Positions 1-32,000 of a DNA stretch of 32,000 nt are shown piece after piece. Within the stretch, counting starts at the first letter, position 1. Each line of letters begins with the position of its first letter. A program made the position numbers and the translations under genes. The DNA comes from Sedimentisphaera cyanobacteriorum (GTDB taxonomy: Bacteria > Planctomycetota > Phycisphaerae > Sedimentisphaerales > Sedimentisphaeraceae): the NCBI RefSeq assembly GCF_001997385.1, contig NZ_CP019633.1, positions 2,250,001 through 2,282,000 on the forward strand, in the 5' to 3' direction. Below the pieces are notes generated by a model. The model saw only the letters and a list, made by a program, of their open reading frames with translations, was not told the origin of the DNA and did no database searches.

Positions 1-1004
1 CGTTTCTCAAGCTGCCTTATCTGTTTGCGCATCTTTGGCACTTTTGGAAGCGAGACATACATTCTCTTTGCTTCGTTTTCTTCTAATGCCGGCTGACCTA
101 TAACTCGTTTGCCGTCCGGAATATCGTCCATTATTGCAGATTTCCCGCCAACCATAACTTGATTGCCAACTTTAATATGCCCAACTACCGCAGACTGACC
201 GCCTAAAACGCAGTACTGCCCGAGCTCGGCCGTGCCGGCAATCCCAACCTGAGGGACAAGCATACACCCGCGTCCGATTCGAGCGCCATGGCCGATAACC
301 ACGCAGTCGCCGATTTTTGCGCAGTCGCCGATTGTCGTATCCCTCAGCGAACCACGCTCTACAGCTGAGTTCGCTCCTATTTCCACATCATCACCGAGGA
401 TGACGCTTTTGATATGCGGGATCTTGTGGTGGAAGCCGTCATTCTCAGCGAACCCGAAGCCGTCCTGCCCTACAGAGCAGTTCGATTGCAGGATTACCCG
501 GCTGCCTATCCGGCATTCCTCAAAGACAACAGCGTTCGGGTAGAGGATGCAGCCTTCGCCCAGCTGTGTTTCCCTGCCCACAAACGCACCGGGATACAGC
601 ACGCAGCCCTCGCCTATGACGGCGTTTTCATCGATGAATACGTTTTCGTAAATCGTGCAGCCAGAGCCTATTTCCGCCGATTCGCTTATAAACGCTCTCT
701 CGCTGATTGACGGGGCTCGGTGTTTTCTGTGGCCGAAAATAAACTCAACAATCCTGCAGAAGGCATAATATGGCGAACTGCATATAAGCTGAGCCCTTGC
801 GTTTGTTTCCAATTCCTCCTCGAGGATAACTGCATCGGCCTTTGTATCTTTAAGAAATTTGAAATATTTTCTGTTCGAGAGGAACGTAACCGCACCCTCG
901 CCCGCCTCCTGTATCGGAGCGGCTGTATGTATGATAGTTTCAGGATCGCCTCTTACCTCGCAGCCGAAACGGTCTGCAAGCTGCTGAACCGTATATTTTT
1001 GCAT
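1..1004 (-). CDS. lpxD: UDP-3-O-acylglucosamine N-acyltransferase (LpxD); the C-terminal end runs off the left edge
   Basis: I translated the minus strand from ATG 1004..1002: MQKYTVQQLADRFGCEVRGDPETIIHTAAPIQEAGEGAVTFLSNRKYFKFLKDTKADAVIL... A long run of hexapeptide (left-handed beta-helix) repeats follows (IGSGCTIYENVFIDENAVIGEGCVLYPGAFVG..., IGDCAKIGDCVVIGHGARIGRGCML...). The frame stays open to base 1, which is why it is missing from the ORF track. Confidence 0.85.
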   Translation of the reverse strand, partial: MQKYTVQQLADRFGCEVRGDPETIIHTAAPIQEAGEGAVTFLSNRKYFKFLKDTKADAVILEEELETNARAQLICSSPYYAFCRIVEFIFGHRKHRAPSISERAFISESAEIGSGCTIYENVFIDENAVIGEGCVLYPGAFVGRETQLGEGCILYPNAVVFEECRIGSRVILQSNCSVGQDGFGFAENDGFHHKIPHIKSVILGDDVEIGANSAVERGSLRDTTIGDCAKIGDCVVIGHGARIGRGCMLVPQVGIAGTAELGQYCVLGGQSAVVGHIKVGNQVMVGGKSAIMDDIPDGKRVIGQPALEENEAKRMYVSLPKVPKMRKQIRQLEK

Positions 1005-1095
1005 ATAGCTTTTCCATAAATTAATTTTTGCAGTGCAAATAGTATATACTGTTTAACCAAATTTTCAAGCAATTCAGCGCACACTGCACCGCTCA

Positions 1096-1149
1096 TTTTC
1101 GTGCAGCGTGGCAGGCCCGGCGGAGATATTAGCCTTAAAGCTCAGCTTT
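1096..1149 (-). repeat. 54-bp relic copy of the 3' coding segment of the oxidoreductase beta-subunit gene (partner 4322..4375)
   Basis: Two perfect 13-mers (ttttcgtgcagcg and cggcggagatatt) occur with identical 9-nt spacing at 1096-1130 and 4322-4356. Similarity continues to 1149/4375, about 43 of 54 positions by hand count. The relic reads KLSFKANISAGPATLHE on the minus strand, against [17 protein letters not shown] in the intact gene. Confidence 0.7.
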
Positions 1150-4056
1150 AAGCTTTGCCTTTTCGAATTCGGCAAAATCTTGAAAATTCACTGTTTCATC
1201 ACTATTCAGATCAGCATTATAACAGTCATAATAAGTTGAACACACATCTCTGAGCCATTTAGCTGCCAAAAATTCAAGGTCATCCAAATTCAACTGCCCG
1301 TCATTATCTAAATCTGCCTGCGGGGCATAGATTTCAAATTCATAAATACTTGGCACAGTTTCGGCGCTGGTAAACAGCAGGCGAACTTTGTCAGATGATA
1401 CAGGCTCGAAAATATCCGTCTTTTCAGAATTGATATATCCTCCTGTGAAAGCGTCTTTCCAGCCATTGTTATAATACTGAATTTTGTAACTCACGATCCG
1501 TTCTCTGAATTCCTTTATCACGGTCTTTCCAAATGTAATCTTCTCGGGGAATTCAAATAACAGCCAAGAATTGCTCACATCTCCAACTCCCGAGTTCCAC
1601 CGGCTCTGGGAATCTCCGTCATTTACTTCTTCAGCCCCATAACCCACGCCCCAGCTGCTCGAGGCGCTTGCGACGGCTCCAAGTGCCAGATTTAATTTTG
1701 GCTCTGGCCTGACCGGCTTTGGGATTTCAGTTTTGGCAAATGCATCTATAACCAGCATATTACTGCTGCTTGACGGATTTTTCTGTTCGGAAACAAGCAC
1801 TCCCGCATTGTGATAACCAAAGCTCAGGTCATCGGACACATACAAAAGAGTATGCATTTCTCTGTCCGGGTTATAACAGTCCACACTGTCAATTTTTTGC
1901 TGTCCGAGGTATATATCCGCTATGCCTCCGTCCGTTCTTTTAGACCCGAAAATTCTGAAACCTTGGCCGAGAAAGCTGAAGCTCATCATCTCTCCGATCT
2001 GATCATTATACACGGCACTGCCGCCGAAAAGCTCGCTGTTATTAAAAGAATTCCACCCCCAGCTGTAAACGCTCGAGGCCTTTTCATCCACCATCGACCA
2101 TCTGCCGATTGGTTTTACAATCAAATTATCAAACTGGTTAAGATCAAAACTGCTTCCAAAACAGCACTGCCCGGCCTTTCGTCTTGAATCTTCTATCTCA
2201 CAGATCTTCTTTGAATCGAGATAAGTTCTTATTTCGTCGTTGATAAACCGAATTTTCAGATTATGCCATTTACTGCCGTCAAACCCGCTAACACTGCCGC
2301 TTTCAATAACACTCTCATCAGCAGCCACGTCATCGTAAGTTATCTTCCAGTCGCCCTGTTTATTTATCACAAAACAGTACCCGCTCTTAACCTGATGATC
2401 GCCCTTCCTGCCTCCAATATAAACAAAACCATCTTCAATATAGATATCTGCGTTTAACTCGTAATCCCTCCAGCTCATCTCACCGAACAGCGACATTGCG
2501 GCTGAGGGATTCACCTGGGGCCACCATAAATAAGTCTCATTTACCTCCGGTACAATTTGCTCTAAACACAGCCCTTCTCTGTCTCCTTTGCACTCTGCTG
2601 TCTCAAATGTACCCTGCATATCCGATAAATACTTCGCTGTCGCTCCAATTTCGTAATTCTCAAAATCCTCACTGTAAGGCATAGGGAAGGTCTCGTAAGA
2701 AGGTACTTCGTGAGCGGGCTGTCCCTTTTGCTGTCCGGCAGTCGTGGTTATGGAATACATCGCATCAGCAGTTGTATTCAAAGTAAAGCTGCTGCCTGTT
2801 ACTTTAATATCCTCAAGCTTTACAAAATAACTGCTTGAAGTTGTTCTCCAGACATGAACGGTATCAGCTGAAACCCCCGTCAAATTAAACTTTATCGTTT
2901 CAGGATTTTCGCTGTAAATTATAGTGCTCCAGTTATCAGAATCCGGGTCTTTCAAAGTGGCATAATTACCCGAACCCGATAAATATCCGCACGCATCATT
3001 AAGATATTTCCAGCCAACTTCGGTAAACTGAGTGTAATGCGCCACCCCCCACACTGCGGGGTATATTTCGTAGTGATTAGACCATGGCTGGTCTGCTTTA
3101 ATAAGCCCTGATTTTGTCCAGTTAACACCTTCTGCGCACCCGTCAACAACGTTCCAAACCTGCATATTCGTTATTCTGCCCTTAATATAGAGCCTGTTCA
3201 TACGCTCAACGATTCCTGTCGCTGCACCCCAGCTGCCGTGGCCTGCCGTATCTCCGCTGCTCCACAGTTTTTTGCCTGTGTCGATTATTTCCTTAGGAGG
3301 GTATGAACAAGGAGCATGGGGAGGTTTCTGGTCGATATTGTGTCCGCCGCAGGCATCGACAATTGATTCATACTCTGGATGAGATTCGAATACCTCGAAT
3401 ATTCTCCAAGCCCACCAGCCTCCATCCAGAAGCAGAATATTAAGGTCATAGCTGTTTCTGTTCATTGTAGGGATAAAGGTGTTTTTGCACCACTCAAGAT
3501 TCTCTTCGATTTCCTCATAGGTACGTATTGTTTCTGTTTTTGTCGGCGTGATCCAGTCTAACTCCACTCCCCATTCATTTTTCGCCTCATCAAGAAACGC
3601 CGTAATATAATCAGCTGTATCCTGAGAAAACTGCTCGGTAAACCAATATGGAAAAGCAAAGAGCATACAATCAAATACAATATTGGGATTGCGGTCTTGA
3701 GCTTCTTTCATCAGCCAGAATTCATAACCTCGCGAAACAGGGTCGTTAAGTTCATCTCTGGTAATAGCATGGCTTGGTTCAGCACCGGAGGTAGAATTGA
3801 AACTCGAACCAATCTCCACACGGAAATGCTGAAGCGAAGCACCGAAATTGGGCTTAAAGAGCATATCGAGTATATCACTTCGACAGGGCTCCTCGTAATC
3901 AATCAAAAGCCGCGAATTTCCGCCCGAACTCCACGCACCCATGCCGTCAAAAGTCCTGCCCTCGCTGGATGAATTTACATTTACTGTGGCAGCTGTTAAA
4001 GAAACGCTTAGAAAAACTAATAAAGATGCTGCAGCTGCGCTGATATGTTTTATCAT
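1135..4056 (-). CDS. Secreted GH59-like (galactosylceramidase-like) multidomain protein with a CBM-like beta-sandwich, an F5/8 type C (discoidin) module and C-terminal dockerin-type repeats
   Basis: The ORF track gives 1135..4143, but 4143 is a GTG. ATG 4056 yields a signal-peptide-like N-terminus (MIKHISAAAASLLVFLSVSLTAATV). The N-terminal ~640 aa match my memory of GALC/GH59: FDGMGAWSSGGNSRLLIDYEEPCRSDILDMLFKPNFGASL, YEFWLMKEAQDRNPNI, KKLWSSGD, QPWSNHYE, and the lectin-domain end QFDNLIVKP. Downstream is NLALGA..SSSW..EVNDGDSQSRWNS (discoidin-like), then DLDNDGQLNLDD and DLNSDETVNFQD (dockerin/EF-hand-like). Confidence 0.8.
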   Translation of the reverse strand: MIKHISAAAASLLVFLSVSLTAATVNVNSSSEGRTFDGMGAWSSGGNSRLLIDYEEPCRSDILDMLFKPNFGASLQHFRVEIGSSFNSTSGAEPSHAITRDELNDPVSRGYEFWLMKEAQDRNPNIVFDCMLFAFPYWFTEQFSQDTADYITAFLDEAKNEWGVELDWITPTKTETIRTYEEIEENLEWCKNTFIPTMNRNSYDLNILLLDGGWWAWRIFEVFESHPEYESIVDACGGHNIDQKPPHAPCSYPPKEIIDTGKKLWSSGDTAGHGSWGAATGIVERMNRLYIKGRITNMQVWNVVDGCAEGVNWTKSGLIKADQPWSNHYEIYPAVWGVAHYTQFTEVGWKYLNDACGYLSGSGNYATLKDPDSDNWSTIIYSENPETIKFNLTGVSADTVHVWRTTSSSYFVKLEDIKVTGSSFTLNTTADAMYSITTTAGQQKGQPAHEVPSYETFPMPYSEDFENYEIGATAKYLSDMQGTFETAECKGDREGLCLEQIVPEVNETYLWWPQVNPSAAMSLFGEMSWRDYELNADIYIEDGFVYIGGRKGDHQVKSGYCFVINKQGDWKITYDDVAADESVIESGSVSGFDGSKWHNLKIRFINDEIRTYLDSKKICEIEDSRRKAGQCCFGSSFDLNQFDNLIVKPIGRWSMVDEKASSVYSWGWNSFNNSELFGGSAVYNDQIGEMMSFSFLGQGFRIFGSKRTDGGIADIYLGQQKIDSVDCYNPDREMHTLLYVSDDLSFGYHNAGVLVSEQKNPSSSSNMLVIDAFAKTEIPKPVRPEPKLNLALGAVASASSSWGVGYGAEEVNDGDSQSRWNSGVGDVSNSWLLFEFPEKITFGKTVIKEFRERIVSYKIQYYNNGWKDAFTGGYINSEKTDIFEPVSSDKVRLLFTSAETVPSIYEFEIYAPQADLDNDGQLNLDDLEFLAAKWLRDVCSTYYDCYNADLNSDETVNFQDFAEFEKAKLKAEL

Positions 4057-4269
4057 ATTTCTTTTTCCACTTAAATTATTCTTCACTTTGCTCGGTAAAG
4101 ATATTGATTCGCTTCTTGTTTTATAATTGTCTCTGGTAAGCACTGCGGAAGCTTCACTCTCAATCCCTGCGGGTTGTTGTTTCTATAGCTATCATTTAGA
4201 GCCATAAATCTGAGGCAATTTCATTCTGTATTTATGAACGCTCAGGCAGTATGGTTCTGCACGCTGAAA

Positions 4270-5121
4270 CTACGAAGCGAAGCTCTTTATCAGCGATTCG
4301 AGCTTATCAGTATCAAGGCGTTTTTCGTGCAGCGGTTCCGGGCCGGCGGAGATATTCTCCTCGAAGCTCGGCTTCTGTGATTTATAGAATACACCAAGTG
4401 CAAGCTTGTCCGTCTTGCAGGCGAGGCTGAATGCCCTGTCTCTCTCAGAGGGGTCGTGGGTATCTTCTAAGCGGTAGGTGTTTTCCTTAAACCACTTATA
4501 GTTGTTCACCTTATTGAAGCTCGGGCAGGGCTGAAGCAGGTCAACAAGGGCGTAGCCATTATGCCTAACCGCCTGCTTTATTATATCCTTCGTAAGCTCT
4601 TTGTCTGTAATGCTCGTTCTTGCAGCGAAGCCCGCATCAAGCCCAATCGCCACGGCAAGCGGGTTGAACGGCTCAAGCACTACGCCGTTAATCTGAACGC
4701 CGGTTTTAAAGCCGGGCCGGCTTGTGGGGGAGGCCTGGCCTTTGGTAAGCCCGTAAACCATATTATCATGCACGATATTGGTGATATTCGGATTCCGGCG
4801 AATTGTATGGATAAAGTGGTTTCCGCCTTCGCCGTACATATCGCCGTCGCCGCTTTCAGCTATCACGGTAAGCGAGGGGCTGCTAACCTTTATCGCTGTA
4901 GCGGGGGAGAGAGCCCGTCCGTGCAGGCCGTTGAAGAAGTTGGCTTTGAGGTAATGCGGAATCTTTGCCGCCTGACCGATTCCCGAAACCATAACAAGCT
5001 GCTCGGGGGAAATCTCAAGCTCTGCAAGCGAATCCTTCAGCACGTCTAAAATCGAAAAGTTCCCGCACCCGGGGCACCACGCAATATCAATATTCCCCAT
5101 ATCAAATTTATCAGCATTCAT
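4270..5121 (-). CDS. 2-oxoacid:ferredoxin oxidoreductase, beta (TPP-binding) subunit
   Basis: 283-aa ORF. The N-terminal [14 protein letters not shown] motif and the [16 protein letters not shown]-binding motif are typical of KorB/OorB-type beta subunits. A GAGGTGA Shine-Dalgarno lies upstream of ATG 5121. It sits 10 nt downstream of the alpha-subunit gene. Confidence 0.85.
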
Positions 5122-5131
5122 TTCTCACCTC

Positions 5132-6847
5132 TTAAAACATCTCGTTAATCTTTTCTGAAAGCGCATCAGCCGCAAACGGCATCCCGTTGTATTTGAGGAT
5201 CTTCTCATCCGGCTCAAAATCGAGCTGGAGCTTGAGCAGTTTGGCAAACTGCCCTGTGGCATTATTCTCCAAAACGGCCGTTTTCTTCGCTCTTTTCAGC
5301 TTTTCAATCGCCTTCTCGGGCACTGGATACACCTGACTGAAATGCAGCATTGCTGTATCGCTTCTGCCGGAAAGCTCAATCGCCTCTTTAACTATATTGT
5401 AATTCGAGCCCCAGCATACAATAATATTCTCGTAATCCTCCGCGCCAACAAGAGACGGCTGCACAGTTTCGGCCTTGGCGGCCTCAAGCTTCTTGAGGCG
5501 TTTATCGTTCATCTTTACCCTCAGCTCGAGATCTTCTGTTATCCTGCCCTGCTGGTCGTGTTCGTCGCTGTCCTGACAAACCAGCCCCTCTCCGAAACCG
5601 GGAACGCCTCTTGGGGAGATGCCGTTTTCAGTGAGCTTATAGCGGAGGTAGTCCTTATCGGTTTTTGTGATATAACTGCTTTTTTTCAGCCCCTCAAGGC
5701 TGAATGTTTCGGTGTTGTAGTATGAATCCATAAAGTACTGGTCTGTAAGGATTATCACCGGCACCTGATACTTATCTGCTGTATCGAAGGCCTTTTTCGC
5801 AAGGCTGAAGGCCTCGCTGAGCGTTCCCGGGGCAAGGATAATCCGCGGGAATTCGCCGTGGCCGGAGTATAGGGCGAGTTCGAGATCGCCCTGCTCGGTT
5901 CTGGTGGGAAGGCCTGTAGCAGGCCCCGGTCTCTGGGCAAGGTGCATCACAAGCGGGCTCTCCATCATCCCCGCAAGGCTCACGCCCTCGCTCATAAGGG
6001 CAAAGCCCCCGCCGGAGGTAGTGATCATCGCCCTCGCTCCGGCATACCACGCCCCTACAGCCATATTCACCGCTGCTATCTCGTCCTCGGCCTGCTCTGC
6101 TATCAGCCCAAGCCCTCCGCCATTCTGGGCGAGAAACGCGAGAACCGCCGTTGAGGGAGACATCGGATAAGACGATATAAAATTGCATCCGCCCGCAAGA
6201 GCTCCCAGCCCGACCGCCTGAGCCCCGTTCACAAGCATTCTGCCCTGAACATCCGGCTCGCCGGAAAGCTTAAGCCCTGCACCGAAATCCTCTGCGGGCT
6301 TTTCTGCCATCTCGAAGCCTTTTTGGAGTGCCTGCTGGTTTTTTTCGATTATCTCATCGGATTTGCCGCCGAAAAATCTCTCCAAGGGCTCTTTTACCTC
6401 CTCCGCAGGGATCCCCAGCAGCCTGAGCAATGCGCCCACAGCAACAGTGTTGGCATACACCTTTCCGCCGAGGTCTTTCGCTGCCTGCGAGAAGCCGGCC
6501 TCAAAGAAGCTGCCTGTATCCCCGAAGCCGGAAAGCACTTCCTTTTCGCCCATTATCACAGTCTCAGGTGAGATGCGTTTTGCGAGGTGGCCGCCTGCGC
6601 TTTTGTCCAGCGCCGCCAAAACGTCTATCCTGTTTATAAAGCCTCGCACAGGCTTCGACCCGACACGGATGAGCGTGGAATTTGTTCCGCCCCTGATGCG
6701 GGACATATACTCCTTAGTGGCAAATACATTCCAGCCCGAGGCCTTGAGAATTGATGTGAGAAGCTTCTCTACCGTTTGAATACCCTGACCTGCCTGACCG
6801 CACAAGACAATAGACACACCTGAGTTTTCACTGCGCAATGCGTTCAT
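5132..6847 (-). CDS. 2-oxoacid:acceptor oxidoreductase, alpha subunit with fused N-terminal gamma domain
   Basis: 571-aa ORF. The N-terminal VSIVLCGQAGQGIQT...RGGTNSTLIRV resembles the gamma domain. A pyruvate/2-oxoacid oxidoreductase core follows (NGAQAVGLGALAGGCNFISSYPMSPST...). A GGGGAG Shine-Dalgarno precedes ATG 6847. Substrate specificity cannot be read from the sequence. Confidence 0.85.
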   Translation of the reverse strand: MNALRSENSGVSIVLCGQAGQGIQTVEKLLTSILKASGWNVFATKEYMSRIRGGTNSTLIRVGSKPVRGFINRIDVLAALDKSAGGHLAKRISPETVIMGEKEVLSGFGDTGSFFEAGFSQAAKDLGGKVYANTVAVGALLRLLGIPAEEVKEPLERFFGGKSDEIIEKNQQALQKGFEMAEKPAEDFGAGLKLSGEPDVQGRMLVNGAQAVGLGALAGGCNFISSYPMSPSTAVLAFLAQNGGGLGLIAEQAEDEIAAVNMAVGAWYAGARAMITTSGGGFALMSEGVSLAGMMESPLVMHLAQRPGPATGLPTRTEQGDLELALYSGHGEFPRIILAPGTLSEAFSLAKKAFDTADKYQVPVIILTDQYFMDSYYNTETFSLEGLKKSSYITKTDKDYLRYKLTENGISPRGVPGFGEGLVCQDSDEHDQQGRITEDLELRVKMNDKRLKKLEAAKAETVQPSLVGAEDYENIIVCWGSNYNIVKEAIELSGRSDTAMLHFSQVYPVPEKAIEKLKRAKKTAVLENNATGQFAKLLKLQLDFEPDEKILKYNGMPFAADALSEKINEMF

Positions 6848-7056
6848 CTTTTCTCCCCTTTTCGCTTAAACTAACGCCCGCTGAAGAATAGACAAGCGGG
6901 CAAATAATATATTTCCTAACCATATATAGCATTATAAAGCCCTTTGTTCAAGAAAAATCAATTTCTAACTGGCAGATATAAGCGGAAATATTCTTCGCAG
7001 GCCTTCTTTGCTTCGTGGTTTAAACAAATCCCCTGCCCTAAAAATTGTGTTTTTTA

Positions 7057-7490
7057 TTTACCACGAAGCCTCGAAACACACGAAGAGGATATTTTGTTGC
7101 TTTATTATTCACAGATGGCACAGATTTTATTTGGATTATACCACGAAAAAACGATATTTTATTGGAATTAGTGAAGATTAGCGGCAAGTGGCAAGTGGCG
7201 AGTGGCAAGCGGCAAGTGGCAAAATCATAAGCGAAAAATCTTTTCTAAAAGAATGCCTAGCGGGTCCGCCACGGCGAACTCCGCTGTAGTACGGGGGATG
7301 TTTAACATTGAGCCTGTCCGCCGCAGGCGGAGAGGTATCGGAGAAATGCAGATAAATGTTCGTTTCGTGAAATCGCAGCGAAGTTTATTATCCACAGATT
7401 CTCGCGGATGGCACAGATATTTTTTAATAATGTAAAGCATTGCAATAAAACAATTTATATCAAAATCCTTCGCGCCCTTCATGGTTTAAA
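7057..7490. repeat. Modular intergenic repeat locus A, sharing four blocks with locus B at 26388..27240
   Basis: Shared blocks, same orientation. (M1) tttaccacgaa..cgaaacacacgaag at 7057-7095 versus 26388-26427. (M2) cacagatggcacagat at 7110-7125 and 7392-7418 versus 26498-26524. (M3) gtaaagc.ttgc.ataaaacaatttatatcaaaatccttcgc.cccttc at 7432-7480 versus 26536-26584, with 29 nt identical in a row. (M4) 7166-7288 versus 26641-26777. Block order differs between the two loci. Confidence 0.85.
7181..7222. repeat. Tandem heptamer tract (GTGGCAA-like) x6
   Basis: It reads gcggcaa gtggcaa gtggcga gtggcaa gcggcaa gtggcaa. The same tract at 26656..26711, in the same flanking context, has 8 units. Confidence 0.9.
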
Positions 7491-7542
7491 AATACTCTGT
7501 CAATCCTGTAAAAAATCATAAAAATTTGACGAAATTTTTATT

Positions 7543-8724
7543 TCAGCCTCGGGAGAAGCGTTTTGCAAGGCATACAACAAATAGCGAGATGAGAAACGTT
7601 CCGCTGATCGCCTCGAACATCGCAACCGCCCTTGTGAATGTGTCTGTTGCGTTTGGATAAACATCGCCGAAACCGAGGGTTGTGAATGTGATAACGCTGA
7701 AATACATACTCTCGAAGAATGACGTTCCGTTCGGGGAATGCGGACACTCCAAATCGCCCACGCTGAAATAGAGCAATCCGCAGGTGATGATCACTGTTAG
7801 TGCAGCGTAAATCACCCTTACGGGCTTTTCGCCGTAGCCGAAGAGCAGATCTCCGAGCAGGTATTCGGGAAGGAGCTTGATGCCCTTTGCGAGCTTTGCT
7901 ATCTTCTGATTCCTGTCGAGCTTGGCGAAGTTTTTGCCGTAGAACCGGCCTCTCATATTGCATTTTCGCTCTTCGTAGAAGCAGTCGCCTGCAAGTTTGT
8001 AGTAGCCGGCTTCATTTGCCGCCTGTTTTACGTAGCGCCAGAAGGTCTCCCCGTCGCCTGAGCATCGCCTTGCGAAGGTTATGTCGTAATGGGTGGGCAG
8101 GGATTTGCCCGTGGAATAAACGCCGCTGAAATCCGCTGCGCTGAAGAATACTGATTCCTTGAAGTTTCCGCCTTTGCTCAGCAGGGTGTTTATGAATCTT
8201 GCATCTTTCGAAAAGCGGGCGCGGTTGAAAAGGGCGTAGCCGTGGAATTCAACGGTTCTGAACATCGCCTGAGCTCCGAATTTGCAGTCTGTAAAAGCTG
8301 CCACGCTGTGAAATTTGCAGCCGTCGAAGCCTGCTCTGCCGTGAAAAACGCTGTCGGCAAAGCGGGTCTGACCATTAAATACGGACATATTGAATACCGC
8401 ATCCTGCTTGAAAACAATCCGCATAAGGCCTTCATCATCCCATTCCGGTGCAAAAAATACGTTCCCCTCAAACGTGCATTCATTCATAATAATCTTCTGA
8501 GTAAATGTGATTATTCTGCACTGATCTTTTACGGATGTTTGGAGGCGGGAAGTGTCGAATTTCTCCTCTTTATCAAAGAATCGGTCAACTTCCAGATCGC
8601 CGGAAACCGTGCATCTGAGAAGGCTGATATCCTGCCCGTCCGCGAGGGCCTGCAAAACCTGCGAGGCTGTAAGACGCTGATGTTCTCTTCTGAATTCCAT
8701 AACTGTATTTGAATGTATTTGCAA
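7543..8724 (-). CDS. Pentapeptide-repeat domain fused to a two-TM potassium-channel pore
   Basis: 393-aa ORF. The middle section is a run of pentapeptide repeats (AVFNMSVFNGQTRFADSVFHGRAGFDGCKFHSVAAFTDCKFGAQAMFRTVEFHGYALFNRARFSKDARF). The C-terminus has two hydrophobic helices flanking a K+ selectivity filter (FSVITFTTLGFGDVYP). Position 8724 is a TTG; the first ATG is at 8700 (MEFRR...), so the start is uncertain. Confidence 0.75.
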   Translation of the reverse strand: MQIHSNTVMEFRREHQRLTASQVLQALADGQDISLLRCTVSGDLEVDRFFDKEEKFDTSRLQTSVKDQCRIITFTQKIIMNECTFEGNVFFAPEWDDEGLMRIVFKQDAVFNMSVFNGQTRFADSVFHGRAGFDGCKFHSVAAFTDCKFGAQAMFRTVEFHGYALFNRARFSKDARFINTLLSKGGNFKESVFFSAADFSGVYSTGKSLPTHYDITFARRCSGDGETFWRYVKQAANEAGYYKLAGDCFYEERKCNMRGRFYGKNFAKLDRNQKIAKLAKGIKLLPEYLLGDLLFGYGEKPVRVIYAALTVIITCGLLYFSVGDLECPHSPNGTSFFESMYFSVITFTTLGFGDVYPNATDTFTRAVAMFEAISGTFLISLFVVCLAKRFSRG

Positions 8725-8813
8725 TGAAAATTCAACAAATTAATTTAAATAATCTGTTAAACCAAAGGCCTCGGGACACCTTATCCTGCAGAATGTTTTA
8801 TCGCAGCGTTTGC

Positions 8814-9848
8814 TTATTTGCCGAAATGCCTTACAAGCCTGTTGTACTGGCTTTTGGTTATTGTAATCATACATCCATGACGGACTTTTTCGGGCAGGGA
8901 GTATTTGTCCCAGTTTTTGTGGTCGGTGTAGCCGGAGATCTGATGCCACGGCCCATCCATCGAATCAGCCACTGAAAGCCCGTATGAAACGCCCGGATAC
9001 TGCTCGTAGTATAGATACCAAGCTGTACCGTCCGGCGAGGGGATTAGCGTTGGCGCCTCGCGGAAATTCGGGCTTATCGGCTCGGAGGGCTTAGAATACG
9101 GCCCGAGCATCGATTTTGAGCTGCATATTCGGATGGTTTTGCCGGTAGGCCAGTCGAGGGTGGGATAGCGTTCGTCTTTGATGATTGCGTAATACCGCCC
9201 GTTAATCCTGCGCACGATGGTGTCGATTGTGGCCATATCCCAAGAATTGAACAGCCTGCGCGGCGGCGAATCGAACTCTTTGAGGTCTTCAGAGAGAAGA
9301 TACAGCGTTCGCTGGCTCGCCCAATACGGCTCGGGCAGGCTCGGATCTACGCCTCTGTGCGGTGTGTGCCAAGTGAGAAGGTACTGCTGGGAAGGTTTGT
9401 CGTAGTAAAGCTTCGGGGCTCCGATACGCTGCATTGCCTTCTCGTAGTTGGGGGTTTCTTCGAGGTTCGGATCGAGCCTGCTGTAAAACTCCCAGTCGAT
9501 CAGGTTATCTGACACCCAGAAGTTGATATCCGGCGAGGGGTCGCTTTCATTGCCCACAATATAATAGCGTCCGTCGCGGCCCTTGCATATATCGGCGTGG
9601 CCGTGGTAGGGCTCGTAAACGCGCTTGCCGTCGTTGAGCAGCTCCCAGTTCAGCCCGTCGGTGCTTACGGAATAATAAAGCTCCCCGTAGTCCCCGTGCA
9701 TCATATGGGCGAAAAGATACGCCTCGTTTACCGGCTTCTCGCCAGGGGCAGTCTGCCCGGGCGGGTCCGGCAGAGCAAACGCAAATACAGGGAAAAGCAG
9801 AAGTATAAATAAAGCCGCAGTTTTGCAGTTCATAAAAACGCCTTTCAT
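8814..9848 (-). CDS. Secreted five-bladed beta-propeller glycoside hydrolase, GH43-like
   Basis: 344-aa ORF with signal peptide MKGVFMNCKTAALFILLLFPVFAFA. GH43-type motifs are spaced as expected: HADICKGRDGRYYIVG, GAPKLYYDK..YLLTWH, IDTIV, and FREAPTLIPSPDGTAWYLYYE. I cannot assign the exact family or subfamily by eye. Confidence 0.6.
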   Translation of the reverse strand: MKGVFMNCKTAALFILLLFPVFAFALPDPPGQTAPGEKPVNEAYLFAHMMHGDYGELYYSVSTDGLNWELLNDGKRVYEPYHGHADICKGRDGRYYIVGNESDPSPDINFWVSDNLIDWEFYSRLDPNLEETPNYEKAMQRIGAPKLYYDKPSQQYLLTWHTPHRGVDPSLPEPYWASQRTLYLLSEDLKEFDSPPRRLFNSWDMATIDTIVRRINGRYYAIIKDERYPTLDWPTGKTIRICSSKSMLGPYSKPSEPISPNFREAPTLIPSPDGTAWYLYYEQYPGVSYGLSVADSMDGPWHQISGYTDHKNWDKYSLPEKVRHGCMITITKSQYNRLVRHFGK

Positions 9849-9940
9849 AAAAGCTGGTGTAAGTAGCCGCTTAAGAAATATAAATCTTAAGTTTTTTAAT
9901 CAATGGACACGATTATAGCAAACTTGAATTTTAATTTGAA

Positions 9941-11212
9941 GCGCAACGCTTTGCTAATTTAATCAGCCCGCCTGAGGCGGGCTGGAGTTTATCGCTTTAG
10001 GCAAACCTGGGAATTTCATAGGCAAGGCGGTTTTTAGGCCGCCTTTTCCCAAGTTTGACAGTTGCAGCGCTCGGGTTGCTCTCCAGCATAGCCCTATCCC
10101 CTGCAGCAGCGATTTAATTATAACAGCAGAGCAAGCATAGAAAAGTAAAAAAAAGAGTGCCCATTACGGGTGTTTCCGATAGAATGTTTTTTACGAAAAA
10201 TACTCTATTTAAGGAACCGCAATGGGCTACAAACATCTTAACATCAATGAAAGAGAATGCATACTAAAAATGCAGGCAAAAGGAAAAAAATTATCTCAGA
10301 TTGCCGAATATCTCGGCAGAAACAAGGGCACGATAAGTCGAGAATTGAGTCGCAATGTCTCTTCAACTGGGGATTACAAACCGCACCTTGCCCTTGGATA
10401 TTACAACAAACGCAGAGTCGCATCCAAACGCCCTTATCGCTTGGAGCAGAACGGCCGATTGTGCCGGCTTGTAATCAATAAACTTGAACAATATCACTCG
10501 CCCGAGCAGATATCCGCTCGCCTTAAAATTGATTATCCCTACGAGCAGGAAATGCGCGTAAGTCATTTAACCATATATAGTTGGATAAAGAGAGATAAAG
10601 CTGCCGGCGGCGATTATTATAAGTATTTGAGGCAAGGACATCGTAAAAGGAGAAAGAAACACGGCAGCAGCGACAAACGTGGCCGGATACCGGAGAGAGC
10701 TCCGATCAGTGAACGTCCGGCTGTTGTTGATAAACGCAGCCGCATTGGCGACTGGGAAGGTGATACCGTAAGCGGCAAGGGGCACAGTTCGTTTGTTGCC
10801 ACCCATGTAGAGCGGAAAACCCGCTACCTGCTGGTCGGTAAAATGGATGACAAGAGTGCAGCCAGTATGAACGTTACTACCAAGAGAATATTCAGGAAAA
10901 TTCCTAAGTTCAAACGAAAGACACTAACGGTTGATAACGGCAAGGAATTTGGCGGATTTAAGGAGATGGAAAGAATGGTCGGTCTATGCTGCTACTTTGC
11001 TGATCCGTACAGCTCATATCAGCGTGGTACGAACGAAAATACCAACGGACTGCTGCGTCAGTTTTTTCCAAAAGGTACTGATTTTAAGAAAGTAAGCAAA
11101 GCAGAAATTGACAAAGCCGTATCCTTAATCAATAATAGGCCAAGGAAATGCTTAAACTATCGGACACCAAATGAGATGCTCTGGAGCGGATAAAAATGTT
11201 GCGCTTCAGATT
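9941..11212 (+). mobile_element. IS30-family insertion sequence (about 1.27 kb)
   Basis: An intact IS30-type transposase ORF is flanked by inverted copies of an 11-mer: tgaagcgcaac at 9945-9955 and gttgcgcttca at 11198-11208. This extends to about 15 bp with one mismatch (aat[t/c]tgaagcgcaac). The transposase stop (11193) lies just inside the right repeat, as is usual for IS30. The left arm carries two strong hairpins (9964-9984 and 10024-10047). Exact termini and target duplication are unresolved. Confidence 0.6.
10222..11193 (+). CDS. IS30 family transposase
   Basis: 323-aa ORF. It has an N-terminal HTH (LSQIAEYLGRNKGTISRELSRN) and a DDE triad context (DWEGDTV, TVDNGKEF, YQRGTNENTNGLLRQFFPKGTDF). 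An AAGGAA Shine-Dalgarno precedes ATG 10222. Confidence 0.9.
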   Translation: MGYKHLNINERECILKMQAKGKKLSQIAEYLGRNKGTISRELSRNVSSTGDYKPHLALGYYNKRRVASKRPYRLEQNGRLCRLVINKLEQYHSPEQISARLKIDYPYEQEMRVSHLTIYSWIKRDKAAGGDYYKYLRQGHRKRRKKHGSSDKRGRIPERAPISERPAVVDKRSRIGDWEGDTVSGKGHSSFVATHVERKTRYLLVGKMDDKSAASMNVTTKRIFRKIPKFKRKTLTVDNGKEFGGFKEMERMVGLCCYFADPYSSYQRGTNENTNGLLRQFFPKGTDFKKVSKAEIDKAVSLINNRPRKCLNYRTPNEMLWSG

Positions 11213-11858
11213 TTATTCTAAGAAATTTTGAGTTCTCAACAATTTCTTTTTTTATTTGTTCGTTTATGTTTTTAGCTGTTCGATATTCTTTAGAGGTGCC
11301 TCCACGGGTTGAGGGGTTTATTTTTTGCTTAAGACTTTGGTCAACTTGATCTTCTAAACGTTTTACAAACTGTGAATTACCTGCATCTCTAACAGCAGGA
11401 ATCAACACAACATCAACCTTCTTTTTAAGTTCTTCTAATAAATCATAAGCATGCTCGTTTGCTTTTTCGTTTTGTTTAGGTTCTCCATAGTTTAGCCTTA
11501 GTTTATTAGCTGATTTTAAATAAGATAATCTGATTTTAGCTTTTCCGTCCTTATTGCAGCCGTATTTCTTAAACTTTCTTTTGTCGTAGACCTTAATTAT
11601 CAATGAAAATCTTCTCGCTTTATGATGACTCTCATTCGCAGGCTTCCAAAAAGCTTTTTCTTCAACATTGAGTTGTCTTTTACTTAACAATAACTCTTTG
11701 TCAGTATTGTTAAAAAGGTGTTCTAGCATTTTAAGAACAGATGATTTGCCCTCGTTATTTTCACCAACCAATAAAGTAAATTTATGAAAATATAAAGTAG
11801 TATTGGTATAGTTTCTTAAGTTTTGAACCTTGCAGCCTAAAATTTCTATATCATTCAT
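11157..11858 (-). pseudogene. Truncated OLD-family / AAA_15-like ATPase (N-terminal about 215 aa only), C-terminally fused to IS30-derived sequence
   Basis: The N-terminal Walker A context (FTLLVGENNEGKSSVLKMLEHLF) and DVVLIPAVRDAGN resemble OLD/DUF2813-type ATPases. No Walker B or Toprim part is present. The reading frame crosses the IS right end near 11212, so the last ~18 codons (..SEAQHFYPLQSISFGVR) are IS sequence. Native DNA at 11213-11900 is conspicuously AT-rich; one 60-nt line counted 14 G+C. Confidence 0.6.
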
Positions 11859-11912
11859 ATAAAGTCCTTTTTTAGTTCGATTTCTGGAAATGCAAAAAGA
11901 AATCTACAAAAT

Positions 11913-13019
11913 CTACTCATTTTTTGTAACCTTGACGAGCATTTCGAGTTCTTCGGGGTGGTGTGAGTATGCCTTTGCGCTGGAAACGCCGATATGTTCT
12001 TCATTTATGAGTCTTGCCAGAGACATATTGTAGCTGTGCATCCCGTCGCTTCCGTCTTTTATCACATCCGAGAGCTGCGATTCCTTCTCCTCATCCCTTA
12101 GATACTGCCTCACCGAGGGGGTATTCACAAACACCTCGGTCGCTGGTATCACGCCGAAGCCTTTCTTTTCCGAGGGCAGGAGCATCTGGTTCATAATAGC
12201 GAGCAGGTTGTAGCTGAGGTTGAGCCTCACGGCATCGTGCTCTGCTTCGGTGAAGAAGTTGAGGATTCTGCTGAATGTCCAAGCTGCTGTTGCCGTATGC
12301 AGAGAAGTGAGTACGAGGTGTCCCGTTTCGGCTGCCATAATAGCCGCATGCACTGTTTCAGCGTCCCGCATTTCGCCAATCATAATTACGTTTGGGTCTT
12401 CCCTCAGCACAGCTCGAAGTGCCTGAGCGTAGTCCTTGAAATCCAAGCCGAGCTCTCTTTGGTGGATAAGCCCCTTTGTATTGCGGAACACATACTCCAC
12501 CGGATCTTCGATTGTAACGATGTGTTTCTCGGGGTATCTGCCGAGATAGCCCACCATTGCGGCGAGAGTTGAGGATTTACCGCTGCCAGTTTCCCCGCCA
12601 ACAATCACAATCCCCTTCTGCTCGGGATTCTCCATCACTTTTTGGTAGATTGGGGGGAGGTTGAGGTCTTCAAATGAGGGAATCTTATAGCTGATTCTTC
12701 GCATAGCAGCGGCTGGTTTGCCCATGGATGTGTACACCTGCATACGGTATCTTATGGGTTTGCCGTCGTATTCGGTTTCGTAGGAATAGTCAACAGAGCC
12801 GTTTTCCTCAAGCAGTTTCTGGCAGCGCTGCTTTTGGCTCTCCTTCAGAGTCTGATCCATAATGCTTCGAACAGTTTTTTCGCTCAAGATAGACTCCTCA
12901 CCTCCCATAGCGTGCAGAGATCCGTTGATGCGGAGCCGCAGTTTCCTGCCTGCGCTCAAATGAATATCGGAAGAATTGTACTTCTCGGCCGCCGCTATTA
13001 TGCTGTCCAGCATAGACAT
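11913..13019 (-). CDS. pilT: PilT/PilU-family type IV pilus retraction ATPase
   Basis: Walker A is GGETGSGKSSTLAAMV, Walker B region is VIMIGEMRD, and the His box is TGHLVLTSLHT. The ORF track starts at 13082. ATG 13019 (MSMLDSIIAAAEKY..) has an AGGAG Shine-Dalgarno 6-7 nt upstream and is preferred. Confidence 0.85.
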   Translation of the reverse strand: MSMLDSIIAAAEKYNSSDIHLSAGRKLRLRINGSLHAMGGEESILSEKTVRSIMDQTLKESQKQRCQKLLEENGSVDYSYETEYDGKPIRYRMQVYTSMGKPAAAMRRISYKIPSFEDLNLPPIYQKVMENPEQKGIVIVGGETGSGKSSTLAAMVGYLGRYPEKHIVTIEDPVEYVFRNTKGLIHQRELGLDFKDYAQALRAVLREDPNVIMIGEMRDAETVHAAIMAAETGHLVLTSLHTATAAWTFSRILNFFTEAEHDAVRLNLSYNLLAIMNQMLLPSEKKGFGVIPATEVFVNTPSVRQYLRDEEKESQLSDVIKDGSDGMHSYNMSLARLINEEHIGVSSAKAYSHHPEELEMLVKVTKNE

Positions 13020-13229
13020 ATTGTTCTCCTGTATTAAACCATACACAAATCGAATTATCGCCCTTCCGGCAGGGCAATACAAAGCCTCGGGCTCAATGCC
13101 CGCAATTATTCTAACATAAATCGCTCAGTATTGAAAATTTCGTCCTGTCCGGCTCTGTCAAAGAGCTTGCAGGGCGTTTTTAAGCGCTTATAAGGCTCTA
13201 AATTTGTTTACAGAAGAATCAGGTTTCGC

Positions 13230-14309
13230 TCAGCTTTTTTGTGCAGGTTTGCCTCTGCTCTGGTCTGCGGCGTGTTCTGCGGGCTCGAATTTTGCGAAAA
13301 TCATCCTGCCTGCGGAGGTCTGCAGCGAGCTTGTAACGATAGCCGGCACTGTCTCGCCGATCATATCGCTGGTTTCTTCCACTACCACCATCGTTCCGTC
13401 TTCGAGGTATCCGATGCCCTGTTTGCGTTCTTCGCCCTTCTTTATTATCCGAACCTTCAGCGGCTCGCCCGGAAGAACAACTGGCTTGATGGCCTTCGCG
13501 ATGTCGTTTATGTTCACCACATCCACCTGACGCACCATCGCCACCTTACCGAGGTTGTAGTCTGTAGTAACGAGGCGTCCGTCGCAGTTTTTGGTGAAGG
13601 CAACGAGCTTCTGATCTACAGGAGCGTGGAATTCGATTCCCGGAGGAGGGGTATCATCGATGTTTATCTCCACAACCGGCTCGGACTGAAGCTGGGCTAT
13701 CATATCCAGCCCCCTTCTGCCTCTTGTCCGCTTGAGTTTATCGGGGGAATCCGAGAGCAGCTGGAGCTCGTTGAGTATAAACCGAGGCACGATAAACGGA
13801 GCATCGAAAACCTTTGTCTGTGCGAGCTCGAAGATCCTTCCGTCAACTATCACAGATGAATCCAGCACCAGCGGCCTAACGCCCTTTGTCTGACGTGAAA
13901 ACTCCACATACGGAATCACAAACCGAACATCATCCTTGGTACGCATCACGATGCTTATCGTAAGGTAGCAGATGCAGATGCTTACAATCCAGCGGGTTGT
14001 CCCGAGCGCCTGCTCGTTCATCCCGATATTGTAAAGGTCGTTAACCGTTGAAATTACAGGCGTGATTGCTGAGCTTATCAGCATACCCACAAGAAGCCCG
14101 AAGAATATGCTCGTAAGCGAGGAGAGGTGTTTTTTGGGGGTAAGCCAGTCTATAACTATAACAACAATAGCCAGTATCATTGCAAGGAAATAGCCTGTAA
14201 GAAGCTTTGGCTGATTGAGAACACCTGTTTCCTGAGCATTATCTATTGCGAGGAACAAAACAGCAAGGATTATAGTAAAGAAAAGACCGCGAATAAAGTA
14301 AAGAAGCAT
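13230..14309 (-). CDS. YacL-like integral membrane PIN + TRAM domain protein
   Basis: 359-aa ORF. It has four N-terminal hydrophobic segments, a PIN-like core (LVLDSSVIVDGRIFELAQTKVFDAPFIVPRFILNELQLLSD) and a C-terminal TRAM-like barrel (GEPLKVRIIKKGEERKQGIGYLEDGTMVVVEE). A GGGAG Shine-Dalgarno precedes ATG 14309. Confidence 0.75.
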   Translation of the reverse strand: MLLYFIRGLFFTIILAVLFLAIDNAQETGVLNQPKLLTGYFLAMILAIVVIVIDWLTPKKHLSSLTSIFFGLLVGMLISSAITPVISTVNDLYNIGMNEQALGTTRWIVSICICYLTISIVMRTKDDVRFVIPYVEFSRQTKGVRPLVLDSSVIVDGRIFELAQTKVFDAPFIVPRFILNELQLLSDSPDKLKRTRGRRGLDMIAQLQSEPVVEINIDDTPPPGIEFHAPVDQKLVAFTKNCDGRLVTTDYNLGKVAMVRQVDVVNINDIAKAIKPVVLPGEPLKVRIIKKGEERKQGIGYLEDGTMVVVEETSDMIGETVPAIVTSSLQTSAGRMIFAKFEPAEHAADQSRGKPAQKS

Positions 14310-14406
14310 TTAGAAACTCCCAGCGAAGAAATAATATAAAGTTATTAAATAAAATGCGGTTAAATTCTACCCCCACGGCTTGATAACGTCAAACAAATTC
14401 CCCCTT

Positions 14407-14429
14407 CTGAAAACCTTAGCGGTTTTCAG
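14407..14429 (-). terminator. Hairpin downstream of spoVG (possible terminator)
   Basis: ctgaaaacc-ttagc-ggttttcag forms a 9-bp perfect stem about 34 nt after the spoVG stop. The trailing sequence on the minus strand (AAGGGGGAATTTGTTTG) is only weakly U-rich. Confidence 0.35.
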
Positions 14430-14462
14430 TTATCCAAAGCTCAAACAGAACCGCAGCTGAAA

Positions 14463-14873
14463 TCAGCTGTCTAAATCTATCGGCTCGTAATCAGGGTGCT
14501 TGGCTCTTTCTACCTCTTCGTGGTATGCCTTTAATATCGCATCCTGTATTTTGTCTCTGCATTCAGAGTTTATAGGGTGCGCGATATCGGCATGGAGCTT
14601 CGACCTTCCGGCAGAATCTTTCTTTGTTCTGTCTTCTTGAAGCTTCTTTCCGCAGCCGCTGCAGAATCTTGCACGCAGGCTGTTTTTAGCGCCGCAGTCA
14701 GGACAATGATCGCTCATCTTTCTTGAAGGCATTGCAACAAACAATCCGCTGCTGCCTTCGATGATCTTTATGTCCCTAACGACAAACTCCCCTTCCATTG
14801 TAATAGAACAAAAGGCCTTCAGCCTCTCATCCTTGTTTTCAACCAACTTTACGCGAACTTCGCTGATTTCCAT
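14463..14873 (-). CDS. spoVG: SpoVG-family protein with a ~40-aa zinc-ribbon-like insertion
   Basis: It starts MEISEVRVKLVENKDERLKAFCSITMEGEFVVRDIKIIEGSSGLFVAMPS and resumes at ADIAHPINSECRDKIQDAILKAYH. Both match the canonical SpoVG core. The insertion between them contains CPDC-x10-CSGC. A GAGGTGG Shine-Dalgarno is upstream. Confidence 0.85.
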   Translation of the reverse strand: MEISEVRVKLVENKDERLKAFCSITMEGEFVVRDIKIIEGSSGLFVAMPSRKMSDHCPDCGAKNSLRARFCSGCGKKLQEDRTKKDSAGRSKLHADIAHPINSECRDKIQDAILKAYHEEVERAKHPDYEPIDLDS

Positions 14874-14891
14874 AGTTCCACCTCGTAGTTT

Positions 14892-15806
14892 TTACCAACT
14901 GTTGGAAGACACTAACCTGCTGCCGCCAAGGGCAGAGTAGTTTTTGATTTTCGCATTTTTTTTGTAATTTTCAAGTTTATTTATGGTAAAAAAGCGGTAA
15001 AACGCAGATCCGCTCCCGCTGAGAGCAAGTTTTTCGCCATTATTCTGCATTTCGGCAAATTCTTCCGCCTCGGGAAAGGCCTTAAAGCAGGCTCTCTCAA
15101 GCATATTTATTCCGAGGCGGCAGATCTTTTCCGCATAACCCTGCTTCAGGGCATAATTAACTTCTGACAGTTTTTCTTCGTATTCTTTTTCCGAATGTTT
15201 GTATTTTGAGTACACTTTTGCGGTAGAGCAGGTGAAATCGGGCACAAAAATCTGAAAAACAATATCTGAAAGCGGCAAATCAACCGCCTGCACCTTCTCG
15301 CCTCTGCCTGTGCATCTGGCGGCAGGGCTTGCCTGCAGGAAAAACGGTATATCGCTGCCGAGTTTGCAGGCAGCAGAATGTTTGAACTCGCTGGAGAGAT
15401 TGAGGCTGAAGAAGCTGTCGATCCCGTCGATGGCTGCTGCGCAGTCGCTGGATGCGCTGCCAAGGCCTGTGCCTGCGGGGATATTCTTTGTGAGTGTGAT
15501 TTTCAGATTCGGCTCGCTCAGGCCAAGCTCGCTGAAGATCAGCTTTCCTGCCTTTAGTACGAGGTTGGATTCGTCCTCCGGAGCCCAGAATCTACCTCTG
15601 CATTCAAGCTCAATTCCGGGCGAGGAGCCCTCCTCGAGGCGAAGCGAATCATACCAGCTCACTTTCGTCATAAGCGTGTCTATCTCGTGAAAGCCGTCTG
15701 AACGCTTTCCTGCAATAAGCAGAAACAGATTAAGCTTTGCAGGCGCATTAACCACAAGACAGCTGCCTTGGTACTCATATTTTTCCTTATGGGGCATGGG
15801 CTCCAT
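14892..15806 (-). CDS. ispE: 4-diphosphocytidyl-2-C-methyl-D-erythritol kinase
   Basis: N-terminal APAKLNLFLLIAGKRSDGFHEIDTLM and the GHMP kinase motif NIPAGTGLGSASSDCAA. The start could be ATG 15806 or M4 (15797). Confidence 0.85.
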   Translation of the reverse strand: MEPMPHKEKYEYQGSCLVVNAPAKLNLFLLIAGKRSDGFHEIDTLMTKVSWYDSLRLEEGSSPGIELECRGRFWAPEDESNLVLKAGKLIFSELGLSEPNLKITLTKNIPAGTGLGSASSDCAAAIDGIDSFFSLNLSSEFKHSAACKLGSDIPFFLQASPAARCTGRGEKVQAVDLPLSDIVFQIFVPDFTCSTAKVYSKYKHSEKEYEEKLSEVNYALKQGYAEKICRLGINMLERACFKAFPEAEEFAEMQNNGEKLALSGSGSAFYRFFTINKLENYKKNAKIKNYSALGGSRLVSSNSW

Positions 15807-15842
15807 ATTATTCCCTTTTGCTTTAATCTAAAGGCTTTGGAG

Positions 15843-16667
15843 CTATTCTATTTCCAGCTTCATGCCTGCAAAGCCCTGCTGAACTTCGCAGTTCAGGTTG
15901 TTTTTCAGGTATTCAGCGGCATAATCGCCTGTGCAGTGGCAGGGGACAAGGCATTTGATGTCCATCTGGCTTAAGTCTTCAACTGTCCCCCTGAGCCTCT
16001 CTTGGCCTGCATGTACGAGGTGCATTCCTCCAACAACAGTGTCTATCTTAGTTTTTTCGGATATGTCCTGTATTCTGCGGATAGTATTAACTATTCCCGA
16101 ATGGCAGCAGCCAAGAACAATCACAAGGCCGCGGGGAGTTTCCGCCCAAAGAGAAATATCATCTTCCAGCTCGTCGATATATCTGCCTTCACGATCTAAG
16201 AAGAAATTTCCGCCTGTGTCTTCGAAGGCGGTTATTCTGGGTACAGTTCCTGTGAGGTTTATTCCGCCCGGGATTGTCAGGGGCTGTTCATACCAGATTT
16301 TTCTCTCTGTGGGCAGATTCTCTATCGCCTTCTTAATTTCCTCCTGCACAGCCACCGAGTGTGCACCGAGGGTTTTGAGGCTGTATCTGGCCTTGAGCAG
16401 GCCTTCATGGCAGTAGAGCTTTGCTTTTTCTGCTCTTTTGAGCACATAACCGAGCCCGCCTGTATGGTCATAATGGCCGTGGCTGAGAACTATGTAATCA
16501 ATGGAGGATAAATCAACCCCAAGATTATCTGCATTCTCTGCCAGAAGCTCAGTCTGCCCTGCATCAAAGAGCACCTTCGAGCCTCCGGCCTCTAAAAACA
16601 TAGACAGGCCGTGTTCGGAGCCTAATCCTTCTGCTGAATTATTGTCCACAAGTATCGTAATTTTCAT
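15843..16667 (-). CDS. MBL-fold metallo-hydrolase (MJ0301-like subgroup)
   Basis: 274 aa, with ILVDNN..HGLS..VLFDAGQ and the metallo-beta-lactamase HxHxDH motif variant (VLSHGHYDHTGGL). A possible sigma-70-like promoter lies on the minus strand: TTGGTT (16730-16725), 16 nt, TATAAT (16708-16703). Confidence 0.75.
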   Translation of the reverse strand: MKITILVDNNSAEGLGSEHGLSMFLEAGGSKVLFDAGQTELLAENADNLGVDLSSIDYIVLSHGHYDHTGGLGYVLKRAEKAKLYCHEGLLKARYSLKTLGAHSVAVQEEIKKAIENLPTERKIWYEQPLTIPGGINLTGTVPRITAFEDTGGNFFLDREGRYIDELEDDISLWAETPRGLVIVLGCCHSGIVNTIRRIQDISEKTKIDTVVGGMHLVHAGQERLRGTVEDLSQMDIKCLVPCHCTGDYAAEYLKNNLNCEVQQGFAGMKLEIE

Positions 16668-16735
16668 AAAAGTTCCTCTTTCAGCTTTCTTGGTTTGAAC
16701 AGATTATAACAAAACCGCCAATCAAACCAATCCTT

Positions 16736-16773
16736 TAAAAACAAAGCCGCCGGCAAGCTATGCAAGCCGGCAG
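16736..16773 (-). terminator. Probable intrinsic terminator ending the NifX-like/MinD-like operon
   Basis: On the minus strand, GCCGGC-ttgcatagctt-GCCGGC is followed by GGCTTTGTTTTT. It lies about 60 nt after the stop of the last operon gene (16834). Confidence 0.45.
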
Positions 16774-16833
16774 CTCTGCGCAATTAGGGGAAACATTTGG
16801 ATGATAAACCGAATCAGTTATTAAACCATAAGT

Positions 16834-17172
16834 TTAATGATCGCATAAATTTGAGCCTGTTGTAAGTGTGTTCTCAAGGTATGCCTTTACAACGTTCTCA
16901 GGCGTATCAGATTCGGCACCTACTATCACCTCAATATTGTTATCATTAAAAAGTTTCTGCGCTCTCTGCCCCATGCCCCCGGCAATTATCAAATCAGCTC
17001 CAAGGTCGTGAAGCCATTTCGGCAGAACTCCCGGTTCGTGGGGCGGCGGCTGGGTGTATTCAGTTTCTTTTATCTCTCTTGAATTTTCATCCGCCTCCAC
17101 AAGAGCAAAGCTCTGGCAATGTCCAAAGTGAAGACTCAGTTTTCCGTTTACAACGGGCAGTGCTATTTTCAT
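16834..17172 (-). CDS. NifB/NifX-family (dinitrogenase FeMo-cofactor-binding fold) small protein, paralog 3
   Basis: 112 aa: MKIALPVVNGKLSLHFGHCQSFALVE...LGADLIIAGGMGQRAQKLFNDNNIEVIVG. This is the typical NifX/NafY-like single-domain pattern. An AAGGA Shine-Dalgarno is upstream. Confidence 0.8.
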   Translation of the reverse strand: MKIALPVVNGKLSLHFGHCQSFALVEADENSREIKETEYTQPPPHEPGVLPKWLHDLGADLIIAGGMGQRAQKLFNDNNIEVIVGAESDTPENVVKAYLENTLTTGSNLCDH

Positions 17173-17191
17173 TTATTCGATCCTTAAAATT

Positions 17192-17572
17192 TCAGGTTAT
17201 CTCTGTTACAGCTTTTTGGTAATTAAGTATTGCTTCTTTCAGTGCGGCGATTGCATTTTCTGTGCATCCAGCGGCTGTTTTTAAGTCTGCATAATCTTTC
17301 AGCTCGTTTTGACTGAATGAGTATGCCCTGCTGAGCTTCATTCCCTCTGCGATCTCAGCAAGAGCCGAACACGAAAGCATACATTCTTTACTGTTGCTAG
17401 TTATGAAGGCTGCCTGGACGATTTGTTCATTTTGAACATTTATCCAGAACTCTGCAAATCCCCCATCGCTTGAATAGACTCTTGCATTTCCCGAGGCGTT
17501 TTTCAGCGGGCCGAAATTATGCGGGACAGTCTTGGATTTTATTTTAGTATCTGTGAACACAATTTCCCCCAA
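17192..17572 (-). CDS. Divergent IscU/NifU-N-like scaffold-fold protein
   Basis: 126 aa. HNFGPLKNASGNARVYSSDGGFAEFWINVQNEQIVQAAFITSNSKECMLSCSALAEIAEGMKL...AAGCTENAIAALKEAI follows the IscU/SufU layout, but the first Cys motif (CGD) reads DGG. There is no ATG start: 17572 is a TTG, and GTG 17560 has a GGGGGA Shine-Dalgarno just upstream. It overlaps the preceding gene. Confidence 0.5.
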   Translation of the reverse strand: MGEIVFTDTKIKSKTVPHNFGPLKNASGNARVYSSDGGFAEFWINVQNEQIVQAAFITSNSKECMLSCSALAEIAEGMKLSRAYSFSQNELKDYADLKTAAGCTENAIAALKEAILNYQKAVTEIT

Positions 17573-18414
17573 ATTTCTTTAATGTTAGTTTTCAGCTCTT
17601 CGCTTCCGCTCTCTATAACGCTTTTTCCCTGAACCTGAGCAGCTGTAATCTCTTTTGTGTACGGCACTTTCCCAACGAAATGACATCCGCTTTCTTCCGC
17701 TATTTTCTCAATCTGCTTTGTGTTTTCAGGGTTTAGGTCCCATTTATTCACGCATATAAACGTTGGCACATCAAAGTGTTTGGTTAGGCTTCTAACCCGC
17801 TCGAGGTCGTGTATGCCGGACATCGTAGGCTCTGTTACCACAAGAACTGCGTCTGTGCCGGTGATCGAGGCTATCACGGGGCAGCCTGTCCCTGGAGGCC
17901 CGTCAACCACGATAAGCTCGGAATTCTGCTCCTGGGCGAGCTTTCTGGCCTCTTCCCGAACCACGCTCACCAGTTTGCCCGAGTTTTCAGCAGCTATACC
18001 CAGCTTTGCATGCACCATCGGGCCGAATCTTGTATCTGAGATGAACCACTGTCCGCAGCTGCTCTCGGGGAAATCAACAGCATCGGCAGGGCATATCTCA
18101 ACGCACACCCCGCATCCCTCGCACATCGAACTGTCCACGCGGTACTGCCCAACATCGACTCTGTTTATTGCATCGAAGCGGCATTTCTGCCAGCAAGCAC
18201 CGCATCCGAGGCACTTATCCTCATCGATTATCGCCTCATTGCCCGAGATAAAATCTGTTGTCTGTTTTACATTCGGCTCAAGGATCAGGTGCAGATCGGC
18301 AGCATCAACATCGCAGTCTGCAAGTACGGATTTCTCCGCAAGGGCTGCAAACGAGCTTGTAAGGCTTGTTTTGCCGGTTCCGCCTTTTCCGCTTATCACT
18401 ACCAGCTCTTTCAT
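17539..18414 (-). CDS. MinD/ParA-type P-loop ATPase with two 4Fe-4S ferredoxin motifs, paralog 2
   Basis: 291 aa. Deviant Walker A is SGKGGTGKTS. Cys motifs are CLGCGACWQKC and CEGCGVCVEIC, followed by the second half of the ATPase (IVVDGPPGTGCPV). Its ATG overlaps the upstream stop as ATGA at 18411-18414. Confidence 0.85.
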   Translation of the reverse strand: MKELVVISGKGGTGKTSLTSSFAALAEKSVLADCDVDAADLHLILEPNVKQTTDFISGNEAIIDEDKCLGCGACWQKCRFDAINRVDVGQYRVDSSMCEGCGVCVEICPADAVDFPESSCGQWFISDTRFGPMVHAKLGIAAENSGKLVSVVREEARKLAQEQNSELIVVDGPPGTGCPVIASITGTDAVLVVTEPTMSGIHDLERVRSLTKHFDVPTFICVNKWDLNPENTKQIEKIAEESGCHFVGKVPYTKEITAAQVQGKSVIESGSEELKTNIKEIWGKLCSQILK

Positions 18415-19259
18415 CTGCTCACCTCCGCTGCTGTCTGTTCTATCTCGCTGATAAGCCCTTTGAGCCTGTCTTCAAGCCCCGGAACAGAATCGGCCATATC
18501 CGCTCCCTTTGAATACGCCTCTGCAAGCTCTCTTGACTCGGGGATCTCGAGCAGGAGATTTATCCCTTCGTTTGTGCAGTAATCCACAACGCGGCCGTCT
18601 CCGCTGTCTGAGCGGTTTATCACTACGCCGAACGGGATTCCCAGCTCCCGCACAGTTTCCACTGCGAGGATAAGGTCGTTGAGCCCGAAGGGGGTTGGCT
18701 CGGTTACGAGGATTACAAAATCCGCCCCCTGAACAGCTGTAATCATAGGGCAGGAGTTCCCGGGCGGGCAGTCTATAATATTCAGGGCATCTTCTCTGGA
18801 GTATTTCTTCACTTCCCTTATAACAGGCGGCGCCATCGCGTTTCCGATATCCAGAAGCCCTTCTGCTGTGCTGATTTTGCCTGCCTCGCCGACGGCTATC
18901 GAGCCGGCCTTCCTGCCAACTTCCGTTATCGCCTTGGCCGGACAAACCATCTCGCAGCCTCCGCACCCGTGGCAGAGCTCGGGGAAAACGATCGGTTTTC
19001 CGCCCGCTATTGCTATTGCATTGAAGTTGCAGAATTCTGCGCACTTCCCGCACCCGTCGCAGCGGTCTTCATCCACCTGCGGAACGGGAGTTTTAACGGT
19101 TGCGTAATTTACGATCTCGGGCTTTAGGAATATATTGCCGTTCGGCTCCTCGACATCGCAGTCTAAATAAACCGACGGGCCTTCATAAGCCCTTGCCAAA
19201 GATACCGACAGCGTTGTCTTGCCGGTTCCGCCTTTTCCTGATGCTACAGCTAAACGCAT
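18411..19259 (-). CDS. MinD/ParA-type P-loop ATPase with two 4Fe-4S ferredoxin motifs, paralog 1
   Basis: 282 aa. Walker A is SGKGGTGKTT. Cys motifs are CDGCGKCAEFC and CHGCGGCEMVC, then IIDCPPGNSCPM. It overlaps the DUF89 gene by 10 nt. Confidence 0.85.
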   Translation of the reverse strand: MRLAVASGKGGTGKTTLSVSLARAYEGPSVYLDCDVEEPNGNIFLKPEIVNYATVKTPVPQVDEDRCDGCGKCAEFCNFNAIAIAGGKPIVFPELCHGCGGCEMVCPAKAITEVGRKAGSIAVGEAGKISTAEGLLDIGNAMAPPVIREVKKYSREDALNIIDCPPGNSCPMITAVQGADFVILVTEPTPFGLNDLILAVETVRELGIPFGVVINRSDSGDGRVVDYCTNEGINLLLEIPESRELAEAYSKGADMADSVPGLEDRLKGLISEIEQTAAEVSR

Positions 19260-20140
19260 TGCTCCTGGCTGCCTTTCTTAATTAACTCTCTGGATGTAAC
19301 TATCCAATTGCCGTATTCAAGTCCATACTTATCAGCAATCACGCTGCACTTAACCTGAAAGAGAAAATACACGTTCCTTTCGCATTCGTTCAGGGTCTCG
19401 AAGTTTCCCTGTCCTTTGGAAATCACCACATCAGCCCTGCTGTATATATTGAGAAACTCCTCACTGCATGCTGAGAGCACCGTGCCCGGGATGTCTGCCC
19501 CGTTTGGGACTATCCTTGCAACCTTTTCAATGCCTGCCTCGCGGGCTTCCAGCTCGGTGGCATCATTGATTATGGGCGAGCCTTTCACGGCATAGCTCAC
19601 CTCTGCACTTCCGGGAAACTGCTCTATCAGGAGCTTATCGAAAACAGTCTCTCCTGCATTATCTCCCAGAATCAGCACTTCGCCTGCCTGCTCGATATCT
19701 GCATACAGAATGTCAACCGCTTCAGAATCCAGAGGCTGATACTGAACCTTGTCAAAAGAGGCCTCGATTACGCTCTCATCCCAGTCTGAACGTGCACCGA
19801 AATCAAGGATATTGCCTGCAATCGCAAAGCGTATCGCTGTTTCGAAAGGCCTTTCGCTGCCTGCAATGAGCCCTTCTGCCTTCCCTGCCACCTCTTTTGC
19901 GTGGAGGGTGGATTTTTCCTTGAGCTTTTTGTACGGGTCCGGGCTGGCGGTTTCCTCACGCACTATTCTGTGGACAATCTGAGCCATCTCGGGGGGAGTG
20001 AGCTCGAGGCTGAAATCCGATGCTGCCAGCAGAACGCGTTTTAGAATATGCTCGATAGTTTTCTCATCGCAGCCTATCATTCTGCCGGCATCGAGTGCCT
20101 GACGCACAAAACAGGGTATGCAGTCCAGTGAAGTTTTCAT
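19250..20140 (-). CDS. DUF89 / ARMT1-like metal-dependent (damage-control) phosphatase family protein
   Basis: 296 aa. The N-terminal SLDCIPCFVRQAL, the ILGDNAGETVFDKLLIE motif and KGQGNFETL are characteristic of DUF89. Its start overlaps the upstream stop (TGATG at 20138-20142). Confidence 0.75.
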   Translation of the reverse strand: MKTSLDCIPCFVRQALDAGRMIGCDEKTIEHILKRVLLAASDFSLELTPPEMAQIVHRIVREETASPDPYKKLKEKSTLHAKEVAGKAEGLIAGSERPFETAIRFAIAGNILDFGARSDWDESVIEASFDKVQYQPLDSEAVDILYADIEQAGEVLILGDNAGETVFDKLLIEQFPGSAEVSYAVKGSPIINDATELEAREAGIEKVARIVPNGADIPGTVLSACSEEFLNIYSRADVVISKGQGNFETLNECERNVYFLFQVKCSVIADKYGLEYGNWIVTSRELIKKGSQEQCV

Positions 20141-20502
20141 CAGATCCAGTGTCCTTCCACATCTGCCCGAGAGGCTTTAGCAAGCTTTCCGGTTTTGAAA
20201 AGGTCTATCGCTTCTTCGACAGTTTGAGCCTGAGTTGTGTAAACCTCAACGCCTGCCTGCGAGAGCACATGAAATGCCTTCGGTCCGCAGTGGCCTGTTA
20301 TAACCGCCTGCACACCCGAATCAGCGACATTCTGCGCCGCTTGAACGCCTGCTCCCTGAGCTGCACTCAAGTTTTGTGTATTGTCTTTATATTCAAGGCT
20401 GTGTGTTTCAGTGTCGTAGATTAGAAATCCTGCGGCTCTGCCGAACCTGCGGTCAACCGCACTGCTGTATGTTTTACCGTTTGCTGTGATTGCTGCTTTC
20501 AT
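20140..20502 (-). CDS. NifB/NifX-family small protein, paralog 2
   Basis: 120 aa: MKAAITANGKTYSSAVDRRFGRAAGFLIYDTET...AVITGHCGPKAFHVLSQAGVEVY. This is the NifX-like pattern. Confidence 0.8.
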   Translation of the reverse strand: MKAAITANGKTYSSAVDRRFGRAAGFLIYDTETHSLEYKDNTQNLSAAQGAGVQAAQNVADSGVQAVITGHCGPKAFHVLSQAGVEVYTTQAQTVEEAIDLFKTGKLAKASRADVEGHWI

Positions 20503-20631
20503 TTCGATTTCCTGTCCAAATGTTCTCTTAATTGCTTTTATAAGAGAATCAGGCCCTCCGGCAGGGGCACCGGAGAACCTAACCTCTGTTATATAGAAAG
20601 GGTAAACCGATTTATCTAAACCGTGGATCGG

Positions 20632-20964
20632 CTATTTGAGCGATTCGAGCCTCTTTTCAATTTGGCTCATCTGCTCTTTCAGCTGGCTTAAATTATCTTC
20701 TAAAACCTGCTTCTCAGTTTCCGAGTCCAACTGAGGCTGGCCGTAGGCAGGGGCGTTGTATGCGCCATAGGGCGGAGCCTGTTGCGCCCCGCGTCCGAAG
20801 CCGAAGCCTCTGCCGAAACCCCTGCCGAGGCCGCGTCCGCCGCCTCTGAATCCAAAACCGAAACCGTTCATAAATCCCGGTACAGGGCTGCCTGTGCAGT
20901 ATCCAGCTGCTCTTCCTGTCATTGGCCCGAGTCCTGCTGGGCCTGTTCTGTCTCCTCTTGGCAT
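20632..20964 (-). CDS. DUF5320 family protein (Gly/Arg/Phe-rich, C-terminal coiled coil)
   Basis: 110 aa. It has the N-terminal MPRGDRTGPAGLGPMTGRAAGYCTG signature, a GFGFGFRGGGRGLGRGFGRGFGFGRG low-complexity tract, and a C-terminal heptad-like LEDNLSQLKEQMSQIEKRLESLK. An AAGGAG Shine-Dalgarno is upstream. Confidence 0.75.
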   Translation of the reverse strand: MPRGDRTGPAGLGPMTGRAAGYCTGSPVPGFMNGFGFGFRGGGRGLGRGFGRGFGFGRGAQQAPPYGAYNAPAYGQPQLDSETEKQVLEDNLSQLKEQMSQIEKRLESLK

Positions 20965-20993
20965 AATAAACTCTCCTTTCGTAAAGTTTTAAT

Positions 20994-21404
20994 TCAAAAG
21001 TCCTGTCTTCTTTGATTAAGCCCTTTTCCAGCTTTGCCTTTGCGTCTTCGCCGGCCGCCTCTTCTGCCGCGGCAGCCGGGCATGGCAAAGCTTGCTGCGG
21101 TGAGGCTGTTACTCAGCCAGCCCGAGAGCACCTGCTCCACATCGCCGGCTATAAATCCCATAACCTCCATCCCGCTGCTGAGGGCAAATTCCTGGACAGG
21201 CCGAGATATTGCTCCGCAAATCAAGCTCTCTACTCCTATTTCCGCAAGGAACGATACCTTTTCAAAGGGGCTGGTTCCCGGCAGAATCACCTCGGTTCTT
21301 GAAAGTTCACCGCCTTCTGGCGGAACGTCAACTATTACCGCTTTGCCGGCGGCATCAAATACCGGAGCAATCCGGCCTGCCCATATTGTAATTGCTAATT
21401 TCAT
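20994..21404 (-). CDS. NifB/NifX-family small protein, paralog 1, with an Arg/Gly-rich C-terminal tail
   Basis: 136 aa: MKLAITIWAGRIAPVFDAAGKAVIVDV...ESLICGAISRPVQEFALSSGMEVMG, then the tail AMPGCRGRRGGRRRRKGKAGKG. It is the first gene of the operon and has no clear Shine-Dalgarno. Confidence 0.75.
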   Translation of the reverse strand: MKLAITIWAGRIAPVFDAAGKAVIVDVPPEGGELSRTEVILPGTSPFEKVSFLAEIGVESLICGAISRPVQEFALSSGMEVMGFIAGDVEQVLSGWLSNSLTAASFAMPGCRGRRGGRRRRKGKAGKGLNQRRQDF

Positions 21405-21419
21405 ACCGCTTTTGTTTAA

Positions 21420-21435
21420 TCAAGAGGCGTGCCAA
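21420..21435 (-). promoter_or_regulatory. Candidate sigma-54 (-24/-12) promoter
   Basis: The minus strand reads TTGGCACGCCTCTTGAT. This matches TGGCACG-N4-TTGCW with the correct GG-N10 spacing, but the -12 element is TTGA rather than TTGC. It is the only GG-N10-G(C/A) candidate in the 182-nt intergenic region. The predicted start site falls only a few nt before ATG 21404. Confidence 0.4.
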
Positions 21436-21543
21436 AAGGGCAAAAAAATGCAATAAATTTTGTAAAGCATTAAATGCCAGAACCTTATAGAAAGCTGTCT
21501 TGTGATGTTTCATTTTCTTATTGAGGCTTGAACGGCGCAATAA

Positions 21544-21582
21544 TGCAACGTTGCTGCACCGGCATAGTTGCAACAATGCAAC
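21544..21582. promoter_or_regulatory. Cluster of TGCAAC/GTTGCA half-sites (candidate activator binding sites)
   Basis: The sequence is tgcaac-gttgct (21544-21555), gttgcaac (21567-21574) and tgcaac (21577-21582). These are palindromic arrangements lying 110-150 bp upstream of the -24/-12 candidate and immediately after the activator gene stop. Confidence 0.4.
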
Positions 21583-21586
21583 TAAT

Positions 21587-22930
21587 TTATTCTATCCCGA
21601 GCCTGCTGAGCTTACGGTAGAGTGTGGTTTTGTGTATGCCGAGCTCTTTAGCAGCGGCGGTTTTGTTTCCGTTGTTTCTTTTGATAGCAGAGATGATGGC
21701 GTTTTTCTCGCTTTGGTCTGTCTGCATGCGAATGGATCTGCCCTCTGCCCTTTCTTCTGTTTTTCCAAATATACCCTCAGGCAGGTGCGAGAGGGAAATT
21801 CTTTTGGTTCCGCATAAAACAAACGCCCTTTCGATAGTGTTCTCGAGCTCTCGTACGTTCCCGGGCCAGCTGTAATTCAGGAATGCCGAATACACCTCCG
21901 GCGTAATTCCGGGCACTTCCCTGCCGTAGAGACAGTTGTACTTCTCCACAAAATGATCAGCGAGCAGAGGAATATCTTCCTTTCTGTCTCTAAGTGGCGG
22001 GAGGCTGAGGGTTATCACGTTGATTCGGTAGTAGAGGTCTTGTCGAAAGCTGCCCCTTTCCACGAGTTTTGAGAGGTCCTGATTTGTGGCTGCTATAACT
22101 CGCGCCCTGGTTTTTTCGGTTTGATTGCTTCCGAGCGGTTCGTAGCAGCGTTCCTGCAGAACGCGCAGGAGCCGAACCTGCATAGCGGGGCTTACCTCCC
22201 CTATCTCATCGAGGAAGATAGTTCCCTGCCCGGCAGCTGCGAAACGTCCGGGTTTGTCGGTATCTGCGCCGGTGAACGCACCTTTCTTATAGCCGAAAAG
22301 CTCGGATTCAAGCAGAGAATCGGGCAGAGCTCCGCAGTTTACAGCGACAAACGGGGATTTGCTGCGCGGCCCCATCTCGTGGATCGCCTTGGCGAGAACC
22401 TCTTTGCCCGAGCCGGTTTCCCCTGCGATCAGAACCGTGCTGGGGCTTCCTGCCACTGCCCTTGCAAGCTCCATTACTGAGCACATCGAGCTGCTGTGGC
22501 TGATGAAGCCGCCAAGGCTGCACTTGCCCTTCAGCTCACTGCGCAGGGTTTCAATCTCGCTTAGATCGCGGAAGGTTTCAGCACCGCCGATTATTTTGCC
22601 GTTCTCATCACGCAAAACAGCCGTTGACACGCTAACGGGGATGCGGTTTCCCTCTGCGTCAACTATATATCCTGTGCGGTTTATCAGTGGTTTGCCGGTT
22701 TCGAGGGTTTCTCGAAGTGCGCACTGCGCCTCGCACATATTCGAGCGGAATACATCCCAGCAGAAACTCCCTACCGCATCCTCTCGGGATATTCCGGTTA
22801 TCTGCTCAGCAGCGCGGTTGAATGAGCATACCAGCCAGTTCAGGTCAACCGTGAAAACCCCGTCGGAGATGCTGTCTAATACGGCATCGCCGCAGGCGGT
22901 GAAGGCTGGTTTGCGTTTTGAGTTGTCCAT
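21587..22930 (-). CDS. Sigma-54-dependent transcriptional activator (PAS sensor, AAA+ domain, Fis-type HTH)
   Basis: 447 aa. It has an N-terminal PAS-like domain, an AAA+ core (GETGSGKEVLA, ESELFGYKKGAFTGA, TIFLDEIGE, RQDLYYRINV) and a C-terminal HTH (NKTAAAKELGIHKTTLYRKLSRLGI). Confidence 0.9.
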   Translation of the reverse strand: MDNSKRKPAFTACGDAVLDSISDGVFTVDLNWLVCSFNRAAEQITGISREDAVGSFCWDVFRSNMCEAQCALRETLETGKPLINRTGYIVDAEGNRIPVSVSTAVLRDENGKIIGGAETFRDLSEIETLRSELKGKCSLGGFISHSSSMCSVMELARAVAGSPSTVLIAGETGSGKEVLAKAIHEMGPRSKSPFVAVNCGALPDSLLESELFGYKKGAFTGADTDKPGRFAAAGQGTIFLDEIGEVSPAMQVRLLRVLQERCYEPLGSNQTEKTRARVIAATNQDLSKLVERGSFRQDLYYRINVITLSLPPLRDRKEDIPLLADHFVEKYNCLYGREVPGITPEVYSAFLNYSWPGNVRELENTIERAFVLCGTKRISLSHLPEGIFGKTEERAEGRSIRMQTDQSEKNAIISAIKRNNGNKTAAAKELGIHKTTLYRKLSRLGIE

Positions 22931-22966
22931 GTTACAGCTTGGGATTCCTTAAAGCCCGGCCGAGAT

Positions 22967-23698
22967 TCAGCATTCGGCGCTGATAAGCTCGGGAAGCTCA
23001 TTAAGAGAATTTATCACCCTTGCGTTTTCCGGGATCTTTTTGCCCTCATTGGTATGAGCTTTCTTGAGCACAGGGAGCATCCCGCAACCTATCGACCCGG
23101 CTATATCAGTTTCGACCTTATCGCCCACAAACACAATCTCGCTGAAATCAGCTCCAATTTTATCTGCGGCCGATTCGAATATTCGTTTGTCCGGTTTCCG
23201 GAATTTGTAGTTGCACGAGTAAACCCGTACGGGGAAATGCTTTAAGATATTTAGTTCTCTGAGGTGATGGTCGAGAGCTTCTGCGCCTGCGTATGTATTG
23301 GATACTATCCCAAGGCTCAGCCCCATTTTTTCGAGCTTGGTTATTGTTTCGCGGAAATTTTTTTCTATATGACCGATTTCCATAAGCGGGCTGTACCATA
23401 TACGAAGCAGCTCGAGCCACTGCTGCTGGCTGAGCTGATGGCCGAATTTCCTGCCGGTTTTCTTCAATACATCCATCGCATCGAAATCGTTGCCCGTTAT
23501 ATCAGACCAGATCAGCTTGAGCTTGATGGTAATCAGGATTCGCCTGATATAATTCTTCATCGACGGAAGCCTCTGGCCGAGACTGGATAGATACTGGTAG
23601 CTCTCGCCGCAGGCCTTCTTGATAAGCGCTTTCTGGTCGAACGGGCCGAAGTTTACTATCGTATCTCCAAAATCAAATAAAACCGCTCTGTATTTCAC
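22967..23698 (-). CDS. HAD-superfamily hydrolase (subfamily IA-like)
   Basis: 243 aa. Motif I is VLFDFGDTIV, motif II is IVSNT, and motif III/IV is KPDKRIF...VFVGDKVETDIAG. The start is a GTG at 23698 with an AGGTGA Shine-Dalgarno upstream. Confidence 0.75.
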   Translation of the reverse strand: MKYRAVLFDFGDTIVNFGPFDQKALIKKACGESYQYLSSLGQRLPSMKNYIRRILITIKLKLIWSDITGNDFDAMDVLKKTGRKFGHQLSQQQWLELLRIWYSPLMEIGHIEKNFRETITKLEKMGLSLGIVSNTYAGAEALDHHLRELNILKHFPVRVYSCNYKFRKPDKRIFESAADKIGADFSEIVFVGDKVETDIAGSIGCGMLPVLKKAHTNEGKKIPENARVINSLNELPELISAEC

Positions 23699-23878
23699 CT
23701 ATTCACCTGAATCTTAATTTTATTTCAGCTCTTAATTCTTTCCGATTTTACCCCGCAAAGCGGGTGAGAAAACCGGAAAATCGTTTCTTCTTCCCGCCGC
23801 TGGAGATGCTTTCACTGCTTCTATTATATTTTTTTCGCCTTCTGCTTCAATAACCCTTATTCAGCCAGCACTGCTAAA

Positions 23879-24295
23879 GTGGGCGACAATATTTTCCGGC
23901 AGGGCTTTGCAGACCCGGGGATGAACTCCTTCGCCCACTACTCATTTGGAGCTGTATGCCAGTGGATCTATGAAACGATAGGCGGAATCAAAACCGGCGG
24001 GAATGCCTTCAGGAAAATAATCATTCAGCCAAAACCAGGAGGAAATCTCGACTGGGCAAAAACTTCATACCGCTCAATCAGAGGAGAGATTAAAACCGAA
24101 TGGAAAATCGAGGACGGAAAGTTCATTCTTGATGTGGTGATCCCCGCAAACACAGCAGCAGATGTGTATCTGCCAACCGAAAACATTGAAAGTATTAGGC
24201 AGAACGGCCATAGAATCGAAAACGCAGAACCCGCTCAGGAAGCGGCGATTGTTCATATCGGCTCGGGCAAATACCGCTTTGAATCGAGAATATAA
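23879..24295 (+). pseudogene. C-terminal remnant of a GH78 alpha-L-rhamnosidase
   Basis: The 138-aa ORF starts at a GTG. GMNSFAHYSFGAVCQWIYETIGGIK...FRKIIIQPKPGGNLDWAKTSYRSIRGEIKTEWKIEDGKFILDVVIPANTAADVYLP matches the last ~130 aa of bacterial rhamnosidases, which are normally 900 aa or more. No matching upstream coding sequence is present. Confidence 0.65.
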
Positions 24296-24391
24296 ACGCG
24301 CTTAAGCCTATGATTTGAATATGCCGGCGAAGCCAGGAAAGGAGCGGAGCACTTGGCCCCGCTCTCTTTGGTTATTGCATTTGCTGAGTGA

Positions 24392-26023
24392 TTACTGAGC
24401 GGCTTCTTCGAGGCTAACCTGCATAATATCGGCAAGTTTATCGGCGATAGCAGTATTTTCGTAGTAGCCGTCGAATTTCCACTGTCCAGAACCTAAAGCC
24501 ATTACCGGTACCGGAACTGCGGTGTGGCTGTATGAAGTCCATGCCAGACCGGCATTGCGGTTCATAATGTGAGTTACTGCAACTCTGAGCGGGTCGTAGT
24601 AGCCGTAGAGCTTCCAGTTTTCGCTGCTGTCCGGAACAGCATTTCCGCCCATTGTCTCATCGTAAGCATCCTCGAGCTGAGCTCTGTCGAAATCTGATAC
24701 CGCGTCGTAGTCGAGGCCGAAGGCGTTTTCGATTTTGTCTTTGATATCCTGATTCATATCTACAGAGTTATCCCAAGGGTCCTGTCCGTAAACAGACTTG
24801 TGGTCTGCCAGCGGGCCTGCTACAAACGCATCGCAAGACATTGTCTGATTCTCGAATACTTCGTAGAAGGTGTCGTAGCCTGTTCCTGCAGCGCCGAGGG
24901 TCATACCGCCGCATTCGTGGTCGCCTGAAACAACGATGAGCGTCTCATCTGGGTGTTCGAGATAAAAATCGTAGGCCTCTGCTACTGCATTATCGAAAGC
25001 GATTGTATCTTCGATAGCGGTAACAGCGTCGTTGGCGTGGCATGCCCAGTCGATCTTCCCGCCTTCAACCATCAGGAAGAAGCCGTTTGAATTTTCAAGA
25101 AGCCTGATGCCTTCTGATGTGTAATCTGCGATAGAGGCATCTGCGGGGTCTCTGTCTATATCATACGGAAGTGCCCAAGACCCGTCGATGTAGTCTTTGC
25201 TGTAAGCGAATACCTTCTCGCCAGGCGCAGCAGCTTCAAGCTCAGCCTTATTCTCGCAAACTGTGTAGCCGTTGTCGATAGCGTGCTGAATTGGGCAGTT
25301 TGAAGGGGCTGCTGAAGGCTTCCCAGGTGCATAGTGACGGCTGCCGTTCTTTGTCCTCTCACCTTTCATTCCGCCGCCGCCGAAGTAGTCGAAGCCGGAA
25401 TCTGAGAGCTGATTGGCGATGTCCCAGTAGTTGCCGCGGTAGCCGTTGTGAGCATAGTAGCAGGCAGGTGTTGCATGGTCGATTGATACGCTTGAAACGA
25501 TACCAACCTTCATGCCCTTGTCCTTGGCTGCTTCAGCAATAGTAACGTAGTCGATTGTGCGTTCGGGGTCCATGCTGATTGTGTTGATGGTTGTCTTGTG
25601 TCCGCAGGAGAATGCTGTAGCAGAGGCGGCAGAACCGGTGATGAAGCGGTTGTCTGCGTAAGTTCTCTGCATACCCATCACAGGAAACTGGCTCATTGTT
25701 AGAAGCTCTGAACCAGCAGTTCCAAGGCTTGATGCACCCAGATCGTTGTCTGGATCGTCCGCCTGCAATTTCTGCTTGAGGTAAGCTTCTGTTGCGTGAA
25801 TCTGAGGGCTTGCCATACCATCACCGAGGAAAAAGAAAACATACTTCGGTCCTTCATCTTCACCAAGCCAGCTTGAAGCCATCTGCGAAAGGTCTTCGTT
25901 GTTTACAACGCCGTCCTTGTTCGCATCGGCCTGAACTTTGTAGGTCGAAGAAGGAGTGCTTGCAGCGAATACCGCTGCACTTGCTGCTGCGAGCAGCAAA
26001 AGAGATTTTTTGATAAGATTCAT
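24392..26023 (-). CDS. Secreted alkaline phosphatase (PhoA family) with an N-terminal dockerin-type repeat
   Basis: 543 aa. A signal peptide is followed by DANKDGVVNNEDLSQMASSWL. AP motifs present: LGDGM, ITGSAASATAF (Ser nucleophile), IDHATPA, EGGKIDWACHAND, SGDHECGG and YSHTA. A GGAG Shine-Dalgarno is upstream. Confidence 0.85.
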   Translation of the reverse strand: MNLIKKSLLLLAAASAAVFAASTPSSTYKVQADANKDGVVNNEDLSQMASSWLGEDEGPKYVFFFLGDGMASPQIHATEAYLKQKLQADDPDNDLGASSLGTAGSELLTMSQFPVMGMQRTYADNRFITGSAASATAFSCGHKTTINTISMDPERTIDYVTIAEAAKDKGMKVGIVSSVSIDHATPACYYAHNGYRGNYWDIANQLSDSGFDYFGGGGMKGERTKNGSRHYAPGKPSAAPSNCPIQHAIDNGYTVCENKAELEAAAPGEKVFAYSKDYIDGSWALPYDIDRDPADASIADYTSEGIRLLENSNGFFLMVEGGKIDWACHANDAVTAIEDTIAFDNAVAEAYDFYLEHPDETLIVVSGDHECGGMTLGAAGTGYDTFYEVFENQTMSCDAFVAGPLADHKSVYGQDPWDNSVDMNQDIKDKIENAFGLDYDAVSDFDRAQLEDAYDETMGGNAVPDSSENWKLYGYYDPLRVAVTHIMNRNAGLAWTSYSHTAVPVPVMALGSGQWKFDGYYENTAIADKLADIMQVSLEEAAQ

Positions 26024-26655
26024 TTAAGAAACTCCATAAATAAAAGTAAAGAAAAGTTAGACACGTACAAGCCTGCACCCTGCAGGCCTCAAAAGAGTAG
26101 AATAGATATATTTGTTTGTGGAGTTTTACTGTGAAATTTGGTTTTGGATAGTTGGAGGTTAGTCTATTTTTGGTTTTCATTCAGCAAAGAATTTGTTTTT
26201 GGTTAGCCTGCGAATATAGAGCTTCTAAGAGGCGTTAGGCGGGAGTGCAAATTATTTTACGGTTAGATGTGTGTGAATATTAGCCTAAATTATAAAAGCA
26301 GAAATGCTGATAAAAGGATAGAACAGTTTTATCTCGCCTCGATTTTTTATTCAATGATTCCCGCGGATCGCGCAATTTGTGTTTTACTTTACCACGAAAC
26401 GCACGAAACACACGAAGGGAATATTTTTTTGATTTAATCAAAGAAGTTTGGCAGGTAAAGAATGACACTGATTTATGCCGTATCGAAATTTAATTTTCCA
26501 CAGATGGCACGGATGGCACAGATGTTTTTATGAGTGTAAAAGCTTGCGATAAAACAATTTATATCAAAATCCTTCGCACCCTTCGAGCACTTCGCAGTTT
26601 TAAAAAGAATTATTCACAACGAAGGAGCCATCTTAGCGGAAATTAGTGAAGATTA

Positions 26656-26711
26656 GCGGCGAGTGGCAAGTGGCGAGTGGCAAGTGGCAAGTGGCGAGCG
26701 GCAAGTGGCAA
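26656..26711. repeat. Tandem heptamer tract (GTGGCAA-like) x8
   Basis: It reads gcggcga gtggcaa gtggcga gtggcaa gtggcaa gtggcga gcggcaa gtggcaa. The flanks are the same as the 6-unit tract at 7181..7222. Confidence 0.9.
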
Positions 26712-26720
26712 AATCATAAG

Positions 26721-27059
26721 CGAAAAATCTCTTCTAAAAGAATGCCTAGCGGGTCCGCCACGGCGAACTCCGCTGTAATATGAAGAGTCTATTCGTTGTG
26801 TCGGCTTAGCGGGCGGCTTGTGATGCGCCGCTGTAATATGAAAAATCATCCCGCAACGCAATAAGCCGGCGGCACACAGCGGTGGCACGCAAGTGCCCCG
26901 CCAAGATAGCGAAACGTGAAGAGCCGGCGGTAAACGAAAAATCTTTTCTAAAAGAATGCCTAGCGGGTCCGCCACGGCGAACTCCGCTGTAATATGAAGA
27001 GTCTATTCGTTGTGTCGGCTTAGCGGGCGGCTTGTGCCGCACCGCTGTAATATGAAAAA
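26721..27059. repeat. 125-bp direct repeat x2 (26721-26845 and 26935-27059, period 214 bp), each holding two hairpin units
   Basis: The copies are near-identical; differences seen are t/c at 26731 and atgcgc versus ccgcac in the second hairpin loop. Each copy has tagcggg-N-ccgctgtaatatgaa twice, with AGCGG/CCGCT stems. A single such unit sits in locus A at 7257-7290. Confidence 0.85.
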
Positions 27060-27285
27060 CTTTACCCTTATCATTGCCTTGAACTTTAAAAATTCTGTCT
27101 AAAAATATCCCCTTAGTGCTTCTTAGCGTTTCTCAGCGGCTGAAATATCTCAGCGCTGCTCGTGGTTTAAAGCAATTACAAAAATTCTTCGCGCCCCTCG
27201 CGGTTTAAAAAAATTACCCGCCGAAAAATCCTGTCAATTCTCACCCCGAGCTATGCATTGTTTGCGCTGCGGTGTTGGTGCTGTC

Positions 27286-27294
27286 TGCTATAAT
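27286..27294 (+). promoter_or_regulatory. Possible extended -10 promoter element (TGcTATAAT)
   Basis: tgctataat lies 132 nt upstream of the methyltransferase ATG. No convincing -35 is present. Promoter rules for this lineage are unknown to me. Confidence 0.3.
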
Positions 27295-27425
27295 ATTGAA
27301 TATTCGGTATGAAACGCAAATTCCCGCAGATTAGCAGAATAGTTATAAAACAAAACTCAATTCTGAAAGACGAGTCATTTTAACACTATATAATTGAAGC
27401 ATAATCAATTATTACGGAGATTAAA

Positions 27426-28460
27426 ATGAGTGTTGCAATACTAAAAAAGCAAAGCAAGATCATAGAAAGCACACTAAAAGCCTTTCAGGCCGGCAGACGC
27501 GTGAAGGCCCCGCTTGCGGGCTTCCCTGGCTGCGATTTAGCCGGCTACAGCATCAAGGTTGCCCAGCAGAATCCTGCCGCACATTACGAGTGCATAAGAG
27601 CGATTTACGAGAGGTTCAATCCAGACGTATCGTTTATGATGATGGATTTATCTGCAGAGGCTAATGCCCTCGGTATCCCTGTACGTTTCCCCAAAAATGA
27701 ATCTGCAACAGTTGAGGAGCATCCGATCTCCAGTGCAGAGGATCTTGAGGCGCTCCGCAAAATAGATATTACAGAGGATTCCCGCATAAGCGGCTATTTA
27801 AAGGCTGTGGAGCTGATTTCCTCCAAGCTCGAGAGCCTCTGCTGCGCATATATGGCAGGCCCGATCACCCTTGCAGGTTTGCTTTCCGGGGCTGAGAAGG
27901 TGGCGATGGATGCGGTTTTGGAGCCTGAGAAATTCAAGGCTCTTGCGGAATTTTCTGCGCAGGTACTTGAAGACTATGCTTCTGCTCTCTGCGATGCGGG
28001 CGCGGATGCTGTTTGCATATTGGAGCCTACGGGTGTAATTTTCGGGCCGAATGAATTTCAGGCCTACAGTGCTGAGTATGTAAAGCGCATAAATCAAGTG
28101 TGCAGGAAAAAGGGTGTGGAAACGATCTACCACATCTGCGGGAATTCAATGCATCTGATTGAAAGTATGAGCGGTGCGGGTGTATCGGCTCTCAGCCTTG
28201 ATTCTCCTGATACCGGCGTTGACTTGCACCTTGCTGCGGAGAAAGCTGGCGAGGATGTGGTGATTATAGGAGATATTAATCCTGTTGCGGTTATGAAGGA
28301 TTCATCAGCTCAAGAGGTTTATAATGCCACAACCCAGCTATTGTATAAGATGAAAGACGTACCGAATTTCATCCTCAGCACAGGCTGCGATCTCCCGCCT
28401 GGAACGCCCCCCGAGAATATAGAAGCATTTATGAAAGCTGAAAGAGATTTCAAAGGCTGA
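27426..28460 (+). CDS. URO-D superfamily methyltransferase, MtaA/CmuA-like (corrinoid-dependent MT2 type)
   Basis: 344 aa. It has the uroporphyrinogen-decarboxylase fold pattern with putative Zn ligands HxC (IYHICGN) and a distal Cys (LSTGCDLPPGTPPENI). A GGAG Shine-Dalgarno is upstream. Confidence 0.7.
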   Translation: MSVAILKKQSKIIESTLKAFQAGRRVKAPLAGFPGCDLAGYSIKVAQQNPAAHYECIRAIYERFNPDVSFMMMDLSAEANALGIPVRFPKNESATVEEHPISSAEDLEALRKIDITEDSRISGYLKAVELISSKLESLCCAYMAGPITLAGLLSGAEKVAMDAVLEPEKFKALAEFSAQVLEDYASALCDAGADAVCILEPTGVIFGPNEFQAYSAEYVKRINQVCRKKGVETIYHICGNSMHLIESMSGAGVSALSLDSPDTGVDLHLAAEKAGEDVVIIGDINPVAVMKDSSAQEVYNATTQLLYKMKDVPNFILSTGCDLPPGTPPENIEAFMKAERDFKG

Positions 28461-28505
28461 AAAAGTTTAACGAACGACTTTTGCTCTCCTTCGGGAGCAA
28501 AACGA

Positions 28506-28535
28506 AGAGCGGAGCGCGGTGTTCCGCTCTTTTTC
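28506..28535 (+). terminator. Rho-independent terminator
   Basis: agagcgga-gcgcggtgt-tccgctct forms an 8-bp stem followed by ttttt. A second hairpin precedes it (28481-28500, ttgctctc-cttc-gggagcaa). Confidence 0.7.
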
Positions 28536-28804
28536 ATTTCAGGCCAAATTTATTCCTTGTGGGATCTCATCTTAGAGTTTAATAAACGATCACGCTGATT
28601 TTGTTCCAAGCGCAGGAGGGTTATTGCTTTCTGTCTTGCCTGTGCGGGCCGAAGCTCAAAGGGAATAAAAGGGCGTTAGTTTTCTGTTTAGCATTCAAAA
28701 AACTTGACTTTTCGAGCTTGTTAGAGATACTCGAGAGATTAGCAAAATCGTTGAATTTTTGTTTTTATCTTACTTAAAACCCTAATTAAACAGGCAAAAG
28801 CAGT

Positions 28805-29365
28805 ATGAAAGCATCTGATATGAAAAAAGGTATGTCCATAACGATGGACGGCGAGCTTTATATAATCCTCGATTACCAGCACGTAAAGCTGGGCAAGGGG
28901 GGTGCTGTGTATCAGACCAAGCTTAAAAATCTCACCGACGGCGGCACGCGAGAGGTTCGTCTTCGTGCAGAGGAGGATATCGAACAGGCATATTTAGACA
29001 AGCGCAAGTACGAATATCTTTACTCCACAGGCACTGAGCACGTTCTAATGGATACAGAGACCTTCGAGCAGATCTCGCTCGATGACGATCAGTTCGGCGA
29101 CGGGACGAAATACCTCAAAGGCAACGAGGAGCTTCAGGTTTGCATGTATCAGAACAAGCCGGTTCTGATAGACCTTCCCAACACCGTTGACCTCGAGGTA
29201 ACCGAAACAGCCCCTTACATCAAAGGGGCCACTGCTACCAACCAGAACAAGCCGGCAAAGCTTGAAACCGGCATAAGCGTAATGGTTCCGCCATTTGTTA
29301 AAAACGGCGAGAAGATTCGAGTTGATACGCGCACTAACGAATATGTTACCAGAGTGAAGGAATAA
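28805..29365 (+). CDS. efp: Elongation factor P
   Basis: 186 aa. ASDMKKGMSITMDGELYIILDYQHVKLGKGGAVYQTKLKNL aligns with the EF-P N-terminus and the loop carrying the modified Lys. The C-terminal OB domains are present. Confidence 0.9.
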   Translation: MKASDMKKGMSITMDGELYIILDYQHVKLGKGGAVYQTKLKNLTDGGTREVRLRAEEDIEQAYLDKRKYEYLYSTGTEHVLMDTETFEQISLDDDQFGDGTKYLKGNEELQVCMYQNKPVLIDLPNTVDLEVTETAPYIKGATATNQNKPAKLETGISVMVPPFVKNGEKIRVDTRTNEYVTRVKE

Positions 29366-29458
29366 GCTGCTGAAACTGCAATGTTTTCGCAGAATACTGC
29401 TCGCGGCCTGCATTTGCCGGCCGTTACCGGCAGATAATATTATTACAGAAAGGCAGTA

Positions 29459-32000
29459 ATGTTTTCACGCTTTTCAAAAATGCTTGTAAATCTTTTCGGC
29501 TCGCGAAATGAACGAGTCGTTAAAAACTACATGAAAACTGCGCTGATGGCCGGAGAGTATGAACAGCAGATGGAGCAGCTTTCCGACGAGCAGTTTAAGG
29601 AAAAAACTCAGCAGTTCCGCGAGGCTATAGCGGGCGGGACAGACCCCGAAGAGCTTCTTCCGGAGGCGTTTGCTGTAGTTCGAGAGGCAGCCAAGCGCAA
29701 GATCAATATGCGTCATTACGATGTTCAGCTTGTAGGCGGTAACGTGCTTTTCGAGGGCAAGATTGCCGAGATGGCCACTGGTGAGGGTAAAACGCTCGTC
29801 GCCACGCTTGCGTGCTATCTGATGTGTCTTACCGGCAGGAAGGTGCATATAATTACGGTAAACGACTACCTTGCCAAGCGTGATGCTGAATGGATGAGGC
29901 CGGTTTATGAAACTCTCGGGCTCACTGTTGGCGCTATTCAGGCGGATATGGACCCTGGCGGTGCCCAGCGCAAGGAGCAGTATTCCAAAGACATAACCTA
30001 CGGAACAAACAACGAATTCGGCTTTGATTATCTTCGAGATAATATGAAGGTAAGCGCAGAGCAGCTCGTTCAGGGCAGGCTTGATTTCGCTCTGATTGAC
30101 GAGGTGGATTCGATCCTGATTGACGAGGCGAGAACTCCTCTGATTATCAGCGGGCCGGCGCATGATGATGTTACCAGATACAAGAAGGCCGATTCGGTGG
30201 TAAGGGAGCTTATGAGGCTTCAGGGCGGCTACAACAAGATTCAGGTTCAGATCGACAAGCTCGAGAAGGATATTGCAAACGCAAAGGGTATTTCCTCGGA
30301 TTCGGCTTCCTCTCAGGAGCAGAAGCAGAAGGCGGAAAAAGATATTCAGGCAGCAGAGCAGAAGAAGCTCGAGCTGGAATCGGAGCTTGAAAGACATACA
30401 CAGTATTACGAAGTTGAATACGACAAGAAATCCGTACACCTCACCCACGAGGGTATTGGTGCTGCGCAGGATATAGCGAATGTGGGCTCGTTCTATGTTG
30501 GCTCGAATATGGACTGGCCGCACCTTCTCGAACAGGGGCTCAGGGCGCATGTATGCTTTGAGCGTGAGAAGGATTATGTGGTAATGGACGGAAAGGTTGT
30601 GATCGTTGATGAGTTTACAGGCCGTCTTATGCACGGAAGGCAGTGGTCAGACGGTCTCCATCAGGCAGTTGAGGCGAAAGAGGGCGTTAAGATCAAGGAA
30701 GAGAGCCAGACACTGGCCACAATCACCCTGCAGAACTTCTTCAAGCTCTACGACAAGCTTGCCGGCATGACCGGTACTGCAATGACCGAGGCGCAGGAGT
30801 TTCTCGAGATATACGGGCTGGATGTTGTGTCAATACCCACAAACGAGCCCTGCATACGCGACGACAGGGACGATGTGATATACAAGACCATGCCCGAGAA
30901 ATTCAATGCGATTGTCGAGGAGATCAAACGCGAGAGCGAAAAGGGCAGGCCGGTTCTTGTTGGTACTGTGAGCATTGAGAAATCCGAGGCGATTTCCAAT
31001 GCATTGAAGCGTAAATACGGCGTTGAGCATGAAGTTCTCAACGCAAAGCAGCATGCGAGAGAGGCCTCTATTGTTGAAAAGGCCGGCCAGCAGCATAAAG
31101 GTCGCGACGGGAAGATGTGGGGCAATGTTACCATCGCCACGAATATGGCCGGACGAGGTACCGACATCAAGCTCGGCGAGGGCGTGGCCGATGCCGGAGG
31201 CCTGCATATTGTGGGCACTGAAAGGCACGAATCAAGACGAATCGACAATCAGCTCCGCGGACGTTCCGGAAGGCAGGGAGACAACGGCTCGAGCCAGTTC
31301 TTCCTTTCGTTTGATGATGAGCTGCTCTCTGTTTTCGCAGGCGACTGGACAATAAAAGCGCTCACCAAAACAGGCTGGGAAGAGGGCGAGCCGATATACC
31401 ACAAATGGATCACCAACGGTATTGAAAAGGCTCAGAAGAAGGTAGAGGAAAAGAACTACGAGATAAGAAAATCGCTTCTGGATTATGATGAAGTGATGGA
31501 TTATCAGAGACGGGAATTCTATACAAGAAGAAAGAATGTATTAAAGGGCATAGGACTTCGCAGGATCATCGAGGAGATGATGGAAAACGTTGTTGCCGAT
31601 GCCTGCAATACGATACTCGCTGAGGATTACCCGAAAAACTGCATCGTTGAATGGCTTCGCGTGAATCTGGGAGTGGATGTTGAGCCCGGGCAGATTAAGG
31701 CAAATTCCACGCCCGAAGAGATCGAAGAGCTGGCAAAAGAGAAGGCCAGAAAGAATATTGAGAACGATATCTCAATAACCATGGGCGAGTATATCGAAGA
31801 CTCTTCGGATAAATCCACTTGGAAGCTCGATAAGCTGAGCAAATGGCTTATGAGCACCTACAGCGCAAATGTTCCGCTCTCAAAGCTTCGCAAGATGGAA
31901 GCCGATGAGATCGAGCAGACAGCAGTGGAAGCGGCAGCGGGTCAGCTGGAAAAGAAAGACTGCAGCAAGCTTGCAGAATTCCTCAAAGAGGGTTTCGCTG
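29459..32000 (+). CDS. secA: Preprotein translocase ATPase SecA; the 3' end runs off the right edge
   Basis: I translated from ATG 29459: MFSRFSKMLVNLFGSRNERVVKNYMKTA...MRHYDVQLVGGNVLFEGKIAEMATGEGKTLVATLA... The frame is open to base 32000, so it is absent from the ORF track. The 386-aa minus-strand ORF 29474..30634 is its antisense shadow. Confidence 0.9.
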   Translation, partial: MFSRFSKMLVNLFGSRNERVVKNYMKTALMAGEYEQQMEQLSDEQFKEKTQQFREAIAGGTDPEELLPEAFAVVREAAKRKINMRHYDVQLVGGNVLFEGKIAEMATGEGKTLVATLACYLMCLTGRKVHIITVNDYLAKRDAEWMRPVYETLGLTVGAIQADMDPGGAQRKEQYSKDITYGTNNEFGFDYLRDNMKVSAEQLVQGRLDFALIDEVDSILIDEARTPLIISGPAHDDVTRYKKADSVVRELMRLQGGYNKIQVQIDKLEKDIANAKGISSDSASSQEQKQKAEKDIQAAEQKKLELESELERHTQYYEVEYDKKSVHLTHEGIGAAQDIANVGSFYVGSNMDWPHLLEQGLRAHVCFEREKDYVVMDGKVVIVDEFTGRLMHGRQWSDGLHQAVEAKEGVKIKEESQTLATITLQNFFKLYDKLAGMTGTAMTEAQEFLEIYGLDVVSIPTNEPCIRDDRDDVIYKTMPEKFNAIVEEIKRESEKGRPVLVGTVSIEKSEAISNALKRKYGVEHEVLNAKQHAREASIVEKAGQQHKGRDGKMWGNVTIATNMAGRGTDIKLGEGVADAGGLHIVGTERHESRRIDNQLRGRSGRQGDNGSSQFFLSFDDELLSVFAGDWTIKALTKTGWEEGEPIYHKWITNGIEKAQKKVEEKNYEIRKSLLDYDEVMDYQRREFYTRRKNVLKGIGLRRIIEEMMENVVADACNTILAEDYPKNCIVEWLRVNLGVDVEPGQIKANSTPEEIEELAKEKARKNIENDISITMGEYIEDSSDKSTWKLDKLSKWLMSTYSANVPLSKLRKMEADEIEQTAVEAAAGQLEKKDCSKLAEFLKEGFA

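Follow-up and report, generated by a model that had tools for sequence, protein, structure and literature searches.

The eight co-directional genes between positions 16834 and 21404 of the window (the whole 32-kb stretch of Sedimentisphaera cyanobacteriorum DNA analyzed here), together with the adjoining activator gene, are by sequence the planctomycete version of the ORP ("orange protein") gene cluster of sulfate-reducing bacteria. This ORP-type operon, placed under an OrpR orthologue, most likely serves to hold inorganic Fe–S-type clusters and pass them on, in a redox-gated and ATP-dependent way. The original prediction of an undescribed system with no assigned function was not upheld, since the core of the operon matches the ORP complex cluster of Desulfovibrio vulgaris, which has already been described (PMC8359166, PMC3897727, PMC6345978). 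That cluster encodes a pair of MinD-ferredoxin ATPases together with several Di-Nase proteins, one of which is an orange-protein homologue, and has a PAS sigma-54 activator; the complex has been named and investigated since 2011, and its regulator OrpR has been characterised in detail (PMC8359166, PMC3897727, PMC6345978). The identification is based on the OrpR motif and GAFTGA loop of the activator, a match to PDB 2WFB, the two MinD-ferredoxin paralogues, and the match of Di-Nase C to MrpORP. The extra partner genes beyond the ORP core are DUF5320, DUF89 and IscU-like. As predicted, the open reading frames of the eight genes and the activator all lie on the minus strand:

21587..22930, minus strand: OrpR-type sigma-54 enhancer-binding protein, 447 aa (Pfam PAS, Sigma54_activat, AAA_lid_14 and HTH_8)
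21565..21584, no strand assigned: palindrome TAGTTGCA-N4-TGCAACTA, a candidate upstream activating sequence or OrpR box (pattern match and conservation)
21419..21434, minus strand: sigma-54-type promoter TGGCAC-N5-TTGAT (perfect at -24, with TTGA in place of TTGC at -12)
20994..21404, minus strand: Di-Nase A, NifX/NifB-fold, cationic C-terminal tail (…FAMPGCRGRRGGRRRRKGKAGKG…), pI 9.8, 2 Cys (orthologue profile)
20632..20964, minus strand: DUF5320 protein (Pfam, 94 bits)
20503..20631, minus strand: non-coding spacer, 14-bp hairpin followed by UUCUCUU (conservation and folding)
20140..20502, minus strand: Di-Nase B, orange-protein (ORP/Orp8, MTH1175-type) homologue (Pfam Nitro_FeMo-Co, 88 bits)
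19250..20140, minus strand: DUF89/ARMT1-like metal-dependent phosphatase with cysteines C7, C10, C225 and C265 (Pfam, 202 bits)
18411..19259, minus strand: MinD/ParA P-loop ATPase with inserted 2x[4Fe–4S] ferredoxin domain, paralogue 1 (CbiA/ParA and two Fer4 motifs)
17539..18414, minus strand: MinD/ParA-ferredoxin ATPase, paralogue 2, ATGA start overlap with paralogue 1 (CbiA/ParA and two Fer4)
17192..17560, minus strand: degenerate IscU/NifU_N-like protein, 122 aa (GTG 17560) or 126 aa (TTG 17572) (NifU_N, 27 bits)
16834..17172, minus strand: Di-Nase C, free-standing counterpart of the MrpORP (Orp9) C-terminal Di-Nase domain (Nitro_FeMo-Co, 78 bits)
16736..16779, minus strand: intrinsic terminator at the operon end, 14-bp GC-rich stem and UUUUU (-38.8 kcal/mol, z -4.2)
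15843..16667, minus strand: MBL-fold hydrolase, TM1679-like (Pfam Lactamase_B)

The Sedimentisphaera operon and the ORP cluster of D. vulgaris Hildenborough (orp3-orp4-orp5 / orpR / orp7-orp8-orp9) share a PAS sigma-54 activator adjoining its targets, a paralogous pair of MinD-type ATPases with two [4Fe–4S] motifs apiece, several single-domain Di-Nase proteins with an orange-protein homologue among them, and a sigma-54 promoter with a palindromic activator site, and both are found only in anaerobes. We note the following differences. First, the host is a planctomycete, whereas D. vulgaris is a deltaproteobacterium. Second, the genes appear to form a single operon rather than two divergent ones. 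Third, the Sedimentisphaera cluster lacks the Mrp/NBP35 P-loop ATPase domain of D. vulgaris and keeps the Di-Nase half alone, as a separate gene. Fourth, a four-cysteine DUF89 phosphatase and a degenerate, fast-evolving IscU-like gene are additional, and apparently DUF5320 as well, although D. vulgaris orp7 (DVU2107) may be either a DUF5320 or a tailed Di-Nase.

The activator has the same PAS, AAA+ and HTH architecture as OrpR (DVU2106). Its PAS motif, CWDVFRSNMCEAQC, starts at residue 57 (C57-x-D59-x6-C66-x3-C70) and, on sequence comparison, has the spacing published for OrpR, C52/(D/E)54/C61/C65 (PMC8359166). This C-x-[D/E]-x6-C-x3-C motif, required in OrpR for [4Fe–4S]-based redox sensing, also occurs in 16 activators adjoining DUF5320/Di-Nase clusters of other phyla. 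The activator loop reads GAFTGA, whereas that of D. vulgaris OrpR reads GAFTDA, and the protein is 94% identical to its S. salicampi counterpart. The activator is an OrpR orthologue. The candidate OrpR box, ~130 nt upstream of the sigma-54-type promoter, is the sole match to GT[AT]GC-N5-8-GC[AT]AC in the window; 23 matches occur in the 1.24 Mb of all loci, at least 14 of them in or beside intergenic regions between orpR and the first Di-Nase gene. Although the rest of the spacer has diverged, the box is kept in S. salicampi. A palindrome with a GCR-T-rich-TGC core is common to this box and the OrpR site, whereas the letters differ (AGTTGCA-N4-TGCAACT in Sedimentisphaera, GGGCGYRTTTTGCGCCC in Desulfovibrio). 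The promoter is likewise conserved in S. salicampi as TTTGGCAC-N5-TTG, and TGGCA[CT]-N5-xTGC[TA] stands at the equivalent position in 12-13 of 16 OrpR-type loci. Thus, the sigma-54/PAS control proposed earlier is supported by the activator with its PAS, Sigma54_activat and HTH_8 domains, the OrpR motif, the promoter and the palindromic box. However, the consensus C is missing from the -12 element in both Sedimentisphaera species and the promoter lies only ~17 nt ahead of the ATG at 21404, leaving a leader of at most ~6 nt, both of which count against the explanation as an OrpR/sigma-54 operon.

HMM searches with Pfam and NCBIfam profiles were run on each protein, and all the predicted family assignments survived, that of Di-Nase A only via an orthologue profile. 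Alone, Di-Nase A scores 23 bits, under the Pfam cut-off of 26.3; the profile of nine orthologues matches Di-Nase-fold PDB entries (E 1e-9 to 2e-5), and PF02579 is matched by 9/9 of its members. Its "MPGC + Arg-rich" tail is conserved in >10 loci and agrees with the IssX-type criteria of the IssA paper, but for a Gly content of 17.5% (last 40 residues) vs. 20%. NifX, NafY and the NifB C-terminal domain, which are FeMo-cofactor carriers, belong to the same fold family (PF02579) as the Di-Nase proteins of the operon, and all three small proteins fall in the Nitro_FeMo-Co family, so that they could be accessory NifX/NafY-like carriers for a nif/anf/vnf system elsewhere in the genome. We consider this very improbable: as noted originally, the 32-kb window holds no nif genes, a NifH signature was found in none of 87 DUF5320 loci totalling 1.24 Mb, and, unlike these carriers, the operon and its related loci have no nitrogenase context. 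Moreover, the nearest relatives, including the nearest solved ones, are the non-nif ORP, MTH1175 and TM1290 groups rather than NifX/NafY, and the activator, although NifA is among the many models it matches (under the NifA cut-off), has the OrpR cysteine motif and not the NifA GAF domain.

The top solved-structure match of Di-Nase B is 2WFB, D. gigas ORP (E 4.5e-22). The orange protein is known for a Mo–Cu–S cluster rather than an Fe–S one, which counts against the Fe–S explanation. Its [S2MoS2CuS2MoS2] cluster suggests that the operon might instead handle Mo/W–Cu thiometallates, either providing enzymes with Mo/W or, in sulfidic surroundings, sequestering or detoxifying copper and thiomolybdate. 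Sedimentisphaera is a genus of sulfidic, hypersaline mats, homologues of ORP hold the Mo–Cu–S cluster non-covalently, and for the cationic tails and the Arg-rich segment of DUF5320 any anionic metal-sulfide would be a ligand. However, neither the window nor the annotated sibling loci contain genes for molybdate/tungstate transport, molybdopterin or copper, and the accessory genes, where present, are of the Fe–S assembly types NifU_N and Mrp; we therefore regard a thiometallate function as unlikely.

Di-Nase C matches positions 265-365 of the NCBIfam MrpORP model (134 bits) and has >100 free-standing homologues at 60-68% identity. It carries LSLHFGHCQ, TQPPPHEPGVLP and a terminal CDH; the Di-Nase motifs described for MrpORP are CxHFGHCE, TPPPHxPGxxP and CDH (PMC6345978). 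HFGHC, PPPHxPG and the C-terminal CDH are thus common to both, whereas Di-Nase C has Leu in place of the first Cys of CxHFGHCE. The MrpORP Di-Nase domain binds a [3Fe–4S]-type cluster, and Fe–S clusters pass from MrpORP to Orp3/Orp4 (PMC6345978), which fits the general idea, proposed originally, of ATP-linked handling of an Fe–S-type cofactor. Fe–S handling is further supported by canonical NifU_N proteins in other DUF5320 loci, by Mrp-type genes in sibling clusters, and by Fur-family regulators that replace the OrpR-type activator in some of these. However, the MrpORP ATPase domain, bearer of the demonstrated Fe–S transfer, is missing here, and the lack of an Mrp/NBP35 ATPase, the sole ORP component with such a demonstration, counts against this explanation.

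The DUF5320 protein, 100% identical to L21SP3_01830 of S. cyanobacteriorum, consists of an invariant N-terminus (alignment columns MPRGDRTGPxGxGPMTGRAAGYC, with the single Cys23), a disordered Gly/Arg/Phe-rich middle and a C-terminal helix; its AlphaFold2 model has pLDDT <50 at residues 1-70 and one helix at 81-109. A literature search found no functional paper on DUF5320. In a neighbourhood survey of 87 DUF5320 loci from >15 phyla, a Di-Nase gene adjoins in 74/87 and a MinD-like ATPase gene in 60/87, and Di-Nase–DUF5320 fusion proteins, with both domains above Pfam cut-offs, occur in three loci. A partnership of DUF5320 with Di-Nase proteins is suggested by this neighbourhood, the fusions, the cationic tail of Di-Nase A, and the first 70 residues of DUF5320, whose composition is like that of the IssA tail. 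IssA, the thioferrate iron–sulfur storage protein of Pyrococcus furiosus, joins a Di-Nase (IPR003731) domain to a cationic, Gly/aromatic-rich, single-Cys disordered segment; in Sedimentisphaera the similar segments are the Di-Nase A tail and the separate DUF5320 protein, whereas in three other organisms such a segment is fused to an ORP-type Di-Nase. Neither the coiled-coil helix of DUF5320 nor its invariant N-terminus has been described for IssA. The likeness is compositional, with no detectable sequence homology between the IssA tail and either the DUF5320 or the Di-Nase A tail, which counts against the Fe–S holder explanation.

Both ATPases carry the deviant Walker A GKGGTGKT, with the Cys motifs CDGCGKCAEFC and CHGCGGCEMVC in 18411..19259 and CLGCGACWQKC and CEGCGVCVEIC in 17539..18414, and are mutually 31% identical. 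They represent an Orp3/Orp4-type pair; co-purification of Orp3 and Orp4 has been shown in Desulfovibrio. Among adjacent MinD-Fer4 pairs of other loci, the paralogue order is the same in 29/29, and 10 have a 4-nt overlap. The Walker A is of the MinD/ParA class, and a reading in which the pair places a structure such as the septum or a polar complex, with metal clusters merely as redox sensors, gains from the published phenotype of lost ORP expression, a morphology/cell-division defect rather than an Fe–S one, which also counts against the Fe–S explanation. OrpR inactivation in D. vulgaris gave morphological defects from which the authors suggested a cell-division role, the system also being listed under "Cell division"; MrpORP sits at one cell pole, and a MinD-like C-terminal amphipathic helix has been reported for Orp3/Orp4. 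However, the window ATPases score 52-58 bits against MinD-model cut-offs of 200 or more, and no minC, minE, par or fts genes adjoin the annotated clusters. The conserved neighbours are instead metal-cluster proteins, NifU, Mrp, radical-SAM enzymes and Fur regulators, and archaea, with other division machinery, have the same clusters. We thus give cell division or spatial positioning a low probability as the function of the pair.

The DUF89 protein scores 169 bits against the NCBIfam damage-control phosphatase model, under its cut-off of 440, and shows full-length similarity to the subfamily I phosphatases PH1575 and AF1104 (PDB 2G8L, E 1e-36; 2FFJ, E 1e-31). It shares with these the metal-site motifs, an N-terminal CxxC and one further Cys, and retains DNAGE and KGQGN. 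All four of its cysteines are conserved in 16 cluster-linked DUF89 proteins, whereas the fourth, C225, is specific to that group relative to PH1575/AF1104. In the IscU-like protein, alignment with IscU structures shows the loss of Cys1 (CGD to DGG), Cys2 (GC to NS) and the His. Its identity to the S. salicampi counterpart is just 72% (synonymous/non-synonymous codon differences 31/34), and the gene appears to be a decaying, fast-evolving relic without cluster ligands. The MBL hydrolase matches PDB 3H3E (E 5e-37), and its TM1679-like family occurs in 26/87 DUF5320 loci; the gene is absent from the equivalent S. salicampi position. It is a recurrent companion, yet apparently a separate transcription unit in the window. 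An IscU-like protein without scaffold ligands counts against the Fe–S model, as does the absence from the model of a role for DUF89 and MBL.

The overlaps read from the sequence lie where the original prediction placed them. Four of the seven junctions overlap: by 1 nt (TGATG, 20138-20142), 10 nt (ATGCGTTTAG, 19250-19259), 4 nt (ATGA, 18411-18414), and, at the IscU-like start, 22 nt if GTG 17560, which follows GGGGGA, is used or 34 nt if TTG 17572 is, the S. salicampi gene being called in the 122-aa GTG form. The other three are gaps of 29, 129 and 19 nt. The overlaps bear out the operon-like packing, whereas the further claim that all eight products are made in fixed stoichiometry is doubtful in view of the conserved hairpin in the 129-nt spacer after the DUF5320 gene. 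This spacer is 95% identical to that of S. salicampi, vs. about 88-89% in flanking coding DNA, and folds with an MFE of -42.3 kcal/mol (z -3.4); an Rfam search of it gave no match. Strong hairpins are commonly found 3′ of DUF5320 genes in other loci, and this one is a candidate intra-operon attenuator or stabiliser. The terminator-like hairpin predicted after the operon is real, and the S. salicampi sequence is near-identical to it up to the T-run, with homology ending just beyond.

In the sister species S. salicampi, the same nine genes stand in the same order; in all but the IscU-like gene, the proteins are 88-96% identical and synonymous changes far exceed non-synonymous ones. The order OrpR, Di-Nase, DUF5320, Di-Nase, [DUF89], MinD-Fer4 x2, Di-Nase, [MBL] recurs in Omnitrophota, Zixibacteria, Clostridia, Brocadiia, Spirochaetota and Deltaproteobacteria, confirming the expected recurrence in other, unrelated anaerobes, and the arrangement is far beyond chance. 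That the genes are merely adjacent and form no functional unit is accordingly hardly credible: gaps at 3/7 junctions, one with a strong hairpin, would allow it, but the identical sister-species order under purifying selection, its recurrence across phyla, the overlapping junctions, the terminator exactly at the end of synteny and the natural fusions of two of the families all argue otherwise.

For the preferred reading, redox-gated holding and hand-over of Fe–S-type clusters, conserved motifs would carry over the control worked out in Desulfovibrio. OrpR would hold a [4Fe–4S] cluster on three PAS-domain cysteines; in the reduced cell it would sit on the palindrome just 3′ of its own gene and activate sigma-54 RNA polymerase at TGGCAC-N5-TTGA, and oxidation would switch the operon off. 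The fixed paralogue order and coupled start/stop codons suggest that the MinD-ferredoxin paralogues form an ATP-dependent heterodimer with four [4Fe–4S] clusters. The three Di-Nase proteins, of orange-protein, MrpORP-C-terminal and Arg-rich-tail type, may bind labile inorganic metal–sulfur units. DUF5320, with its cationic Gly/Arg/aromatic segment, one invariant Cys and then a coiled-coil helix, may act with Di-Nase as an electrostatic holder of anionic Fe–S material, by analogy to the IssA tail, and the DUF89 phosphatase and neighbouring MBL hydrolase would be recurrent accessories. Thus, during anoxic growth, the operon may provide redox-gated, ATP- and electron-dependent storage or hand-over of Fe–S-type clusters.

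By ORF reading, nine genes, all co-directional, occupy the minus strand from 22930 to 16834, and HMM searches (Pfam, NCBIfam) bore out each family named in the original prediction. The three small proteins of the Nitro_FeMo-Co/NifX fold are referred to as Di-Nase A, B and C in operon order:

21587-22930, minus strand: activator with PAS, sigma-54-interaction and HTH_8 domains (HMM search)
20994-21404, minus strand: Di-Nase A (below the Pfam cut-off alone; orthologue profile)
20632-20964, minus strand: DUF5320 protein (HMM search)
20140-20502, minus strand: Di-Nase B (HMM search)
19250-20140, minus strand: DUF89 protein, ARMT1-like (Pfam, 202 bits)
18411-19259, minus strand: P-loop CbiA/ParA ATPase with two CxxCxxCxxxC motifs (HMM search)
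17539-18414, minus strand: second CbiA/ParA ATPase of the same type (HMM search; 31% identity to the first)
17192-17572, minus strand: NifU_N-like (IscU-like) protein (HMM search)
16834-17172, minus strand: Di-Nase C (HMM search)

As a single sequence, Di-Nase A scored under the Pfam cut-off; its nine-orthologue profile matched structures of the Di-Nase fold (E 1e-9 to 2e-5), and PF02579 was matched by 9/9 members of that profile. The gene overlaps claimed earlier (TGATG, 10 nt, ATGA, and 22 or 34 nt) are exact in the sequence, and at the remaining three junctions the genes are separated by 29, 129 and 19 nt. Folding recovered the terminator-like hairpin that had been placed at the end of the operon, i.e., a 14-bp hairpin followed by UUUUU (16736-16779, -38.8 kcal/mol, z -4.2).

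A match of Di-Nase C to the NCBIfam model 'MrpORP' (134 bits, model positions 265-365) leads to published work on the orange protein (ORP) complex. Knowledge of this 'anaerobe-specific' assembly dates from 2011, and work on it so far has been within Desulfovibrio. In D. vulgaris Hildenborough, Orp3 and Orp4 are MinD-type ATPases with two [4Fe-4S] motifs apiece, and Orp5, Orp7 and Orp8 are small proteins from the orp operons, of which Orp5 shows homology to a [2Fe-2S]-binding protein and Orp8 is an orange-protein (Di-Nase) homologue. Orp9, also called MrpORP, is a Di-Nase domain fused to an Mrp/NBP35 ATPase, and OrpR is a PAS sigma-54 activator whose gene lies between two divergent operons. The window cluster shares with this system a pair of MinD-type ATPase paralogues that, like Orp3/Orp4, bear two [4Fe-4S] ferredoxin motifs apiece, and single-domain Di-Nase proteins, three in number here, one of which is an Orp8 homologue. 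Among solved structures, Di-Nase B (20140-20502) is closest to 2WFB, the orange protein of D. gigas (E 4.5e-22), and Di-Nase C carries the motifs LSLHFGHCQ, TQPPPHEPGVLP and a terminal CDH, the same three motifs as in the MrpORP Di-Nase domain, a binder of a [3Fe-4S]-type cluster (PMC6345978). We consider it highly probable that the locus encodes an ORP-type operon under OrpR/sigma-54 control. Given the matches of Di-Nase B, Di-Nase C and the activator to the ORP system, the original prediction was wrong in stating that there was no known counterpart, since the D. vulgaris cluster is one; its observation of the gene set was confirmed and its interpretation held in part, whereas its claim of an undescribed system was not correct.

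Two differences from the D. vulgaris cluster are noted. First, D. vulgaris has the Mrp/NBP35-Di-Nase fusion, whereas the window cluster has the Di-Nase half only, and it contains no P-loop gene lacking ferredoxin (Fer4) motifs, whereas sibling loci hold 23 Mrp-type genes. Second, two divergent operons surround orpR in D. vulgaris, whereas the window genes are all co-directional downstream of orpR. When Di-Nase C and the Di-Nase A profile served as queries for homologues, the best 120 matches were metagenomic and planctomycete relatives only, with no Desulfovibrio entry among them. Coupled junctions, together with domain fusions found elsewhere, are indirect evidence that the ORP-type products may form one physical complex.

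The sigma-54/PAS control proposed earlier gained support from comparison across loci in the form of an OrpR-type motif, a promoter element and a palindrome. Redox sensing by OrpR involves a [4Fe-4S] cluster that requires C52, C61 and C65, and residue 54 is a conserved acidic one (PMC8359166). The PAS motif of the window activator, CWDVFRSNMCEAQC (residues 57-70), reads C57-W-D59-x6-C66-x3-C70 and thus has the C-x8-C-x3-C spacing, with an acidic residue two after the first cysteine, that characterises the ORP system. The form C-x-[DE]-V-F-R-x3-C-x3-C is common to 16 activators adjoining such clusters in Spirochaetota, Omnitrophota, Clostridia, Brocadiia, Zixibacteria and Deltaproteobacteria. 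Two elements lie between the activator gene and Di-Nase A:

21434-21419, minus strand: sigma-54-type promoter element TGGCACGCCTCTTGAT (sequence match)
21565-21584: candidate activator site TAGTTGCA-N4-TGCAACTA, directly after the orpR stop codon

The sigma-54 promoter form looked for in an ORP cluster is GG-N10-GC, together with a palindromic OrpR site ahead of the structural genes. The putative window promoter, TGGCAC-N5-TTGA, has a perfect -24 element, and at -12 the consensus C is replaced in both Sedimentisphaera species, by A in one and by T in the other. In the sister species S. salicampi, TTTGGCAC-N5-TTG and the short leader are kept within an intergenic region that is 81% identical overall, and TGGCA[CT]-N5-xTGC[TA] stands at the same position in 12-13 of 16 other loci in which an OrpR-like gene lies ahead of a Di-Nase/DUF5320 pair. 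The core of the candidate site resembles the experimentally defined Desulfovibrio box GGGCGYRTTTTGCGCCC (PMC8359166). The pattern GT[AT]GC-N5-8-GC[AT]AC matches the window exactly once and 1.24 Mb of collected loci 23 times, with at least 14 of the 23 matches inside or next to orpR/Di-Nase spacers, frequently in duplicate. Based on the conservation of promoter, site and activator motif among loci, the predicted redox-gated sigma-54 control in S. cyanobacteriorum is well supported by comparison.

The -12 element lies only ~13-17 nt before the first Di-Nase start codon (window 21404-21434, minus strand), and the same spacing occurs across phyla (L028, L048, L051, L055 and L058; L-numbers denote loci collected around DUF5320 genes in other genomes), so that the predicted mRNA leader is at most ~6 nt long, without a Shine-Dalgarno sequence. 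On the other side of the activator, a HAD-family hydrolase gene (22967-23698, minus strand) stops 36 nt short of the orpR start codon and holds the same place in S. salicampi, suggesting that orpR may be co-transcribed with it.

Identification of the ATPases as septum-site MinD was rejected, with scores of 52-58 bits against equivalog cut-offs of 202-213. Among adjacent MinD-ferredoxin pairs from the collected loci, the order of the two paralogues is the same in 29/29, and 10 pairs share a 4-nt overlap. This constant order and the shared overlaps point to what may be an old obligate heterodimer, in line with Desulfovibrio work in which Orp3 and Orp4 co-purify. A role in cell division or positioning, which is the published phenotype, is a less probable alternative; no min genes were found near the ATPases in the window.

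S. cyanobacteriorum is an anaerobe of the Phycisphaerae (Planctomycetota), and the window's DUF5320 protein is its L21SP3_01830 (100% identity). The gene order in S. salicampi is identical, i.e., HAD hydrolase, activator, Di-Nase A, DUF5320, Di-Nase B, DUF89, both ATPases, IscU-like protein and Di-Nase C, and the proteins are 88-96% identical between the two species, with synonymous changes far exceeding non-synonymous ones. Only the IscU-like gene departs from this, with 72% identity and codon differences of which 31 are synonymous and 34 non-synonymous. Downstream of Di-Nase C, the two genomes are nearly identical up to the terminator T-run and unrelated beyond it, and where the window has its MBL hydrolase gene, S. 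salicampi has a Metallophos gene on the opposite strand; this loss of synteny and the replacement argue that the transcription unit ends at 16736. Membership of the MBL gene in the operon was rejected, because the terminator lies between and the gene is absent here in S. salicampi. The stretch from the Di-Nase C stop codon to the terminator stem (16780-16833, minus strand) is non-coding, yet nearly identical between the two species.

The 129-nt spacer between DUF5320 and Di-Nase B (20503-20631, minus strand) is 95% identical to that of S. salicampi, compared with ~88-89% for the flanking coding sequence, and folds into a 14-bp hairpin followed by UUCUCUU (z -3.4). This hairpin may attenuate or stabilise the transcript, so that the first two genes would differ in level from the rest. 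A generic terminator scan missed both conserved hairpins, whereas folding found both, and Rfam gave no match in the window at gathering thresholds or in the operon region 16600-21700 at permissive thresholds. Strong GC-rich hairpins also occur 3' of DUF5320 genes in many phyla (L005, L010, L051, L061, L071, L073 and others); over the 100 nt that follow the gene, folding energy has a median of -27.5 kcal/mol for DUF5320 and of -22 to -23 for Di-Nase or MinD genes (Mann-Whitney p 2e-4, without control for base composition).

The DUF89 protein keeps the metal-site motifs D160-N-A-G-E164 and K242-G-Q-G-N246 in its ARMT1-like domain (202 bits) and lies below the NCBIfam equivalog cut-off, so that no substrate is assignable. 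Across 16 cluster-linked DUF89 proteins (the window's and 15 others), C7, C10 and C265 are conserved in 100% and C225 in 94%, whereas the solved relatives PH1575 and AF1104 have only three of these four cysteines; as judged from this conservation, the four-cysteine set may be a metal or Fe-S site. An IscU/NifU_N scaffold has three cysteines as cluster ligands, along with a conserved Asp and His. In the IscU-like protein, the third Cys alone aligns with IscU, with CGD replaced by DGG, GC by NS and HC by GC, such that Cys1, Cys2 and the scaffold His are gone. NifU_N proteins from sibling clusters are canonical. A functional IscU scaffold was rejected for the window protein because of the lost ligands and fast evolution, and we read it as a relic.

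Elsewhere in the window, the SpoVG domain of a SpoVG homologue (14463-14873, minus strand) is split midway by an inserted double zinc ribbon segment. An IS-type integrase gene (HTH_38 and rve; 10222-11193, plus strand) overlaps the end of a 233-aa AriA/GajA/OLD-like AAA_15 ATPase fragment (11157-11858, minus strand) in a patch of 34% G+C (10222-11858), which is probably a defence gene cut by insertion. A 138-aa ORF (23879-24295, plus strand) matches only the C-terminal domain of bacterial alpha-L-rhamnosidase and appears to be a gene remnant.

A scan of a genome collection with a DUF5320 alignment as seed gave 80 loci in more than 15 phyla, archaea included, and exact-protein look-ups gave seven more, i.e., six metagenomic loci and S. 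salicampi. The 80 scan loci, the six metagenomic ones and the window make up the 87 loci counted, and S. salicampi was compared separately. Within 9 kb of DUF5320, a Di-Nase is a neighbour in 74/87 loci, a MinD-like ATPase in 60, a DUF134 regulator in 31, an MBL hydrolase of the same family as the window's in 26, radical SAM in 21, a sigma-54 activator in 19, DUF89 in 16, a Fur-family regulator in 15 and NifU_N in 12. The expectation that the gene set would recur outside this genome held, in that the window's gene order was found again in distant lineages, and chance juxtaposition of the genes is unlikely; for example, L048 (Omnitrophota) reads OrpR, Di-Nase, DUF5320, Di-Nase, DUF89, MinD-Fer4 (the two-ferredoxin-motif ATPase), radical SAM, MinD-Fer4, Di-Nase, MBL. 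Twenty-five MinD-like genes are without ferredoxin motifs, and 23 of these are of the Mrp/NBP35 type with a CxxC motif. By lineage, the one structural gene set stands with three regulator types, namely OrpR-type sigma-54, Fur-family (15 loci) and DUF134 (31 loci) (L001, L006, L007, L021, L027, L043, L065; L004, L005, L009, L010; and others).

The ORP core is thus part of a far larger modular gene neighbourhood in more than 15 bacterial and archaeal phyla, whose partners DUF5320, the four-cysteine DUF89, the TM1679-like MBL hydrolase, NifU and Mrp are without study in the literature searched; no functional link to these clusters was found in the literature on DUF5320, DUF134, COG1149 and DUF89. 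The absence of nif genes noted earlier was upheld when the rest of the window was searched, and the NifH signature is absent from all 87 related loci, which makes it unlikely that the Di-Nase proteins serve a nitrogenase as NifX/NafY-type carriers; a literature search on nitrogenase in the genus Sedimentisphaera gave nothing decisive.

The DUF5320 protein has an invariant N-terminus, MPRGDRTGPxGxGPMTGRAAGYC, with one cysteine, then a Gly/Arg/Phe-rich segment (residues 29-62, pI 12) and a C-terminal helix; AlphaFold2 is confident for helix 81-109 only. In three loci, an ORP-type Di-Nase is fused through a [GMGR]n linker to the DUF5320 C-terminal coiled coil, with both Pfam domains above their cut-offs:

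L019:2940-3548, Di-Nase-DUF5320 fusion
L077:1483-2121, Di-Nase-DUF5320 fusion
L073:10663-11334, Di-Nase-DUF5320 fusion

These fusions are Rosetta-stone evidence for Di-Nase and DUF5320 as predicted partners. The C-terminus of Di-Nase A consists of FAMPGC and an Arg-rich tail, kept in more than 10 loci. In IssA, the iron-sulfur storage protein of Pyrococcus furiosus, a Di-Nase domain is joined to a tail (cationic, aromatic, rich in glycine and with one cysteine) to which anionic thioferrate binds, and IssA can rebuild [4Fe-4S] ferredoxin. Di-Nase A has a pI of 9.77 and 2 Cys, and Gly makes up 17.5% of its C-terminal 40 residues; it falls within the looser IssX definition of the IssA paper (IPR003731, pI at least 8, <10 Cys, at least 10% Gly in the C-terminal 40 residues) and narrowly outside that of IssA (IPR003731, pI at least 9, <5 Cys, at least 20% Gly in the same stretch). 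Residues 1-70 of DUF5320 are near the IssA tail in reported composition. The likeness of the Di-Nase A tail and DUF5320 to IssA is chemical, not homology, and from it we infer, as a tentative and somewhat doubtful proposal, that DUF5320 and the Arg-tailed Di-Nase bind an anionic metal-sulfide electrostatically. The first Di-Nase after orpR in L041, L045, L048, L070 and L084 has a longer, zinc-ribbon-like C-terminal extension (G-x-x-G-[YF]-C-x-C-P-x-C-G … K-C-x-x-C-G), the start of which resembles the 'AGYC' of the DUF5320 N-terminal motif.

The biochemistry published for MrpORP, the Fe-S nature of nearly all the products and the presence of NifU, Mrp and Fur in sibling clusters argue for a function in the redox-gated, ATP-dependent holding and transfer of Fe-S-type clusters, a reading to which we give about even weight. 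Handling of Mo/W-Cu thiometallates is a less probable alternative, considered because the cluster known for the orange protein itself is of that type; no molybdenum genes were found in the remainder of the window. Within the Fe-S reading, a more specific and unlikely version is that DUF5320 and the cationic-tailed Di-Nase are a bacterial and archaeal counterpart of the IssA store, served by the ATPase pair. A disordered Arg/Gly/aromatic matrix, oligomerised by the DUF5320 coiled coil, would hold an anionic iron-sulfur polymer, the MinD-ferredoxin heterodimer would load and unload that matrix, and the module would be switched, depending on lineage, by redox state (OrpR), a Fur-family regulator or DUF134.

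To readers of the ORP literature, the locus itself is unsurprising; its comparative value is that the unstudied DUF5320 and several accessory enzymes are tied to the ORP core in many phyla. If the IssA-counterpart version is true, the ORP complex, long without an explanation, would be a widespread machine, specific to anaerobes, for Fe-S storage and mobilisation. More generally, the Di-Nase-DUF5320 fusions and IssA-like tails suggest a testable storage-and-delivery model, in which these proteins would hold polymeric or labile Fe-S material and the ATPase pair would move it; its outcome would offer a first functional lead for DUF5320 and bear on the storage and distribution of iron-sulfur clusters in strict anaerobes.
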